64,000 nucleotides of DNA from Candidatus Bipolaricaulota bacterium. Lineage in GTDB: Bacteria > Bipolaricaulota > Bipolaricaulia > UBA7950 > UBA9294. The stretch is from positions 152,089 to 216,088 of the forward strand of contig JANQEA010000035.1 of assembly GCA_028278555.1 (NCBI GenBank). Reading direction: 5' to 3'. The number at the start of each line of letters is the position of its first letter. The stretch's first letter is position 1. Below, piece by piece: positions 1 through 64,000 of this stretch. The translations under genes were made by a program, and so were the position numbers. Under the pieces are notes generated by a model that was given only the letters and a program-made list of their open reading frames with translations, was not told the origin of the DNA and ran no database searches.

Positions 1-109
1 CGAATTCCTCGCCTTCCGGGCCGGCGAGGAAGACGAATCCCTCCTCGTCTATCGCTCCGACTTCTTCCCCGACGGGATCGAGATCGCCAGCGTCACCTCC
101 CTCCGCTAG
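1..109 (+). CDS. 3' end of an unidentified protein-coding gene (partial, continues upstream of the window)
   Basis: Open frame from base 2 (EFLAFRAGEEDESLLVYRSDFFPDGIEIASVTSLR*) ends at TAG 107-109. Codon usage resembles the neighbours and a hairpin follows. Too short to assign a function. Confidence 0.35.
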   Translation, partial: EFLAFRAGEEDESLLVYRSDFFPDGIEIASVTSLR

Positions 110-114
110 CCTGC

Positions 115-140
115 GTGCTGCTACGCAGCACTCTCCTTGT
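115..140 (+). terminator. Putative intrinsic terminator after the partial upstream gene
   Basis: GTGCTGC(115-121)-TAC-GCAGCAC(125-131) forms a 7-bp stem, followed by the pyrimidine/T-rich tract tctccttgt. Confidence 0.3.
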
Positions 141-191
141 CGCACAGATCGACACTCGGTAGCCTTCCCCTAGCAGTTCGAAAGGGATGGG

Positions 192-1100
192 ATGCTCATC
201 ATGCGAAGCGGATTCCGTCGAGCGATCGTTCTTGCGTTCACGCTCGCCTGTGCCCTTCCGATCGCGGGGTCGGAGACCGAGTTGGCCCCTCTTCGCATCG
301 GCATCTTCGCCGACCTCCACGCGCACGACACAAACTCGCCGCTCGACGACTTCGTCCTGGCGAACTGGGCCGAGCGGCTGCAGGCCTGCGTCGACGCGAT
401 GAACGCCTGGCCGGCCGATCTGATGATCCAGATGGGTGATTTCGTCAACGGCCGGTTCGTCCTCGGGGCGGAGTTCGGCGATCCGGAACGGATCCCCGCG
501 ATCCTCGAGGCGGCCGAGGCGGTCTACGCCGGGTTCGACGGCCCGCGGCATCACGTCCTCGGCAACCACGACGTCGAGGACCTGACCAAGGCCGAGTTCC
601 TCGAGCGGGTCAACGTCGACGCGACGTCCTACTCGTTCGACGCCGGCGCCTACCACTTCGTCGTTCTCGACGCGCAGTACCGCCCGGACGGGACCGATCG
701 GGAGAACGAGTTCTGGTTCATGCAGGGCTACGTCCCGCCACCCCTCCTCGAATGGCTCCGCGACGACCTCGCTGCGACCGACCGGCCGACAATCGTCTGC
801 GTGCATCAGCGGCTCGATCTCGACTTCGAGATCCGCCACGGTGGACCGGAGATCGCCAACCATACCGAGGTCCGCGACGTCCTCGTCGAGGCGGGGAACG
901 TCATCTGCGTCTTCCACGGACACGACCACTGGGGCGGCTACTCGGAGATCGACGGGATCCACTACGTCACGTTCAACGCGCTCCTCGACATGTCGTGGGG
1001 AAAGCCACACACGTGGGCTTTCGTCACCCTCGATCCGGCAGCACGGACGATCACCGTCGAAGGCGCCGGCGAGCAGCCGAACCTGATGCTCGACTACTAG
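192..1100 (+). CDS. Secreted metallophosphoesterase (calcineurin-like phosphoesterase family)
   Basis: N-terminal signal-like segment (AIVLAFTLACALPIAG). Ordered metallophosphoesterase motifs are present: DLHAHD, GDFV, GNHD, VHQ and HGHDH. Confidence 0.85.
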   Translation: MLIMRSGFRRAIVLAFTLACALPIAGSETELAPLRIGIFADLHAHDTNSPLDDFVLANWAERLQACVDAMNAWPADLMIQMGDFVNGRFVLGAEFGDPERIPAILEAAEAVYAGFDGPRHHVLGNHDVEDLTKAEFLERVNVDATSYSFDAGAYHFVVLDAQYRPDGTDRENEFWFMQGYVPPPLLEWLRDDLAATDRPTIVCVHQRLDLDFEIRHGGPEIANHTEVRDVLVEAGNVICVFHGHDHWGGYSEIDGIHYVTFNALLDMSWGKPHTWAFVTLDPAARTITVEGAGEQPNLMLDY

Positions 1101-1111
1101 GAGGTCCCTTG

Positions 1112-2101
1112 ATGAAGGCGTTCGTCACAGGCGGAACCGGGTTCCTGGGAGCCAACGTCGTCCGCGATCTGCTCGAACGGAACATCGGCGTCCGCGCCCT
1201 CTGCCGGCCGACGCCGTCGCGCGGAAACCTCGAGGGCCTCGACGTCGAGATCGTCGAGGGGGATCTTCGTGATGTGCAGTCGCTCCGCCGCGGGATGGCC
1301 GGCTGCGAGCTCGTCTTCCACGTCGGCGCCCTCTACTCGTTCTGGGTCCGACCTCCCGGTCTGATCTACGAGGTCAACGTCGATGGAACGCGGAACGTCT
1401 TCGACGCCGCCCTCGAAGAGGGGATCGCGCGGGTCGTCTACACGAGCTCGGTCGCGGCACTCGGCCTCCGCGACAATGGACATCCGGCCGACGAGACGAC
1501 CGCGACGTCACTCGCCGAGGTCGTCGGCGACTACAAGAAGACGAAGTACCTCGCCGAGCAGATCGCGCTCGAGTACAGCGCGAAGCTCCCGATCGTCATC
1601 GTCAATCCGAGCTTCCCGGTCGGACCGTGGGACGCGAAGCCGACTCCGACCGGCCAGACGATCGTCGACTTCCTCAACCGGAAGATGCCCGCCTACCTCG
1701 ATACCGGGATGAACGTCGTCGACGCCCAGGACGTCGCTCTCGGCCACTGGCTGGCCCTCGAGAAGGGGACGGTCGGCGAACGGTACATCCTCGGTGGCGA
1801 AAACGTGACGATGAAGGGGCTGTTGGATCTGCTCGCCGAGATCACCGGGTTGCCATCACCTAGAATCAGGCTCCCGTACACGCCGATCCTCGCGATGTCC
1901 TACCTAAACGCCGGGTTCTGCAAGCTCTTTCCTCGGATCACCCCGCGGATGACGCCGGAGACGATCCGGATGTCGAGCCACTACATGTACTTCGATCCGA
2001 CCAAGGCCGTCCGAGAGCTCGGTTTCCCGCAGACCCCTGCCAAGGACGCCCTCGCCAAGGCCGTCGACTGGTATGGGGAGAATGGGTACGTGAAGAACTG
2101 A
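1112..2101 (+). CDS. NAD-dependent epimerase/dehydratase (extended SDR; HpnA / dihydroflavonol-reductase-like)
   Basis: ATG at 1112 follows the SD GGAGG at 1101-1105. N-terminus is MKAFVTGGTGFLGANVV (Rossmann GxxGxxG) and a YxxxK motif (YKKTK) is present. The track ORF 752-2101 carries a spurious Arg-rich N-terminal extension. Confidence 0.85.
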   Translation: MKAFVTGGTGFLGANVVRDLLERNIGVRALCRPTPSRGNLEGLDVEIVEGDLRDVQSLRRGMAGCELVFHVGALYSFWVRPPGLIYEVNVDGTRNVFDAALEEGIARVVYTSSVAALGLRDNGHPADETTATSLAEVVGDYKKTKYLAEQIALEYSAKLPIVIVNPSFPVGPWDAKPTPTGQTIVDFLNRKMPAYLDTGMNVVDAQDVALGHWLALEKGTVGERYILGGENVTMKGLLDLLAEITGLPSPRIRLPYTPILAMSYLNAGFCKLFPRITPRMTPETIRMSSHYMYFDPTKAVRELGFPQTPAKDALAKAVDWYGENGYVKN

Positions 2102-2250
2102 GAGGCGGAAGTATTCGACGCGTGGCAGCTGTGAAACATCGACTTTCCACTCTCAGCGCTACGCTCACTCGACTCGCAGCGCCTGGAACACCGTCAGATC
2201 AACACTGTCTCTTCGAGCAGCGGCTTCTTGACTCTGATCGAAAGGATCAA

Positions 2251-3579
2251 CTACGGCAGCTTCTTGAGAATGGCCTTGATCTTCGAATCCAGCTTGTTCT
2301 TGAGAGTAGTGATGTTCGGGTAGAACACCACCGCGAAGTCCTTGATGTCGAAATGGAGCATCGTTCCTTCTCTTGCAGTAAAGATGACTCTCTTGTTGAC
2401 GCCGTGAGTGTATCCGATTTCGTAATAGACATTGGGTCTTTCGTGCGTGAGATCCGCAATGACGAATTGCGCTGAATCTATCGATTCCATGATCTTGTCA
2501 GTTATCTTCTCCGTATCCTCAACATCATCGACCCTGTAGGCCTTCAGATCGTTCTCTTCACATACCTCCTTGATCGCAGCGTGAACATCGTCCAGGCCTG
2601 GATCTTCCTTTGTCATGGCCATGATGATGAACACCTCTCTCGATAGCTGCGGTATCCCCGCACCGGTTTCTGCAGATGCCACAACTCCACCTCCCAATTC
2701 CCGATACAGATTAGCCAGCTTCTCCTGCTCAGCTGCAAGTTGGTGAGGTGTCTTCTTGCTTGAGTGCAAATCCTCGACCAGACTTGCAAGCCGAGCATAG
2801 CTCTGAAGCCATGCCTCTGCGATGAACCCAATCCAACGATTGTGATCCTCCACTTCGTCTACAGCGAGCAGTTCCTCGTAGTACTCAGCTCTGTTTCCCA
2901 GAAAGAAGCGATCGGTACCAATGAGCGTATGGTCGAGTCTGTATCCACCAATGAGCATAGCATAATTCGCTAGTAGACGCGCAACACGCCCGTTTCCATC
3001 TAGAAACGGGTGGATTCGGGCAATCCCGTAGTGCACAACAGCTGAGACTACCACCGGGTTAGCATCGGGATTGGATTTCACCCAGTGCAGCATAGCCTGG
3101 AGAGCAAGCGAAACTGTCTCTGGCTTCGGCGGAGTGTAGAGGATCTTGCGGTCCGGCATTCTGATAACGTAATTCTGTACTTCACGCAGCTTTCCTCCGC
3201 CGCTTCCGGGAGTGAGGCGTCGGTGGGCCTCCTGGATGAGCGGAAGACTGATGGGCGCGTCTTCTGCCGCACAATCCATTAGGTATTCGATCGCCTCTGC
3301 GTAAGCTTGAATCTCGTGTCCAGATACACCAGCATCGGGCGTGCGGATACCCCGGGGGATGCCCAGAGGGGTGTCTATCCCTGTAGCCGATAGGAACTCA
3401 CCAGATTGAAGAATGCTGATAATCTCGTCCCGGTTCTTGGAAATCGACAGTACTGTTTGAACGTAGGTGTAGTGACGCGTGATTCCCTGTAGCTTTGAGA
3501 CTAGATCAGGAGTGTAGCTGAACTCGATGCTGAAACTGTCAGTCATCTTGGACTCTGCGTTTCTCTCAACGACAGACAT
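2251..3579 (-). CDS. Fic-domain protein (predicted AMPylase / NMP-transferase) fused to a C-terminal TIR / nucleoside-2-deoxyribosyltransferase-like Rossmannoid domain
   Basis: The canonical Fic motif HPFLDGNGRVAR lies at aa 190-201 (nt 2977-3012). A coiled linker follows at aa ~270-314. The C-terminal ~125 aa read VFIIMAM...AYRVDDV...FVIADLTHERPNVYYEIGYTHGVNKRVIF...HFDI. This matches the hallmark pattern of TIR-like (COG4271/PF10137-type) and NDT-like domains (beta1 VFIxM, then DLT..PNV..E.G.A.G..K.VI). The start is either ATG 3579 or ATG 3546. Confidence 0.8.
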   Translation of the reverse strand: MSVVERNAESKMTDSFSIEFSYTPDLVSKLQGITRHYTYVQTVLSISKNRDEIISILQSGEFLSATGIDTPLGIPRGIRTPDAGVSGHEIQAYAEAIEYLMDCAAEDAPISLPLIQEAHRRLTPGSGGGKLREVQNYVIRMPDRKILYTPPKPETVSLALQAMLHWVKSNPDANPVVVSAVVHYGIARIHPFLDGNGRVARLLANYAMLIGGYRLDHTLIGTDRFFLGNRAEYYEELLAVDEVEDHNRWIGFIAEAWLQSYARLASLVEDLHSSKKTPHQLAAEQEKLANLYRELGGGVVASAETGAGIPQLSREVFIIMAMTKEDPGLDDVHAAIKEVCEENDLKAYRVDDVEDTEKITDKIMESIDSAQFVIADLTHERPNVYYEIGYTHGVNKRVIFTAREGTMLHFDIKDFAVVFYPNITTLKNKLDSKIKAILKKLP

Positions 3580-3601
3580 GGTGAGACATCAGACACGCCA
3601 T
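3566..3601 (-). CDS. Possible 11-codon upstream ORF (MACLMSHHVCR) overlapping the Fic start codon
   Basis: The only strong SD in the 286-nt gap (GGGAGG at 3607-3612, 5-nt spacer) precedes ATG 3601-3599, not the Fic ATG. The uORF ends at TGA 3568-3566 and spans the ATG at 3579. Speculative. Confidence 0.2.
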   Translation of the reverse strand: MACLMSHHVCR

Positions 3602-3865
3602 TCGAGCCTCCCTTCGCTGAACCCAGACTGCCGCCACATGTTCTGACTCTCTCCCATACCAGATTACCACTGGAACTCGCGCAGTGTAGGTTACCATTGT
3701 GGAGTACGTCGATCAATGCTCCGCCAGCGAGCCAACTTCCCCCCACCTCTTCAGCCTTGCTTGAGAATCGCAATCCCATCTCCCACAGGCCGCAGCGGCC
3801 TCTGAACGGCGCGGCGTATCTCGTACTACTCGTTGATGCCGTGCAGACAGAATGCCGCCTCCAGT

Positions 3866-4309
3866 TCATCTCCTACGGAGCGGGTGCTTCCGCGCCTTCA
3901 GTGTCAGCAGACCGAACGCAATGAGCCCTGCTATTAAGGACGCGATGAATGAGAACTCCAGCTCCGGCCATGGTTTTGCTTCAAGCTGAAGACCACAGAA
4001 CGGAGCAATGAATCCGACGGCGATAGCAGCTGCAATGCCCAGGCTCAAACTCGCCATCGCACGTGTCAGAAGGTCACGCGCAAGCGATCTTCCGATTTGC
4101 AGGGCGGCCAGACCAACCAGTGCGCCAACAAGCAGATCCCAGCTGTCGTAGGTGCCAGGCGCATACTCGACTGCAAGTAACGCAGCTAGAAGGGTAGCTC
4201 CCGCCGCTCCACGGCCGACGGTAGTTTCTTGAGTCGCGTTTCTCACTAGTACTCCTCCTCTCGCGATCCTCTCCCACACGCGCATCGGCATCAATGATTT
4301 CTGAGCCAA
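3866..4309 (-). CDS. Small integral membrane protein (about 4 predicted TM helices), function unknown
   Basis: 147-aa ORF with four hydrophobic stretches (ATLLAALLAVEYA, WDLLVGALVGLAALQIG, LSLGIAAAIAVGFIAPFCGL, FSFIASLIAGLIAFGLLTL) and a basic C-terminal tail. It is on the same strand as, and upstream of, the Fic fusion gene, inside the low-GC stretch. No family was recognised. Confidence 0.5.
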   Translation of the reverse strand: MAQKSLMPMRVWERIARGGVLVRNATQETTVGRGAAGATLLAALLAVEYAPGTYDSWDLLVGALVGLAALQIGRSLARDLLTRAMASLSLGIAAAIAVGFIAPFCGLQLEAKPWPELEFSFIASLIAGLIAFGLLTLKARKHPLRRR

Positions 4310-4375
4310 TCCTGCGGATGAGGACTTGCTCGATCAAGAGCGACTACCATCCCGCTCGGAGCATCCCTGCAAGAT

Positions 4376-4773
4376 TCACTCGAACACGTTGCCAGTGACG
4401 TTCCCTGCGGCATCGGTTTCTAGCAGTCCTTTGGACGAATCCAGGAGTACGAGTTCATTCTCTCACGAGTCGCGAACCACGACGCAACGACCGATCCGGA
4501 TGTCGAACGGTTGGGCAACTGTCGTACCGCCCGCTTCCGTGAAGCAGACAGCGGCCTCGTCGGCGTTCGATACCTTTAGGTCGATCTCGGGCGGCTTGGG
4601 CTCCGTGTGAAGCACGATCTCCGTTTCGTCCTTCCCTAGCGCTAGCCAACCTCATCTTCGGTCCGCCAAAGGAGTTCCAGCCTAAGCTTGTCTCGGTAGA
4701 ACGACAGACCCGATTCGAGGTCGTCCACGGACAGCTGCACACAATCCACCTTCTCGATGAGCGGTTCGGTCAC
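4376..4773 (-). pseudogene. Decayed glyoxalase/bleomycin-resistance/VOC-family gene (frameshift plus in-frame stop)
   Basis: SD GGAGGA plus GTG 4773 opens VTEPLIEKVDCVQLSVDDLESGLSFYRDKLRLELLWRTEDEVG, which hits TAG near 4640. The VOC-like sequence continues in another frame (WLALGKDETEIVLHTEPKPPEIDLKVSNADEAAVCFTEAGGTTVAQPFDIRIGRCVVVRDS). TGA at 4463-4465 then interrupts the DPxGN-type motif, and the frame continues ENELVLLDSSKG... to TGA 4376-4378. Confidence 0.6.
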
Positions 4774-4790
4774 GGTTTCCTCCGGAGTCT

Positions 4791-6170
4791 CTACCTCTTC
4801 AGCGCAGCCTTGACCAGCTGCCGACCTAGATCCCAGAGTCCGCCGCGGAGCTTGTGCGCTTTGTCGAGGGTCGCGTCAATGGCTGAGAGCGCGAAGTCCA
4901 CATCCTCGTCCGAGAGGATCAGCGGCGGGAGGAACTTGATGATGTTCACCCGGTGGCCCGACACCTGGGTGAGGAGCCGGTGGTCGCGCATCAGACCCAT
5001 GACAACGAGCTGGGCGAAGAGCCCGGCCTGCATCGTTTCGAGCGCCTTCCACGCCGCCTTCAGCTTGAGCGACTTCGGTGGCCCGAACTCCATCCCGATC
5101 ATCAGTCCCTTCCCGCGGACGTCGTGGAGCATCTCGTACCGCGACTGCATGTCACGGAGGCCGGCGAGGAGCCGCTCCCCCTGCCGAGCGGCATTCTCGA
5201 TCAGGTTCTCCGACTCCAGCACTTCGAGCGTCGCTAGGCCTGCCCCCATCGCCAGCTCGTTCATCCCGAACGTGTTCGAGTGGACGACGCACCGCTCGAG
5301 TCCGGAGAACGTCTTCTTGTGCAGGTCGCGGCGGATCAGGATCGCGCCGACCGGGATGAACCCGCCGGAGAGGGCCTTCGAGATCGGAACGATGTCCGGT
5401 TCGAGGCCCCAATGCTCGCCGCCGAAGAAGCGGCCGGTCCGGCCGAGTCCGGCCTGGATCTCGTCGACGATGAAGACCGTCCCGTGCTTCCGGCAGAGCC
5501 GCTGCGCCTCGGGGAGGTACTCGTCGTCCGGCATGTAGACGCCCTTTCCCTGGATCGGCTCGGCGATGAACGCGGCCACATCCGCGCGCTCAAGCTCGCG
5601 CTTGAGCGCGTTCAGGTCGTTCAACGGGACGCCCGTGGAGGGAAGGAGCTGTCCGAACCCCTCGCGGAAGTGCGGGCTCCCGTTCACCGAGAGGGCCCCG
5701 AGGGTGAGTCCATGGAACGCGTGATCGATGTAGACGAACCGGTCACGCTTCGTCGCGGCACGGGAGAACTTCAGCGATCCCTCGACCGCTTCGGCCCCGG
5801 AGTTGGTGAAGAAGACAGCGTCGAGCCCAGGGTAGCTACGCTGGGCCCGTTCGGTCAGTCGCTCGGCGAGGAGGCCGGCGAGGAGCGGACAGTCCATCTG
5901 GATCAGGTTTGGCCGATCGAGGTCGAGCAGTTGGTGAAGGGTCTCCTTCAGGACCGGATGGCTCCGGCCGACCTGGTAGACGCCGTAGCCGGAGAGGAAG
6001 TCGAGGTACCGATTCCCACCGTCGTCGTAGAGGTACGCCCCCTCGCCGCGTGTGTAGGCTACGTCGTAGTCGATGATCTGCAGGACCCTCGCCAACGCCG
6101 GATTGACGTGGCGCTTGTGCAATTCGATTTGTTCCCCGAGCCGTTCTTCGATCAGCTTCGCGATCTCCAT
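4791..6170 (-). CDS. Class-III PLP-dependent aminotransferase (acetylornithine/GABA/putrescine aminotransferase family)
   Basis: 459 aa with the family motifs SGAEAVE, DEIQAGLGRTGRFF and SKALSGG (PLP lysine). Confidence 0.9.
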   Translation of the reverse strand: MEIAKLIEERLGEQIELHKRHVNPALARVLQIIDYDVAYTRGEGAYLYDDGGNRYLDFLSGYGVYQVGRSHPVLKETLHQLLDLDRPNLIQMDCPLLAGLLAERLTERAQRSYPGLDAVFFTNSGAEAVEGSLKFSRAATKRDRFVYIDHAFHGLTLGALSVNGSPHFREGFGQLLPSTGVPLNDLNALKRELERADVAAFIAEPIQGKGVYMPDDEYLPEAQRLCRKHGTVFIVDEIQAGLGRTGRFFGGEHWGLEPDIVPISKALSGGFIPVGAILIRRDLHKKTFSGLERCVVHSNTFGMNELAMGAGLATLEVLESENLIENAARQGERLLAGLRDMQSRYEMLHDVRGKGLMIGMEFGPPKSLKLKAAWKALETMQAGLFAQLVVMGLMRDHRLLTQVSGHRVNIIKFLPPLILSDEDVDFALSAIDATLDKAHKLRGGLWDLGRQLVKAALKR

Positions 6171-6239
6171 CCCCCACCTCCGGATCGATCATACCACTGC
6201 CGGCTCGCCCGGGTGCCGCTCGCTGGGTATCCTGACCGC

Positions 6240-7112
6240 GTGTCCGGTTCGAGGGGGTTCGCCATCCGATCGGTCTTCGCTGCAGCGCTCGTGCTGTTGG
6301 CTGTCTCGCTCTTGATCTTCGCCGACGAGCCAGACGCTGAGGCGCTCCTCGCCAAGGCCGACGCGGCCTACGATCGGTGGAGCGAACCGTTCGACTTCGC
6401 CGTCTACGAGATCGCCCTCCGCGAGGCGATCGACCTGTGGGAAGAGGCTCTTCCGCTACTGCCCGACGAGGAGCCGGCAACGCGGATCCGCGTTCTCAAT
6501 CGCCTAGCGCAGGCGTTGTTCGAACTCGCGACGGCGTACCAACCCGAGCCGCGCGATCGAGAGGCGACCTTCGAGCGTGCCCGGGACTTCGGCCTGCAAG
6601 CGCTCGAGCTCGATCCTGCATTCGTCGCGACGCGCGAGGCGGACGGCTTCCGCGCTGCCCTTCGCGCGGCGACCGACGTGAAGACGATCTTCTGGTACGG
6701 GAACACGCTCGGTTCGTGGCTCGACTTCCACCGAATGAAGGCGATCTTCGGCGGCGTTCGTGACGTCGGTGCAGCGTTCGAGCGGTCGATTGAGATCGAC
6801 GAGACCTACGATGGCGGCGGGCCGCACCGAGCGATGGGCATCTTCATCGCCCAGGCCCACTTCCTCGTCGGGAAGAGCCGCGCCGATTCGGTCGTCCACT
6901 TCGAACGGTCGATCGAAATCGATCCGACCTACCTCGAGAACTACGTGAACTACGCCGAGTACTACGCACGAGGGACCGACGACGAGCTGTTCGATCGGCT
7001 GATCGAGACCGTGCTCGCAGCGGCCGAGGATCCGGCGATCGTCGGCGCCCATCCGCTCTACAACCACCTCGCGATCGAACGGGCGCGCGGACTCGCCGCC
7101 AACCGGAAGTAG
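6240..7112 (+). CDS. TatT-family TPR protein (TRAP-transporter TatT component-like), secreted or lipoprotein-like
   Basis: Hydrophobic N-terminus (AIRSVFAAALVLLAVSLLIFA). The C-terminal signature IDETYDGGGPHRAMG...HFERSIEIDP...NYVNYAEYYA is typical of the TatT family. The start is GTG 6240 or GTG 6213. The upstream part of track ORF 5280-7112 is antisense to the aminotransferase and spurious. Confidence 0.6.
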   Translation: MSGSRGFAIRSVFAAALVLLAVSLLIFADEPDAEALLAKADAAYDRWSEPFDFAVYEIALREAIDLWEEALPLLPDEEPATRIRVLNRLAQALFELATAYQPEPRDREATFERARDFGLQALELDPAFVATREADGFRAALRAATDVKTIFWYGNTLGSWLDFHRMKAIFGGVRDVGAAFERSIEIDETYDGGGPHRAMGIFIAQAHFLVGKSRADSVVHFERSIEIDPTYLENYVNYAEYYARGTDDELFDRLIETVLAAAEDPAIVGAHPLYNHLAIERARGLAANRK

Positions 7113-7138
7113 GGCGACCTCGAGCGGAGTCCGCCCGC

Positions 7139-7831
7139 CTATTCAACGCGCCCGAGACGGGTGACGGCTTCGTAGGCGACCATGTAGCTCGCCGCGTGCA
7201 GCGGGCCGAGGAAGAGCGTCCCACTGAGCAGGATGAACAGCTCGATCGCCCAGGGCGGGATGACCGGGGCTTCCGCAATCGCGGAGAGCCCGAAGACGAT
7301 CCCCAGGACGATCGTCGGGAGGATCAGCAACAGGCTGATCCCGAAGAGTGTCCCGCGGTAGCCGGAGGTCAACTCCTTGCTCCGACGCATCGCCTCCCGT
7401 GCCCGGACAGGTGGGCCATGGGGGTTCTGCACCTCCCGATCGAGGACGACGATCGGCGCCCATGAGAACATGAGCGCGAAGACAATCGCCGGGATGACGA
7501 GCAGAACGAACCCGCCAGCGATCGCCAGGATCGTCAGAGTCTGGACGCCGGCGATCGGCGCCCAGTGCCTGAACCCCCGGAAGAGATCACGGAAGGTCGC
7601 GGGCTCGTTGCGCACGGTCTGCAGCGCGAGGAAGTACTGTCCGGCGTAGAGCGGCGCAAGCAGGACGACGTACAGCACCAGATCGAGCCAGACCCACAGA
7701 CCCGAGTCGGGGAGCACGAGGTCGATCGCCTGCTGCACTGCGAGAATGACCAGCCACGCGCCGAGGAGAAGCGGCAGCCGTCGGACGATCACGTCGACAC
7801 CCTCCCGAAGGCAAGACCACACGGAAATCAT
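7139..7831 (-). CDS. Polytopic membrane protein (DUF975 / YciC-like topology)
   Basis: Five to six hydrophobic helices and the motif FRDLFRGFRHW, typical of DUF975-like proteins. ATG 7831 is preceded by the SD AGGGGGG. Confidence 0.6.
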   Translation of the reverse strand: MISVWSCLREGVDVIVRRLPLLLGAWLVILAVQQAIDLVLPDSGLWVWLDLVLYVVLLAPLYAGQYFLALQTVRNEPATFRDLFRGFRHWAPIAGVQTLTILAIAGGFVLLVIPAIVFALMFSWAPIVVLDREVQNPHGPPVRAREAMRRSKELTSGYRGTLFGISLLLILPTIVLGIVFGLSAIAEAPVIPPWAIELFILLSGTLFLGPLHAASYMVAYEAVTRLGRVE

Positions 7832-7902
7832 TGAATCCCCCCTAACGTCAGGAAGTACAACGAGAATAGCGGGGCCACCTGAGGCCGACAAGCGCGCGGC
7901 GG

Positions 7903-8442
7903 CTAGACGAGCCGGAGGCCCATCTCGGGCAGCTCGTCCCTCGTCTTGAAGCCGAGGTTTTCGTACAGGTTCCGTCCATCGCGCGATGCGTGGAGGCTGG
8001 CTGTCGGCACCCCTTCGGATCGGAGGACGGCGAAGACATGTTCCAACAGCGCGCGGGCGATCCCCCGCCGGCGCCAGTCCGGAAGGGTCACGAGGTTCAT
8101 GATATAGCCTTCCTTGCCGACGCGGTTGGACGGACCCGGCGGGATCGAGTGGACGACGAGACCAATGCTACCGACAAGCTCACCATCGCAAGTTCCGGCT
8201 TCATCGGAACTTGCCCCGGGCTTGATGCCGCTCTCGTCGGCATCAAGCGCGACGGCGATCCAGACGCGGAAGACCTCCGTCGGGAGGGTCGCTTCGAAGT
8301 AGGCACAGCAGTCGCCGCGGATCCTCTCCCGGTTCTCCTCGTCGAGGAGGTCCATCGCGTCGAACATCGCCATTCGCAGGTCGACCAGGCGTTCGATCTC
8401 ATCGACGGCCGCCTGCCGGATCGTCCACTCGGGTGACGTCAT
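7903..8442 (-). CDS. GNAT-family N-acetyltransferase
   Basis: 179 aa with the acetyl-CoA-binding motif (WRRRGIARALLEH = Q/RxxGxG/A). It has a 4-nt ATGA overlap with the upstream methyltransferase gene. Confidence 0.85.
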   Translation of the reverse strand: MTSPEWTIRQAAVDEIERLVDLRMAMFDAMDLLDEENRERIRGDCCAYFEATLPTEVFRVWIAVALDADESGIKPGASSDEAGTCDGELVGSIGLVVHSIPPGPSNRVGKEGYIMNLVTLPDWRRRGIARALLEHVFAVLRSEGVPTASLHASRDGRNLYENLGFKTRDELPEMGLRLV

Positions 8443-9140
8443 GGTTTCCTCGCGACGTACAGCCCGCGGCCGGTCAGGCCCTCCGGATCATGCCGGACGT
8501 CGAGTCCGGCGGCGATGAACGCCTCGGTCATCTCCTCGACCGTGTACAGGCCGAGTTCGTGGTGCTCGACGACGTGCTCCGTCTTCTCCGGCGTCCCGAT
8601 CAAGTGATGGAGATCGAAGATCGAAACGTGTCCCTCGACGGCACTCGAGTTGATCCGCGCAATCTTCAGCTCCGGATCGTCGATGAACATGCCGTGAACG
8701 GAGTTTGGCATCCACGCGTCCGGCGTGATCCACGGCTCGATGATCAGCAGGCCGCCCGGAACGAGGTGGTCGGCCATCCGGCCGATCGCACGGTGAAGGT
8801 CGTCGTGAGTCGTCATGTAGCCGATCGAGCTGAACAGGCAGGTGATGACGTCGTAGCGCGTCTCAAGCTCGAACGTCTGCATGTCGGCGGCGTGGTACGT
8901 CAGCTCCGGGCTCCGCTCTCGGGCGATGGCGAGCAGATCCGGCGAAAGATCGAGTCCCTCGGCGTCGAAGTGCGCCTTCAGGTGTTCCAGGTGGAGCCCG
9001 GTCCCGCAGGCGACGTCGAGAAGTCGCCGCCCGCCGGTCTGAAGCTCGGCCTCGACGATCGCGACGACCTTCGCCGCCTCGGCGGCGTAGTCCTTGAATG
9101 CGTAGATCCGATCGTAGTAGCGCGCTGTCTGAGCGAACAT
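8439..9140 (-). CDS. Class I SAM-dependent methyltransferase
   Basis: Motif I LLDVACGTGLH, an N-terminal YYDRIY segment typical of small-molecule/sugar N-methyltransferase-like enzymes, and the SD AAGGGGG before ATG 9140. Confidence 0.85.
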   Translation of the reverse strand: MFAQTARYYDRIYAFKDYAAEAAKVVAIVEAELQTGGRRLLDVACGTGLHLEHLKAHFDAEGLDLSPDLLAIARERSPELTYHAADMQTFELETRYDVITCLFSSIGYMTTHDDLHRAIGRMADHLVPGGLLIIEPWITPDAWMPNSVHGMFIDDPELKIARINSSAVEGHVSIFDLHHLIGTPEKTEHVVEHHELGLYTVEEMTEAFIAAGLDVRHDPEGLTGRGLYVARKP

Positions 9141-9200
9141 CCCGCCCCCTTTGACGATGGATCGTACCGACGCGCCCGCGGGCGATCCAGGGAGGATCGG

Positions 9201-10268
9201 CTATTCGTCGTCGGGCGGGCGATTCACCGGGCGATCGTCCTTCGGCGTCAGATCGCGCGTCCGGCCCTCGTACCAATCGAAGTACTTCAGCGTCCCGGTC
9301 TTCCCCTGCTCGATCAGCTTCCGCTTGTCGGCGCGACTGATCCCGAAGTCGGTCGTCTTGATCTTCAGCGTGTTGATGTAGACGGTCCGATGCCAGTCGT
9401 CGCTGTGGAGGTGCCGGTTGTTCTGCGCGTTCAACAGTGTCTTGATCAACGACCAGCTGTACTCGAACAGGTCGTCGATATCCCGATGAGCCGGCGGCTT
9501 CTCCCGACGGAAGACGGCGATCTCCTGTTCGGTATCGAGTCGGAAGCCGAGCGTCTGCCGGTTGTAGAAGTAGGGATTCCCCTTCGCTTCTTTCCGACGG
9601 TTGATCTTCATGTAGTACGGCGTCTTCCGGAGATGGGTCGCCCGCTCCTTCGACGGAACGTACTTCTGTCGGTCGAACAGCTTCACCGGGTAGTTGTCGA
9701 GCACCCCACCGTCGACGTAGACGTCGCCGCGTCGATTTCGGACGGCGGCGAAGAAGAGCGGGATCGACATCGACATCCGGACCGCCTTGGCGACGCGCAT
9801 GTTCGGCGTCCGCTCGGCCGAGAAGACCTCCTCAAACCCGGTGCTCAGATTCGTTCCGATCAGGTAGAGCCCCCGATGGCCCGTCCGCTTCAGCTGCGCG
9901 AAGGTGACGTCGGCCGGCTGACCTTTCGTCTCGATCCGCTTGCCGATCCACTCCTCGAAGTAGTCCCCCTTGAACCATCCGAACTCGTCGCGGAGCCGAT
10001 CGAAGTTCCGGAGCAGCCCCCATGACTTGTCGAGGAAGTTCCGGAAGTCGAGTTTCAGGAGGATGTCGAGCATCTCCTTCCTCGTGTAGCCGAGCGCGAG
10101 CAAGACCGCGTTGATCGCGCCGGCCGAGGCGCCGCCGACCCGGACAACGTCTTTCAGGATCTTCCTCTCCTCCAGGACTTCCAGGGCTCCAACGTATGCG
10201 ATCCCCTTCACTCCGCCGCCTTCGAACACGAGATTCCGAAACGGGTACTTCACACTCGCCACCTCCAT
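9201..10268 (-). CDS. Patatin-like phospholipase
   Basis: Oxyanion motif FEGGGVKGIAYVG, the nucleophile elbow GASAGA (GxSxG) and a downstream DGG-containing Asp motif (YVDGGV). The start is ambiguous: ATG 10268 or ATG 10292. Confidence 0.85.
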   Translation of the reverse strand: MEVASVKYPFRNLVFEGGGVKGIAYVGALEVLEERKILKDVVRVGGASAGAINAVLLALGYTRKEMLDILLKLDFRNFLDKSWGLLRNFDRLRDEFGWFKGDYFEEWIGKRIETKGQPADVTFAQLKRTGHRGLYLIGTNLSTGFEEVFSAERTPNMRVAKAVRMSMSIPLFFAAVRNRRGDVYVDGGVLDNYPVKLFDRQKYVPSKERATHLRKTPYYMKINRRKEAKGNPYFYNRQTLGFRLDTEQEIAVFRREKPPAHRDIDDLFEYSWSLIKTLLNAQNNRHLHSDDWHRTVYINTLKIKTTDFGISRADKRKLIEQGKTGTLKYFDWYEGRTRDLTPKDDRPVNRPPDDE

Positions 10269-10407
10269 GTGGATCCCGATTCTTGCGCACATCCTAACGG
10301 ATGGTGTTCAAAGGAACGAAACGCGGCCTCGACCACCGTTCGGGCCGGCGCTACACTTGAACCGAGTTCTCAGCCGGAGGAAGGCGGGCGGACGATCCGA
10401 TTTGACG

Positions 10408-11400
10408 ATGGACCGGTACGAACAGATCCCGGAATCGGAGAAGCGCGATCGCTACGAGCGGCTCGCGCGGAAGGCCCTCGCCGCGTACGGGCTGCCCGAC
10501 GTGCGGCTGACCCCGATCGGCACGTCGACGCTTGACGTCTTCGAGGTATCGACGGGCGATCCTTCGAGGCACTACGCACTTCGGATCTGTCCGCCGGAGG
10601 TATCGACCGACCGACTCCAGCGTGAGATCCTCTGGCTGACGGCCCTCCGTCGCGACACGAACCTGTCGGTCCCCGAGCCGATTCTCAGCCTGGACGGTGA
10701 GCTGATCCGGAAGGTGGCTGTCGCGGGGGTTCATGGCTTCCGTCCGTGCATCCTCTTCCGCTGGGTCGAGGGCGAAACCTCCGGCGAGCTGACGCCGGAG
10801 CAGCTCCACGCCGTCGGTCGACTGATGGGACAGCTCCACGCACATGCCGAGACGTTCCGCTGGCCGGAGGAGATCACGCCGCCGCGGCGGAACGCGACGA
10901 TGATGTCCGAGGTTCTCGACGAGGATCTGGTCGCGGCGCACTACGGGCCCGTTCGTCTCGACGTCTTCCGAAAGGCGATCGAGTCGATCGCAACAACGAT
11001 GGGCCGTCTTCGGGACGGGTCGGGCGTCGCCGGCGTGATCCACGGCCGGCTGAACCCACGCCGTCTTCTCTTCGCTGAGGAGGGCGTGGGTGCCGTCGGG
11101 TTTGCGGCCTGCCGATGGGGGTACTACGCCTACGATCTCGCGACGATCCGAAGCCACGTTGCAGGACGGGAGATCGGCGCCGCGCTCGTCGCCGAACTCC
11201 TCAAAGGGTATCGATCGGTCCGCGAACTCCCGCCGGAGGTCGAGCGAGCGATTCCCGCATTCGAGGCGCTTCACTCGATCGACCGAATCCAGAAGGCGCT
11301 ACGACGGCCCGATCGAACAAGTGCGAGCGATCGGAACCTCAAGGGAGAATTCGAGGCGCTCCATCGCGGATGGACGTCCGCGGACCACTTGGAGAGATGA
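10408..11400 (+). CDS. Aminoglycoside-phosphotransferase/CotS-family protein with a degenerate catalytic site (predicted pseudokinase)
   Basis: The fold-typical layout matches the family (…YALRI…, …YAYDLATI…). However, the Brenner motif HGDLxxxN reads HGRLNPRR and the DFxx metal-binding motif reads VGFAAC. Start is ATG 10408. The track ORF from 10111 is antisense overlap. Confidence 0.7.
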   Translation: MDRYEQIPESEKRDRYERLARKALAAYGLPDVRLTPIGTSTLDVFEVSTGDPSRHYALRICPPEVSTDRLQREILWLTALRRDTNLSVPEPILSLDGELIRKVAVAGVHGFRPCILFRWVEGETSGELTPEQLHAVGRLMGQLHAHAETFRWPEEITPPRRNATMMSEVLDEDLVAAHYGPVRLDVFRKAIESIATTMGRLRDGSGVAGVIHGRLNPRRLLFAEEGVGAVGFAACRWGYYAYDLATIRSHVAGREIGAALVAELLKGYRSVRELPPEVERAIPAFEALHSIDRIQKALRRPDRTSASDRNLKGEFEALHRGWTSADHLER

Positions 11401-11451
11401 GGGGGTTGGGTGTGCCGCCCGAAGGCGACACACCCGGGTAGGTGGGTTGAG

Positions 11452-12267
11452 CTAGAAACCCCAAACGGTCGGATCGAACGTCGTCAGGCTGTCCGGCGAG
11501 AAGACCTCATCGGCGATCTCGGCGTCGGGCCGTCGACGCTCGATCAAGGTGATCAGCGTCGAGCTTTCGTCGAGCACATCGGTGCTCAGCATTTCCGCAA
11601 ACGTCAGCATCCCCTCGAACTCGGTCAGGGAGATGACTTCGATCGTCGACGAGAGGTTCCCGAGGTCGTTGTACGACTCGGCCTTCAGCATCAGGAACGC
11701 TTCGGTATCGACCCAGATGATCGAGCGGGGCGTATCGGTGTCGACGCCCTCCTTCGCGACCGATTCGATCACGTAGGCCATCCGCGTCTCCTCGCCGATC
11801 ACCAGCTCCTCCTCACGAAGGATCGTCGCCACGAAGTCGTCCCGGTCGTTCTCGCCACCGAGATCGTCGTACGACATCGAGCTCCCGGCAAAGCTGCCGC
11901 CGCGCTCCTCGTCCGAAACGAGTTCCTTCGGGATGCCGAGGAGCGGAAGGTAGAGCCAGAGGCGCGAGTCGTCGCCGTCATCGATCTCATGGGTCAGGAA
12001 GATCGTCCCGGCCACGTCGGTTGGCTCGATGAAGTAGATGAGCGAGAAGCCGGGCTTCGACAGCATCCCGAACAGGTTGCCTGAAGTCGTCCCGTCGCGG
12101 TACGTGTTGTCGAACCGAAGCGTCCCGATCATGCTCCCTTCGGCCAGCTTGTCGGCTTCCTCTTCCATCCGGTCGAGGATCTCGTCGGCGGTCAACGCCG
12201 CCGCCGCGAATCCCGCCAGAAGCACCATCACTGCCGTGATCGTCCAAACCATCGTCTTCTTGTACAT
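11452..12267 (-). CDS. LolA-like outer-membrane lipoprotein-sorting family protein (secreted)
   Basis: Signal peptide (VWTITAVMVLLAGFAAAALTA) followed by LTADEILDRM..., the typical opening of LolA_like (PF17131-type) proteins. It lies immediately downstream of an MMPL/RND exporter, a recurrent pairing. Confidence 0.75.
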   Translation of the reverse strand: MYKKTMVWTITAVMVLLAGFAAAALTADEILDRMEEEADKLAEGSMIGTLRFDNTYRDGTTSGNLFGMLSKPGFSLIYFIEPTDVAGTIFLTHEIDDGDDSRLWLYLPLLGIPKELVSDEERGGSFAGSSMSYDDLGGENDRDDFVATILREEELVIGEETRMAYVIESVAKEGVDTDTPRSIIWVDTEAFLMLKAESYNDLGNLSSTIEVISLTEFEGMLTFAEMLSTDVLDESSTLITLIERRRPDAEIADEVFSPDSLTTFDPTVWGF

Positions 12268-12313
12268 GTCGTTCCTCCCTAGGTGATCTACCTGAATTCG
12301 TTGATCTCGTTTG

Positions 12314-14611
12314 CTATCGATCGCGCTTCCACGCTGCTCGCGACAGGAACTTCGGTTGCCACTGCACGAGGATCGCCGGGATGATCGAGATCGCCGACAG
12401 GGCGCTCACGCCCATCGTCAGTGCAATCTGCCAGCCGAACGTTCGGATTCCCTTGAACGAGGCGAAGATCAGGATGAAGAACCCGAGCGCAACCGTAAGG
12501 GCGTTGTAGGTAATGCCGCGTCCCGTCGTCTGGATCGTCGCCTGGAGCGATCGCTCGGCATTCCGGTCCTTTCGGTACTCCGCACGGAAGCGGGAGATGA
12601 AGTGGATCGAGTAGTCAACCCCGATGCCGATCGCGACGACCGAGACCATCAGCGTCATGATGTCGAGCGGCTGGCCGGTGTAGGCCATGATCCCCATCGA
12701 GAACGTCACCGTCAGGATCAGCGGAATCGCCGCAATCAGGCCGGCGACGACCGATCCCATCAAGATCATGACGAGCACGGCGACGGCAGAGATCGTCGTT
12801 GCCAGACCGATCAGCTGGCTGTTCTGCATCTGGGTGAACATCCGGTTCATCAGCGTCGTTCCGCCGATCATCCGGACTCTCATGGTTCCATCTGCAGGGA
12901 AGTGCTCGTCGAGGTAGCCTTGCACGAGCTTCGCGAGGCGGGAGACGTTGCCGGATGAGCCCATCTGATACATCCCGGTCACCGTCCCGGCGGAGAAGTC
13001 GCCGACGGCCATGTCGCCGAGTGTCCCACCCTGGAACGTGTACAGAAGCAAGAGCTGCGAGATCATCTCCCGACTCTCGGGGATGACATAGTAGGCCGGA
13101 TCGTCGGCGTTGAACTTCTCGTTCATCTGCCGGACGAGCGTCGTCAACGAGAAGGTCTTTGCGACACCGTTGTCGAGGAGGAACGCCTCCAGATCGAGCA
13201 TCGCGTTCAGCACCACCGGATCCTTCAATCCGTCCCGGCGCCCCGTATCGAACTCGACCATCAGACTCATATCACCGGAGAAGTACTCCGACGTGAAGTC
13301 GAGGATCTGAACCGCCTCGTGCTCCTCGCCGAGGAATTCCTCGTTCGACGTCTCAATTCGCAGACGCGGGATCCCGGCGACCATCACGCCGAAGATGATC
13401 AACGCCACGAGAAGGACCGTCTTCCGGTGTCCGACGATGACCTTTTCGAACGCAATGAGGACGCGCGTCAGTGGCCGGAACCCCTTCTTGCTCAGATCTC
13501 GAACTCTCGGCTTCTTCAGCAGCGAGAAGACGGCCGGAATCATCACGAGCGAGAAGAGCATCGCAGCCAAGACGCCGATTGCCGTGACGATGCCGAAATG
13601 GCGCTGAGGTACGAGGAACGCCGAAAGAAGTGACAGGAAACCGACGGCGGTCGTCAGCGAGGTCATGACCACCGGCGCCTTCATCTCCTGCATCGTGTTG
13701 AAGATCGCTTCGCGCTTCTCGATCCCCTTGGCGATCTCCTCGTTATAGCGGTTCAGGACGTGGATCGCATCGGCAATACCGATCGCCAGGAGGAGGATCG
13801 GCGCGATGAACGACATCGTCGTCATCGGGAAGCCGAGAAGGACCATTGCCCCCATCGCAACGATCACCGACAACAGCACGATCGCAATCGGCAGGAGAAT
13901 CCCGCGGATCGTCACGAACGATGCGAACAGGAGCGCGACCATCACGAGGATCGCCAGCGGAAAGAGGAGCGTCGTGTCGGCTTCCATCTCCTCCGCCATG
14001 ACCGTGTCGAAGTACGCGTCGCCGTAGATGTACAGGGTGTCACCGTCGCCGCGGTTCTCGTCGACGATGGCGACGATGTCCGGCGTGATGCCGTACTCGT
14101 CGGCCCCGACCTCGAGTTCGATGTTGATCAGCGCAGCCTGCCCGGACTCGCTGACAACGCCACCGATCAGGTTCTCATCGGCCATCAGCCGCTCGCGGAA
14201 GATCTCCATGTCTTCCGGTGTCCGCGGCGCGACGCCGTCTGGCGCGGCCTTGCGGACAGAAAGCGCCGTCTCGGTTCCGACAATCGTCTGGGAGTTCAGC
14301 GGCGTGCTGACCGCCTTGACCCCCGGAATCGCCTCGATCCCGTCGGTCATCCGCTCGATCTTTCCGAGCGTCGTCTCGTTGAAGATGCCGCCCTCGTTGA
14401 ACAGCATCACCATGATCCCCCACGACCGGCCGTACCGCTCCTCCGCCTCGTCCATCAGGACGATGATCGGATCGTCATCGGCCATGAACTCGCGGAAGTC
14501 GGTCTCCTGCTCCAGAAACTGGATCGGGTACGCAAGAGCCACGGCTAGCAACAGCGTCGCGGCGATCGTCCAGATTGGATGATCGACCGCAAATCGAATC
14601 AATCGGTTCAT
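12314..14611 (-). CDS. MMPL/RND-superfamily exporter (COG1033-type, two 6-TM bundles)
   Basis: About 765 aa with a duplicated architecture of periplasmic domain plus TM bundle. Start ATG 14611 forms an ATGA overlap with the upstream gene stop (14608-14610). Confidence 0.9.
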   Translation of the reverse strand: MNRLIRFAVDHPIWTIAATLLLAVALAYPIQFLEQETDFREFMADDDPIIVLMDEAEERYGRSWGIMVMLFNEGGIFNETTLGKIERMTDGIEAIPGVKAVSTPLNSQTIVGTETALSVRKAAPDGVAPRTPEDMEIFRERLMADENLIGGVVSESGQAALINIELEVGADEYGITPDIVAIVDENRGDGDTLYIYGDAYFDTVMAEEMEADTTLLFPLAILVMVALLFASFVTIRGILLPIAIVLLSVIVAMGAMVLLGFPMTTMSFIAPILLLAIGIADAIHVLNRYNEEIAKGIEKREAIFNTMQEMKAPVVMTSLTTAVGFLSLLSAFLVPQRHFGIVTAIGVLAAMLFSLVMIPAVFSLLKKPRVRDLSKKGFRPLTRVLIAFEKVIVGHRKTVLLVALIIFGVMVAGIPRLRIETSNEEFLGEEHEAVQILDFTSEYFSGDMSLMVEFDTGRRDGLKDPVVLNAMLDLEAFLLDNGVAKTFSLTTLVRQMNEKFNADDPAYYVIPESREMISQLLLLYTFQGGTLGDMAVGDFSAGTVTGMYQMGSSGNVSRLAKLVQGYLDEHFPADGTMRVRMIGGTTLMNRMFTQMQNSQLIGLATTISAVAVLVMILMGSVVAGLIAAIPLILTVTFSMGIMAYTGQPLDIMTLMVSVVAIGIGVDYSIHFISRFRAEYRKDRNAERSLQATIQTTGRGITYNALTVALGFFILIFASFKGIRTFGWQIALTMGVSALSAISIIPAILVQWQPKFLSRAAWKRDR

Positions 14612-15114
14612 CGGATCCATCCCTTCGTCGAATAGGCGGCCCAGAGCAGGCCGGGCCAAAGGTCTTCGGTCACGTCAATCCCCTCGCCGATCCCGGCAAA
14701 AACCTGCTCGATGATTCCTGCGATTGCGTCGAGCCCGGCAGCCACGCTCGGCGACAGTGCGCTCATCCCGGCGCTGACGATCCATATGTGGCTCGCCGTT
14801 CCGTCGTCCAATCCTCTCGGAAGGATGACGATCAGGTCATACGGCTCCTCGTCCACGCCGGGGAGCCGGTCGGCAAGTGGGTCGTCGTAGCTCGACATCA
14901 CATCGGCGAGCGTGATCCCCACGTCGAACATCCCAACGGAGCGGAGCGCTCCGACCAATCCTGCGACGCGCATCGTCGAGTTGAACGTCTTTGTCTCGTC
15001 GACGACCAGCACCCTGACGAGGGGCGGAGCGTCCTGCGCGAGCCCGCCAAGCGGGATCGCGATCGCGACCATCATCAGCGCAATCAACAGAGCGTGCGAG
15101 CGTTTCGACATCAC
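14608..15114 (-). CDS. Secreted hypothetical protein (signal peptide), operon partner of the MMPL exporter
   Basis: N-terminal signal peptide (ALLIALMMVAIAIPLGGLAQD). It is overlap-coupled to genes on both sides (ATGA at 15111-15114 and 14608-14611). No family was recognised. Confidence 0.55.
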   Translation of the reverse strand: MMSKRSHALLIALMMVAIAIPLGGLAQDAPPLVRVLVVDETKTFNSTMRVAGLVGALRSVGMFDVGITLADVMSSYDDPLADRLPGVDEEPYDLIVILPRGLDDGTASHIWIVSAGMSALSPSVAAGLDAIAGIIEQVFAGIGEGIDVTEDLWPGLLWAAYSTKGWIR

Positions 15115-15617
15115 GAACCTCCTCCGTATTCGGCCATCCGTTCCTTCTTCAGTTCGGGGTATCGAACCTTCCAGCGGTCGGCCAATCGCGGAAGCTCTTC
15201 CTCGACGTAGTCGAAGAAGACCATCATCTCCAATAGTCGCTCTTTCGCCTCGATCGGTTCACCTTCGAGCGCGGCAAGACCGAGGGCCGCCAGTTCCTTG
15301 TGCCGCTGGAGGTGCTCCGTCCGCTGGACGTACATGTCCATCCAGATCCCCGGACGGATGCGATAGTAGTGGCGCCGATGTCCGGGAAGGCTCACCTTCT
15401 CAATCACACTAAGCCGCAGGAGCAGCCGGGTTGCCATGCTGATCGAACCCCGGCTCGCCTGGAGGCGCTCGGCCAGTTCGTCCATCGATAGGTACGGGGG
15501 CACACAAACCTGGAGTGCCCCCAGAACGCGGCCGGCCATGTGCGAGAGGCCATGCTCTTCCATCATGTCACCTGTCATCTCCACAAATCGCCTCTCGGCA
15601 TCGAGGGTCTTCACCAT
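15111..15617 (-). CDS. MarR/GbsR-family winged-helix transcriptional regulator
   Basis: The GbsR-like N-terminus (FVEMTGDMMEEHGLSHMAGRVLGAL) and wHTH segment (SMDELAERLQASRGSISMATRLLLRLSVIEKV) are present. The SD GGAGGA precedes ATG 15617. Confidence 0.75.
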   Translation of the reverse strand: MVKTLDAERRFVEMTGDMMEEHGLSHMAGRVLGALQVCVPPYLSMDELAERLQASRGSISMATRLLLRLSVIEKVSLPGHRRHYYRIRPGIWMDMYVQRTEHLQRHKELAALGLAALEGEPIEAKERLLEMMVFFDYVEEELPRLADRWKVRYPELKKERMAEYGGGS

Positions 15618-15641
15618 GGATCCTCCTTCGAGCAGAGCACT

Positions 15642-15669
15642 ATTCTAATTGTTTTGTCTCTTCAGTCAA
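15642..15669 (-). promoter_or_regulatory. Sigma70-type promoter for the regulator-MMPL-LolA-like operon
   Basis: On the minus strand, TTGACT (15669-15664), a 16-nt spacer and TAGAAT (15647-15642) lie about 25 nt upstream of the SD/ATG, within an AT-rich 115-nt intergenic region. Confidence 0.4.
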
Positions 15670-15732
15670 GTTTGAAACCAGCGAACAGAAAAGGGATTGT
15701 TCACTGCCCGTTATTCACGAAACCTACACATT

Positions 15733-16518
15733 CTAGCGAGGCCGCGCCAGGAAGAGGGTTGCAACTTGGGGCCGATCGATCGACCCGCCGAATCGATCGA
15801 TCGTCGAACGGACGGCCTCCGAGAGGCTCCCGAACGTCGCACGATCGAGGGCGAGATGGTCGGAGTGCGTCCGGAGGAGTCGAAGGTATCGTTCCGTCGC
15901 GTAGGTGGATGTCCACGGGACTCTCACGACGTCTGGCTCGTCGAAGAGGCCCGAGGCGCGGATTTCGCGCAGCGTACGCTCGACCCGATCTTCCAGCGAC
16001 GACCGCCAAGAGGCACGGCCAAGCTGCGGCGCGCATGAGCGATAGACCTCGTCGAGCGCCCGGTAAACCGGTGCATCGGATCCTGGGAAGAGGTTCCAGA
16101 TGAGCGCGAGGTGGCCGGGCGATCGAAGCGCCGCGTGGGCTTTTCGGTAGCCAATCGTCGGTTCGATCCAGTGAAACGCCTGCGCCGAGACGACAAGCTC
16201 GTAGGCGCACGGCTCGACGTCCCAGGTCTCGAAGTCGGCGCAGTCGACGGTCGCATTCGGAAATCGTTCGAGGTTGTGCGCCGCCAGCCGACTCAGTTCT
16301 TCGCCGAGTTCGACCGCGGTGATCGCGTATCCACGCTTCGCCAGGAGGACGGTCAGCTGCCCGGTCCCGCAGCCGATCTCGAGAATCGATCCGCCGCCCG
16401 GGATCCCTGATCGAGCAACCAGCTCGTCGATCAGCTCCACCGGATACCCAGGACGGGCAGCATCGTAGTCGGCTGCAGCCCCGTCAAACAGCCGGCGATC
16501 GCTTCGATTGAACGTCAT
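15733..16518 (-). CDS. Class I SAM-dependent methyltransferase
   Basis: Motif I ILEIGCGTGQLT and a post-I acidic residue (AVELGEEL). 261 aa. Confidence 0.85.
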   Translation of the reverse strand: MTFNRSDRRLFDGAAADYDAARPGYPVELIDELVARSGIPGGGSILEIGCGTGQLTVLLAKRGYAITAVELGEELSRLAAHNLERFPNATVDCADFETWDVEPCAYELVVSAQAFHWIEPTIGYRKAHAALRSPGHLALIWNLFPGSDAPVYRALDEVYRSCAPQLGRASWRSSLEDRVERTLREIRASGLFDEPDVVRVPWTSTYATERYLRLLRTHSDHLALDRATFGSLSEAVRSTIDRFGGSIDRPQVATLFLARPR

Positions 16519-16744
16519 GCCGTGGTCCTCCTGTTCAGGAATCCGGGGATTCTACGCAAGCGGATCGCCTCCGGCGAACCGGACACTCCGATTGCCGGAG
16601 ACGACGCGTTGGGCCCACCGCATCGCAGGTGGAGATCTCTCCCTTCTGCCGTAGACACACGGCGAGTCGGGGGGAGAGACGGACGCGAGACGATTCCGGG
16701 GATGCTCGGACTGTCAGTTCGCACCGTGAAGGAGGAAATCACCA

Positions 16745-17860
16745 ATGGATCCGATCGATGTTCGTGCCAAGTGGGTCGAGCCTCAGGCCGTCACTTCGTC
16801 TCGCTGCTTCGTCAAGGATCAGCACGACGTCCAGGCTGCCATCCGTGAGCTTCGCGAGAAGGCCGGAGCCACAGCGAGCGGGCCACCCGTCTGTCTCTTT
16901 CTGGGGCACGACCCGGAGAAGGGGTTCGAAGTCGAAATCGGCCTTCCGGTGTCCAATGCGGGATCGATCGGTGACCTCGAGATCAAGACGCTTCCCGGCG
17001 ATCACGTCCTCTGGACGCAGCACATCGGTCCGCACACGAAAGCCAACGGCGCGGCCGGGCTCCGCGAAACGGCCGAGCGGATGTGGGGATTCATTGCCGA
17101 GAAGAACCTTCTCGCCGGCGACAACCCGACACGCTACGTCTACCTCGAAGGGGGAGAGACACACGGCGAGCATGCCGAGCGGTACGTCACGGAGATCCAG
17201 ATCTCCTATCACTTCCCGCTCTGGATCGAGTCGCTCGAACGCGGCTTGAAGGAGCAGACCGGTGCCGAGACGGCCGCAGCCGTGACCGCCGGCGCCGATG
17301 CGGTCCGCCACAACTTCGACTCCGAGACACTCCGGTCGTGGGTCCTCGGAACGCTCGATCGCCTCGACGAATCGGTTCCGTCCGAGCGGACACGCGCCTG
17401 TGTCCTCAACGGGTGTGCCCATCGATACCCGAAGATCCAGCTCCTTCGGATGAAGGCGGCCTACGAAGAAGAAGGCGACATCCTCCGGTTCATCGAACGG
17501 CTCAATCGCGACAACGACCTGTTCCCGGCACGAATCTTCTGGAAGGGTGGGGACCCGAAGAACGTCATTTGCATCGAGAAGGTGATCCCTCCGTGGAATC
17601 GGCAGGCGTACGAGAAGGCAACCGATCCGGTTGAGAAGCGATACCTCGGCTGCTTCTGCTCGCTGGTGAAGGAGGTCATCCGCACCGGCGAGGAGCTGTC
17701 GCCGTCGTTCTGTCACTGCTCCGCCGGGTGGTTCGTCCAGATGTGGGAGACGGTTCTCGATCGAACCCCGATCCGCGTCGACATCGTCGAGTCGGTCCTC
17801 CGCGGAGACGACCGCTGCGTCTTCGCCATCCACCTTCCCGAGGAGCTGTTCGCCAAGTAA
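16745..17860 (+). CDS. GyrI-like (SRPBCC/AraC-effector-binding-like) domain fused to a Cys-rich C-terminal domain
   Basis: The N-terminal ~160 aa resemble GyrI-like small-molecule-binding domains. The C-terminal half carries clustered Cys: CVLNGCAH, GCFCSL, FCHCSAGW and GDDRCVFAI. The last resembles the GD..C.F ending of ATC-hydrolase/DUF6144-like domains. Confidence 0.6.
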   Translation: MDPIDVRAKWVEPQAVTSSRCFVKDQHDVQAAIRELREKAGATASGPPVCLFLGHDPEKGFEVEIGLPVSNAGSIGDLEIKTLPGDHVLWTQHIGPHTKANGAAGLRETAERMWGFIAEKNLLAGDNPTRYVYLEGGETHGEHAERYVTEIQISYHFPLWIESLERGLKEQTGAETAAAVTAGADAVRHNFDSETLRSWVLGTLDRLDESVPSERTRACVLNGCAHRYPKIQLLRMKAAYEEEGDILRFIERLNRDNDLFPARIFWKGGDPKNVICIEKVIPPWNRQAYEKATDPVEKRYLGCFCSLVKEVIRTGEELSPSFCHCSAGWFVQMWETVLDRTPIRVDIVESVLRGDDRCVFAIHLPEELFAK

Positions 17861-17866
17861 TGGGTG

Positions 17867-19096
17867 TCAGAACTCCCACTCTTCGGTGCTGAGCGTGAAG
17901 CCGCTGACGTGCTGTGGAATCGGGTCGTACAACAGCGATTCGCCTGTCCGGATCGCGTGCTCGCCGAAGCGATCTCGGATCCGATCGACTGCCTGATTCA
18001 GCCGCTCACGGCGCTGATCCTCTTGCAACAGAGGCCCGGGAAGACCGGCCTTATCCGTAAGGTTGCGAACTGAGACGCCAATCTGCGTGACCTCCTTCGG
18101 TTTCATGGGGATCTTCCGGAAGGCCGCCAGACAGGCTTGATAGATGCTGTCTCGATCATCGGTAGGCGATGCCAGTGTCACTTGTTTCCCGCGATACTCG
18201 GACGTGTCCGCACGAAACCACGCGTGGACTGTCCGCCCGACGTACCCGAGCCTTCGCAGCCGACGCGCAACCAGATCGCACAAGTTCAGAAGAACTCGAA
18301 GAGCACTCTCGATCTCGCGCAAGTCGGGCCGCAGGGTTCGCGAATGGCCGACCGATTTCGCCGCGGCAGGCTCGGTGTACGGAATCACAGGGTTCGGATC
18401 TCGGCCTTCCCCGACGGCCTTGAGGAATCGACCGTACGCCCCGAATTCGCCTTTCAGATAGGCTTCCGACGCCTTCCCCAGCTCGGCTAGGGTTCGGATC
18501 CCCGCTCTCGCCAACCGTGGTTCGATCCGATGCCCGATCCCGCAGAGCTCCCCGACGGACGTTTCGACCAACAGCTCCGGAATCTCCTCGTCGTCCAGGA
18601 AGCCGATCCCATCCGGCTTGTGTCGATATCCGATCAGCTTGGCAAAGGCCTTGCCCGAGGCAATTCCGATCGTCGCCGTGATGTACTCCCCCAGCTCATC
18701 GCGGAAGTCCGCCTTGATCTCACGCGCCATCGGGATCGGTCCCCCGCGGCGAGGCGCCTCCTGCGTGACGTCCATGAAGACCTCATCGACGCTGAAGACC
18801 TCGATCATTGGGGTGTAACGTTCCAGAATGACAAGGAATTCCTTGGTTGTTGAGAGGTAACGTTCGGCGCGGCCGGGAACGAGTACGAGGCTGGGACAGA
18901 GACGCCGCGCTTCCCAGACCGGCATCCCTGCGATCAATCCGTACTTCTTCGCTTCTCGCGATGCCGCGACGATGATCGACTTCTCCGTTGGGCGACCTGT
19001 GACGCCGATCGGTTTGCCCCGCAGGCTCGGATCATGCTGCTGTTCGACGGACGCGAAGTAGGAGTCCATGTCGAGATGCATGATCACACGTCGCAC
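17867..19096 (-). CDS. dinB: DNA polymerase IV (Y-family translesion polymerase)
   Basis: N-terminus is MHLDMDSYFASVEQ, with SVDEVFMDVT and the overall Y-family layout. 409 aa. Confidence 0.9.
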   Translation of the reverse strand: MRRVIMHLDMDSYFASVEQQHDPSLRGKPIGVTGRPTEKSIIVAASREAKKYGLIAGMPVWEARRLCPSLVLVPGRAERYLSTTKEFLVILERYTPMIEVFSVDEVFMDVTQEAPRRGGPIPMAREIKADFRDELGEYITATIGIASGKAFAKLIGYRHKPDGIGFLDDEEIPELLVETSVGELCGIGHRIEPRLARAGIRTLAELGKASEAYLKGEFGAYGRFLKAVGEGRDPNPVIPYTEPAAAKSVGHSRTLRPDLREIESALRVLLNLCDLVARRLRRLGYVGRTVHAWFRADTSEYRGKQVTLASPTDDRDSIYQACLAAFRKIPMKPKEVTQIGVSVRNLTDKAGLPGPLLQEDQRRERLNQAVDRIRDRFGEHAIRTGESLLYDPIPQHVSGFTLSTEEWEF

Positions 19097-19231
19097 AGTG
19101 CCTCCCGATCGCTCCGTATGCCGATGTCTTCTCGCCCCTCATTGCGGCTGATCGACGCCGTCGGGGACGTTTCCCATCCCACAAGAATACCCTCCGCAAT
19201 CGTTGAGGGAATAGCGAGCGCGAAAACGAGT

Positions 19232-19258
19232 GCGGGACGGCGCGATCGGCCGTCCCGC
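19232..19258 (-). terminator. Putative intrinsic terminator downstream of the DUF885 gene
   Basis: GCGGGACGGC / GCCGTCCCGC forms a 10-bp stem directly after the stop at 19270, followed on the minus strand by actcgttttcg. Confidence 0.45.
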
Positions 19259-19269
19259 GTGAGATGATT

Positions 19270-20910
19270 CTAGAGTTCGAGCGCCTGCCGCATCAGGCGC
19301 GGCGGGAGCGATCCTTGCGAGAGGAGGGTGTCGTGCATCTCGCGGAGGCTCGCGTCCGGATGCGCCTTCTTGTAGTCATCGATCAGATCGAGGATCTGGA
19401 GCTTCCCCATCAGATACGACTGGGGCTGCGTCGGCGTCTGCGTGTACCGCCGAACCTCGGCCGTCGCGTTTGCCGGCTCGAGCTGAACCTTCTCGACCAT
19501 GAAGTCGACCGCTTCCTGAACGGTCATTCCGCGGGTGTGAAGCGACACGTCGAGGATGATCCGCGCGGCACGCCAGAGCTGATCGTGAAGGCGTCCCAGC
19601 CGCTGGATCGGCTTGGCGATCCAGCCGAGCTGCTCCATCAGCTCTTCGCAGTAGAAGGCCCATCCCTCGATGAACAGCGTCGCCAGGAACGATCCCATCC
19701 GCCGCGGAATCGTTTCGGCTCGGTTCGCCCAGACGAGCTGCAAGTGATGCCCCGGATACGCCTCGTGGAGAGCGACAACGGGGAGCTTCACGTGGAAGTG
19801 CCCCTTCAGCTTCGCCTCCTTCTCCTCGTCCGACGCATTCGGATCGACCGGGGTGACGACGAAAATCCCATCCTGCTGTTCTTCGAAGATCCCGGCGTTC
19901 TGGTAGGCGGCGTAGGGGATGAGCGGGCGGATGTAGACGGGGGTCTCGATGATCTTGAGCGACTCGTCCTCGGGGATCGTGACGATCTCGTGATCGATCA
20001 CGTATTGCTTCGCACTCTCCATCGCCTCTTCGTACGCCCGGAGGAGTCCTTCGGCCGTCGGATGATCGTTCTTCGCTTCCTCGAGGAGCTCCTCGACCGA
20101 CTTCGTCGGATCGATCTCCTTCGCGACCTCCTCCATCTGCTTCTTGGTCAGCTCGAACTGCTCCCAGCCGACCTCGATCAATCGGTCGGCGTCGTAGTCG
20201 ACCATGTGGTTCTCGCGGAGGATCTCGTCGAAGAGTTCCTTCCCTACGGCGTACTCGCCTTCGGCGTTCGGGAGGACCTCGTCCCGGATGAACGCGACAT
20301 ACGCCTCCACGGCCTTCGCCGCCTCGGCGCCGACGGCGGCGATTTCCTCGGCGAGGTCGGGGGCCGCCTGCTGCGCAAGACCCGGCAGAAGCGCGCTGAA
20401 GAGCATCGGCGCCATCTGACCCTGTTCGAGTGCCGTCTCCGCCCAGACCCGCGGGACTTCGCTCGGTATGAGGACCGCCTTCGCCTCCTCGAGGACTCTC
20501 GGCACTTGGCGCGTCCGCTCGAGGGCCAGCTTCAACCGTTCGGGGAGCGGAGCGAAGTCCTTCATGAGAAGGAGGATCACGCTCCCGGTGGTCGCATCCA
20601 GGTATTGACCCGGGTTCCGGAACTGACCGCGCTGCTTCTCGTAGCCGCGGACGAAGCCTTTGAAGATCTGCGTCATCAGCGTGTGATCGACGACGGCATC
20701 GTTCGGCCAACCCGTTGTCTCCATCGCGCCCAGCTCGGTTAGGATCTCATGAATCTCTCCGTTCTGTGCATCCTGAGCCGCGCGTGTGAAATCGCCGAGT
20801 CGATCGTCGAAGCGATGATCTCCGAGTTGCGTCGCCGCGATCGGATTCAGCTCCATCAGCCGTTCGATCCAGGCGTCGGAGCGGTCGTAGAAGTGCTTCG
20901 GGTCCGTCAC
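19270..20910 (-). CDS. DUF885-family protein (putative metallopeptidase-like)
   Basis: The family signature HEAYPGHHLQ and overall length (546 aa) fit DUF885. The start is GTG with the SD AAGGAGG. Confidence 0.8.
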   Translation of the reverse strand: MTDPKHFYDRSDAWIERLMELNPIAATQLGDHRFDDRLGDFTRAAQDAQNGEIHEILTELGAMETTGWPNDAVVDHTLMTQIFKGFVRGYEKQRGQFRNPGQYLDATTGSVILLLMKDFAPLPERLKLALERTRQVPRVLEEAKAVLIPSEVPRVWAETALEQGQMAPMLFSALLPGLAQQAAPDLAEEIAAVGAEAAKAVEAYVAFIRDEVLPNAEGEYAVGKELFDEILRENHMVDYDADRLIEVGWEQFELTKKQMEEVAKEIDPTKSVEELLEEAKNDHPTAEGLLRAYEEAMESAKQYVIDHEIVTIPEDESLKIIETPVYIRPLIPYAAYQNAGIFEEQQDGIFVVTPVDPNASDEEKEAKLKGHFHVKLPVVALHEAYPGHHLQLVWANRAETIPRRMGSFLATLFIEGWAFYCEELMEQLGWIAKPIQRLGRLHDQLWRAARIILDVSLHTRGMTVQEAVDFMVEKVQLEPANATAEVRRYTQTPTQPQSYLMGKLQILDLIDDYKKAHPDASLREMHDTLLSQGSLPPRLMRQALEL

Positions 20911-20975
20911 GTCCCAACCTCCTTCTGATTCCTCATTTACATCTGTTTGTCGCAGCTCCGAAGCGTTCGGTTCAG

Positions 20976-21533
20976 CTAGACCTGATAACCGCTGATCTCA
21001 TCCTCCGTCGCCTCGACCCCGAGCCCGAGAACGATCCGGTTGACGAAGTTGAAGTAGGCGACAATCAGGGCGATTGAGAGGATGTCTTCATCGGAGAAGC
21101 CCGCTGTGCGGAGGGACTCGATGTCCTCCTCGATGACGTTCTCCGGGGTCTCGGTCAGCTTCTGCGCGTACTCGAGCGCGACCGTCATTTTCGGGCCGAC
21201 GTCGACCGCCTCGCGATCCTCGACGAAGCGGGCGAGACGTTCCGGATCGCGCCAGTAGTGTCCGAGCGCTTCGGCGTGATGGCGGATGCAATACGGACAG
21301 CGATTCGACGTCGAGACGACGACGGCGATCATCTCGCGCTCCTCGCGGGAGAGGTCGGACCGCGAGAACATCGTCGCCAGGTAGAGATCCATGTGCGCCG
21401 TCATCGCCTCCGGCCGAAGGCTGTGGACGGCCATGATGTTCGACAGCTTCCCGCGCTTCCCCTTGACCCTCTCGAACGCAGCGCGTAGTTCGTCGTCCGC
21501 CTCGTCTTCACCGATCACGCGGATCCAGGCCAT
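20976..21533 (-). CDS. Carboxymuconolactone decarboxylase / AhpD-like 'peroxidase-related enzyme'
   Basis: The CPYC redox motif sits in the context SNRCPYCIRHH. The N-terminus MAWIRVIGEDEAD is typical of the TIGR01926-type family. The start was chosen at ATG 21533. Confidence 0.8.
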   Translation of the reverse strand: MAWIRVIGEDEADDELRAAFERVKGKRGKLSNIMAVHSLRPEAMTAHMDLYLATMFSRSDLSREEREMIAVVVSTSNRCPYCIRHHAEALGHYWRDPERLARFVEDREAVDVGPKMTVALEYAQKLTETPENVIEEDIESLRTAGFSDEDILSIALIVAYFNFVNRIVLGLGVEATEDEISGYQV

Positions 21534-21622
21534 CGATGCCTCCTCAGTCTGGCAGAATGGTCCGATCATATCCCGCCTCTTAGTGCGCATCAGCCGCTAT
21601 CGATCTCGCTCGCTCGATAGCC

Positions 21623-21677
21623 TTGACAATCGAATTCCGGAGCGTATACTGCAGAGTACTTTGCGCTGCAAAGTACT
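21623..21677 (+). promoter_or_regulatory. Sigma70-type promoter plus perfect 10-bp inverted repeat (candidate operator) for the membrane-pair/HTH operon
   Basis: TTGACA (21623-21628), a 16-nt spacer and TATACT (21645-21650) are followed by AGTACTTTGC-gct-GCAAAGTACT (21655-21677), which overlaps the expected transcription start. ATG is at 21693. Confidence 0.45.
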
Positions 21678-21692
21678 TGACGGGAGAGAACT

Positions 21693-22352
21693 ATGAACCA
21701 ACTGAGTCTTCGAAACATCGAGCGCAAGAGCTGGCAAAGCACGATGGGCGGCGGGGTGATCGAGATCATGTTCGGGATCATGATGTTCGCCGGCGCGACG
21801 TCGTATCTCGTCTCCGATCTCGGCGCGCCATCCGCTGCGAGCACCGCTACGTTGATCGCCCTTCACGCCGTGGCGCTTCTATTGATGCTTTGGCTGCGGA
21901 AGCGATACGTCCTTCCGCGGGTCGGGCGGGCCGCCTTCTCGGCGAACCGAAAGCGGCGTCTCCATCGCATGCGGATCCTTCTGGGGATTTGCGTCGCGGT
22001 GACGGTCGCGCTCGTCGTGCTGACGGTCCTCGCAACGCGGACCGGGACCTCTCTCCTCGGGCCCGTTTCGGCCGCTCCCGTGGTTGCCGTCGTTGCCGTG
22101 ATCGTTCTCGTGCCGCTCGGCGCGCTCGCGATCTTCCTCGACTACCCTCGATTCCTCCTTCTTGGCGGATTGGTCGTCGGGGCGGAGGCGATCCTCGCGC
22201 TGCTCGACAAGTACGGTTCGCCGCCGTTCGACCGGACACTCGTCTTCGGCTCGATCGGCCTGATCAGTCTGATCCTCGGGTTGGTCATCTTCGCTCGCTT
22301 CCTCCGCCGCGTACCACGACCCGAACACGAGGTGATCGATCATGCCGGCTAG
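21693..22352 (+). CDS. Polytopic membrane protein, paralog 1 (unknown family)
   Basis: 219 aa with about 5-6 TM helices. Its N-terminal amphipathic segment SLRNIERKSWQS resembles LRELERRVWLRT of the next gene. Confidence 0.6.
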   Translation: MNQLSLRNIERKSWQSTMGGGVIEIMFGIMMFAGATSYLVSDLGAPSAASTATLIALHAVALLLMLWLRKRYVLPRVGRAAFSANRKRRLHRMRILLGICVAVTVALVVLTVLATRTGTSLLGPVSAAPVVAVVAVIVLVPLGALAIFLDYPRFLLLGGLVVGAEAILALLDKYGSPPFDRTLVFGSIGLISLILGLVIFARFLRRVPRPEHEVIDHAG

Positions 22353-22971
22353 TCCGGGATTGAGGGAACTCGAGCGGCGCGTCTGGCTGCGGACATTCGA
22401 ACACGGGCTCTGGGACGTCGCCATCGGCCTGCTGTTACTGGCGTTCGGGATCGGCATCCTGACGGAGTTCTACTGGCTCTCCGCCATCATCGTTCCGGTC
22501 AGCCTGCCTGCGATGCGAGACCTTGCCCGACGGGCGATTGTCCCGAGGATCGGGCACGCGACGTTCCGCGGGCGGCGAAAGAGGAGCCTTGTTCACGTTC
22601 AGCTGATCCTGACCGGCCTCGCCGTCGCCGGTGCCGGGATGTTCGCGTTCACGAGCTTCGCGTCACGGGGGACGGCGCCCGACTGGATGCTCTGGATACG
22701 GTCTCACTTCATCGTCGTCATCGGGCTGATCTGGGGCGGGGCACTCGGCGTCGCCGGGTGGACCGTCGATTTTCCCCGTCTCTACGCGTACGGCGCGATC
22801 CTCTTCGGAGCTCTGCTCGCCGTCGACCTCATCCCATCCGGCTACCACCTTGCCCACGCGCTGATCGCCGTCGGCGGACTGATCGCGCTCGTCGGGGCCG
22901 CGCTGTTCATCCGCTTCACCCGTCGGTATCCGCGTCACCCCAAACCGCTCGAAGGAGCGGCCGATGACTGA
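22342..22971 (+). CDS. Polytopic membrane protein, paralog 2 (unknown family)
   Basis: 209 aa with the same topology as, and recognisable similarity to, the preceding gene. It overlaps both neighbours (11 nt and 8 nt). Confidence 0.6.
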   Translation: MPASPGLRELERRVWLRTFEHGLWDVAIGLLLLAFGIGILTEFYWLSAIIVPVSLPAMRDLARRAIVPRIGHATFRGRRKRSLVHVQLILTGLAVAGAGMFAFTSFASRGTAPDWMLWIRSHFIVVIGLIWGGALGVAGWTVDFPRLYAYGAILFGALLAVDLIPSGYHLAHALIAVGGLIALVGAALFIRFTRRYPRHPKPLEGAADD

Positions 22972-23284
22972 GGCGGAGCGCGACGATGCCCGCGGCCTGC
23001 AGATCGACCGCGCGATTCACGAGCCAGCACGCCTGCTGATCACCGCCCACCTCTACGTCGTCGAATCGGCCGACTACGTGTTCCTGATGGGGAACACCGG
23101 CCTGACATGGGGAAACCTCTCGTCGCACCTCTCCAAATTGGAGGCCACCGGCTACGTCGAGATCACCAAGGAGTTCGTCGAGAAGAAACCGCACACGATG
23201 GTCAAGCTGACGGAAGAAGGCCGGACGGCGTTCGACACCTATCGCCGCCAGATGAAGGCCCTGTTCGAGGATCTCCCGGACTGA
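22964..23284 (+). CDS. Winged-helix transcriptional regulator (HTH_34 / PF13601-like)
   Basis: IHEPARLLITAHLY...FVFLMGNTGLTWGNLSSHLSKLEATGYVEITKEFVEKKPHTMVKLTEEGRTAF matches the HTH_34 consensus pattern (hePvRL...GNLs.Hl.kLe.aGYv...K.f.grkP.T...lT..Gr.af). Confidence 0.8.
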   Translation: MTEAERDDARGLQIDRAIHEPARLLITAHLYVVESADYVFLMGNTGLTWGNLSSHLSKLEATGYVEITKEFVEKKPHTMVKLTEEGRTAFDTYRRQMKALFEDLPD

Positions 23285-23316
23285 CAAGCGCAACCACCCG
23301 ATGGAGGAGGTGACCT

Positions 23317-23400
23317 ATGGAAGGAACCACGTGGATCCTGATCGGCCTCGGCGTTCTCGCCGTGATCGGCGCGATTATCCTCCTGTCACAGGCGAAGTAG
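23317..23400 (+). CDS. Candidate 27-aa single-TM micropeptide (MEGTTWILIGLGVLAVIGAIILLSQAK)
   Basis: A strong SD GGAGGAGG (23303-23310) precedes ATG 23317. The ORF has a hydrophobic core and a basic C-terminus and ends at TAG 23398-23400. It is absent from the ORF track because of its size. Confidence 0.35.
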   Translation: MEGTTWILIGLGVLAVIGAIILLSQAK

Positions 23401-23729
23401 AACATCTGGTCCGCCCGGTCGTTCTTCTTACGGCCGGGCATCTGTTTCCTCGACCGGATCGGCAATCCGAGATCGACGGCCAGGCTTCCGGACAGAAGGA
23501 CGGCGTCGATCACCCGGCTGAAGCTACCGGAACGTAAGCTTCACGGAACCGAGGTCGACTCGGACTCTCCAGCCTGTAGCCCCTATCGTGATGTACACAA
23601 CGACGTTCATGTCCCTCCTTGCACATCCAAGCGGTTCTCAGGACTGGCTCGTGAAGGTCGCATGCCGATTGCAGTGTAAGACCCAACCCTAATTCCGCGT
23701 AGCTCGTCTGTTCACATGAATGCTCAGAT

Positions 23730-23759
23730 TTGACATTCACAGAACTTCCATGATATACG
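23730..23759 (+). promoter_or_regulatory. Possible sigma70-type promoter of the glycine-rich protein gene
   Basis: TTGACA (23730-23735) is followed 16-18 nt later by a -10-like gATATAC region (23752-23759), in an AT-rich 380-nt non-coding stretch. Confidence 0.35.
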
Positions 23760-23782
23760 GTCCCTGATTTCGACTATGGGAG

Positions 23783-25789
23783 ATGGTTCAAATGTCGAAA
23801 CTCGGGAAACGCATCTGCGTTGTGTGCGCGATCATCCTTGTGGCAGCTGTTGCTATGACCTGCGTTGCGCAGGAGTACGGAAAGGATAACCCACAAGCGT
23901 GGGGCGGATACCCTGAGGGATACAAGTTTGGTGCTGATGGAACCCAGCCGGATCATCCTGACGGATACGACGGCTGGCCAGCAGACCATCCCAACAATCC
24001 CAACAAGGGCTACGCCGGCAAAGGCGGCAAGGGCGCGGACGCGACTAAAGAAGGCCACGCAGCTGGGAATGGAGGGAAGGGTGGTGCTGGACCAAAGAAT
24101 GATGATGGCCCCCTTAATTCCTGGAACGGCGGCAAAGGCGGAGCCGGCGGAGGCAGCTCAGTTCCGGGAATACGCGGTGGAAATGGCGGCAAAGGCGGCG
24201 ATTCCACACACGGAGCCGGAGGCGATGGCGGCAATGGCGGCGATGGCGGCGAGGACGATGTGACGGTGAAGCACTCCGCCGGCGGTAACGGCGGCAAAGG
24301 CGGAGACAGCGTCAACGGTAACGGCGGCAAGGGCGGAGACGCTGGGAAGGGTAGCGACAGTGCGCCCGGCGGAAACGGCGGCGACGGAGGCACCAGCATT
24401 CATAAGACAGGAGGAGCGGGGGGTGACGGCGGCGACGGCGGCAGCAATGGCGAGGGTGGCAACGGAGGAAGTGGCGGTCACACGAGACATGGGACGGGCG
24501 GACCGGGCGGCAATGGCGGAAACGGCGGCGCGAGCAAGATTCCAGGACAGAAGGGAAAGACGGGAGGTGAGGGCGGCGATGGCGGCAATGGGTATGTCGG
24601 CGGTCCCTGCGACAAGGTAGGTAACGGGGCCGGAGGCAAGGGCGGACAAGGCGGGCAAGGCGGCGCGGGTTACTCTGGCGACGATGAGAACGACGCAACG
24701 GGCGGCGGGGATGGTGGGAAAGGCGGGGCCGGAGGAAATGCCGGAGACGGGGAAGATGCATCCGCGGGCAATGGCGGGGATGGTGGGAAAGGCGGCACAG
24801 CGAACAAGAAACCTGCAATTGGGGGCACTGGCGGGAAGGGTGGCAAGGGCGGCCGCTCTGGGCTCGGCAACAAAGGCGGCACTGGCGGAAAGGGTGGACC
24901 AGGAGGAGATGGACCAGACAAGCATGGCGGAGAAGGCGGGGCTCCTGGTGAAGGCGGAGACTATTCCCCATCTGGCCCCATGAAGCCTGGCAAAGGAGGC
25001 ATGGGTGGCAGCGGCGGAAAGGGAAGCCCCGAAAAAAAGGATCGAAGTCGTGAGAGAGGTGCCTCCGGCTCTTGTGTGAGATACGTCTGCCTTCCCTTCT
25101 CAGGTTTCGGATGGGAACGGGCTTGGACCTCGGACACTGATCGGGCCGAGTGTGTTGGCTTGGGCCTTTGCTGCGTCGGCCTAGATGTGGGCGTCGAAGT
25201 CGTGACAGTCGACCATGCCGGAATGCTGTCCGACATCATAGATCTCACACCACTGCTAGGCTGGTGGAGCAGCGAGTCGTACTCCCCGATGATCGGCGTG
25301 GCCATCACTGCGCTTCTCCCGGAATGCGGAACCGGGCTACCTCTTGTCGACATAGCCTATGGCTCGGCCAGCATCCCTGTGAGTGGTCACGCCGAGTGGA
25401 TCCTCGAAGATTCCGATTATGGACTCGCGGAGATCCAGGGCATCCTTGGCATAACCCGTGCGTCCTTGGGATTCGGGATGCGCATCGGTGCACTCTGCGA
25501 ATGCCCTGTGCTGACACCGTACGTCGACCTCAAAGCGGGAATCGCACAGTCGTGGTTAGAGTTCGAGGATGTCCAATCCGGGATGGATTCGGTAGATCTG
25601 CGGACACTGCTAGAAACTAACACAAGTGCTATCACACAGTACTACGTGCAAGCTTCCATGGGAGCCTCGTTCTCACTCGGTCCACAGCTTGACCTTCGTC
25701 TTGTCGGGACTGGAAGGATCTCGGGGGGAGCGGATCAATCAACCCATTTCGAGTTCGGGGGAAGTCTGTCACTGGGGCTCCGCTTCTAG
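23783..25789 (+). CDS. Secreted glycine-rich repeat protein with a C-terminal beta-barrel-like (OMP/autotransporter-like) domain
   Basis: Signal peptide (KRICVVCAIILVAAVAMTCVAQE). About 340 aa consist of (GGX)n blocks such as GGNGGKGGD. A Cys-rich junction follows. The C-terminal ~240 aa have alternating hydrophobic beta-strand-like patterning and end in ...GGSLSLGLRF with a terminal Phe. Confidence 0.7.
   Translation: MVQMSKLGKRICVVCAIILVAAVAMTCVAQEYGKDNPQAWGGYPEGYKFGADGTQPDHPDGYDGWPADHPNNPNKGYAGKGGKGADATKEGHAAGNGGKGGAGPKNDDGPLNSWNGGKGGAGGGSSVPGIRGGNGGKGGDSTHGAGGDGGNGGDGGEDDVTVKHSAGGNGGKGGDSVNGNGGKGGDAGKGSDSAPGGNGGDGGTSIHKTGGAGGDGGDGGSNGEGGNGGSGGHTRHGTGGPGGNGGNGGASKIPGQKGKTGGEGGDGGNGYVGGPCDKVGNGAGGKGGQGGQGGAGYSGDDENDATGGGDGGKGGAGGNAGDGEDASAGNGGDGGKGGTANKKPAIGGTGGKGGKGGRSGLGNKGGTGGKGGPGGDGPDKHGGEGGAPGEGGDYSPSGPMKPGKGGMGGSGGKGSPEKKDRSRERGASGSCVRYVCLPFSGFGWERAWTSDTDRAECVGLGLCCVGLDVGVEVVTVDHAGMLSDIIDLTPLLGWWSSESYSPMIGVAITALLPECGTGLPLVDIAYGSASIPVSGHAEWILEDSDYGLAEIQGILGITRASLGFGMRIGALCECPVLTPYVDLKAGIAQSWLEFEDVQSGMDSVDLRTLLETNTSAITQYYVQASMGASFSLGPQLDLRLVGTGRISGGADQSTHFEFGGSLSLGLRF
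24005..25034 (+). repeat. Degenerate tandem coding repeats (GGC/GGA-rich, encoding about 14 GGxGGxGG blocks)
   Basis: Recurrent ggcggcaa(a/g)ggcgg(a/c)ga-type units occur throughout. The antisense frames read as Pro-rich pseudo-ORFs. Confidence 0.6.
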
Positions 25790-25976
25790 AGTCTTGAGTT
25801 GGGAGGGTCTCAGAGGTACAGGCACAAGTTCCCGGAAGCCAAGCCTGTGGCTACTGGTGAAGGTGGCCCAGGGCCGATGACGCAATACGCCGGAGGTTCA
25901 GTCATTGCATTCATGATGGGCCACTTGTCTTGGCGGCTGGACTCCCGCCGCCAGAATTCGCGCAACGTGAACTGCG

Positions 25977-26924
25977 CTACTTGTACCGAATTCTCGGATT
26001 GACGGCGGCGTAGAGGATGTCGGCGAGCAGGTTGGCGAAGACAACGCCGATGACGACGACGATCGCGATCGCCTGGAGGAGCGGGAAGTCGCGCCGGTCG
26101 ATCGCGAAGAGGAGCAGCCGGCCGAGCCCCGGGTAGTTGAAGACGTTCTCGATGACGATGATCCCGCCGATCAGCCAGCCGAAGCTGATCGCGATCACCG
26201 TGATCGTCGGGAGGAGGGCGTTCCGCAGAACGTGCTTGAAGACGACGATCCACCTCGGGAGCCCTTTCAAGACGGCCGTCCGCACGTATGGCCGACGCAT
26301 CTGCTCAGCAACCTCGGCGCGGGTCAGCCGCGCGATGTACGCGAGGAGGACGAACGTCGCCGTCAGCGACGGGAGGATGAGGAACGGAAGCGCCTCCCAG
26401 AAGCCGGTCCCCGGCGCGATCGGCGAGCTCGCCGGGAGGAGATCGAGCCGGTGCGCGAGAAGCTCGATCAGCAGGACGCCGGTGACGAACTCGGGGAGAC
26501 CGACAACCGCCAGGCTTCCGAGGCTGATCACGTGATCGGCGATCCCGTGCTCCCGGAGTCCGGCCCAGACGCCGAGGACGACGGAGAGCGGCACGGCGAG
26601 GACGAGGGCGACGACTGCAAGCATCAGCGAATTGCGGAGCCGTTCGACGACAAGCGGTCGAACCGGAAGATCGGTCCCGAATGACGTCCCCCAGTCGCCG
26701 CGGACGAACCGTCCAAGCCACGACCCGTACTGCACGATCGCCGGTCGATTGAGGCCGAGCTCTTCGCGGAGCGCGGCGACCGCTTCCTCGCCGGCTTCGC
26801 GCCCGAGGATCACCCGCGCGACGTCCCCGGGAAGGAACTGTGTCGCCGCGAAGATCAACGCCGACGTCAACAGAAGCGTCAGCAGAAGGAAGCCGAGCCG
26901 CTGGATCAGAAGGCGTCCCATCAT
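25977..26924 (-). CDS. Peptide/nickel-type ABC transporter permease (DppB/OppB-like)
   Basis: 315 aa. The N-terminus LLIQRLGFLLLTLLLTSALIFA and the EAA-loop region (YVRTAVLKGLP) are typical of DppB/OppB. Confidence 0.9.
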   Translation of the reverse strand: MMGRLLIQRLGFLLLTLLLTSALIFAATQFLPGDVARVILGREAGEEAVAALREELGLNRPAIVQYGSWLGRFVRGDWGTSFGTDLPVRPLVVERLRNSLMLAVVALVLAVPLSVVLGVWAGLREHGIADHVISLGSLAVVGLPEFVTGVLLIELLAHRLDLLPASSPIAPGTGFWEALPFLILPSLTATFVLLAYIARLTRAEVAEQMRRPYVRTAVLKGLPRWIVVFKHVLRNALLPTITVIAISFGWLIGGIIVIENVFNYPGLGRLLLFAIDRRDFPLLQAIAIVVVIGVVFANLLADILYAAVNPRIRYK

Positions 26925-29911
26925 GCATCTCCTTCGAAGAGCGGCTTCTGCATCCCCCGGAGCTCCGCGACCGGGATATGGCAGAAGATCGCGTGCCCCG
27001 ATTCATCCTGCTGCCACGGGGGAATCTCCTCGACGCAGATCGGCCCGATCCTTCGCGGACATCGCGTGTGGAATGGGCAGCCGCTCGGCCGATCGATCGG
27101 ACTTGGGATTTCGCCTTCGAGGCGAACTGCTTCCCGACCAGTCCCGCCTCCGATCGTCGGGACCGCTGACAAGAGCGCCTCCGTGTACGGGTGGTACGGC
27201 GGCGCGAAGATCTCCTCAACGCTTCCGATCTCCATCAGCCTTCCCAGATAGAGAACAGCGATGTCGTCGGAGAGATGCGAGACAACGGCCAGATCGTGGG
27301 TGATGAACAGATGTGCGCTGTCCCCGCCCGACTGGAGCTCGTCGAGAAGGTTGAGGATCCGCGCCTGGACCGAGACATCGAGCGACGAGGTCGCTTCGTC
27401 GAACAGAACGAGATCCGGACCGGCGGCAATCGCACGGGCGATCGCGACGCGCTGTTTCTCGCCGCCGGAAAGCTGATCGGGCAGCCGTGACGCGTAGGCC
27501 GCCGAGAGGCCGACGCGATCGAGAAGATCGTTCATCCGCAGGCGGACCTCGCGTCGGCCGACCTCGCCCAATCGGATCAGCGGGCGGACGAGCGTCGCTC
27601 CGACCGACAGATGCGGGTTAAGCGCCTGATCCGGATTCTGAGAGACCGACTGCAGGCGCCGGAGGGTTCCGCGCTTTCGCCCCCGGAGACCCGGGGGAAG
27701 AAGTTCATCGTCGAGGTGGATCGCGCCGGCATGGCGCGGTTCCAAGCCGAGGATCGTTCGGGCGAGCGTCGTCTTCCCGGATCCGCTCTCGCCAACCAGC
27801 CCGAGCGTCCCCCCCTCGTCGATCGACAGACTGACCCGATCGACCGCCCGGACGGCACGGCGCTCCCGGCGGCGGACTACGTCAATCAAGGAGCGGGAAA
27901 TCGGGAAGCTCGCCTCAACGCCCTCCACGCGGAGGACGGTCTTCTGGCGTTTCGTTCGGCGCTCTGGCGCCTCGCCGACGAAATCGGACTCCCAGTCCGC
28001 CTGAGAGATTTCCGCCCAACGATGACAGCGGACCGTGCGTCCGCCGTCGATCGACTCGAGGAGTGGTCGCTCCTCGCAGACCCCCGCCGCCCACGGGCAT
28101 CGCGGGCGGAAGACGCAGCCGATCGGAATCGCGTCGAGCGCCGGGATCGATCCCTCCATCGACGACAGTCGCGCGCCCCGAGCCTCTGCGCGGGGGAGGC
28201 TCGCCAGCAGTCCGGCCGTGTACGGATGGCGCGCGTTCCTCAGGAGCGCATCCGTCGGACCGGCTTCGACAAGCTCCCCGGCGTACAGAACGGCAACGTC
28301 GGTCGCGACACGCGCAATCACCCCGAGATCGTGTGTGATGTAGAGGGTTGACCGGTCTCCCTCCTGAAGAAGGTCGGCGATCAGGTCGAGGATCGTTGCC
28401 TCCGTCGTCACGTCGAGCCCGGTCGTCGGCTCGTCGAAGAGAAGAAGGCGCGGCGATGTCGACAGGCCCATCGCGATCGCCACCCGCTGCTGCATCCCGC
28501 CGGAGAGCTGGTGCGGATACCGGCGGGCAACGCGCTCCGGATCGGCGATCTGCACGCTCCGAAGAAGCTCGGTCGCCGCGCCCCGGGCCTCCTTCCGGAG
28601 CAGCGACCCATGTTGTCGAAGAATCTCAGCGATCTGTTCGCCGACCCGGATCGATGGATTGAGCGAGGCGAGCGGATCCTGCGGAACCAGACCGATCTCG
28701 GCGCCCCGGATGGCGCGCAGCTCGCGGGAAGAGAGCCCGAGCAGATCCTTCCCGTCGAAGCGAATCCCTCCGGCGCGGACCGCCCCGTTCGCCGCCAGGT
28801 ACTGCGCGAAGGCGAGGGCCAACGTCGACTTCCCCGACCCGCTCTCGCCGACCACGCCGAGCGTCTCGCCTAGGCGGAGTTCGAGATCGACGTCGCGGAC
28901 CGCGTCGAGCCATCGACCCTCTTGGAAGTACGAGACGGTCAACTGCTCGATCGACGCAATGGCCTCTCCGTTCTCGGCTGGTAATTCTGAGCCTCTCCCG
29001 GCGGACGTCCGCGCACGGAGGATCCTCCGTCGGGCTCGGGGAGAGAGCGATTCGGTCGTCGGACGAAGGGCTGTCTTCAGTCCGTCGGCGGTCAGATTGA
29101 CGCCGACGACCAGCAGCGAGATCGCTCCGGCCGGGAAGTAGAGCGACCACGGCGCAAGCCGGATGTAAATCCGCGCCTCCTTGACCATCAGGCCCCAATC
29201 CGGGCTCGGCGGCTGGACGCCAACCCCGAGAAAGCCGAGGGATGCTATGAGGAAAATCCCGTACGAGAACCGAAGGGCCGCTTCGACTGACAATGCTGGG
29301 AGGACGGACGGGAGGATCTCGCGAAGGAGGATCCACGGGAGTCGCTCGCCCCGGAGGCGGGCGGCCTCGATGAATCCGAGTGACTTGATCGCCAGGGTCT
29401 CGCTCCGGACGACGCGCGCGACGATCGGCGTGTAAACGACGGCGATCACCGCGAGAACGCTCGCCTGTGACGGACCGACCGTCCCGAGGAGGACGAGCGC
29501 AAGGAGGAGGGCCGGGATCGCGAGGAGGCTGTCAAAGACGCGCATCAACAGCTCGTCGAACAGCCCGCCGACGTATCCTGCGAGGAGCCCGAAGAGCGTC
29601 CCGGCCGTTACCGCAAGGAGGGCACCGAGCCCGGTCAGCGAGAGGATGCTCCGCGCCCCGTAAACGATCCGGCTGAAGACGTCCCGCCCGAGGTGATCGG
29701 TCCCGAACCAGTGCGCCGTCGACGGTGCCTGCCGCGCGTCGGCGTAGATCTGCTCTGTCGGTCCGTACGGCGCGATCCACGGCGCGAGGATCGCAAGAAG
29801 GACGAACAGGCAGACGATGCTCGCCCCGAACGCCGACGACGGTTTCCGATACAGGTCACGCAACACCCTGATCACCGGCCACCGCCCGCGCTTCATCTCA
29901 GAACAGTCCAT
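26921..29911 (-). CDS. Triple-fusion ABC component: DppC-like permease + two ABC ATPase domains (DppD-like and DppF-like)
   Basis: This is a single uninterrupted 996-aa frame. aa 1-~300 form the permease (WFGTDHLGRDVFSR, EAA-like IEAARLRGE). aa ~330-640 form ATPase 1 (GESGSGKST, LSGGMQQR, LLFDEPTT). aa ~690-996 form ATPase 2 (GESGSGKTT, LSGGEKQR, VLFDEATS) with a Cys-containing oligopeptide_C tail. It has an ATGA overlap with the downstream permease. The exact start is uncertain. Confidence 0.85.
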   Translation of the reverse strand: MDCSEMKRGRWPVIRVLRDLYRKPSSAFGASIVCLFVLLAILAPWIAPYGPTEQIYADARQAPSTAHWFGTDHLGRDVFSRIVYGARSILSLTGLGALLAVTAGTLFGLLAGYVGGLFDELLMRVFDSLLAIPALLLALVLLGTVGPSQASVLAVIAVVYTPIVARVVRSETLAIKSLGFIEAARLRGERLPWILLREILPSVLPALSVEAALRFSYGIFLIASLGFLGVGVQPPSPDWGLMVKEARIYIRLAPWSLYFPAGAISLLVVGVNLTADGLKTALRPTTESLSPRARRRILRARTSAGRGSELPAENGEAIASIEQLTVSYFQEGRWLDAVRDVDLELRLGETLGVVGESGSGKSTLALAFAQYLAANGAVRAGGIRFDGKDLLGLSSRELRAIRGAEIGLVPQDPLASLNPSIRVGEQIAEILRQHGSLLRKEARGAATELLRSVQIADPERVARRYPHQLSGGMQQRVAIAMGLSTSPRLLLFDEPTTGLDVTTEATILDLIADLLQEGDRSTLYITHDLGVIARVATDVAVLYAGELVEAGPTDALLRNARHPYTAGLLASLPRAEARGARLSSMEGSIPALDAIPIGCVFRPRCPWAAGVCEERPLLESIDGGRTVRCHRWAEISQADWESDFVGEAPERRTKRQKTVLRVEGVEASFPISRSLIDVVRRRERRAVRAVDRVSLSIDEGGTLGLVGESGSGKTTLARTILGLEPRHAGAIHLDDELLPPGLRGRKRGTLRRLQSVSQNPDQALNPHLSVGATLVRPLIRLGEVGRREVRLRMNDLLDRVGLSAAYASRLPDQLSGGEKQRVAIARAIAAGPDLVLFDEATSSLDVSVQARILNLLDELQSGGDSAHLFITHDLAVVSHLSDDIAVLYLGRLMEIGSVEEIFAPPYHPYTEALLSAVPTIGGGTGREAVRLEGEIPSPIDRPSGCPFHTRCPRRIGPICVEEIPPWQQDESGHAIFCHIPVAELRGMQKPLFEGDA

Positions 29912-30072
29912 ACGGCTCCGATTCGCACGGGGCGAGTATAGAGTCTTACCTTGCTGTGCCGCATTTCAGAAGTGTGAAGGGAGGCCATCGGCCTCCCTTC
30001 GCGGCACTCAGATTCGCAGCTCACCCACACGAGAACAGAGGCCATGCCACTGTTCTCGTCCGCGTCAGGGGG

Positions 30073-31572
30073 CTAGCCCCCTGACGCGAAGACGATGCGG
30101 AAGTCGGTCCTCCCGGGGAACGCCTTCAGCTCGAGGCCGTCGAACCGATCACTGTATGCCGCAACTGCGGCGAAGAAGTAGGGGATGATGACCGGCCCGC
30201 GCTCGATCAAGATCCGCTGGATCTCGGCGTATGCGGCGACACGCTCCGCTTCGTCGAGGGTCGTTCCGGCCGTTGCAGCGAGCCCGTCGAACTCGCTGTC
30301 GCAGAAGCGAGATTCATTCCACGACGCCGCGCACGTCAGCATCGAGTTCATGTAAAACTGCGGGTACGGACGCGATCCCCAGCCGGTGATCCCGAGCTCC
30401 TTGTCCATCCAGTGGTTCTCACCGTAGTAGATGGATTCTGGCTCGACGATCACGTTGACCGTGATCCCGGCTTCGGCCCACTGCTCCTTCAGGACGACCG
30501 CCAGGTCGGGTCGGCCACCGGTGTCCGGGGTGTAGAGATCGATCGTCAGACCGTCCGGGTATCCGGCGCTGGCAAGGAGGGCCTTGGCGGCGAGCGGATC
30601 CCGCGCCGGGATCGGGGTCGATTCATCGTAGTACTCGGCGTAGAGCGGGCCGACCGGGCTATCCCGCCCGACGGCGCCGAGCCCGAGCTGAACGATCTGG
30701 AAGATCGCCTCGCGATCGGTCGCGAGCTTCATCGCCTCGATAACGAGTGGATCGTTCCCCGGTGGAATGTCGGAGCGGAGCCGGACGAGGTCGAATCCGT
30801 TCGTCGGCACGTCGACGGCAACGATTCCCGGCTCACCTTGAAGCGTGAGGAAAAGGGCCGACGACATCCGCCACGCCATGTCGACCTGCCCGCCGCGGAG
30901 CGCGTCGACCGATGCAACCTGATCGCCGAAGAAGATGAACTGCAGGCCGTCGATTCGCGGGAGACCCTCAATGAAGTAGTCCGAATTCGCCCGCATCACG
31001 ATCCGATCTTCCGGACGGTAGTCCTCGACGATGAACGGACCGGTCCCGTTGAATGCCAAGAAGTCGGTCGTCCCTCGCTTAACGATCAACGCGTGGTTGT
31101 CGCTCAGATCGTAGAGGAAGAACGGATTCGGCTCCTTCAGCTGGAACGTCACTTCGTTCGGCCCGGTGACGTCGATCCTGTCGACGTTGGCGTAGACCGA
31201 CTCGGTTGCGAACCCATTCTCCGGATCGCGGAGCCGATCGAAGGTCCAGGCGACGTCGCCAGGGACGAGCGGGCTCCCGTCGTGGAATCGAATCCCTTCC
31301 GTCAGGATGAACGTGTACTCCGTTCCGTCCTCGCTGACGACCCAGGTTGCCGCCAATCGCGGAATGATTCGGCTTCCAGCATCGACATCGACCAGGTAGT
31401 CGTAGACCGCATTTGCTACCGCGACCTCCGCGTCCGAAGAGATCAGCGCCGGATCAACCTGAACGATCGGCTGCATCGCAACGCGGAAGACCGACTCAGC
31501 GAGAGCGGCGCCCTGAATGCTCAGCAGGAGTACCACCGCCAACAGAAAGACTCGGACGATTCCTCTACGCAT
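30073..31572 (-). CDS. ABC transporter substrate-binding protein, family 5 (peptide/nickel)
   Basis: The SD AAGGAGGA precedes ATG 31572. It has a signal peptide (VRVFLLAVVLLLSIQGAALA) and a length and pattern typical of SBP_bac_5. Confidence 0.9.
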   Translation of the reverse strand: MRRGIVRVFLLAVVLLLSIQGAALAESVFRVAMQPIVQVDPALISSDAEVAVANAVYDYLVDVDAGSRIIPRLAATWVVSEDGTEYTFILTEGIRFHDGSPLVPGDVAWTFDRLRDPENGFATESVYANVDRIDVTGPNEVTFQLKEPNPFFLYDLSDNHALIVKRGTTDFLAFNGTGPFIVEDYRPEDRIVMRANSDYFIEGLPRIDGLQFIFFGDQVASVDALRGGQVDMAWRMSSALFLTLQGEPGIVAVDVPTNGFDLVRLRSDIPPGNDPLVIEAMKLATDREAIFQIVQLGLGAVGRDSPVGPLYAEYYDESTPIPARDPLAAKALLASAGYPDGLTIDLYTPDTGGRPDLAVVLKEQWAEAGITVNVIVEPESIYYGENHWMDKELGITGWGSRPYPQFYMNSMLTCAASWNESRFCDSEFDGLAATAGTTLDEAERVAAYAEIQRILIERGPVIIPYFFAAVAAYSDRFDGLELKAFPGRTDFRIVFASGG

Positions 31573-31734
31573 GATGATTCCTCCTTCGATTCTCGACACA
31601 ACGACCCGGTTCAGCGGCCTCGCGCGGCCACTTCGACCAGCCTACCCGAGCCGTGTCGTTCCGATCAAGGTCAGCATCGAACGGTTCCGTCTCGGCTCCG
31701 TTTCCGAGTGCTCTGCGGCGGCTGCCCGGCTAGA

Positions 31735-32673
31735 ATGGCAGAGATCATGTCGGGAAGGACCGCACCACCGCATCGCCACATCTGGAGCGGACTCGCCAGC
31801 GTCTCCAGCGCTGGAGACGAAGCGGTCGGAATCCTCGGGATTCCATTCGACGGCGCATCGAGTTTTCGCCGTGGCTCGGCCGAGGCGCCGGACCGAATCC
31901 GCTCGCTGACGCCGCATTGCGCACCGTTCACCGAGGACGGAGCGCAGCTCGCCGGGCTCCGTCTCCGCGACTACGGGAACGTGGCAGCCAGCCCGTCGTG
32001 GGAACGGTTCGCCAACTCGGTCAGCGAAGCAGCATTGCGTGCACTCGCGCATCGGTTCGCCCTCTTCCTCGGCGGAGATCACTCGGTGACGATCCCACTC
32101 GTTGCCGCGGCCGCAGGTACAGTTTCCGGTCAGCTCGGGATTCTCCACCTCGATGCCCATCTCGATCTGATGGACACGTTCGAAGGATCGCCGTGGTCAC
32201 ACGCCTGCACGGCTCGCCGGGTCCTTGAACTCCCGCAGACCGATCCGTCTCTGATGGTGTTCGTGGGTACCCGGTCGTGGCTCGGCCGGGAGAAGGACCT
32301 CCTCTCAGCTCACCCACAGGTCGGGGTTCATACCGCCCGCGACGTCTTCGTCAACGGCGTCGGTCCGATCGCGGAAGCCGTCTGCCGGCAGCTGGAGAAT
32401 GCAGAAGCCGTCTACGTCACGATCGACATCGATGTGCTCGATCCAGCCTACGCCCCCGGAACGGGGACCCCCGAGGCCGGCGGACTCTCAACCCGCGAGC
32501 TGCTCGAACTCCTTCGGTTCGTCCTTCGAACTCTGCCGGTTCGCGCCCTCGACATCGTCGAGGTCTCCCCGCCGCTCGATCCGTCCGACGTCACGTCGTT
32601 CGCCGCGATCAAGCTGATCTACGAAGCGCTAGGGGCCATCCGGGCGGAACTCGGACAACCTGCAAGCGGCTGA
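31735..32673 (+). CDS. Arginase/agmatinase/formimidoylglutamase-family ureohydrolase
   Basis: The family Mn-binding motifs are present: GGDHSVT, LDAHLD, SIDIDVLDP-type (TIDIDVLDPAYAPGTGTPE) and a downstream D/E. Start is ATG 31735. The upstream track ORF portion is antisense to the SBP gene. Confidence 0.85.
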   Translation: MAEIMSGRTAPPHRHIWSGLASVSSAGDEAVGILGIPFDGASSFRRGSAEAPDRIRSLTPHCAPFTEDGAQLAGLRLRDYGNVAASPSWERFANSVSEAALRALAHRFALFLGGDHSVTIPLVAAAAGTVSGQLGILHLDAHLDLMDTFEGSPWSHACTARRVLELPQTDPSLMVFVGTRSWLGREKDLLSAHPQVGVHTARDVFVNGVGPIAEAVCRQLENAEAVYVTIDIDVLDPAYAPGTGTPEAGGLSTRELLELLRFVLRTLPVRALDIVEVSPPLDPSDVTSFAAIKLIYEALGAIRAELGQPASG

Positions 32674-32674
32674 A

Positions 32675-33040
32675 TCAGGCGGCGCTCGTATCGGACTGCA
32701 TCATCCCGTGGAGATTCCCTTCGGGATCCTTGAAGTACGCCATCCAGCCGACGCCGGGGACGGCCATCTTCGGGAGGACGATCTCTCCGCCGTGCTCCTC
32801 GACCTTCGCGATGTACGCATCGAGATCGGGGACATCGATCGTGTTCGCGACCATCGAGTCTTCGCCCTCGCGGCGGGTGATTCCGCCATCGATCCCGTGC
32901 TCTTCCTCCCCGGTCATGACGAGCCAGTAGTCAATCGGTCCGTCCCATTTCTCGATCCGCCAGCCGAACGTCTTCTCGAAGAAACCGATCACCCGCTCCG
33001 GATCGTCCGCAGGAATCTCGAAATGCACTACGCGTGGCAT
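32675..33040 (-). CDS. VOC-family (glyoxalase/bleomycin resistance) protein, intact
   Basis: 121 aa. HFEIPADDPERVIGFYEK-type N-terminus and a C-terminal YFKDPEGNLHGM motif. Confidence 0.85.
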   Translation of the reverse strand: MPRVVHFEIPADDPERVIGFFEKTFGWRIEKWDGPIDYWLVMTGEEEHGIDGGITRREGEDSMVANTIDVPDLDAYIAKVEEHGGEIVLPKMAVPGVGWMAYFKDPEGNLHGMMQSDTSAA

Positions 33041-33098
33041 GATGCCTCCTTTTCATCCCATCCTGACTCGATCGGTGAGGCCACGCTGAAGATCCGTG

Positions 33099-34535
33099 TC
33101 AGATTCGGTGAACCTTGATGAAGTTCGTCCGTCCTTCGCTTCCGGCCGGAATCCCCCCGGCGACGACGACCATCTCACCCGGTTCCGCCTCGCCGCGCTC
33201 CAGGAGGAGGCTTCTGACCATCTCCAGCATCTCGTCGGTCGAGCCGTACGGCGGGACGAGGATCGGCGTGATCCCCCAGACGAGCGCAAGCTGCCGGAGG
33301 GTCGTCTCTCGCGGCGTGAGTGCGACGATCGGGCGCGTCGGACGCTCTCGCGCGATCTGGCGCGCTGTGTAGCCGCTCCGGGTCGAGGTGACGATCAATG
33401 CCGCGTCGATCTCACGAGCGACACGGACGGTCGCCTTCCCGATCGCGTCGGTGATCGGACGAGATCGATCGGTTCTGTCATCGATGGTCCCCTCGTCGCG
33501 ACAGGAGACCTCTCGCTCAGCGATCGCCGAGATCTCGCGGATCATCGACACGGCCTCGACCGGATGCCGTCCGACGGCCGTCTCGGCCGAGAGCATCACC
33601 GCATCGGAACCGTCGAAGATCGCGTTCGCCACGTCGCTCGCCTCAGCGCGGGTCGGCCTTGGACTCTCGATCATCGACTGGAGCATCTGCGTCGCGGTGA
33701 TCACCGGGATTCCGAGTCGGTTGCAGCGCCGGATGATCTTCTTCTGGAGAACGGGGACCTGCTGAGGCGACGTCTCAACGCCCAGATCGCCGCGGGCGAC
33801 CATCACACCATCGCTGGCGGCGAGGATCGCCGGGAGCCGCTCGATCGCCTCGCGTTTCTCGATCTTGGCGATGATCCCCACATCGATTCCCCCGGGACAC
33901 CCGTCGAGCAGCTCGCGAAGTCCGTTCAAATCGTCGGCGGCTCGGACGAATGACAGCGCGACATAATCGACACCTTGCTCGATGGCGAACCGCGCGTCCG
34001 CGCGATCCTTCACTGTCAACGCGGTGATCCCTGACGTCCCGCTCGGAGCGGCAATCCCCTTCTGCGACGACAGCTCGCCTCCAACAACGATTCGCGCGAT
34101 TAGCGTCTCCGGCCGAACCTCGCGGATCTCGGCCTCGATCAGCCCATCGTCGAGCAGGATCCGATCCCCGACGCACGCGCCGACGATCAGCTCGGGATGC
34201 GGCAACGGGATCGCGTGATCGGTTCCGTCGGATGGTCGCGTCGTGAATGCCACCCAATCACCAGCGTCGAGTCGGAGCGAGTCAACCAGTCGGCCGATCC
34301 TGAGCTTCGGTCCCTGCAGGTCGGCGATCACAGCGACGATCCCCTTCTCCTCGGCTGCGATCTCACGGACGCGCTGGATCGTCTCGGCGTGTGTCTCGTG
34401 CGTTCCATGCGAGAAGTTGACCCGCGCGACGTCCATCCCGGCACGGATCAACCGCCGGATCGCCTCGCGATCGCTCGATGCCGGCCCGAGGGTGCAGACG
34501 ATCTTCGTCTTCGTCTCCGACGCGTGGCTGACCAT
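33099..34535 (-). CDS. pyk: Pyruvate kinase
   Basis: Start is ATG 34535 (MVSHASETKTKIVCTLGPAS). Motifs: NFSHG, the MVARGDLGVE active-site signature and a C-terminal regulatory domain. The track ORF N-terminal 129 aa are spurious. Confidence 0.9.
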   Translation of the reverse strand: MVSHASETKTKIVCTLGPASSDREAIRRLIRAGMDVARVNFSHGTHETHAETIQRVREIAAEEKGIVAVIADLQGPKLRIGRLVDSLRLDAGDWVAFTTRPSDGTDHAIPLPHPELIVGACVGDRILLDDGLIEAEIREVRPETLIARIVVGGELSSQKGIAAPSGTSGITALTVKDRADARFAIEQGVDYVALSFVRAADDLNGLRELLDGCPGGIDVGIIAKIEKREAIERLPAILAASDGVMVARGDLGVETSPQQVPVLQKKIIRRCNRLGIPVITATQMLQSMIESPRPTRAEASDVANAIFDGSDAVMLSAETAVGRHPVEAVSMIREISAIAEREVSCRDEGTIDDRTDRSRPITDAIGKATVRVAREIDAALIVTSTRSGYTARQIARERPTRPIVALTPRETTLRQLALVWGITPILVPPYGSTDEMLEMVRSLLLERGEAEPGEMVVVAGGIPAGSEGRTNFIKVHRI

Positions 34536-34537
34536 CG

Positions 34538-35398
34538 CTAGGCCTCGTCCGCCGGCGAGACGATCCGATACTGCGCGGAGTCCGAGACCGGTCGGAATCC
34601 GATCTGTTGGTAGATCTTGTTCGACGTCGGATTCGCCAGGTCGGCGTAGAGCGTGCAGAACGCCTTCCCTGCGCCGAGCAGCCGCTCGCAGAGGGCTGCG
34701 ACACAGGCCGATGCGTAGCCGTTCCTCCGCTTCTCCGGAGGGGTATAGACCGCGCTGATCGTCGCGGCGTTCTCCGTTCCACGAGAGCTTCCAGCCAGAG
34801 AGGCCGGTCCATCGTGATCCCAGACGACCAGGTTCCCCGACTCCATGAACCGACGGGCGATCCCCTTCGGATCGGAGGGCGGATCTCCCGGGACGGCCTC
34901 GGTCTGGAACCCGACGATCCATTCCGCGATCAGATCGAGCTCCTCGTCAGCCACAGACCGCATCCGGCCGGGTACGCCGCTCGGCGGCTTGACGTCGTAC
35001 AAGGCGTAGATCCGCATCCGTCGTTCGACCTCCAGGCAAGAGCCCGTCCGTTCCGTCCACGCCTCCGCGAATGCCGCGGCGACACCAGCTTCCCCATTCA
35101 GCCCGGGAAGCTCTGGATCGGCTTTCGAGAGGTGCTCGACAAGCGGAACGATCGTGTCGAGGCGGCCTTCCTCGCAATGGAGAATCACCGGGAACGGGGG
35201 CGTCCGGATTGCAGCGGCCACGAGATCGGCGCCGTCCTCGACGCTCACGAAGTACGGTGGATCGCCGCCGTAGGACCGTCCGGCGCGGACGCGATCGGCG
35301 ATCCCGAGGATCAGGTTGTTCTTCGCTTCCTCGACGAGCAGGCGTTCTTCCGTCGCTTCGAGGAACGCCTTCGGGCTCGGATAGGTCGTCAGTTTCAT
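34538..35398 (-). CDS. GNAT-family N-acetyltransferase (two-domain, ~286 aa type)
   Basis: The C-terminal acetyl-CoA motif RRNGYASACVAAL (RxxGxA) is present. The layout matches COG3393-like predicted acetyltransferases. Confidence 0.75.
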   Translation of the reverse strand: MKLTTYPSPKAFLEATEERLLVEEAKNNLILGIADRVRAGRSYGGDPPYFVSVEDGADLVAAAIRTPPFPVILHCEEGRLDTIVPLVEHLSKADPELPGLNGEAGVAAAFAEAWTERTGSCLEVERRMRIYALYDVKPPSGVPGRMRSVADEELDLIAEWIVGFQTEAVPGDPPSDPKGIARRFMESGNLVVWDHDGPASLAGSSRGTENAATISAVYTPPEKRRNGYASACVAALCERLLGAGKAFCTLYADLANPTSNKIYQQIGFRPVSDSAQYRIVSPADEA

Positions 35399-35913
35399 CG
35401 GCTTCCTGTCTCCAGCAAATCGATATACGCTCCGCTCACGCGATCCGCGTTTTCGATGCCGAGTGACTCCAGCAGTCGATCGGCGGTTGCCGCTCCCTCC
35501 TCGGTCGATTCTCCCTCCTCGAGAACGACCTCGAGTTCCATGAACGTGCCGAGGCCCTCGACTTCATCGAGGTGGATTCGCGTTCGGCCGATACGATAGA
35601 GGAACCGACGTTTCACGACCACTCCCCGAACCTCGAGTACCGCCGTGAGCATGCTCAGGAACGTCTCGGGATCGGTCGACCAGACAAGGGCGTACTCCGA
35701 GACCTTTGCGGACGAGTCGTCCGGCCGCTCGTAGTAGATCAGCTCGCACGCGTCCGGCGCGAGAACGCGGAGCTTCAGCCGACCGCGTGGCACGACGAAG
35801 AACGTGTCGTGCTGATCGAGGTTCTCAACCGGAGTCTCAGTCAGCGCTTCGGCGCGTCGGCGGAAGGCGTCGACCTCCCTGACGCGCGCCTTGACCTCAA
35901 CGTTTCTCGCCAT
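35395..35913 (-). CDS. CYTH-domain protein (class IV adenylate cyclase / CyaB-like)
   Basis: The N-terminus MARNVEVKARV is an ExExK-type variant common in CyaB-like proteins. It is 172 aa, with the motif HLDEVEGLGTFMELEV. Confidence 0.8.
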   Translation of the reverse strand: MARNVEVKARVREVDAFRRRAEALTETPVENLDQHDTFFVVPRGRLKLRVLAPDACELIYYERPDDSSAKVSEYALVWSTDPETFLSMLTAVLEVRGVVVKRRFLYRIGRTRIHLDEVEGLGTFMELEVVLEEGESTEEGAATADRLLESLGIENADRVSGAYIDLLETGSR

Positions 35914-36676
35914 CGTTCTCCTCCCACACCTTCAGCTGTCGATCGAGCGCGGCTCGGAGACTCGGATCGATTGGTTCACGATCCGGGTCTTCGCGGCGAT
36001 GGAGCACTCGAGGCCGTTCCTCCCCATAGGGAGTGAAGCGGAGTGCAACGTGCTCCAGATAGAACCGCGCGTTCCCCGGAGGCACCGGGTCGGCGTACAA
36101 CCAATCGTCGACAAGCGGTGCGCCGAGATGCGCCATCGTCGCGCGGATCTGATGATACCGCCCGGTGTGCAGCCGGAGGAGGGCATGCGCTTCGTCCTCA
36201 CGATCGGGTGTTGGTGCAAGCGCCAGGATCTCGGTGACCGCGCGTTTCCCACCGCTTCGAACGACGATCGAACGGCCGCCGCGCGTCCGAAGGTGGACCA
36301 TGTGTACGCCGATCCACCGCTCAGGCCGATCCGACAGCGTTCCATTGACCCGCGCCAAGTAGACCTTCTCCCAGGTGCGATCTCGAAGGCTCTCGTTGTG
36401 GAATCGGATCGCGTCGGCCGACAGCGCAACCACAACGATCCCTCTCGTCACCCGGTCGAGCCGATGCGGAAGCTTCGGAGCGGCATCTCGCGCCGCCGCC
36501 GCCCGGACCCGCGCGATCAGCGAGACGCCCTTCGGATCGCTCGTCAGCTCGGTCGCCATACCGGCCGGCTTGATGACGGTGAGTTCGTGCGGACCCTCGA
36601 AGAGGATCGGCAGCCCGAGCGCGTCCCAACCGACGTTCTCTCCCCCGGCGCTGGCAACAGGCTCCACGCGTTCCAC
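35897..36676 (-). CDS. RluA-family pseudouridine synthase
   Basis: The catalytic motif HRLDRVTRGIVVVA (HRLDxxTSG-like) and downstream KxYxA (KVYLARV) are present. It overlaps the CYTH gene by 17 nt. Confidence 0.85.
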   Translation of the reverse strand: MERVEPVASAGGENVGWDALGLPILFEGPHELTVIKPAGMATELTSDPKGVSLIARVRAAAARDAAPKLPHRLDRVTRGIVVVALSADAIRFHNESLRDRTWEKVYLARVNGTLSDRPERWIGVHMVHLRTRGGRSIVVRSGGKRAVTEILALAPTPDREDEAHALLRLHTGRYHQIRATMAHLGAPLVDDWLYADPVPPGNARFYLEHVALRFTPYGEERPRVLHRREDPDREPIDPSLRAALDRQLKVWEENDGEKR

Positions 36677-37056
36677 CTCCGTCTGCCCGAGAGTCTATCG
36701 CCAGGGACCGAACGCCGAAATGGTTCGACACAAGAAAGCGAGCGCACGAGATCCCGGAGCTTCTCGCACGCTCGCCGGTGGGCGACCTTCGGTTCACGAC
36801 ATCATGGGTACTCTGCATCCTTGAAGGGCCGATGTGCGTGCCGTGATGCGGGTGTGTTCCCGCAAGCTGGCGAAAGGTGAGAGCCCGGGCCGTATTGTGC
36901 AAGGCCCAGGCTCTCGTGACTCCTCAGCGTAGGGCAACCGTAGCTCGAAGGCGTGAACCGACTGTGAACCGTCGGTGTCGTCCGTGTGTCCTGTCCATCA
37001 GCCGCGGCCCAGAGTTCGGAAAGGCTTATCCCAAGGACATTTCGCCGCTTAGGGTC

Positions 37057-37085
37057 TTGACAAGGCCTGGGGACCGGCCTATAGT
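37057..37085 (+). promoter_or_regulatory. Near-consensus sigma70 promoter
   Basis: TTGACA (37057-37062), an exactly 17-nt spacer and TATAGT (37080-37085). Confidence 0.55.
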
Positions 37086-37091
37086 GGCCGC

Positions 37092-37263
37092 GATATGCTA
37101 GAAGCAGGTAGTCCTCGGATGAGCCGGATGGGTTCGAGCGGCGTCTGCTTCTATTGGTTTTGGTACGAGTCCGGCTCCCGCGCTGCACGCTAGCCACGAC
37201 TAGCTAGCAAGAGCAGCGAAGGGGCCGGAAGACGACTGCGGGCAACCGCGGTCTTTTCTTTTT
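37092..37263 (+). ncRNA. Candidate ~170-nt structured RNA (stand-alone sRNA, or riboswitch/attenuator aptamer of the downstream ABC operon), class unknown
   Basis: It starts just downstream of the promoter. Hairpin 1 is 37099-37153 (AGAAGCAG/CTGCTTCT base). A long imperfect hairpin 2 spans 37170-37229 (TCCGGC..GCCGGA, CGCTGC/GCAGCG, GCTAG/CTAGC). The terminator hairpin follows. No protein-like ORF is present. Confidence 0.4.
37236..37263 (+). terminator. Intrinsic terminator inside the leader region
   Basis: CTGCGG-GCAA-CCGCGG (a 6-bp stem including one G-U pair, with a GNRA loop) is followed by TCTTTTCTTTTT. Confidence 0.55.
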
Positions 37264-37304
37264 GCGCGGAGGTGACAGGAAGCAGGAAGCGAGTCGGAAC
37301 AGGC

Positions 37305-37395
37305 CCGCCCGCGAGCGCGCTTGAGAAGCGTTCCCCTCGCGGGCGGACACGGATGGACGATCGGTGCAGATCGTCCGGGTTCGGTCCGAAGGACC
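37305..37395 (+). promoter_or_regulatory. Three further strong hairpins in the 5' UTR of the ABC substrate-binding gene
   Basis: CCGCCCGCGAG/CTCGCGGGCGG (37305-37346, 11 bp), GGACGATC/GATCGTCC (37355-37376, 8 bp) and GGTCC-GAA-GGACC (37383-37395), followed by the SD GGAAGGAG and GTG 37425. Confidence 0.4.
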
Positions 37396-37424
37396 ACCGC
37401 AAGGATAACGCGGAAGGAGACGAA

Positions 37425-38426
37425 GTGAAACGGATCATTGCGGTTGCACTACTAGGACTTGTTGTCCTCAACGTTGGATTCGCGGCGGCGGCAGCCCCGT
37501 TGAAGATCGGGATCTGCAAGATCGTCGAACATCCGGCGCTCGATGCGGTCGAACAGGGAGTCATCGACACCCTGACGGCCGCCGGATATGTCGAAGGAGT
37601 CGATGTCGAGTACCTGATCGCCAGCGCCCAGGGAGACTTCGGCACGGCGATCTCCATCGCGCAGAACTTTCTAGCCCAGAACGTCGATCTCGTCGTCGCC
37701 ATCGCCACACCGACGGCGCAGGCGGCGGTCGAGGTCTTCCGGGGCACGGACACACCGATCATCTACGGCGCCGTGACGGATCCGGTCGGGGCCGAGCTTG
37801 TGCCGAGCGCCACCGACCCGAGCGGGAACGAAAACGTGACCGGGGTCTCTGACATGATCCCCGTCGCGGCGCACCTCCGGCTCCTGAAGGAGCTGTCACC
37901 CGACATCGTCAGGATCGGAATCGTCTACAACCCGGGAGAAGCAAACTCGGCGATCCTAACGGAGATGGCCCTCGCTGCTGCGTCGGACGTCGGTGTCGAG
38001 ATCGTCACGGCGTCGGCCGATTCGACGGCGAACGTCCCGCTCGCCGCCCAGTCGCTGATCGGACGGGTCGACGCGTTCTACGTCACCACGGACAACACGG
38101 TCGTCTCGGCGATCGACTCCGTCCTGGCGGCGTCCGAGGAAGCAAAGGTTCCTTTCCTAATGGCCGATCCGACGAGCCTCGCGCAGGCGACGCTCGCCGC
38201 CGGCTTCGACTACTACGAGCATGGCTTGACCGTCGGGCAGATTGTCTTGGACGTCCTCTCCGGAGTAGGAACCGACGAGATCCCGGTGACGTACCAGCCG
38301 ACCGCCGAGGTTCACCTGAACATCGATGCGGCAGCACGGATCGGGTTCGTCTTCTCACAGGCGGTGCTCGATCAGGCCTCGGCGATCCTGTACGGCGGGA
38401 TCATCTGGGAGAAGAAACAGCCCTAG
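37425..38426 (+). CDS. ABC transporter substrate-binding protein (ABC_sub_bind / COG2984 family)
   Basis: GTG start after the SD GGAAGGAG. It has a signal peptide (IIAVALLGLVVLNVGFAAAA). The mature N-terminus PLKIGICKIVEHPALD is typical of PF04392-type proteins. Confidence 0.85.
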   Translation: MKRIIAVALLGLVVLNVGFAAAAAPLKIGICKIVEHPALDAVEQGVIDTLTAAGYVEGVDVEYLIASAQGDFGTAISIAQNFLAQNVDLVVAIATPTAQAAVEVFRGTDTPIIYGAVTDPVGAELVPSATDPSGNENVTGVSDMIPVAAHLRLLKELSPDIVRIGIVYNPGEANSAILTEMALAAASDVGVEIVTASADSTANVPLAAQSLIGRVDAFYVTTDNTVVSAIDSVLAASEEAKVPFLMADPTSLAQATLAAGFDYYEHGLTVGQIVLDVLSGVGTDEIPVTYQPTAEVHLNIDAAARIGFVFSQAVLDQASAILYGGIIWEKKQP

Positions 38427-38454
38427 TACCGGGGCAAGCAGCGACGGAGGAACG

Positions 38455-39354
38455 ATGGCTGTCCTGTGGATTCACGCGGTCGAACAAGGCCTCGCCTACG
38501 GCATCGCAGCGCTGGGTGTCTTTCTAACCTATCGCGTGCTGAAGTTCCCCGACCTGACGGTCGATGGGAGTTTCGTGACCGGGGCGGCCATCGCTTCCGT
38601 CCTCCTGATCCGATACGGCGTCGACCCGTTCACGGTCCTTCTGGTCGCGTTCGTCGCCGGAGGGATCGCCGGATTGATCACCGGGCTCCTCAACACGCGT
38701 TTGGGGATCACGAACCTCCTCGCCGGCGTGTTGACGATGATCATGCTCTACTCGATCAATCTGCGGATCATGGGACGTCCGAACCTGTCGCTTCTCCGAG
38801 TCTCGACGGCGACGCGGATCGTCGATGCCGCCTGGTCGCCGCTCGGCGCGTTCTCCGTCCTCGCGTTCATCGCGATCCTGACGATTGCGATCAAGTTCCT
38901 TCTCGACGCCTTCCTTCGCACGGAAGTCGGCTTCGCGCTCCGCGCGACCGGCGACAGCGAACGGATGATCACGGCGCAGGGGGTGAATACGAAGACGATG
39001 AAGATCCTTGGATTGGCGCTTTCCAACGGGCTTGTCGCGCTCTCCGGCGCGTTGGTCGCCCAGTACAGCGGCTTCGCCGACGTCGGGATGGGACTCGGGA
39101 CGATCGTCACCGGGCTCGCTGCAGTGATTATCGGTGGAACGCTGATCCGATCGAGTCGCGTCGGATGGATGACCGCCGGCGTTCTCCTCGGTTCGCTCGT
39201 CTACCGGATCGCCGTCATCCTCGCCCTCCGATACGGCTACGTCATCGGGTTCCAGGCGAGCGACTTGAAGCTGATCACGTCGCTTCTCGTCATCCTCGCC
39301 CTCGTTGTCCCGTACCTTCGGGAGCGGCGGATGCGGAAGGTGAGCGCATGCTGA
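38455..39354 (+). CDS. ABC transporter permease (COG4120 family)
   Basis: ATG 38455 follows the SD GGAGG. The N-terminus is QGLAYGIAALGVFLTYRVLKFPDLTVDGSF, with about 8 TM helices. Confidence 0.85.
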   Translation: MAVLWIHAVEQGLAYGIAALGVFLTYRVLKFPDLTVDGSFVTGAAIASVLLIRYGVDPFTVLLVAFVAGGIAGLITGLLNTRLGITNLLAGVLTMIMLYSINLRIMGRPNLSLLRVSTATRIVDAAWSPLGAFSVLAFIAILTIAIKFLLDAFLRTEVGFALRATGDSERMITAQGVNTKTMKILGLALSNGLVALSGALVAQYSGFADVGMGLGTIVTGLAAVIIGGTLIRSSRVGWMTAGVLLGSLVYRIAVILALRYGYVIGFQASDLKLITSLLVILALVVPYLRERRMRKVSAC

Positions 39355-40136
39355 GCCTCGAACGCCTGTCGAAGACTTTCCAGACCGCCGCCGATCGGGT
39401 CGTCGCGATTCGCGAGACCGACCTGCACCTGGAAGAGGGAGACTTCCTGACGATCATCGGATCGAACGGTGCCGGGAAGAGCACGCTCCTCAACCTGATC
39501 GCGGGAAGCTATCCGCCGACCTCCGGGCGGATCGTGCTAAGAGGCGTCGACTTGACCGGTATCCCGGCCCATCGGAGGGCACGGCGGATCGGTCGGATCG
39601 TTCAGGATCCGCTCGCCGGGACGGCCCCTTCGATGACGGTCGCAGAGAACCTTGCCCTGGCGATGAAACGGGGCCGCCGGTCCCTTCGGCTGGCCCTCCC
39701 TCGAAGGCTCCGCCGCCGCTTCCGCGAGCAACTCACCGCCCTGAACGTCGGGTTGGAGGATCGCCTCCGATGCCGGGTCGATCTCCTCTCCGGTGGGGAG
39801 CGCCAGGCCCTCGCCGTCCTGATGGCCACGCTCGTCCCGCCCGAAGTTCTGCTCCTCGACGAGCACACCGCAGCGCTCGATCCGAGCAACGCTGCGATGA
39901 TCGTCCGACTGACGCGATCGTTCGTCGAACGTCTCAATCTGACGACCCTGATGGTCACCCACAACATGGAGCAGGCGATCGACGTCGGAACGCGTCTGAT
40001 CATGATGCACAAGGGGGAGATCATCGAGGAGCTCCACGGGGTGGAGAAGAGCCAGGCGACCGTTCCACAGCTCGTCGACCTCTTCTCGCAGCACCACGTC
40101 GTCGACGACGAGCTTCTCCTCGAACGGGTCGTCTAG
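39348..40136 (+). CDS. ABC transporter ATP-binding protein (COG1101 family)
   Basis: Walker A GSNGAGKST, signature LSGGERQA and Walker B LLLDEHTAALD. The ATG overlaps the permease stop (ATGCTGA). Confidence 0.9.
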   Translation: MLSLERLSKTFQTAADRVVAIRETDLHLEEGDFLTIIGSNGAGKSTLLNLIAGSYPPTSGRIVLRGVDLTGIPAHRRARRIGRIVQDPLAGTAPSMTVAENLALAMKRGRRSLRLALPRRLRRRFREQLTALNVGLEDRLRCRVDLLSGGERQALAVLMATLVPPEVLLLDEHTAALDPSNAAMIVRLTRSFVERLNLTTLMVTHNMEQAIDVGTRLIMMHKGEIIEELHGVEKSQATVPQLVDLFSQHHVVDDELLLERVV

Positions 40137-40819
40137 TCCGACTTCGCCGGCCAACCGACCGGCATGATCGCCAGCGGATCTTCGGTGATCGCGAGATTGA
40201 TCTTCACCGCTTCATCGACGAACGCTCCGACGATCACCGTCCCGAGTCCGTGTGCGCCGGCCTGGAGATAGATGTTCTGGCAGACGTGTCCAACCTCGAT
40301 GTGAACGTAGCGTTCGGTACGATCTCCGTACTTGCCCGCGGTCCGGTCGAAATCGGCTACGATGACGATCATCGCCGGAGCGTCGGCCATCCAAACCTGA
40401 CCGTGCGCGGCAATCGCCACCTCGAATCGCCAATCGCCCTCGCGATGGAATTCGAGCCGGTGCCCGGACGGTTCGTAGCGGTAGATCCCCGGATCGACCC
40501 CATCCACGTTCCCGACGACCACGAAGATCTCGAGCGGGTAGAGCGCTCCGGCCGACGGGGCGGTCCGTCCGCCCCAGACGGACGTAATCCCCTGCGCCGC
40601 CCAAAGGATCTGACCAAGCTCCTCGAGTGAGAGCGGCACGTCCTGGTAGTCGCGGATCGAGCGCCGCGAGGCGAGGGCGCTCTCGACGCTCACTTCCCCG
40701 TCGAACCGCGGCTCCGGAAGATGGACGTCCTCGGCGAACAGGCATACGGAAACGCCGATCAGGAGAAACAAGCAAAACGCAGAACCTATCATCGTCTTCA
40801 CAAGCGGCCTCCCTTGCAT
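40133..40819 (-). CDS. SagB/ThcOx-type nitroreductase-family dehydrogenase with N-terminal signal/anchor
   Basis: RRSIRDYQD...LSLEELGQILWAAQGIT...GRTAPSAGALYPLEIFVV...GIYRY is the SagB-type dehydrogenase-domain pattern. It has a hydrophobic N-terminus (IGSAFCLFLLIGVSVCLFA). Confidence 0.75.
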   Translation of the reverse strand: MQGRPLVKTMIGSAFCLFLLIGVSVCLFAEDVHLPEPRFDGEVSVESALASRRSIRDYQDVPLSLEELGQILWAAQGITSVWGGRTAPSAGALYPLEIFVVVGNVDGVDPGIYRYEPSGHRLEFHREGDWRFEVAIAAHGQVWMADAPAMIVIVADFDRTAGKYGDRTERYVHIEVGHVCQNIYLQAGAHGLGTVIVGAFVDEAVKINLAITEDPLAIMPVGWPAKSD

Positions 40820-40871
40820 TCAGAGACTCGCTACGACACCCACCCAGGGAAGCGTCCTATGCTTCCCCGAC

Positions 40872-40901
40872 GTGATGGCTGCGCCGAAGCGCAGCCATCA
40901 C
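40872..40901 (-). terminator. Perfect 13-bp hairpin at the tldD stop codon (possible terminator/attenuator)
   Basis: GTGATGGCTGCGC-cgaa-GCGCAGCCATCAC. The stop codon lies in one arm and no clear U-tract follows. Confidence 0.3.
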
Positions 40902-42364
40902 GCCTTCATCACTCCGATCTGCACGTTCCGGAACCGGGCCGGCGCCGTCCCGTGGCCGGTATGCGCCCGTTGACCGGGCTGCCCCTTGCCGCAGTTCGCC
41001 GTTCCCCAGACGTTCCAGTGATCGGCATTGCAGACCGCATCGCAGTTGCCCCAGAACTCGGGCGTGATCCCGGTGTAGGTCGCGTTCTTCAGCATCCGCC
41101 CGAGCTTCCCGCTCTTGACCTCATAGGCAAGCTCGGTCCCGAATTGGAAGTTGAGCCGGCGATCGTCGATCGACCAGCTCTTGTTCGTCAGCATGTAGAC
41201 CCCGTCGTCCGTGTCGGCGATCAGGTCGTCGAGCGACCAGTCCCCGGGCATCAGGCTCACGTTGTTCATCCGGATGATCGGCACCCGGTTCCATCCGTCG
41301 GCCCGCATCGTCCCGTTGCTCCGTTCCGGAGCATCCGGGTGGATCGTCCGGAGCTGGCTCGCCGACTCCCGCGAGGTCAGGTACCCGACGAAGACCCCTT
41401 CTCGGACGATGTCGGTCTTCTGACCGGGGACGCCCTCGTCGTCGTAGCCGTAGGTCCCAAGCCCGGTCGGGGTGATCGCATCGGAGACGAGGTTGACGAC
41501 CTCCGAGCCGTAGCGGTACGTCCCGTACTTCTCCGGGGTAAGGAAGCTCGTTCCGGCAAACGCCGCCTCGGTCCCGAAGACCCGATCGAGCTCGATCGGA
41601 TGCCCACACGACTCGTGGACCTGGAGAGCCAGCTGAGGCCCATCGAGGATCAGCGTCGTCGTCGCGCTCGGACACTGCGGCGCCGACAGCAGGGCGACCG
41701 CCTCTTCGGCCGTTTGTCTCGCGTGCCCGGGGAGATCCCACGCACGGATGAACTCGTAGCCGGCCGTTCCCTGATGTCTCCCGAATGAATTCGGGTAGCT
41801 ACGCTGCTGCACTTCTCCCTCGGCGATTGCACGGACGGTGATACCAAGCCCCGACTCGACAATCGTCTGCTCGATGAAGCTCCCCTCGCTGCTGGCGAAC
41901 GTCTTCGTCTCTCGCAGGAATCCCATCGTCCCCTGGGCGATTGCCACGCCGCTGACGGCTCTCGCCTCCTTGTCGGCGGTGAGGAGGACTTCGATCTTCT
42001 CCTCCAGCGAGACCTCGAACGGATCGATCTCGAACGGAGTCCGGTAGGTATCGACGTGGACTTCGGGCGGGCCGAGGTTCACGTCTGCTTCCTTCACCCG
42101 GGCGCTCGCCATTGCGATCTCGACCGCTCGCGCCGCCACCCGGTCGATCTCATCGATCGTCAGCCGGTTGCTCGAGGCGAAACCCCACGCTCCATTGGCG
42201 ATGACCCGGACGCCGAACCCGAAGTCCTCGTCGAGGGTGAGGGTCTGGACGATCCCGTTCTTCACGCCGATATCTTGGTTCTCGCGACGGACGATCCGGA
42301 TGTCTGCATATGTTGCGCCGCCGCTCTGTGCCGTGTCGAGTGCTCGATCGGTGTATTCGCGCAT
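40898..42364 (-). CDS. tldD: TldD metalloprotease subunit
   Basis: 488 aa of the TldD/PmbA fold with the HExxxH motif (HESCGHPIE), which distinguishes TldD. Confidence 0.9.
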   Translation of the reverse strand: MREYTDRALDTAQSGGATYADIRIVRRENQDIGVKNGIVQTLTLDEDFGFGVRVIANGAWGFASSNRLTIDEIDRVAARAVEIAMASARVKEADVNLGPPEVHVDTYRTPFEIDPFEVSLEEKIEVLLTADKEARAVSGVAIAQGTMGFLRETKTFASSEGSFIEQTIVESGLGITVRAIAEGEVQQRSYPNSFGRHQGTAGYEFIRAWDLPGHARQTAEEAVALLSAPQCPSATTTLILDGPQLALQVHESCGHPIELDRVFGTEAAFAGTSFLTPEKYGTYRYGSEVVNLVSDAITPTGLGTYGYDDEGVPGQKTDIVREGVFVGYLTSRESASQLRTIHPDAPERSNGTMRADGWNRVPIIRMNNVSLMPGDWSLDDLIADTDDGVYMLTNKSWSIDDRRLNFQFGTELAYEVKSGKLGRMLKNATYTGITPEFWGNCDAVCNADHWNVWGTANCGKGQPGQRAHTGHGTAPARFRNVQIGVMKA

Positions 42365-42381
42365 TTGGTTTCCCCTCCTCT

Positions 42382-43728
42382 CTAGAAGTCGGTCGTCCCG
42401 GTGAACCGGAACCCACGGATTTTCGCGGCCGGCGCAAACGTCACGATGTTGCCGAATCCCGCCTGGACCGGCTTCGCTTCGCGGCCGAGCGCCTCGACGT
42501 TCTCGAACGCTCCGAGGATGCTCTGCGTGAATCGAAGGTTCTTGAGCGGTTTCGTCACCTTCCCGTTCTCGATCAGGAATGTCCCGTCGCGCGTCATGCC
42601 GGTGAAGATCGTCTTCACCGGGTGGACCGGGTTCGTGTAGTGGAACCGTGTCACCCAGATTCCGCGCTCCGTCGACGCGATCATCTCGTCGATCGACGCC
42701 GACCCCGGAGACATCGCCAAGTGAATCGGGATCGGGCCGAGCGCATTCGGCGCCGCCAGCGCATGGCCGGTCGATGCCTTTCCCTCTTCCCGACCGGCGG
42801 TGAACGAGTCGTAGACGACGCTCCTCGCGATGCCGTTCTCGATCAGCGAGACCTGCTGTCTCGGGACCCCCTCGAAATCGAACGGAAGTGGAAAGCCCCG
42901 AGGGTCGAGGCCATTGTCCCGGATGGTGATTGCGTCGCCGGTGATCGCCTCCCCGAAGCGATCGTTCATGAAGCTCCGCTTCTCCTGAACGGAGAGCGCG
43001 CCGAGGCCGAGATATCCGAGGAAGAAGACCATGTTCGCGACAGCGGACTCTTCGAGGATCACCGTATACTCGCCGGGCTCGATCTTGACCGGATCGGCGC
43101 TCCGAACCGCCTTCTCGACGGCGATCCGGCCGACTTCCGTCGGGTCGAGGCCGGCGACGTCCTGTGCGGCCTCCGAACCATAGCCGGAGCCCGTCTCGCC
43201 CATCACGACGGTCATGACGTTCGCGGTCGTTCCGGCGTGATAGGCGCGGACCCCGAGCGAATTGCCGACGAACAGCTCGTTCGCGCTCGTCGAGAAAGCG
43301 CCCGAGGCCTCGAGGCCGTTCGCCTTCGCCTGCCGGACGATCGAACCGACACCCTCGGCACGCGTTTCGGGCGAGCAGGCGGCCGTCGACTCGACGTAGG
43401 CATTGACCGGTTGAATCGGATTGGGCTCGGGGAGAGATCGAAACTCCGGGTTCTCCTGCTGAAAGCCGGCTGCCGTCTCCGCGTTCCGGACGAGCTCGGT
43501 CAACGCAGCGTCCGTGATGTCGTTCCCCGTCGCCACACCGATCCGCTTTCCGAGGATCGATCGGACGCGCACGTTCACGTCCGTCTCCGCGACATTCTGA
43601 TGGATCGTGTTCATCGCGAACCGCGTCAGCGCTTGATCCTGGGTCGTGACCAGAACCTCCGTCTGATCCGCCGTTGCCGCGCCGAGGACAGCCTCGACAA
43701 TCGTTCTTAGTCGTGCTTCGCCTAGCAC
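42382..43728 (-). CDS. pmbA: PmbA/TldE subunit of the TldD/E protease
   Basis: A TldD/PmbA-family sequence without HExxxH. GTG 43728 is preceded by the SD AAGGGGG. The Arg-rich 48 aa upstream in the track ORF were judged spurious. Confidence 0.85.
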   Translation of the reverse strand: MLGEARLRTIVEAVLGAATADQTEVLVTTQDQALTRFAMNTIHQNVAETDVNVRVRSILGKRIGVATGNDITDAALTELVRNAETAAGFQQENPEFRSLPEPNPIQPVNAYVESTAACSPETRAEGVGSIVRQAKANGLEASGAFSTSANELFVGNSLGVRAYHAGTTANVMTVVMGETGSGYGSEAAQDVAGLDPTEVGRIAVEKAVRSADPVKIEPGEYTVILEESAVANMVFFLGYLGLGALSVQEKRSFMNDRFGEAITGDAITIRDNGLDPRGFPLPFDFEGVPRQQVSLIENGIARSVVYDSFTAGREEGKASTGHALAAPNALGPIPIHLAMSPGSASIDEMIASTERGIWVTRFHYTNPVHPVKTIFTGMTRDGTFLIENGKVTKPLKNLRFTQSILGAFENVEALGREAKPVQAGFGNIVTFAPAAKIRGFRFTGTTDF

Positions 43729-43984
43729 CTTCGCCCCCTTCGTACGGTCGTTGATCGAAGTCCGCTCAGGAGAGTACCGAGCGGCCGGCGTCGCCGCCAG
43801 AGGAGGACGAGAACGAGTCACCGCTCGTTCTCGCGACGTGCGCCCTCGCAGCGTGCATCGCCGATTCGTCATCCGTCATGAGAAGCGAGGCGTTCGGCCA
43901 TCAGCCGATCCAGAGATACGAGCCATTGCTCGTTTCTCTCCCGCGACTCCGAAGGAGTCGCGCACTATACTGACGGCAGTGACC

Positions 43985-44671
43985 ATGGCAACGAAGGTCC
44001 TGGTTGTCGACGACGAACCCTGGGTCGTTCAGGCGGTCCGGAGCTACCTCGAGGAGGCACACTTCGAGGTGATCAGCGCGTACAACGGTGCCGAGGCGTT
44101 GACGCAATTCGACCGGCACGAGCCCGACCTGATCATCCTCGACTGGATGCTTCCCGAGCTCGACGGCCTGTCGGTAGCGCAGCGGATCCGCCACACGTCG
44201 AACGTCCCGATCATCATGCTGACCGCCAAGGTCGACGAAGAGGATCGGATCGCGGGCCTGGAGACCGGCGCCGACGACTACGTTGTCAAGCCGTTCAGCG
44301 CGCGGGAATTGGAGGCCCGCGTTCGTGCCGTCCTCCGTCGTTCGGCCGGTCGGAAGGCACCGATCCTGGAAGTCGGGGATCTGAGGATCGATCAGGCCGA
44401 GCGCCGGGTCTGGATCCGAGGCGAGCCCGTGGAATTGACAGCGATGGAGTTCGACCTCCTCGCGTTCCTGATGACGCATCCCGGGCGCGTCTTCACGCGA
44501 CTCGAACTCCTCGAGGGGGTCCGGGGGGAGACCTACGAGAGCTTCGAGCGCTCGATCGACTCCCACATCAAACGCCTCCGGCAGAAGATCGAGCCGGACC
44601 CGAAGAGCCCTCGGTTCGTCCTGACCGTCTTTGGTGTCGGATACAAGCTCGCCAGGGAGGACGATCAGTGA
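43985..44671 (+). CDS. OmpR/PhoB-family response regulator
   Basis: Receiver domain (VLVVDDEP..., phospho-acceptor DLIILDWMLP, KP motif VVKPF) plus a winged-helix trans_reg_C domain (LTAMEFDLLAFL...VFGVGYKL). Confidence 0.9.
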   Translation: MATKVLVVDDEPWVVQAVRSYLEEAHFEVISAYNGAEALTQFDRHEPDLIILDWMLPELDGLSVAQRIRHTSNVPIIMLTAKVDEEDRIAGLETGADDYVVKPFSARELEARVRAVLRRSAGRKAPILEVGDLRIDQAERRVWIRGEPVELTAMEFDLLAFLMTHPGRVFTRLELLEGVRGETYESFERSIDSHIKRLRQKIEPDPKSPRFVLTVFGVGYKLAREDDQ

Positions 44672-46005
44672 AGCTCTTCCGGAGGATGTCGTTTCAGACG
44701 AAGCTCCTCGCCGCGTTCATCGCGATCATTCTCCTGACGTCCGCCGCCGGGTACCTGTTCATCAATCAATCGGTGAAGCGCGCCTTCTCCGAGTTCGCCA
44801 CGTCGACGTACTCACCGCAGGAGCGGGCCGTCCTCGAGCTCGTCCGCACCTTCTATGAGCGGACCGGGGACCTGGAGTCCGTTCTCGACTTCCTCGGACG
44901 GGGCCGCCGCGAGGTCCCCGTTCTCCTCGCCGATCCGGAGAGAACGGTCGTCTACGCGCCCGACGAGCGATTCGTCGGGCGACGTCTCTCGGTCGACGAA
45001 CTCGCAGAGGGCACCGAGGTCGTTCTGGCGAACGGCGAAGTCTGGACGGTCATCCCCTCCCGGATCGTCCTCGGCCAGGAGATCGTCGAGCGCGGCTTCC
45101 TCTGGACGACCCGTCGAGCACTCTGGCTCGCCGGCTTCGTGGCGATCCTCGTCGCAGTTCTCCTCTCGTTCCTCCTCCTCCGGCAGATCACCCGACCACT
45201 ACGGCGCCTCGACACGGCGACCCGGCAGATCGCTCGCGGGGAATTCTCCGAGCGGGTGTCGATCGAGTCGTCCGACGAGATCGGTCGTCTCGCGCGCTCG
45301 TTCGACGAGATGGCGGAGAGCCTCGAACGGGCCGAGCGAACGAAGAAGCAGATGATCGCCGACGTCTCGCACGAGCTGCGAACGCCGCTTGCTGCGGTTC
45401 GGGGCGCGCTGGAGGGGCTCCGTGACGGACTGATCGAACCGACCTCCGAGACCCTTGCGTCGCTACATGACAAGATTCTGCTGACAACGCGGCTCGTTCG
45501 GGATCTCCATCAGCTGACGCTCGCCGACGCCGGCCGCCTGTCGATTCACCCGGCGCCATGCCGGATCGGTGAGATCGTCGGAACGATCGTCGAGACAATC
45601 GGCGTGCAGCTCGAGGATGCAAACATCCGGCTCGAGAAGCGGACGCCGGACAGTCTTCCGATGCTCATCGTCGATCGGCAGCGGATCGAGCAAGTCTTCC
45701 TCAACCTGCTCGCCAACGCGATCCGCCACACGCCGGAAGGCGGAACGATCTCGATCGAGGCACGCGAGCACACCGAAGGCGTTCTCACCAGCATCTGCGA
45801 CAGCGGGCCCGGCCTGGCGGAAGCCGACTTGGCGCACGTTTTCGACCGGTTCTACCGGGCTGATGACGCGCGGACGAGCGACAGCGGAGCCGGCCTCGGT
45901 CTCTCGATCGCCAAGGCGTTGGTCGACGCGCACGGAGGGCGGATCTGGGCTGAGAACGCGCCGTCCGGCGGCGCTTGCTTCCACGTTCTTCTCCCGACGG
46001 GGTAG
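44668..46005 (+). CDS. Sensor histidine kinase (2 TM, HAMP, HisKA, HATPase_c)
   Basis: H-box SHELRTPL, N-box NLLANAIRHT and G-boxes DSGPGL / GAGLGLSI. It has a GTGA overlap with the regulator gene. Confidence 0.9.
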   Translation: MKLFRRMSFQTKLLAAFIAIILLTSAAGYLFINQSVKRAFSEFATSTYSPQERAVLELVRTFYERTGDLESVLDFLGRGRREVPVLLADPERTVVYAPDERFVGRRLSVDELAEGTEVVLANGEVWTVIPSRIVLGQEIVERGFLWTTRRALWLAGFVAILVAVLLSFLLLRQITRPLRRLDTATRQIARGEFSERVSIESSDEIGRLARSFDEMAESLERAERTKKQMIADVSHELRTPLAAVRGALEGLRDGLIEPTSETLASLHDKILLTTRLVRDLHQLTLADAGRLSIHPAPCRIGEIVGTIVETIGVQLEDANIRLEKRTPDSLPMLIVDRQRIEQVFLNLLANAIRHTPEGGTISIEAREHTEGVLTSICDSGPGLAEADLAHVFDRFYRADDARTSDSGAGLGLSIAKALVDAHGGRIWAENAPSGGACFHVLLPTG

Positions 46006-46034
46006 CCGTCCCCGATTCCCGTTCCGAGAAGAGA

Positions 46035-46062
46035 CGTGCCGCCGTCCGTAGACGACGGCACG
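46035..46062. terminator. Hairpin between convergent genes (bidirectional terminator candidate)
   Basis: CGTGCCGCCGTC-cgta-GACGACGGCACG pairs at 11 of 12 positions, between the kinase stop (46005) and the minus-strand gene stop (46111). Confidence 0.4.
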
Positions 46063-46110
46063 CGCGGGAACTGAACCGGTGGCCCAGAGGGCCGAGACTT
46101 GTCTTGGCTC

Positions 46111-46878
46111 TTAGTCGCTCACTCCTAGCTTCAACTCGAGGACTTCGATCAGCTGTTCGATCCAGTCGAGACCGCGCTGTTTCATGCCGACATGCTGGAA
46201 GCCGCCGCCAAACTGGCTCTGGCCGCCCATCCGGCGCCCCATCATCATCGATCCCCGCATTCCGTGGGCGTCTGGGGACTGCTGCGTTTGGGATGAATCT
46301 CCGAACCGCTGGCGGAACCCTTCGGCCATCTCAGATTGGTTCTCGAATCGTCCCCTGAGCCGTTCGGCGATCTGCTCACGGAGGCTGAACGCGGAACCTT
46401 CGCCCGGCTGGCCGAGCCGTCCGCGGACTCCGACGTCCCGTCCGCCGAGGAAGCCGGGGAAGATCGAATCGAGAAGCTCGCCCTGCTTCGCGGACAGGAT
46501 CTCCTTGATCCGGTCGATCGTTTCAAGCGCATGTTCACGTGCCGCCTCGAGCTGGGGTTCTGTCTCAGCGCGGAACGCCTCCAGGACCGCGTCGAGCTCT
46601 TCCGCCGTCCCGTTGAAAGCGATCATCGCCTCCTCGAGTTCGGCTCGACGGATCTCGAGTGCCTCACGCTCCTCGACGAGGCCGACGAGGAGCCCGTGGA
46701 TCTCCTCCATCTGCTCCGTTGTCAGCTCCATCCGGTTGACGAGGATCAGCAGCGGCAGATGATCCGCCTCCTCGCCTGCTCCGGCCGATTTCATGAGGAC
46801 CTGCGTGCTCGCCGGAATCGCCGCGATCACCGCGAGCAGGACCACCACCGATGCGATCCGCAGTCGTTTTCGCTTCAT
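46111..46878 (-). CDS. Periplasmic CpxP/Spy/ZraP-family protein (LTXXQ motifs) with a Met/Gly/His-rich tail
   Basis: It has a signal peptide, the LTTEQ and LSAKQ motifs in long helical Glu-rich segments, and a C-terminal HGMRGSMMMGRRMGGQSQFGGGFQHVGM tail. Confidence 0.6.
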   Translation of the reverse strand: MKRKRLRIASVVVLLAVIAAIPASTQVLMKSAGAGEEADHLPLLILVNRMELTTEQMEEIHGLLVGLVEEREALEIRRAELEEAMIAFNGTAEELDAVLEAFRAETEPQLEAAREHALETIDRIKEILSAKQGELLDSIFPGFLGGRDVGVRGRLGQPGEGSAFSLREQIAERLRGRFENQSEMAEGFRQRFGDSSQTQQSPDAHGMRGSMMMGRRMGGQSQFGGGFQHVGMKQRGLDWIEQLIEVLELKLGVSD

Positions 46879-47043
46879 CCGTTGTTCCTCCTTTTCCTCA
46901 ACATCGTGGCTCGAACGGTATCGGCCCGCCGTGAACGGGCCCGTCCAAACCTGTGGCAGGACTGTGAAGAGCTGGGCGCTTGAAGCGGAGGAGGAGGCTG
47001 TGACAAACTCGCCTTACGATCCTCAAGCGAGAAGGAGCGAACC

Positions 47044-47334
47044 ATGTCGAGAGTCGGGTGTTTGGTGCTGGTCGTCGTCTTCGCGTTGTCCGGATCCGCG
47101 CTGGCAGCACGGATCGTCTGCACGACGACGATCGTCGGAGACGTCGTCGCGCAGGTCGCCGGAGAGGGCCATTCGCTGACGGTCCTCCTTCCGATCGCCG
47201 CCGACACCGGGAGGCGGATCGTCCTCCTCTACACCGGATCGTTGAGCGGACCGGACGGGCCGGCGCCGACGTACCTCGACAAGATCCGGTTCGACGTCCG
47301 AGCAATCGTCAAGGGGTTGTCGGAGACGCCGTGA
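47044..47334 (+). pseudogene. In-frame internally deleted remnant of a ZnuA/TroA-type metal ABC substrate-binding protein
   Basis: The 96-aa ORF contains a signal peptide and the family N-terminus (RIVCTTTIVGDVVAQVAGEGHSLTVLLP). This joins directly to the family C-terminus (LYTGSLSGPDGPAPTYLDKIRFDVRAIVKGL). The ~200-aa metal-binding core is missing. It has a GTGA overlap with the ATPase gene. Confidence 0.6.
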
Positions 47335-48152
47335 GTCGCCGACGGACGCACGCGGTCCATCTGGCCGATGCCCCGGCCGTCGCCGTTCGCGATCTCTCCG
47401 TTACGCTCGACGGGGAGATCGCGCTGAGCGGAGTCACGTTCGAGCTGGAACCTGGCCGACAGCTCGCCGTCGTCGGTCCGAACGGCGCCGGGAAGACGAC
47501 GCTCCTCCGCGTCCTCGCCGGACTGATTGCCCCGGCAAGCGGCGACGTCCGGATCCACGGCCACGGTCCCTGCGGCCACATCTGCATCGCCTATGTCCCG
47601 CAGAAGAGCGGGATCGACTGGAGATTCCCCGTTACCGTCCGCGACGTCGTGATGATGGGACGGATCCAACGGATCGGCCCGTTCCGCAGGCCGAGCGCGG
47701 ACGACCGACGCGTCGTTCATGACGCGCTCGAAGCGGTCGAGCTTGCTGACCTCGGGAACCGGCAGATCGAGGCCCTCTCCGGCGGTCAGCAGCAGCGGAT
47801 GTTCCTCGCCCGAGCTCTCGCACAGGAGGCAGATGTGATCCTGTTCGACGAACCGCTCGCCGGCCTCGACATCCACTCCCGCGGTGAGATCCTCGGCGTC
47901 ATCGGCCGCCTCCGTGAGCGGAACGTCAGCGCCATCGTGGCGCTTCACGATCTCGGAATCGCCGCCGCGTCGTTCGATCGGGTCCTCCTCCTCCAGCGCC
48001 GTATGATCGGCCACGGCCCGGCCAGCGAGGTCTTCACCGAGGCAAACCTCCGCGAAGCATACGGAACCTGCCTCCACATGACCGATGGACCGTCGGGACC
48101 GTTCGTCATCCACGACACCGCCTGCACCGGAGGCGATGATGAACCTCGTTGA
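47331..48152 (+). CDS. Metal (Zn/Mn)-type ABC transporter ATP-binding protein (ZnuC/TroB-like)
   Basis: Walker A GPNGAGKTT, signature LSGGQQQR and Walker B ILFDEPLAGLD. Start is GTG 47331. Confidence 0.9.
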   Translation: MSRRRTHAVHLADAPAVAVRDLSVTLDGEIALSGVTFELEPGRQLAVVGPNGAGKTTLLRVLAGLIAPASGDVRIHGHGPCGHICIAYVPQKSGIDWRFPVTVRDVVMMGRIQRIGPFRRPSADDRRVVHDALEAVELADLGNRQIEALSGGQQQRMFLARALAQEADVILFDEPLAGLDIHSRGEILGVIGRLRERNVSAIVALHDLGIAAASFDRVLLLQRRMIGHGPASEVFTEANLREAYGTCLHMTDGPSGPFVIHDTACTGGDDEPR

Positions 48153-48999
48153 GCTGATCGTTGAGCCTCTCCGCTATCCGTTCATGATCCGGGGAATCGT
48201 CGCCGCGATGGCCGTCGGAGGTCTCTGCGGGATCGTCGGTTCGTTCGTCGTCCTCCGCGGGATGGCGTTCATGGGCGATGCAATCGCCCATTCGATCCTC
48301 CCCGGCCTCGCCGGGGGCGTCCTCGTCGCGGGACGCGGAGATCGCCGCGCTCTCTTCTGGTGGGCCCTCGGAACAGCGATCCTCGTCGCCCTCGGGATGG
48401 GTTGGATCAGCCAGCGTGGCCGCGTCCGCGAGGACACGGCCATCGGGATCGTCTTCGCCGGGATGTTCGCCCTCGGGATCGCACTCATCTCGACCGTCCG
48501 CGGCTTCGCCGTCGATCTCGTCCACTTCCTGTTCGGAAACGTGCTCGGCGTTGCGACCGTCGATCTCATCCTGATCGGAGCATTCGGCGGTGCTGTCCTC
48601 CTTCTCGTCCTCCTCTTCTACAAGGAGCTGGTCGTCGTCTCATTCGATCCGACCCTCGCGCGAACCCTCCGCCTCCCGACGGCCGCCTACCGATATCTCC
48701 TGTTCGTTCTCGTCGCGATCACCGTCGTGGTATCGCTTCAGACAGTCGGCGTCGGGCTGATGCTCGCCATGTTGATCGTCCCGGCGTCGACTGCGTTCCT
48801 CCTCGTCCGACGCCTGCCGCGGATGATGGCGATCGGAGCCCTTCTCGGCATCCTGTCCGGCGCGATCGGGCTCTATCTTTCCTTTTACTGGAGCGTCGCC
48901 TCCGGCGCGGCGATCGTCCTCGTCTCGATCGGGCTCTTCTTCGTCGCGCTTCTCGTCTCCCCGCACCGCGGACTCCTTGCACGGTTGCGGAAGGGCTGA
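48136..48999 (+). CDS. Metal ABC transporter permease (ZnuB/TroC/D-like, ABC-3 family)
   Basis: ATG 48136 follows the SD GGAGG. YPFMIRGIVAAMAVGGLCGIVGSFVVLRGMAFMGDAIAHSILPG is the hallmark ABC-3 N-terminal region. Confidence 0.9.
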   Translation: MMNLVELIVEPLRYPFMIRGIVAAMAVGGLCGIVGSFVVLRGMAFMGDAIAHSILPGLAGGVLVAGRGDRRALFWWALGTAILVALGMGWISQRGRVREDTAIGIVFAGMFALGIALISTVRGFAVDLVHFLFGNVLGVATVDLILIGAFGGAVLLLVLLFYKELVVVSFDPTLARTLRLPTAAYRYLLFVLVAITVVVSLQTVGVGLMLAMLIVPASTAFLLVRRLPRMMAIGALLGILSGAIGLYLSFYWSVASGAAIVLVSIGLFFVALLVSPHRGLLARLRKG

Positions 49000-49116
49000 C
49001 CAAGCCGTCTCCTCAACCTCACGAGAATCTCACCGATCGGACACTATACGCCCACCCGCACGGTCTACGACTTGGTCGTGATCAACATCAGGGCTTCAGA
49101 ATCGTAGGAGGTTCGT

Positions 49117-49698
49117 ATGAGCAGAAAGGGGCTTCGCGTTGTAGGAGCAGGGGTCGCGATTGCAGCTCTAGGATTCTCGATCTTTTTCGCCGTCGATCTT
49201 CTCTCGGCGCGGCCGGGAATGGCTCAAGAGTCGGAGGAGGGCGAAGCCGCTTCGATTGAGCTCCCGGCGTGGGCCGACTTCGAGCTCGTCGATGCGATCA
49301 CCGGGGAATCGTTCACCATCGCCGATTTCGCCGGGAAGCCGATCCTCGTCGAGAGCTTCGCCGTCTGGTGCTCGATCTGCCTCCGCCAGCAGAAGGAGAT
49401 GGCAAAGCTGATCGAGCTTGAAGGGGAATCGATCGTGCACATCTCGCTCGACACCGACCCGAATGAAGACGACATCGCAGTTCGACTGCACGCAGAGAAG
49501 CACGGGTTCACGTGGCTGTTCGCCGTTGCGCCGGTCGAGATGACGCAGGCGCTGATCGATGCGTTCGGGCTGACGGTGGTCAACGCGCCACGCGCCCCGG
49601 TGATTCTGATCGATGTCGATGGCTCGGCGAGGCTGCTCCGGAACGGCGTGAAGTCGGCGGAGGATCTCCTCGAGGAGATCTCGGGAACCGAGGAATGA
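49117..49698 (+). CDS. TlpA/ResA-like thiol-disulfide oxidoreductase (thioredoxin fold)
   Basis: It has a signal/anchor segment, the CxxC motif WCSIC and a redoxin-like layout. The SD GGAGG precedes the ATG. Confidence 0.8.
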   Translation: MSRKGLRVVGAGVAIAALGFSIFFAVDLLSARPGMAQESEEGEAASIELPAWADFELVDAITGESFTIADFAGKPILVESFAVWCSICLRQQKEMAKLIELEGESIVHISLDTDPNEDDIAVRLHAEKHGFTWLFAVAPVEMTQALIDAFGLTVVNAPRAPVILIDVDGSARLLRNGVKSAEDLLEEISGTEE

Positions 49699-50384
49699 CG
49701 CTCCTCGCCGATCTCGCGGAATCGTTCGTCCTCGGCGTGTTGACGCCGCTTGGTGCAGTCTGCGTCCTCCCTCTCTATCCCGGCTTCCTCGCCTATCTCT
49801 CCAACCGGCTCGCAGGGCGAGAAGCGAAACGGAGCACGATCCTCCTGTTTGCGTTGAACGTGACCGGCGGGGTGGTCGCGTTCATGTTCCTGCTCGGTCT
49901 CGTCTTCACGACGATCCTGCAAGTTTCACTGACCCGCGTGATCGGTGTCATCTCGCCGATTGCGTTCGGCGTCCTGTTCGTCCTCAGCTTCCTCCTTCTC
50001 TTCGACGTCGACATCGGTCGATTTCTCCCGAAAGCGAAGGTCCCGAAGTCGAAGAGCCCGTGGTGGACGGCCTTCCTGTACGGCTTCTTCTTCGGGGCAA
50101 TCGTCGTCCCGTGCAATCCGCTGTTCATCGCCATCTTCTTCACGCGATCGGTCTCCGTCCTCGGGTTCGGGGCGAACCTCCTTCGGTTCCTCGCATTCGG
50201 GATCGGCATCGCCGCTCCGTTGCTCGCTCTCGCCGTCGTTTCGACCGCGGCATCCGGCACGGTGATCCGGTTCCTGACCCGCTACAAGTCGGTCATCAAC
50301 CGGGTCGCCGGTCTGATCATGCTCGGCATTTCGGTCTACTACCTCGTCTTCGTCTTCCGGATCTTCGACACGCTGTTCGGATAA
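49695..50384 (+). CDS. ccdA: CcdA/DsbD-family cytochrome c biogenesis thiol-transfer membrane protein
   Basis: It has 6 TM helices and conserved Cys-Pro contexts (LGAVCVLPLYPGF and VVPCNPLF). It has an ATGA overlap with the TlpA-like gene. Confidence 0.8.
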   Translation: MTLLADLAESFVLGVLTPLGAVCVLPLYPGFLAYLSNRLAGREAKRSTILLFALNVTGGVVAFMFLLGLVFTTILQVSLTRVIGVISPIAFGVLFVLSFLLLFDVDIGRFLPKAKVPKSKSPWWTAFLYGFFFGAIVVPCNPLFIAIFFTRSVSVLGFGANLLRFLAFGIGIAAPLLALAVVSTAASGTVIRFLTRYKSVINRVAGLIMLGISVYYLVFVFRIFDTLFG

Positions 50385-50396
50385 GGAGGGATCCCG

Positions 50397-51416
50397 ATGA
50401 AACACCCTCACAGGAGAAGGCTCTACTTCGGATTGGCGACCGTTGTGGTGGCAGCCGGTCTGGCGATCGGCCTGGCACAGAGCCAGCCAGATTCCACGAC
50501 CGAACCGCACGTCGAGATCGTCAACGGACGTGAGGTCTACGTTACGGAGTCCGGGTTCCGGTACATCGTCCATCCATCGGAAATCCTGAGCGGCGGCCCG
50601 CCGATGGACGGCATCCCGTCGATCGACCGGCCAGTCTACGTTTCGGTCGAAGAGGCCGACGCGTGGATCGAGGACAACGAACTCGTCCTCGCCCTGATCC
50701 ACGGCGACGTCGTTCGCGTCTATCCGCTCCAAATCCTCGTCTGGCACGAGATTGTCAATGACACGATCGGCGGCGATCCGATCCTCGTCACCTACTGCCC
50801 CCTCTGCGGATCCGGGATCGCCTACGAGCGACGGATCGAGGGGGTCGAGGTCGAGTTCGGGACCTCGGGGAAGCTGTACAACTCGAATCTCGTGATGTAC
50901 GACCGGCGGACCGAGACCTACTGGAGTCAGATCGACGGCCTCGCGATCGTCGGCGAGCTAACCGGGATGGAGCTCGTGCCGATCTCGATCGACACGGTCG
51001 TCTGGCGTGACTGGAAGGTCGCGTATCCTAAGTCCGAGGTCCTCAGCCAGGAGACTGGCTTCAGCCGGCCGTACGGACGCGATCCGTACGGGAGCTACTA
51101 CGAGGACAGCTTCATCTGGTTCCCGGTCGCCGGGCGTGACGATCGGATTCACCCGAAGACGGTCATCTTCGGGGTCGAGGTCGATGGTGTCTACGCCGCC
51201 TACCGCGAGTCCGACCTGATCGAGCTTGGATCGATCGAGGACGTGGTCAACGGGATCCCGATCCGGATCGTCCGCGATCCGGCTGGGGTCGTCACGATCA
51301 CCGATCTGAGCACCGGCGAGGCAATCGTCAAGGAACGCGACTTCTGGTTCGCCTGGTACGCGTTCCACCCGGAGACGCTCCTCTACCTGCCTGAGGCTGA
51401 GTCGGACGGCGAGTAG
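50397..51416 (+). CDS. DUF3179-domain secreted protein
   Basis: GGPPMDGIPSIDRP, VYPLQILVWHEIVND and VTYCPLCGSG are characteristic DUF3179 motifs. It has a signal/anchor N-terminus. Confidence 0.8.
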   Translation: MKHPHRRRLYFGLATVVVAAGLAIGLAQSQPDSTTEPHVEIVNGREVYVTESGFRYIVHPSEILSGGPPMDGIPSIDRPVYVSVEEADAWIEDNELVLALIHGDVVRVYPLQILVWHEIVNDTIGGDPILVTYCPLCGSGIAYERRIEGVEVEFGTSGKLYNSNLVMYDRRTETYWSQIDGLAIVGELTGMELVPISIDTVVWRDWKVAYPKSEVLSQETGFSRPYGRDPYGSYYEDSFIWFPVAGRDDRIHPKTVIFGVEVDGVYAAYRESDLIELGSIEDVVNGIPIRIVRDPAGVVTITDLSTGEAIVKERDFWFAWYAFHPETLLYLPEAESDGE

Positions 51417-51510
51417 AAGAGGAAACCCGATCACCTGCGCCCGCATTCGACGATCCATCACATGCAGGTTTTCTTGATCGCGCCTCTGCGTACTGCTACT
51501 GTCTTCGACC

Positions 51511-52389
51511 ATGCGCGTTGAGGTTCGTCCGCTGATCGCCGAGGATCGATCGCGCGTCCTCGAGATCTCCTCACAGATCTGGGAGGGCGACGACTGGGTT
51601 CCGAATGCGATCGACTCGTGGTTCGGCTCTGAGGAAGGCGAAGCAGTCGCCGCCGTTCTCGACGGAAGACTGATCGGCTTCGGTCGTCGCACATGGATCC
51701 TCCCCCGCCACGCTTGGTTCGAGGCGCTCCGATCCGATCCTGCCGCTCGCGGCGTCGGTGCCGGGCGGGCGATCACCGAGCATCTGATCGACGGTGCCCG
51801 GCGTGACGGTGCCGAGGCAATCCATCTGTCGACGTACATCGACAACGAGGCATCGATCCACATCATCGAATCCTGCGGGTTCGAGCGCGTTGCGACCTTC
51901 GCGGCGGTCGAGAAATCGGTCGACGCGAACCCTGAGAATGGGGACTTCGAGACAGGAATCGTCAGTGTATCCCAGGAGGAAACCGCGGAGTTCGTCGACC
52001 GTTCGAACTTCCTCGACCTGGCAAATCGGCGGTTCCCACGGGGGTGGAAGTTCATTCCGTTCGATCTCGATCCGCTCGAGGCCGTCGCGCGACTGGAAAC
52101 GCGGATCGGCATTCGCCGTGGCGGCAGACTCGTTGCCCTCATGTGCCTGCGCCAACCGGTCGGAGAGGCTGATGGAACCGCTCTCAACTTCGCCGACGGG
52201 GAACCGGACGACCTGAGACGGCTGCTCCGCCATGCTCACACCCTCTACCCGAGATGGAAGATCGCGGCAATGGTTCCGAAGGTCGGAAAGGAGGAGGCCG
52301 CCCTCCTCCCGATCCTCAGGGAGTTCGAGTACACCTCGTGGGACGACTACGCTCCGGCCGTCTTCGTCTACGAACTCGACCTTCGCTGA
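51511..52389 (+). CDS. GNAT-family N-acetyltransferase (N-terminal GNAT plus C-terminal extension)
   Basis: RSDPAARGVGAGRAITEHL (R/QxxGxG/A acetyl-CoA motif) in a GNAT-like N-terminal half. Confidence 0.7.
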   Translation: MRVEVRPLIAEDRSRVLEISSQIWEGDDWVPNAIDSWFGSEEGEAVAAVLDGRLIGFGRRTWILPRHAWFEALRSDPAARGVGAGRAITEHLIDGARRDGAEAIHLSTYIDNEASIHIIESCGFERVATFAAVEKSVDANPENGDFETGIVSVSQEETAEFVDRSNFLDLANRRFPRGWKFIPFDLDPLEAVARLETRIGIRRGGRLVALMCLRQPVGEADGTALNFADGEPDDLRRLLRHAHTLYPRWKIAAMVPKVGKEEAALLPILREFEYTSWDDYAPAVFVYELDLR

Positions 52390-52404
52390 CGGATCGTCCC
52401 CCGA

Positions 52405-52451
52405 AGAAGTCATGGCCATGACTTCTCCGACGCGTCTGCGCAGCAGACGCG
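52405..52451 (+). terminator. Two consecutive perfect hairpins after the GNAT gene
   Basis: AGAAGTCATGG/CCATGACTTCT (52405-52426) and CGCGTCTGC-gca-GCAGACGCG (52431-52451). Confidence 0.4.
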
Positions 52452-52484
52452 CAAGCCGCTATGATGTAACCATCGGAGGCAACC

Positions 52485-53261
52485 ATGGGCCCACGTGAAC
52501 TCCCAGAACTGACGCCGAGCGAGCGCGATCGATACGCGCGGCACCTTGTCTTGCCGGCGATTGGCGAGGAGGGGCAGCGGAGACTGAAGGCGGCCCGCGT
52601 CCTCGTCGTCGGACTCGGCGGTCTCGGCAGTTCAATCGTCCTCTACCTCGCAGGGGCCGGCGTCGGGCGGATCGGCGTCATCGATGACGACCGTGTAACC
52701 TTCTCCAATCTCCAGCGACAGATCGTCCACGGAGAGGCGGCCCTCGATCGCCCGAAGGTCGAGAGCGTCGCGGCTCGCCTGGCCGATCTGAATGCCGGCA
52801 TCGTCGTGGAGCCGTTCCCCGAGCGCTTCGACCGGTGTAACGGGCGACGGATCGCCGCGGAGTACGATCTGATCGTCGATGGGACGGACAACTTCGACAC
52901 CCGCTACGCGATCAACGAGGTCTGCCTGACGCTCGGGATCCCCTACGTCTACGGGGCGATCTTCCGCCTCGACGGGCAGCTCAGCCTCCTCTGCACCGAA
53001 GAGGGACCCTGCTACCGATGCCTCTTCCCCGATCCGCCTCCGCCGGGGTCCGTACTGACCGGTGAGGAGGCGGGGATCCTCGGCGCCGTGCCCGGAACGA
53101 TCGGAACGCTGCAGGCGACCGAGGCGATCAAGTGGATCGTCGGGATCGGGCAGCTCCTCGTCGGCCGCCTCCTCGTCTACGACGCGAGCACCATGCGATT
53201 CGAGGAGATCGGAATCGAAAGGAATCCTGCCTGCCCGGCCTGCGGCAGCAGGAACTCCTGA
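52485..53261 (+). CDS. ThiF/MoeB/HesA-family E1-like adenylyltransferase
   Basis: RYARHLVLPAIGEEGQRRL, the nucleotide motif GLGGLGS, DDDRV..SNLQRQ and C-terminal Cys pairs (CYRC ... CPAC). Confidence 0.85.
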   Translation: MGPRELPELTPSERDRYARHLVLPAIGEEGQRRLKAARVLVVGLGGLGSSIVLYLAGAGVGRIGVIDDDRVTFSNLQRQIVHGEAALDRPKVESVAARLADLNAGIVVEPFPERFDRCNGRRIAAEYDLIVDGTDNFDTRYAINEVCLTLGIPYVYGAIFRLDGQLSLLCTEEGPCYRCLFPDPPPPGSVLTGEEAGILGAVPGTIGTLQATEAIKWIVGIGQLLVGRLLVYDASTMRFEEIGIERNPACPACGSRNS

Positions 53262-53277
53262 GCGAGAAAGGACCCCC

Positions 53278-54276
53278 ATGAAGCTACTCATCCTCGGCGG
53301 AACGGTCTATCTCGGGCGTGCGATCGTCGACCGCGCTCTGGCCCTCGGTCATCAAGTCACCCTGTTCCATCGCGGCCAGTCGAATCCAGACCTATTCCCG
53401 GAGGCCGAGCACATTCTCGGCGACCGCGAGCACGATCTCGATCGCCTCTCAGGGAGATCGTTCGATGCCTGTGTCGATACCTGCGGTTACGTCCCGAGGA
53501 TCGTCGGTGCGTCAGTCCGCGCCCTCACCGATGCGGTCGATCGGTATGCGTTCGTCTCGTCATTGTCGGTCTACGGCGATCCGTCCCCCGACGGCACCGC
53601 CGAGGACGGGACGCTTGCGACCATCGACGACCCGACAGTGGAGGAGATCAACGGCGAGACCTACGGCCCGCTGAAAGCACTCTGCGAAGCGGCTGTCCGC
53701 GACGCGTTCGGAGAACGAGCCCTTCTCGTCCGGCCGGGTCTGATCGTCGGACCTCACGATCCGACCGATCGGTTCACCTACTGGCCTTGGCGCGTCGCCC
53801 GTGGCGGCGAGATCCTCGCACCGGGGCGACCGGAGCGAGCAATTCAGCTGATCGATGTTCGAGATCTCGCGGCATGGATCGTCAACCTGCTCGAGATGCA
53901 GCAGTCGGGAGCGTACAACGCCGTCTCCCCTCCCGGGATGATGTCGATGGAGAGCATGCTGTGCGCCTGCCTCGAAGTCGCCGGATCGGATGGAACGCTC
54001 CAGTGGGTCGATGACGCGTTCCTCGTCGACCACGAGGTTGGCGCCTGGATCGAACTTCCGCTCTGGATCCCCGAAGACGAGCCGATCGCCCGCGGGTTCT
54101 TCGCGTTCCGACCGGATCGCGCCGTGTCGAACGGGCTGACCTTCCGACCGATCGAGGAGACCGTCCGAGCGACGCTCCATTGGGCACGCACCCGTCCCGA
54201 CAACCACGAATGGCGCGCCGGCCTGAAACCGGACCGCGAGGACGATCTACTTCGCGCATGGCGAGACGGGCCGTAG
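53278..54276 (+). CDS. NAD(P)-dependent epimerase/reductase (atypical SDR)
   Basis: MKLLILGGTVYLGRAIV (Rossmann). 332 aa. Start is ATG 53278. The upstream part of the track ORF overlaps the ThiF-like gene. Confidence 0.75.
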   Translation: MKLLILGGTVYLGRAIVDRALALGHQVTLFHRGQSNPDLFPEAEHILGDREHDLDRLSGRSFDACVDTCGYVPRIVGASVRALTDAVDRYAFVSSLSVYGDPSPDGTAEDGTLATIDDPTVEEINGETYGPLKALCEAAVRDAFGERALLVRPGLIVGPHDPTDRFTYWPWRVARGGEILAPGRPERAIQLIDVRDLAAWIVNLLEMQQSGAYNAVSPPGMMSMESMLCACLEVAGSDGTLQWVDDAFLVDHEVGAWIELPLWIPEDEPIARGFFAFRPDRAVSNGLTFRPIEETVRATLHWARTRPDNHEWRAGLKPDREDDLLRAWRDGP

Positions 54277-54291
54277 CAGTCCGGGCGACGA

Positions 54292-55866
54292 CTACCGAGC
54301 CGGGATGATGATCTCGATCTTCGCCTCATAGACAACCTGTCGATCGCGATCGACGGCCGCCTGTCTGAGCATGAACTCGATGTCCAAAGCGACGTCCCCG
54401 AAGAACGACTCTTTCCCGTTGGTGATCACGCGAATCGGCGAGGTCAGATCGAACTGCTCCGAGCTGAGGAAGATCGTGTACTGTGCGATATTCCGCGTCG
54501 TTACAGCGATCTCGTTCCCCTTCGCGCTGACGTAGATCGAGCCGGTCAGCTGGTCCCGTCGGTAGACGGAATCAGGCATCGGGACCAGTCCGAGCAGGGT
54601 CACCGAGGTTTCGTCGCGGAGGACCTCGATCTCGATCGGTTCTCCGGGGATCTTCCGCTTGATGACCGCCGCCACTTCCTGATCGGTACGGGCCGCCTGG
54701 CCATCGATCGCGACGATCTCGTCCCCGACCTCGATCCCGATTCGGTGCGCGATCCCGTCCGGTTCGACACCGACAACGACGAACCTCCCGCTGCTCGCCT
54801 CGTACGCGATACTCGCCGCGAGCCGCTTGGCGTCCTCGATCCACTCGAGGTTGATATCCTCGAACCCGGCTCCGCCCCATCGCTCGGCGATCTCATCGAT
54901 CCGAACCCAGTCGCAGCGCCCCGTCTCCGGTTGGGATGTCTCCCACAGAACCTTGGGCCGGTACGGATCCCTCTCCCACTCGGCGAGGAAAACGGTCGTC
55001 CTCGGCCACTCGTAGGGGATCATCAGAAAGAGGTTGTGCGTCGTCGGGTAGATCTCCCACTCAAATCCGACCCCCTGCATCCGCAGTTGGGCGATCAGCG
55101 AACTCTCATGGTTGATCGGGATCCCCTCGTCGTAAAGGCCGTTCGCGGCCAAGATCGGTCGGTTGATCAGGTTGCGAGGGTAGCACGGATACGGTCCGAG
55201 GCTCGGCCCGGAGACCGACCCGTACAAGGGGATGAACCCGGCCCACGGCGTCGGATCGTGGAAGGCCATCCAGTAGCTCCCGTGAGCCCCGGCGGAGAAC
55301 CCTGTGAGGAAGACACGGTTCTCATCGATGTTGCAGAGGTGCTTCACATGCGTGAGCTGTGCGAGGATGTTCTGACGCCCGGCCTCGCTCCACCACGTGG
55401 CATCGCGATCGCCGTGCGGCATGACGACGATGAAGCCGTTCTCCTCCGCCAGCTCTTCCCACATCGCCCGCTTCGGGAGGAACTCCTCGATCGTGTAGGG
55501 TCGCTGATTGACCGCCCCGTGCAGACTGAACAGGGCGGGCGTCGGAAGACTCGGATCGTACGATTCGGGGATGAAGACGTGGTAGACGCGCGTGACGCCG
55601 TCTGAGCAGACCCGATCGAGGATCCGCCAGCCGGTCTCCTCGATCGTGGAATAGGTTCGTCCGCGTCGGAGGCGTGCCGCCAGCTCCTCGCAGCCGGTTC
55701 CAAGGGCGATCAGTCGATCGATCGCTTCGTCGATCGCCGTAGGGGTGTCCGCCGCAAAGAAGGTCTCCATCGCGGCATCGAGTTCGGTCTGTCCGACGAG
55801 GATCGATCCGAGACACAAGAGAAGCAGTCCGACACCGAGGAGCACCTCACCCGATCGTCTGAGCAT
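54292..55866 (-). CDS. Secreted alpha/beta-hydrolase (esterase/PHB-depolymerase-like) with a PDZ domain
   Basis: It has a signal peptide and the nucleophile elbow GFSAGA (GxSxG). A PDZ-like segment VVGVEPDGIAHRIGIEVGDEIVAIDG lies in the C-terminal third. Confidence 0.7.
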   Translation of the reverse strand: MLRRSGEVLLGVGLLLLCLGSILVGQTELDAAMETFFAADTPTAIDEAIDRLIALGTGCEELAARLRRGRTYSTIEETGWRILDRVCSDGVTRVYHVFIPESYDPSLPTPALFSLHGAVNQRPYTIEEFLPKRAMWEELAEENGFIVVMPHGDRDATWWSEAGRQNILAQLTHVKHLCNIDENRVFLTGFSAGAHGSYWMAFHDPTPWAGFIPLYGSVSGPSLGPYPCYPRNLINRPILAANGLYDEGIPINHESSLIAQLRMQGVGFEWEIYPTTHNLFLMIPYEWPRTTVFLAEWERDPYRPKVLWETSQPETGRCDWVRIDEIAERWGGAGFEDINLEWIEDAKRLAASIAYEASSGRFVVVGVEPDGIAHRIGIEVGDEIVAIDGQAARTDQEVAAVIKRKIPGEPIEIEVLRDETSVTLLGLVPMPDSVYRRDQLTGSIYVSAKGNEIAVTTRNIAQYTIFLSSEQFDLTSPIRVITNGKESFFGDVALDIEFMLRQAAVDRDRQVVYEAKIEIIIPAR

Positions 55867-55989
55867 CTCGACTCCGCCTTCCGCCTCGCAGGATTCCCGA
55901 ATTCCCTCCGTCCGTTGTCGGGCGGCGCCCAGTCTAGAGCCCCGAGATGGAGAGAATGTGGAGACCGGCCGTTTCGACCCTTCTTCGGG

Positions 55990-56796
55990 CTATCCGGCCG
56001 ATCGCTCGAGATGCTCCAGTCCTGCCCAAATCCCTTCGGGAATGGAGATCCCGTCCGGCGGGTGGACTTCGAGAACCCCCGTCCCGGCGAACCCGATCCG
56101 GTCGAGCGCGTCGAGGGTGCGCTGCCAATCGATCGTCCCTCCGCCGGGGACGAGATGTTCGTCCTCTTCGCCATGCCCGTCGTGGAGATGGAGATGGACG
56201 AGCTGTCCGGCGTAGCGCTCGATGTAATCGACGATCGGCTCCCGCCCGGCGTCTCGAGAGAGATGCGCATGCCCGACATCGATACAGATCCCGACGTTTG
56301 ACGTCTCGGGGTCGTCGCCGACTTCCTCGAGAACCCGATCGAGTGTCGAGATCGAGTGTCGGACGTTCTCCACCGCCAATCGGACGCCCCGTTCCGCGGC
56401 GTAGCCGGCGATCCGTCGAATCTCAGGTGTATCGATCCGATCGTCCGGATCTTTCAGTCCGAGGCATACGGGATGGAGGACGAGCATCTCTCCGCCGACG
56501 CATGCGGCAAAATCGATCTCTCGCCGAAGGCTGGCCGGATCCCATCTCCAGTAGATTCCCCGAGTATGAACCGTGACGAACGCCGCCGCCCGGCAGGCCT
56601 CCGCAAGCTCGGTGATCTCCGCTTCGTCCGTCTCCGGAGCGTCGAGCGCCTTCGAACCCCAAACCTCGACACCAAGCGCCGGATCGATCGCCAAGATCGC
56701 TCGGACGGCTTCCGAGAGTGACGGCCACTCCCCGGGAGGGCGACGCCCGTAGAATCCCCAGATACTCGCTCCGAGCCGGAACCCGACGTCGGTCAT
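55990..56796 (-). CDS. Sugar-phosphate isomerase/epimerase (xylose isomerase-like TIM barrel)
   Basis: The SD AAGGAGG precedes ATG 56796. AP-endonuclease-2/TIM-barrel family patterns are present (LVLHP, ENV, GICIDVGHAH, HLHDG). Confidence 0.8.
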   Translation of the reverse strand: MTDVGFRLGASIWGFYGRRPPGEWPSLSEAVRAILAIDPALGVEVWGSKALDAPETDEAEITELAEACRAAAFVTVHTRGIYWRWDPASLRREIDFAACVGGEMLVLHPVCLGLKDPDDRIDTPEIRRIAGYAAERGVRLAVENVRHSISTLDRVLEEVGDDPETSNVGICIDVGHAHLSRDAGREPIVDYIERYAGQLVHLHLHDGHGEEDEHLVPGGGTIDWQRTLDALDRIGFAGTGVLEVHPPDGISIPEGIWAGLEHLERSAG

Positions 56797-56812
56797 CGAG
56801 GGGCCTCCTTGG

Positions 56813-58132
56813 CTAGACAGTCTCGATCGTCTCGCGGAACGAGACCCCGAGTTCGGCCAACTCGGCAAGGACCGGCCCGTAGATCTCCGGGATCACCGGG
56901 GTGTGGACCCCCGTCAGCGCGATCTCGCCCTGGAGGATCCTTCGCGCCGCGATCGCGGCCGGCAGCCCGACGAGCCTCGACATCGACGAATCGCCGTTCG
57001 GAATCCCATAGTCGATCATCGTCGAGGTTACCTTTTCCGTCCGGTCCGAATACTCGGCAACGAACTCATGCTGCATAACGAGCATGTCTCGTTCCCCGGA
57101 CGTGTACTCCATCTTCGAGAGCATCCGCGAGGCGACGACGTCGAGGTAGGTCGTGTCCCTTGCCGGGATCGGATCGCTTCCGAGAAGGCCGAGCCATTCG
57201 AAGTCGGTGATGGGTTTGGCGTCGACGGCGATCCCGAGACGGTTCGCCAGATCCGCCTTCAGATCTGTTCCGTCGGAGCCGATCAGGCGCGCGAGCAGCT
57301 CGCCGAACGTCAGCCCGGCGAGATCGTCTCGCTCCGTCTCGTCCAAGAGGCCGAGATCGACGACCGCCTTCAGCGTATCGCACCATTCCGGGTAGCGGAG
57401 CGTCCCTCGGAACATGCTCCGGACCGTCGGGATGTCATAGGTCTCGATGTAGGGGATCGAGTCGCGATTCGGATAGACCTCGAGGTGTCCGAATCCGACG
57501 ATCGGGCAGACCCAGTGGTGAGCGAACAGCTCCGGGCCGGGGACGTCGACAACCTCGCCGTCCTTCAAGAATCGCGCCGGATTCTTCCCCGCGAGGATCA
57601 CCCCGCGTGGCGCCCACGAGAATTTGTAGCCGAACGGGTTGTCGTTCGCGTCGGGCGCGGGGAGCCCTCCGGTGTTCGAGGTGAACGACACGAGCGTTCC
57701 GCCGGACTCCCGAATCCGATCGATGACCTGCATCGCCGACATGTGATCGATTCCCGGATCGACGCCGATCTCGTTCAACAGAAGGACGCCGGCCCCACGC
57801 GCCGCGCTGTCCAAGGCTCGCATCTCGTCTTTCACGTAGGAGGTCGTCACCATCTGCTTCCGGTGCTCGACGCAGAATCGCGCGACGAGTGGGTGGTAGA
57901 CATACGGGAGAAGGCTGATCGATAGATCGTGCTCGGCGATCAGGCGTTCCAGCTCTGTTTCTTCCGTGACGTCGAGCGCCAGCGCCGTGCCGTTCGATGC
58001 GCCGCCGATCAGCCGCTTCGCCTTCTCCACCGTCCGGCTGGCGATGGTGACATGAAACCCTTCCACATCGAGCAGGTAGCGAACGAGCGGACCGGCAACG
58101 AGGCCGGCCCCGAGGACGAGTACGCGCTTCAT
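56813..58132 (-). CDS. Saccharopine dehydrogenase (glutamate-forming type)
   Basis: Start is ATG 58132 (MKRVLVLGAGLVAGPLV, Rossmann). Both Sacchrp_dh_NADP and Sacchrp_dh_C-like regions are present. Confidence 0.85.
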   Translation of the reverse strand: MKRVLVLGAGLVAGPLVRYLLDVEGFHVTIASRTVEKAKRLIGGASNGTALALDVTEETELERLIAEHDLSISLLPYVYHPLVARFCVEHRKQMVTTSYVKDEMRALDSAARGAGVLLLNEIGVDPGIDHMSAMQVIDRIRESGGTLVSFTSNTGGLPAPDANDNPFGYKFSWAPRGVILAGKNPARFLKDGEVVDVPGPELFAHHWVCPIVGFGHLEVYPNRDSIPYIETYDIPTVRSMFRGTLRYPEWCDTLKAVVDLGLLDETERDDLAGLTFGELLARLIGSDGTDLKADLANRLGIAVDAKPITDFEWLGLLGSDPIPARDTTYLDVVASRMLSKMEYTSGERDMLVMQHEFVAEYSDRTEKVTSTMIDYGIPNGDSSMSRLVGLPAAIAARRILQGEIALTGVHTPVIPEIYGPVLAELAELGVSFRETIETV

Positions 58133-58136
58133 CGAT

Positions 58137-59480
58137 TCACTCCTTTGGCGCGGCCGTGCCGGCCGCTTCGAGGTGTTTGCCAATGCCACGATATTCGGGG
58201 GCCAGGTCGCCGCGATGACAGATAACGGCCCGTTTCAGTTCCGGGGGAAGGTCAAGCCCGTCGAACGGCTCGCGATAGTCGGCCGCGGCGATCGCGGGGA
58301 CGAACCCCTTCAGAATCGCGCTGAAGTAGGTCGATGCCTCACGCGGAAGCTCGGTCGGAAGGATCTCGACCGCCATCATCACCGGCCCGGTCCCCTCGAT
58401 TCCCGGACGGATCGATCCGTTCGTTGGATCGTAGACGTAGACAGGATTGTCCGGTTCGGTCCCCTTGACAGTGATCTGGATCGATCCCTCGACGTCGCAA
58501 GAGATGTCGCCGATAACGCGGAGGGTCGGCTGGCCTGCCGCGTAGAGATCTCGGATCGACTCCACCGTCACCAGGCGGGGGTACTTCGGCTCCCAGTAGA
58601 TGCAGTTGACGAGCGCGTGGAGCTTCGACAGATACCGATCGAACGCGCCGCGGTAGCGCTCCGGATGGGCGTAGTACTCCTCCAGATCGAACGGTTTTCC
58701 GTCGACCAGCGGAAGGACCGTATCCTCCTCGCGGAAGACTGTCACGACGACCGGCCGGTTCGGATCAGCCGTCGGACCTTCTGGGGCGAGGAGATCACTC
58801 GGAGGGACGACCGTCGTCGGGAGAAGGTTGAGGATCTCTTGCGCCCCTTTCGAGACGTTCCCGTACCCGGCGACCCCGATCATCAACGGGTCAATCGCCT
58901 CCGGCAGACCTTCCGATGCGATCCGCTCGCCGACGGCGCGGATCGCGCGTTTCGCCTCGTCGAGGTCCGCATACGCCGATGCCTGCCGGATCTCTTCGAG
59001 CGGCGTCGAAATCCCCTCCCAGGCGAGCCGTCGCCCGAGCGTCCAAAGCGTGTCGATCGCTCCGGCCAGGCCGGCGTAGTTGCCGAAGAAGATAAGTCGT
59101 CGCCCGGCTTCGTCGACGATCCTTTCGTAGTCGATGATCGTGCAGCGAAGGTCGAGACACCGCTGGAGCATCGGCATGTTCGCCGGCTGCGCCTTGATCG
59201 TGTGGGAGAAGAAAACGTAGACCGTCTCCGCCTCGAAAGCATCGACGGGGATCTCCTTCAGGCCGATGACGATCGGACACCCTGAGAGTCGATCGACGAC
59301 CTCCAGACCCGCATCGCGGTACTCGGCGTCGCTGAAGGCTCTCTTGGCCGATGACTCAACCGAAAACGCAAGGCCCGTCTCTTCAGTCAGCGCGTGAAGG
59401 TGTTCTGGGGTCAGGGGAACGCGCCGCTCCCACTCGTACATATCCTCGTGTCGAATCCCGATCCGATCGCCCATCCGCAC
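58137..59480 (-). CDS. Lysine-ketoglutarate reductase-like protein (AlaDH/PNT N-domain, LOR/SDH conserved region)
   Basis: IGIRHEDMYEWERRVPLTPEH is the typical LKR N-terminus. It is 447 aa and separated by 4 nt from the saccharopine dehydrogenase gene. Confidence 0.75.
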   Translation of the reverse strand: MRMGDRIGIRHEDMYEWERRVPLTPEHLHALTEETGLAFSVESSAKRAFSDAEYRDAGLEVVDRLSGCPIVIGLKEIPVDAFEAETVYVFFSHTIKAQPANMPMLQRCLDLRCTIIDYERIVDEAGRRLIFFGNYAGLAGAIDTLWTLGRRLAWEGISTPLEEIRQASAYADLDEAKRAIRAVGERIASEGLPEAIDPLMIGVAGYGNVSKGAQEILNLLPTTVVPPSDLLAPEGPTADPNRPVVVTVFREEDTVLPLVDGKPFDLEEYYAHPERYRGAFDRYLSKLHALVNCIYWEPKYPRLVTVESIRDLYAAGQPTLRVIGDISCDVEGSIQITVKGTEPDNPVYVYDPTNGSIRPGIEGTGPVMMAVEILPTELPREASTYFSAILKGFVPAIAAADYREPFDGLDLPPELKRAVICHRGDLAPEYRGIGKHLEAAGTAAPKE

Positions 59481-59594
59481 CGCCCTTCAAACGTGCTTGC
59501 CTGCTCAGGCGCGAAGTATACCGAACCGCCTGAAGAGGGACAAAAGCCCGTCCCTGACAGTGATACCGCCCGTGCGCCGACGACGATGGCTGAC

Positions 59595-60389
59595 CTAGCG
59601 GAGACCCCACCGCTCGAAGGCCCGTTTGCCTTCCCGGGAGAAGAAGAGCCAGCGTTGGATCCCCTCCATGTCGTGGTGGAACGTCTCGCCAGATTCGTCG
59701 AGGAACGCCCGGACCGCCTCGACGAGTTCTCTCGTCTGCTCGGATTCCGGAACCCCTTGCAGACAAACGGCACGAGAGAGGAGATCGTCTGGAACGCCCA
59801 GAAGTCGCAGTTCCTCCTCGCTCCAGTGCTTCGTCGCCGCCCACGAGCCCTTCACGAGGAAGAGGAGCTTGACGAGTGCGTTGAGTGCATCGCCGTAGAG
59901 AAGGCGAAGGTCGAGTGTCGGAGCGGTCTCGACTCGATTCGACGTCTTTCGCGCTCGGCCGAGCCGGTAGAGGAACTCGAGGAAGTGGATTGTCATCCGT
60001 TCCTGCCGAACGTCCTCGGGGAGTTCCGCGAGACGCTCGATGACCGGTCCGATCCGCCCCTCCGGATCGTGAAGGACCACCGCGTGCTGATACGGCTGAT
60101 GGAAGAGGTCGAGCGTCGAGTCGGTCAGCCCGACGAAGTCGGACCAGGGGATCAGATAGAACTCGTAGTCGACGATCGGCCGTTCGCCTTCCGGCGTTCC
60201 CTCCTTGTAGACGAAGACCTGCCGCTCCTCGTCGGGAGTCCGCTCGTAGACGGCGTTCTCGACGATCACCTCGATGTCGTAGTCGGACAGTCCATCCCGA
60301 TACGGGCGTGTCATCGACCCAAGAAGGTAGATCCCAACCACGCCCTCTCTCCCGACGTACGGCTCGATCAGTTCACGCGCTCGCTCCAT
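59595..60389 (-). CDS. Nucleotidyltransferase-domain protein (ANT/DUF4037-like)
   Basis: The SD GGAGG precedes ATG 60389. It has a Pol-beta-type NTase motif (GIYLLGSMTRPYRDGLSDYDIEVIV = GS...D.D). The longer track ORF start would overlap tRNA-Val. Confidence 0.65.
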   Translation of the reverse strand: MERARELIEPYVGREGVVGIYLLGSMTRPYRDGLSDYDIEVIVENAVYERTPDEERQVFVYKEGTPEGERPIVDYEFYLIPWSDFVGLTDSTLDLFHQPYQHAVVLHDPEGRIGPVIERLAELPEDVRQERMTIHFLEFLYRLGRARKTSNRVETAPTLDLRLLYGDALNALVKLLFLVKGSWAATKHWSEEELRLLGVPDDLLSRAVCLQGVPESEQTRELVEAVRAFLDESGETFHHDMEGIQRWLFFSREGKRAFERWGLR

Positions 60390-60440
60390 CGGCAACCTCC
60401 CGATCCCACAAAGATGAAGCCCGCGAGTGGCCTCGCGGGC

Positions 60441-60516
60441 TGGTGGGTGGTACAGGGCTCGAACCTGTGACCTCATGCACGTCAAGCATGCGCTCTCCCA
60501 GCTGAGCTAACCACCC
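60441..60516 (-). tRNA. tRNA-Val (anticodon GAC), CCA encoded
   Basis: The reverse complement GGGTGGTTAGCTCAGCTGGGAGAGCGCATGCTTGACGTGCATGAGGTCACAGGTTCGAGCCCTGTACCACCCACCA folds as a cloverleaf. It has a 7-bp acceptor, a GCTC/GAGC D-stem, a CATGC/GCATG anticodon stem with loop TTGACGT, and an ACAGG/CCTGT T-stem with a TTCGAGC loop. Confidence 0.95.
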
Positions 60517-60527
60517 ATCTCGTGCTC

Positions 60528-60602
60528 TGGAGGCGGCGACCGGATTCGAACCGGTGAATCAGGGATTTGCAGTCCCTTGCCTTACCGCTTGGCTACGCCG
60601 CC
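60528..60602 (-). tRNA. tRNA-Cys (anticodon GCA), CCA encoded
   Basis: The reverse complement GGCGGCGTAGCCAAGCGGTAAGGCAAGGGACTGCAAATCCCTGATTCACCGGTTCGAATCCGGTCGCCGCCTCCA has an AGGGA/TCCCT anticodon stem with loop CTGCAAA, a T-loop TTCGAAT and the discriminator U typical of tRNA-Cys. Confidence 0.95.
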
Positions 60603-60664
60603 GACAGGCCCTCGATTATACGAGACCCGGAAACCCGGATCAATTCACGCTTCCGCTCGGCCGA

Positions 60665-62110
<1,446 letters not shown>

Positions 62111-62122
62111 CTATCCCACGGA

Positions 62123-62974
62123 TCAGGTCGTTCGAAGCGCCTCCGCTCCCCCAATGATGTCAGCGATCTCTCGCGTGATCGCCTGCTGTCTCGCCTTGTT
62201 GTACGCGCGGGTCAACCCCTTCAGCAGATCCTCGGCATTGTCGGTCGCGTTCTTCATCGCTTGGCGGCGGATCGCGTCCTCGCTCGTCTTCGTCTCGAGG
62301 AGCGCCGCGTAGAGCCTCCCCTGCAGGCTCAGCCGAAGCGACACGTCGAGCATCTCGATCACGCTCGGCTCGACGAGCACGTCGTTCAGCACCGACTCTG
62401 TCGTAACCGGCAGGAAGTCCTCCACAACAAGCGTCTGCTTCAGATCGGAGACGAACCGCATGTAGACCAGCACGATCCTCCCGACGCGCCCTCCGAGGTA
62501 GAGATCGATCAGATCCCCGGCCATCCGCCGCGCCGTCTCGGCGGACGGCGGATCGTAGGTGTGCGAGTAGCTGAGGAGCGGCTCGACGCCGCGCCGGGAG
62601 AAGTAGGAGCGCGCCTTCTCGCCGCCGGCAAGCAGCTCCGCTTCCGTGCCCTCCTGGAGCAATTCCTCGCCTTTCCGGTTGATGTCCCCCTTGTAGCGGC
62701 CGCAGAGTCCCCGATCGGAGTTGAGGACCATGACGCCGAGTGCCTCGGATCCGTTCGGCGCCATCAGCGGATGCGGTTCGACGTCCGGGGGAATCCGACC
62801 GATCAGCTGCGCAATGTAGCCATCGAGCTCCTCGAGGTACGGGCGAACCTCGGCGAGGCGTCGCTTCATCCGCGTCACCTTCGTCATCGCGATCGCGTTC
62901 ATCGCACGGGTAATCTGCGCGATGTTCTCGATGTTCCCGATGCGCCCTTTAATCGCCCTGACGTGTTGTGCCAC
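62123..62974 (-). CDS. atpG: F1 ATP synthase gamma subunit
   Basis: The N-terminus IKGRIGNIENIAQITRAMNAIAMTK and C-terminus ITREIADIIGGAEAL are hallmark gamma-subunit helices. Confidence 0.9.
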   Translation of the reverse strand: MAQHVRAIKGRIGNIENIAQITRAMNAIAMTKVTRMKRRLAEVRPYLEELDGYIAQLIGRIPPDVEPHPLMAPNGSEALGVMVLNSDRGLCGRYKGDINRKGEELLQEGTEAELLAGGEKARSYFSRRGVEPLLSYSHTYDPPSAETARRMAGDLIDLYLGGRVGRIVLVYMRFVSDLKQTLVVEDFLPVTTESVLNDVLVEPSVIEMLDVSLRLSLQGRLYAALLETKTSEDAIRRQAMKNATDNAEDLLKGLTRAYNKARQQAITREIADIIGGAEALRTT

Positions 62975-63057
62975 ATCTTCTCCTCTGCTTCATCGACCAG
63001 GAGAACGGCGCTCGTCGCCGTTCTCCACCGTGATCGGCGGTCGGCTTCGACCGTCGA

Positions 63058-64000
63058 TCACGCAAACGTCTTCTTGAACTCGCCGATCGCCTCTTCCAGC
63101 TGCGAGCGGATCTCGTCGGTCATCCGCCGTTCCTCGCGGATCATCGTGAGGATCTCGCCCCGCTCCTCACGGATGAACTTCAGCCACTCCCGTTCGAACC
63201 GACGGACATCAGCGACCTCCACATCGACGACGTGGTTCTCGACCCCGACATAGATCGCGACAATCTGCTCCTCGACAGGCATCGGCTGGTACTGCTCCTG
63301 CTTGAGGATCTCCATCAGACGATCGCCCCGCGCCAGCTGCGCCTTCGACTCGTCGTCGAGGTCGGCCGAGAACTCGGCGAACGCCTCCAGTTCGCGGTAC
63401 TGAGATAGCTCGAGCCGGAGCGGACCGGCGATCTGAGACATCGCCTTGATCTGCGCCTCGCCGCCGACGCGCGACACCGAGAACCCGACATTGATCGCCG
63501 GACGGAATCCCTGGTTGAACAGATCGGTCTCGAGATAGATCTGACCGTCTGTGATGCTGATTACATTCGTCGGGATGTAGGCGGTGATGTCTCCGGCCTT
63601 TGTCTCGATGATCGGGAAGGCTGTCAGCGAGCCTCCGCCCTGCTCGTCGGCGAGGCGGACCGCCCGCTCGAGGAGCCGCGAGTGGGTGTAGAAGATGTCG
63701 CCAGGATAGGCCTCGCGCCCCGGCGGTCGCCGGAGGAGGAGGGAGAGCTCGCGATAAGCAACGGCGTGCTTCGACAAATCGTCGTAGACGATGAACGCAT
63801 CCCGTCCCTGGTAGGTGAAGTACTCGGCCATCGCGCATCCGGCGTAGGGGGCGAGGTACTGCATCGGTGTCGGCGAGTTCGCGTCGGCGACGACGACGAT
63901 CGTGTAGTCCATCGCATCGTACTTGGTCAGGGTGTCGACGATCCGCGCGACCGTCGACGCCTTTTGCCCGATCGCAACGTACACGCAGACAACGTCCTCT
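63058..64000 (-). CDS. atpA: F1 ATP synthase alpha subunit (partial; N-terminus lies beyond the window end)
   Basis: [36 protein letters not shown] and ITDGQI motifs. The frame is open to the window edge. Confidence 0.95.

Follow-up and report, generated by a model that had tools for sequence, protein, structure and literature searches.

A candidate near-leaderless attenuator with a mixed aromatic leader peptide upstream of a predicted aromatic amino-acid importer operon in Bipolaricaulota

The E. coli leaders trpL, pheL and hisL combine a short open reading frame (ORF) bearing a cluster of cognate codons with an intrinsic terminator placed before the first structural gene. The hairpin that follows their regulatory codons begins shortly downstream and has the stop codon at or within its 5' arm, and the his leader has a default fold of three hairpins. 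A mixed aromatic leader peptide is that of AroR in Corynebacterium glutamicum (Phe-Tyr-Phe), for which stalling raises downstream expression, as far as this is recounted in PMC11802643 (Neshat et al. 2014). Leader peptides can also be leaderless in actinobacteria, as with trpL1, leuL and ilvL of S. lividans and with metL, which precedes the metNIQ importer (PMC8079986). Finally, the starvation-induced Trp importer TrpXYZ is under T-box control (PMC9382623).

The element described here lies in a 64,000-nt stretch of DNA from a Candidatus Bipolaricaulota bacterium (hereafter the window), and it resembles each of these systems in part. It has the layout just outlined for trpL, pheL and hisL, together with the three-hairpin default fold of the his leader. 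Unlike these leaders, its ORF begins at or near the 5' end without a Shine-Dalgarno (SD) sequence, no mutually exclusive antiterminator pairing is detectable, and it would control an importer instead of a biosynthetic operon, with Phe, Tyr and Trp codons mixed. The mixed-aromatic peptide recalls aroR-aroF; in the account given in PMC11802643, the target of AroR is the biosynthetic enzyme DAHP synthase of an actinobacterium, whereas here an ABC importer of Bipolaricaulota follows a cluster of four to six aromatics that always includes Trp. A start codon at the 5' end followed by hairpins, and sometimes by a U stretch, is shared with the S. lividans leaderless peptides and the mycobacterial poly-Cys leaderless small ORFs (LL-sORFs), and S. 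lividans metL provides a precedent for importer control (metNIQ; PMC8079986). In contrast to the actinobacterial cases, the present element belongs to another phylum and its transcription start is placed by promoter spacing only. With the Firmicute TrpXYZ T-box it has the transporter family in common (PF04392; 3LFT relative) and, as we propose by analogy, the sensing of tRNA charging through leader read-through (PMC9382623). A T-box binds uncharged tRNA directly (PMC9382623), however, whereas this leader has no T-box features or Rfam match and its proposed sensor is the translating ribosome. On balance, we lean towards the view that the element is a ribosome-mediated attenuator, leaderless or nearly so, that controls an ABC importer operon for aromatic amino acids and is functionally like trpL, pheL and aroR.

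The operon spans 37425..40136 and is composed as follows:
37425-38426, + strand: binding protein, GTG start (PF04392, 1.8e-69)
38455-39354, + strand: permease (PF02653, BPD_transp_2, 4.1e-30)
39348-40136, + strand: ABC ATPase (PF00005, 9e-28)

The first-pass annotation had placed the SD and GTG of a substrate-binding gene at the end of the intergenic region, and the GTG at 37425 indeed opens a PF04392 protein. The set of PF04392, BPD_transp_2 and ABC ATPase matches the make-up of TrpXYZ and CD0873-type aromatic importers. Relatives of the binding protein in the PDB are 3LKV (2e-62), 6HNI (1.8e-45) and 3LFT (6.4e-41); these closest solved relatives hold Phe, Tyr and Trp, respectively (PMC6816091). 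Its selectivity residues, Asp248/Tyr263, are invariant in all 60 leader-linked orthologues. This pair equals none of the three solved references for the Phe, Tyr or Trp type (VC_1101, Ala246/Tyr262; CD0873, Glu263/Tyr279; SP1069, Ala268/Gln284). Judging from sequence, the operon probably serves aromatic amino-acid uptake and is probably induced by starvation.

Three features mark the start of the leader:
37057..37085, + strand: promoter, with -35 TTGACA at 37057-37062, a 17-nt spacer and -10 TATAGT at 37080-37085
37095..37193, + strand: leader-peptide ORF of 32 codons plus TAG, encoding MLEAGSPRMSRMGSSGVCFYWFWYESGSRAAR, with its ATG 9 nt past the -10 box
37149..37166, + strand: six aromatic codons, TTC TAT TGG TTT TGG TAC, encoding F19-Y24 (FYWFWY)

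The promoter, already recognized in the first-pass annotation, scores 11/12 matches, is the only match in 36000-38000 and is the best among the four strong sites of the window. The region had also been described as gene-free, but it contains the conserved 32-codon ORF at 37095-37193. The first-pass annotation further took it for by far the longest non-coding stretch; on a crude ORF map, which is unreliable in this GC-rich DNA, the window has other gaps of ~570 and ~500 nt. No SD precedes the leader ATG at 37095, which together with its distance of 9 nt from the -10 box suggests a leaderless mRNA or one whose 5' UTR does not exceed ~3 nt. The other strong promoters of the window sit ahead of SD-led genes. 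The U/G-rich stretch AUUGGUUUUGGUACGAG, earlier taken for a non-coding single-stranded linker, is the aromatic codon run of the ORF and reads as codons Y-W-F-W-Y-E. Among 115,014 windows over the six frames of the 64 kb, FYWFWY alone is aromatic at six of six positions, and TGGTWYTGGTWY occurs once in the window (0 expected). We infer that the RNA is translated from 37095-37193, and the codons F19-Y24 are presumably where charged tRNA-Phe, -Tyr and -Trp are sensed.

The layout of promoter, ATG, small ORF and aromatic cluster was found before the orthologous binding-protein gene in 76/92 Bipolaricaulota loci. Of the remaining 16, most have too little upstream sequence, and the search pattern has no match in three or four that are more distant. 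There are 65 distinct leaders, 145-178 nt long. Nearly all homologous loci share TTGACA-17-TATAGT/TATGAT, and 8-9 nt without an SD separate the end of the -10 box from the ATG in most of the 76. The frame is conserved across relatives, so that a small protein gene does occupy the region, an outcome that the first-pass annotation had listed as one that would refute its idea: UGG-NNN-UGG is in frame with AUG in 49/49 motif-bearing leaders (offsets 54/57/60/63/66), every indel between AUG and motif is a multiple of three, and stops number 0 in frame vs 115 and 37 in the two other frames. Phe, Tyr and Trp are all present in 65/65 distinct peptides, and the best 6-residue window holds four to six aromatics in every one. 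The motif permutes between relatives (FYWFWY, FFWYW, WYWF, YYYWF, WYFYF) and synonymous codons are used variably (UUC 116 / UUU 73, UAU 69 / UAC 39). Conservation of the peptide is limited to this cluster; the N-terminus and tail vary freely, and the peptides are 23 to 34 residues long. The AUG does not vary across the alignment of 54 leaders; GUG or GUGAUG takes its place in a few compact relatives. Before the proteobacterial homologues of Marinobacter and Chelativorans the leader was not found, and aromatic clusters there are incidental, without the promoter/terminator layout.

These patterns bear on the possibility of an untranslated RNA sensor, namely a riboswitch, a T-box-like element or a protein-binding attenuator with the U/G-rich linker as ligand or protein site. 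Such a sensor would be compatible with the three covarying hairpins and with the conserved UGGUAUUGG motif, which is single-stranded and stands beside the terminator, and T-boxes govern Firmicute relatives of the transporter (PMC9382623). We nevertheless regard it as extremely improbable, given that the indels fall in multiples of three, that the AUG is kept, and that the motif varies by permutation of aromatic codons while its nucleotide sequence is not retained. The Rfam search proposed in the first-pass annotation also speaks against it. Across the whole window, the gathering threshold returned only two tRNAs, both elsewhere, and 36600-37500 searched at E <= 10 gave only chance-level miRNA/lncRNA matches (E 5-10), with no T-box and no riboswitch; no family was thus assigned to the region at either threshold. 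The conserved ORF and the lack of an Rfam match argue that the sensor is not a metabolite aptamer.

The leader RNA folds into two hairpins followed by a terminator:
37099..37153, + strand: hairpin H1, inside the ORF, with closing helix AGAAGCAG:CUGCUUCU (covariation helices 1-3)
37170..37229, + strand: hairpin H2, whose 5' arm holds the leader stop TAG at 37191-37193 (covariation helices 4-6)
37234..37263, + strand: intrinsic terminator T, GACUGCGG-GCAA-CCGCGGUC (37234-37253) followed by UUUUCUUUUU

Sequence and folding both agree with the earlier description of H1, the U/G-rich linker, H2 and an intrinsic terminator (stem 37234-37253 plus U tract). The computed folding energy of the 176-nt RNA is -82.9 kcal/mol (z = -4.1 vs shuffles), and leaders folded one by one each give H1, linker, H2 and T. 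RNAalifold on a MAFFT-only alignment of all 54 leaders recovered the terminator alone, and a covariance-model alignment was required. In this model-based alignment, 45/49 pairs of the three hairpins show double changes: 16/16 in helices 1-3 (H1), 20/21 in helices 4-6 (H2) and 9/12 in helix 7 (the terminator, 95% paired). Overall, 89.2% of cells are paired vs 40-52% with slid partners (score 0.42 vs 0.09). T is the sole strict hairpin-plus-U-tract site on both strands of the window; a terminator was found in 62/65 distinct leaders, the other three loci failing the detection rule.

The ORF and the hairpins are closely interlocked. The closing helix of H1 lies directly against the start codon and connects codons 2-4 to the beginning of the aromatic run, and in many relatives H1 closes over the start codon. 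The 5' arm of H2 starts 4 nt past the last aromatic codon, which leaves 3 nt unpaired in the gap; this distance is 4-7 nt in nearly all leaders. Relative to the first paired base of H2, the stop codon lies between -3 and +29 (median +19); in compact relatives it stands at the foot of the 5' arm. The 3' end of H2 is separated from the terminator stem by 4 nt in the window sequence and by 0 nt in 38/55 leaders.

A conserved ORF and a strongly structured, conserved RNA with its own strong promoter and terminator could also represent an independent small gene or a dual-function sRNA, in which the 32-residue peptide or the ~170-nt RNA acts in trans and the terminator merely ends the gene. Several observations make this very unlikely. 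Only the aromatic cluster of the peptide is conserved while its ends vary, and H1, once closed, abuts or covers the start codon. The covariance model gave exactly one match per locus in 70 loci, always directly upstream of the same transporter (the search covered 1.5-4 kb flanks). In compact relatives, the SD and start of the transporter come 0-15 nt after the U tract, which leaves no room for another promoter, and their transporter has none; this layout indicates a cis leader rather than a free sRNA. The first-pass annotation had offered an independent sRNA or a riboswitch/attenuator as readings. The attenuator half agrees with the position upstream of the transporter in 76/92 loci and with the compact relatives; the sRNA and riboswitch readings are unsupported.

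In the attenuation mechanism that we infer, from the transcription start through stalling and the effect of H2 on termination to the direction of the response, the strong promoter would start an RNA whose AUG lies ~3 nt or less from its 5' end. Ribosome loading would be possible only on the nascent RNA, because H1 later closes beside the start codon (in many relatives, over it). The ribosome would then meet the six aromatic codons set just before H2. When charged tRNA-Phe, -Tyr or -Trp is scarce, it would stall at these codons and leave H2 free to fold; with a good supply it would proceed to the stop codon and, since this codon lies inside the 5' arm of H2 (in compact relatives, at its foot), occupy that arm. 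The state of H2, which adjoins the terminator, would fix the fraction of polymerases that pass into the transporter genes. If it behaves like trpL/pheL/aroR and like the T-box of TrpXYZ, the leader should allow more read-through under starvation.

A mutually exclusive antiterminator chosen by ribosome position is a defining feature of attenuators, and our test for it came out negative. Across 55 leaders, duplex z-scores of 13 alternative arm pairs were about 0 (B:C, D:E, A:E, C:E, A:F, D:F and others), whereas the native arm pairs score -2.5, -4.8 and -5.8 in the same test. The pairing of CCCGCG with the 5' arm of the terminator (UGCGGG) proposed in the first-pass annotation does exist, as 6 bp with one G-U, but it does not exceed shuffles (C:E median z = +0.5, 55 homologues). 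The best duplex partner of the terminator 5' arm has no consistent location, and in transcripts ending before the 3' arm this arm is not sequestered (0.51 free, 0.58 stalled, 0.57 at stop). A stacked-helix scan of the model-based alignment gave no conserved alternative helix except a weak, G-U-rich UGGUU:GACUG. Masked folding of four leaders under simulated ribosome footprints kept the terminator probability at 0.96-1.0. Finally, at least 27 nt separate the terminator stem from the ribosome, whether this is stalled or has reached the stop codon, so that direct occlusion of the terminator is unlikely.

One tentative and rather doubtful explanation is that the terminator is controlled without competing base pairing, the ribosome-gated H2 deciding termination by abutting the terminator without sharing nucleotides with it. 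H2 might act through the polymerase or RNA exit channel, as a pause element, or by steric or coaxial effects. The sign of the response could also be reversed. The ribosome at the stop codon would then unfold H2 and lower termination, and the importer would be induced by plentiful aromatics (for catabolic use, like tna) and off on stalling or without translation. Stalled and unstalled RNAs differ only in whether H2 is folded or its 5' arm is occupied, and no antiterminator was found for either direction, so that the sign is not fixed by sequence alone. We consider this reversal decidedly unlikely, however, as relatives of the transporter are starvation-induced (T-box TrpXYZ, PMC9382623), characterised aromatic leader peptides all raise expression on stalling in the account of PMC11802643, and the freed 3' arm of H2 lacks complementarity to the terminator arms (D:E z = -0.15, D:F z = +0.2).

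Between the terminator and the transporter, the window sequence contains:
37268..37275, + strand: strong SD-type sequence GGAGGTGA, 4 nt beyond the U tract and lacking a usable start codon
37305..37395, + strand: structured 5'-UTR extension with hairpins H4 (37305-37346), H5 (37355-37376) and H6 (37383-37395)
37400..37427, + strand: transporter ribosome-binding site (RBS) region, with conserved CAAGGATA (37400-37407), SD GGAAGGAG (37412-37419) and GTG at 37425

The stems previously noted here were confirmed: a perfect 11-bp stem in H4 (37305-37315/37336-37346), 8 bp in H5 and 5 bp in H6. This extension is confined to the long-leader clade; the base of H4 is conserved with C-G/U-A and G-C/A-U exchanges, and compensatory changes in H5 and H6 were noticed by eye in the alignment. 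We rejected H4 as a dispersed repeat (its matches in the window are its own two arms only), and likewise a second ORF from the in-frame GTG at 37272, since relatives have stop codons dispersed through all frames. No conserved ORF was found in the post-terminator region of relatives.

A GGAGG-like motif follows the U tract in 53/54 long leaders, and in 11 compact leaders the sequence directly after the terminator is the transporter's own SD. Presumably, GGAGGTGA resembles stabiliser SD elements. Its recurrence without a start codon in the long leaders would suit a constitutive partial terminator combined with a ribosome that, once stalled, acts post-transcriptionally, either as a 5' stabiliser (erm-like) or on RBS access, as in mycobacterial poly-Cys sORFs. 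This alternative also draws on the lack of a structural link between ribosome position and terminator, and on a candidate helix that may enclose the RBS (37396-37406 with 37434-37444) and of which another clade has a covarying form. For leaderless sORFs, attenuation at the level of translation has been documented (bioRxiv 10.1101/834739). The poly-Cys LL-sORFs mask the SD to act on translation (bioRxiv 10.1101/834739), however, whereas SD masking was not seen here, and the aromatic tract has no conserved pairing to the transporter SD region. Moreover, a canonical terminator is present in all 62 scorable leaders and otherwise absent from the 64 kb, which argues for the terminator as the regulated step. 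We therefore judge a purely post-transcriptional role unlikely.

Upstream of the promoter, one further element is conserved:
36873..37006, + strand: hairpin GAGAGCCCGGGCC...GGCCCAGGCUCUC (36879-36915), then CTCGTGACTCCTCAGCGT

Its identity is 74-82% in the nearest clade only, at a variable distance from the promoter. The stem (36879-36915) shows one compensatory change, and no second copy occurs in the window. Synteny of the upstream pseudouridine synthase gene was looked for in relatives and is not conserved.

If the attenuator reading is correct, leader-peptide attenuation, so far described mainly in Proteobacteria and Actinobacteria, would reach a deep-branching phylum that is uncultured and would have an amino-acid importer among its targets. 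The reading would also provide a functional assignment drawn from sequence, probable aromatic amino-acid uptake, for a poorly characterised transporter. The locus further cautions that what looks like a "textbook sRNA", complete with promoter, hairpins and terminator, can conceal a tiny regulatory ORF. The 65 natural variants and the covariance model represent a leader in which the classical terminator/antiterminator switch was not found. If the regulation is confirmed, the route from ribosome position to terminator would need a new explanation, and gating by H2, if true, would constitute a non-competitive form of ribosome-mediated attenuation.

The window comes from Candidatus Bipolaricaulota (Acetothermia/OP1), and the loci nearest to the flanking binding-protein gene all belong to Bipolaricaulota MAGs. 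The neighbouring genes and a conserved upstream element are:

35897-36676, minus strand: pseudouridine synthase gene (PF00849), divergent from the ABC operon
36879-36915: upstream hairpin with a 13-bp stem, then CTCGTGACTCCTCAGCGT; unique in the window, one compensatory change
37425-38426, plus strand: binding protein of the ABC operon (PF04392)
38455-39354, plus strand: permease of the ABC operon (PF02653)
39348-40136, plus strand: ATPase of the ABC operon (PF00005)

The first-pass annotation had described the region between the divergent genes as gene-free and as holding a promoter, a three-hairpin RNA with a terminator and three further stems. This description was largely right. We recovered the promoter TTGACA-17-TATAGT at 37057-37085, a three-hairpin fold at 37090-37265 (-82.9 kcal/mol, z = -4.1), the terminator at 37234-37253 followed by UUUUCUUUUU, and three more stems ahead of the GTG start codon at 37425. 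Yet the region is not free of genes, since it holds an ORF of 32 codons that starts at 37095. Rfam has no family that matches the features of the region, whether at the gathering threshold or with the cutoff relaxed to E <= 10. The upstream pseudouridine synthase gene did not retain synteny in the relatives compared. Upstream of the promoter, conservation is confined to 36873-37006 and to the nearest clade; the spacing between the hairpin element there and the promoter varies, and this element lacks a U tract and is kept in that clade though the neighbouring gene differs. Elsewhere in the window, a crude ORF map left gaps without a long ORF at 50385-50957 (~570 nt) and 29912-30411 (~500 nt), in which Rfam gave nothing at the gathering threshold. 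At 21623-21700 on the plus strand, a strong promoter-like TTGACA-16-TATACT precedes a hairpin with a perfect 11-bp stem, GCAGAGTACTTTGCGCTGCAAAGTACT, which may be an operator or leader structure, and then an SD-led gene start.

The ATG of the leader ORF lies nine nt past the -10 hexamer without a Shine-Dalgarno sequence, and the frame runs to a TAG at 37191-37193 (peptide MLEAGSPRMSRMGSSGVCFYWFWYESGSRAAR). What had been taken for a single-stranded linker consists of the codons TTC TAT TGG TTT TGG TAC. Of 115,014 six-frame windows in the 64 kb, no other has six aromatic residues in a row, and the pattern TGGTWYTGGTWY occurs once in the window, with zero expected. Genome and metagenome collections supplied 92 loci that encode relatives of the binding protein, and 76 of them share the same layout: TTGACA-17-TATAGT or TATGAT, an ATG 8-9 nt on in most, and an ORF of 23-34 codons with an aromatic cluster close to its end. 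Most of the other 16 are truncated upstream beyond judging, and three or four are more distant and were unmatched by the search pattern. Among 65 distinct leaders (145-178 nt), UGG-NNN-UGG is in frame with a 5' AUG in all 49 that bear the motif, at offsets of 54, 57, 60, 63 or 66 nt; the remaining 16 likewise have a conserved UGG in frame. Internal stops number zero in the leader frame versus 115 and 37 in the other two.

Every leader peptide contains Phe, Tyr and Trp, with four to six aromatics in its best six-residue window. Synonymous codon use varies (UUC 116 / UUU 73, UAU 69 / UAC 39), the cluster is permuted among relatives (FYWFWY, FFWYW, WYWF, FYWYWF, YYYWF, WYFYF), and the N-terminus and tail vary freely. 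Judged from sequence, a permuted cluster between free ends is the signature of regulatory codons. These properties do not fit a nucleotide motif or a folded small protein as the conserved entity. That the element is a translated cis-regulatory leader of the operon we consider probable, more so than the full mechanism proposed below; an independent small gene and an untranslated sensor are among the rival readings.

Single-sequence folds of the leaders returned the same domains each time: H1, a hairpin inside the ORF (37099-37153 in the window), the unpaired aromatic linker, a second hairpin H2 (37170-37229) and the terminator T. A covariance model made from leaders of the window's clade matched each of 70 loci exactly once; in the window its single match spans 37092-37263. 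In the model-based alignment, 89.2% of cells are paired, a share that drops to 40-52% if the partners are shifted by 1-3 columns. Both sides changed in 45 of 49 pairs, and the covariation score of 0.42 compares with ~0.09 after shifting and 0.185 after shuffling; fitting to the model favours structure, but the margin is large and the single-sequence folds are concordant. The closing helix of H1, AGAAGC:GCUUCU, links codons 2-4 with the first aromatic codons and takes in the AUG in many relatives, which suggests that initiation is likely possible only on nascent RNA.

Eleven relatives have compact leaders, in which the U tract is separated by only 0-15 nt from the SD and start codon of the transporter gene. 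This leaves no room for a second promoter, so operon transcription there must pass the terminator. This makes the element a cis leader rather than a free sRNA. Among the interpretations first offered, the attenuator stands, whereas the sRNA and the riboswitch do not. A strict search of both strands of the 64 kb (perfect stem of 7 bp or longer, 6 or more T in 8) found T as the sole hairpin-plus-U-tract site, which argues that it was selected for a regulatory job. Under these criteria, most genes in the window seem to end without a canonical intrinsic terminator.

For geometry, we used 55 leaders in which all three domains are clean. The first paired base of H2 comes 4-7 nt after the last aromatic codon in nearly all, the first base of the stop codon falls at -3 to +29 relative to that base (median +19), and no nucleotide separates H2 from the terminator domain in 38. 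A ribosome waiting at an aromatic codon would extend no farther than the foot of H2, and one at the stop codon would occupy the 5' arm of H2. Trp codons, stop codon and region 2 of the trp leader stand in the same relation.

Native arm pairs gave median duplex z values against shuffles of -2.5 (H1), -4.8 (H2) and -5.8 (T). All alternative pairs scored ~0, including the his-type pairings (H1 3' arm with H2 5' arm, H2 3' arm with T 5' arm), the H1 5' arm that a stalled ribosome frees with its alternative partners, and the earlier proposal that CCCGCG pairs with the terminator's 5' arm; the shuffles keep base composition and are blind to pairing that stems from purine-rich versus pyrimidine-rich arms alone. 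With ribosome footprints masked, T still formed at probability 0.96-1.0 in the four leaders tested. In transcripts cut before the T 3' arm, the T 5' arm was no more sequestered with a stalled ribosome (0.58) than with none (0.51) or with one at the stop (0.57). An alternative-helix scan of the structural alignment yielded only a weak, G-U-rich UGGUU:GACUG without covariation. The ribosome also always keeps a distance of 27 nt or more from the terminator stem, so neither base-pair competition nor direct occlusion is supported. An antiterminator is a defining feature of classical attenuators; in contrast, the Bipolaricaulota leader has no detectable one.

A stalled ribosome acting post-transcriptionally, via stabilisation or RBS access, is a rival to control at the terminator. 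Leaders of the window's clade have gained 140-240 nt of structured RNA between terminator and start codon. No conserved ORF was found downstream of the terminator in homologous leaders. The base helix of H4, the first stem of the insert, is conserved with two covarying pairs, and H5 and H6 show compensatory changes by eye; H4-type hairpins (GGCCCGTCCGC...GCGGACGGGC) stand in two or three tandem copies in leaders of L016 (about 3790-3960), L027 and L015. A possible helix at 37396-37406 / 37434-37444 (ACCGCAAGGAU / AUCAUUGCGGU) surrounds the SD and GTG start of the transporter gene and competes with a local CCGC...GCGG hairpin; GCCGAAAG / CUUUCGGC at these positions in another clade suggest covariation, and the helix may be a translational control element. 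In 53 of 54 long leaders, the U tract is followed by a GGAGG-type sequence that leads to no start codon. Scored in the window and loci L001-L017 and L082-L145, the near-perfect anti-SD complement GGAGGTGA (37268-37275 in the window) lies mostly 2-7 nt past the U tract in long leaders. In all 11 compact leaders, GGAGGUGAU instead occurs within the leader ORF, at codon 9-10, and the transporter's own SD stands directly after the terminator, a strict either/or. Candidate roles for the orphan sequence are stabiliser, standby site or relic.

The best solved relatives of the binding protein are 3LKV (2e-62), 6HNI (1.8e-45) and 3LFT (6.4e-41), which hold phenylalanine, tyrosine and tryptophan, respectively (PMC6816091). 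TrpXYZ, the relatives in Firmicutes, import tryptophan and are induced by starvation via a T-box (PMC9382623). The two positions reported to determine side-chain preference are occupied in the window protein by Asp248 and Tyr263, a pair invariant in 60 of 60 leader-linked Bipolaricaulota orthologues and present in 70 of 72 mostly proteobacterial homologues; the leader was absent upstream of the proteobacterial homologues examined despite the shared pair. Kinship with the solved proteins supports an aromatic amino acid as predicted substrate at the family level only, because the Asp/Tyr pocket differs from all three solved types.

We propose ribosome-mediated attenuation, in which the aromatic codons would be the sensor, H2 the ribosome-gated element and T the output. 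By analogy with trpL, pheL, AroR and the T-box of TrpXYZ, starvation would increase read-through; the opposite sign of regulation is a rival. The AroR leader raises downstream expression on stalling (PMC11802643), and in Streptomyces there are precedents both for transcripts that begin with the start codon and for importers controlled by a leader peptide (PMC8079986). The step from the state of H2 to termination is the weak link, and we lean only slightly towards the chain as a whole. With the lack of a detectable antiterminator as its unusual trait, the element is best read as a leader-peptide attenuator, (near-)leaderless and with mixed aromatic codons, that controls an importer in Bipolaricaulota.
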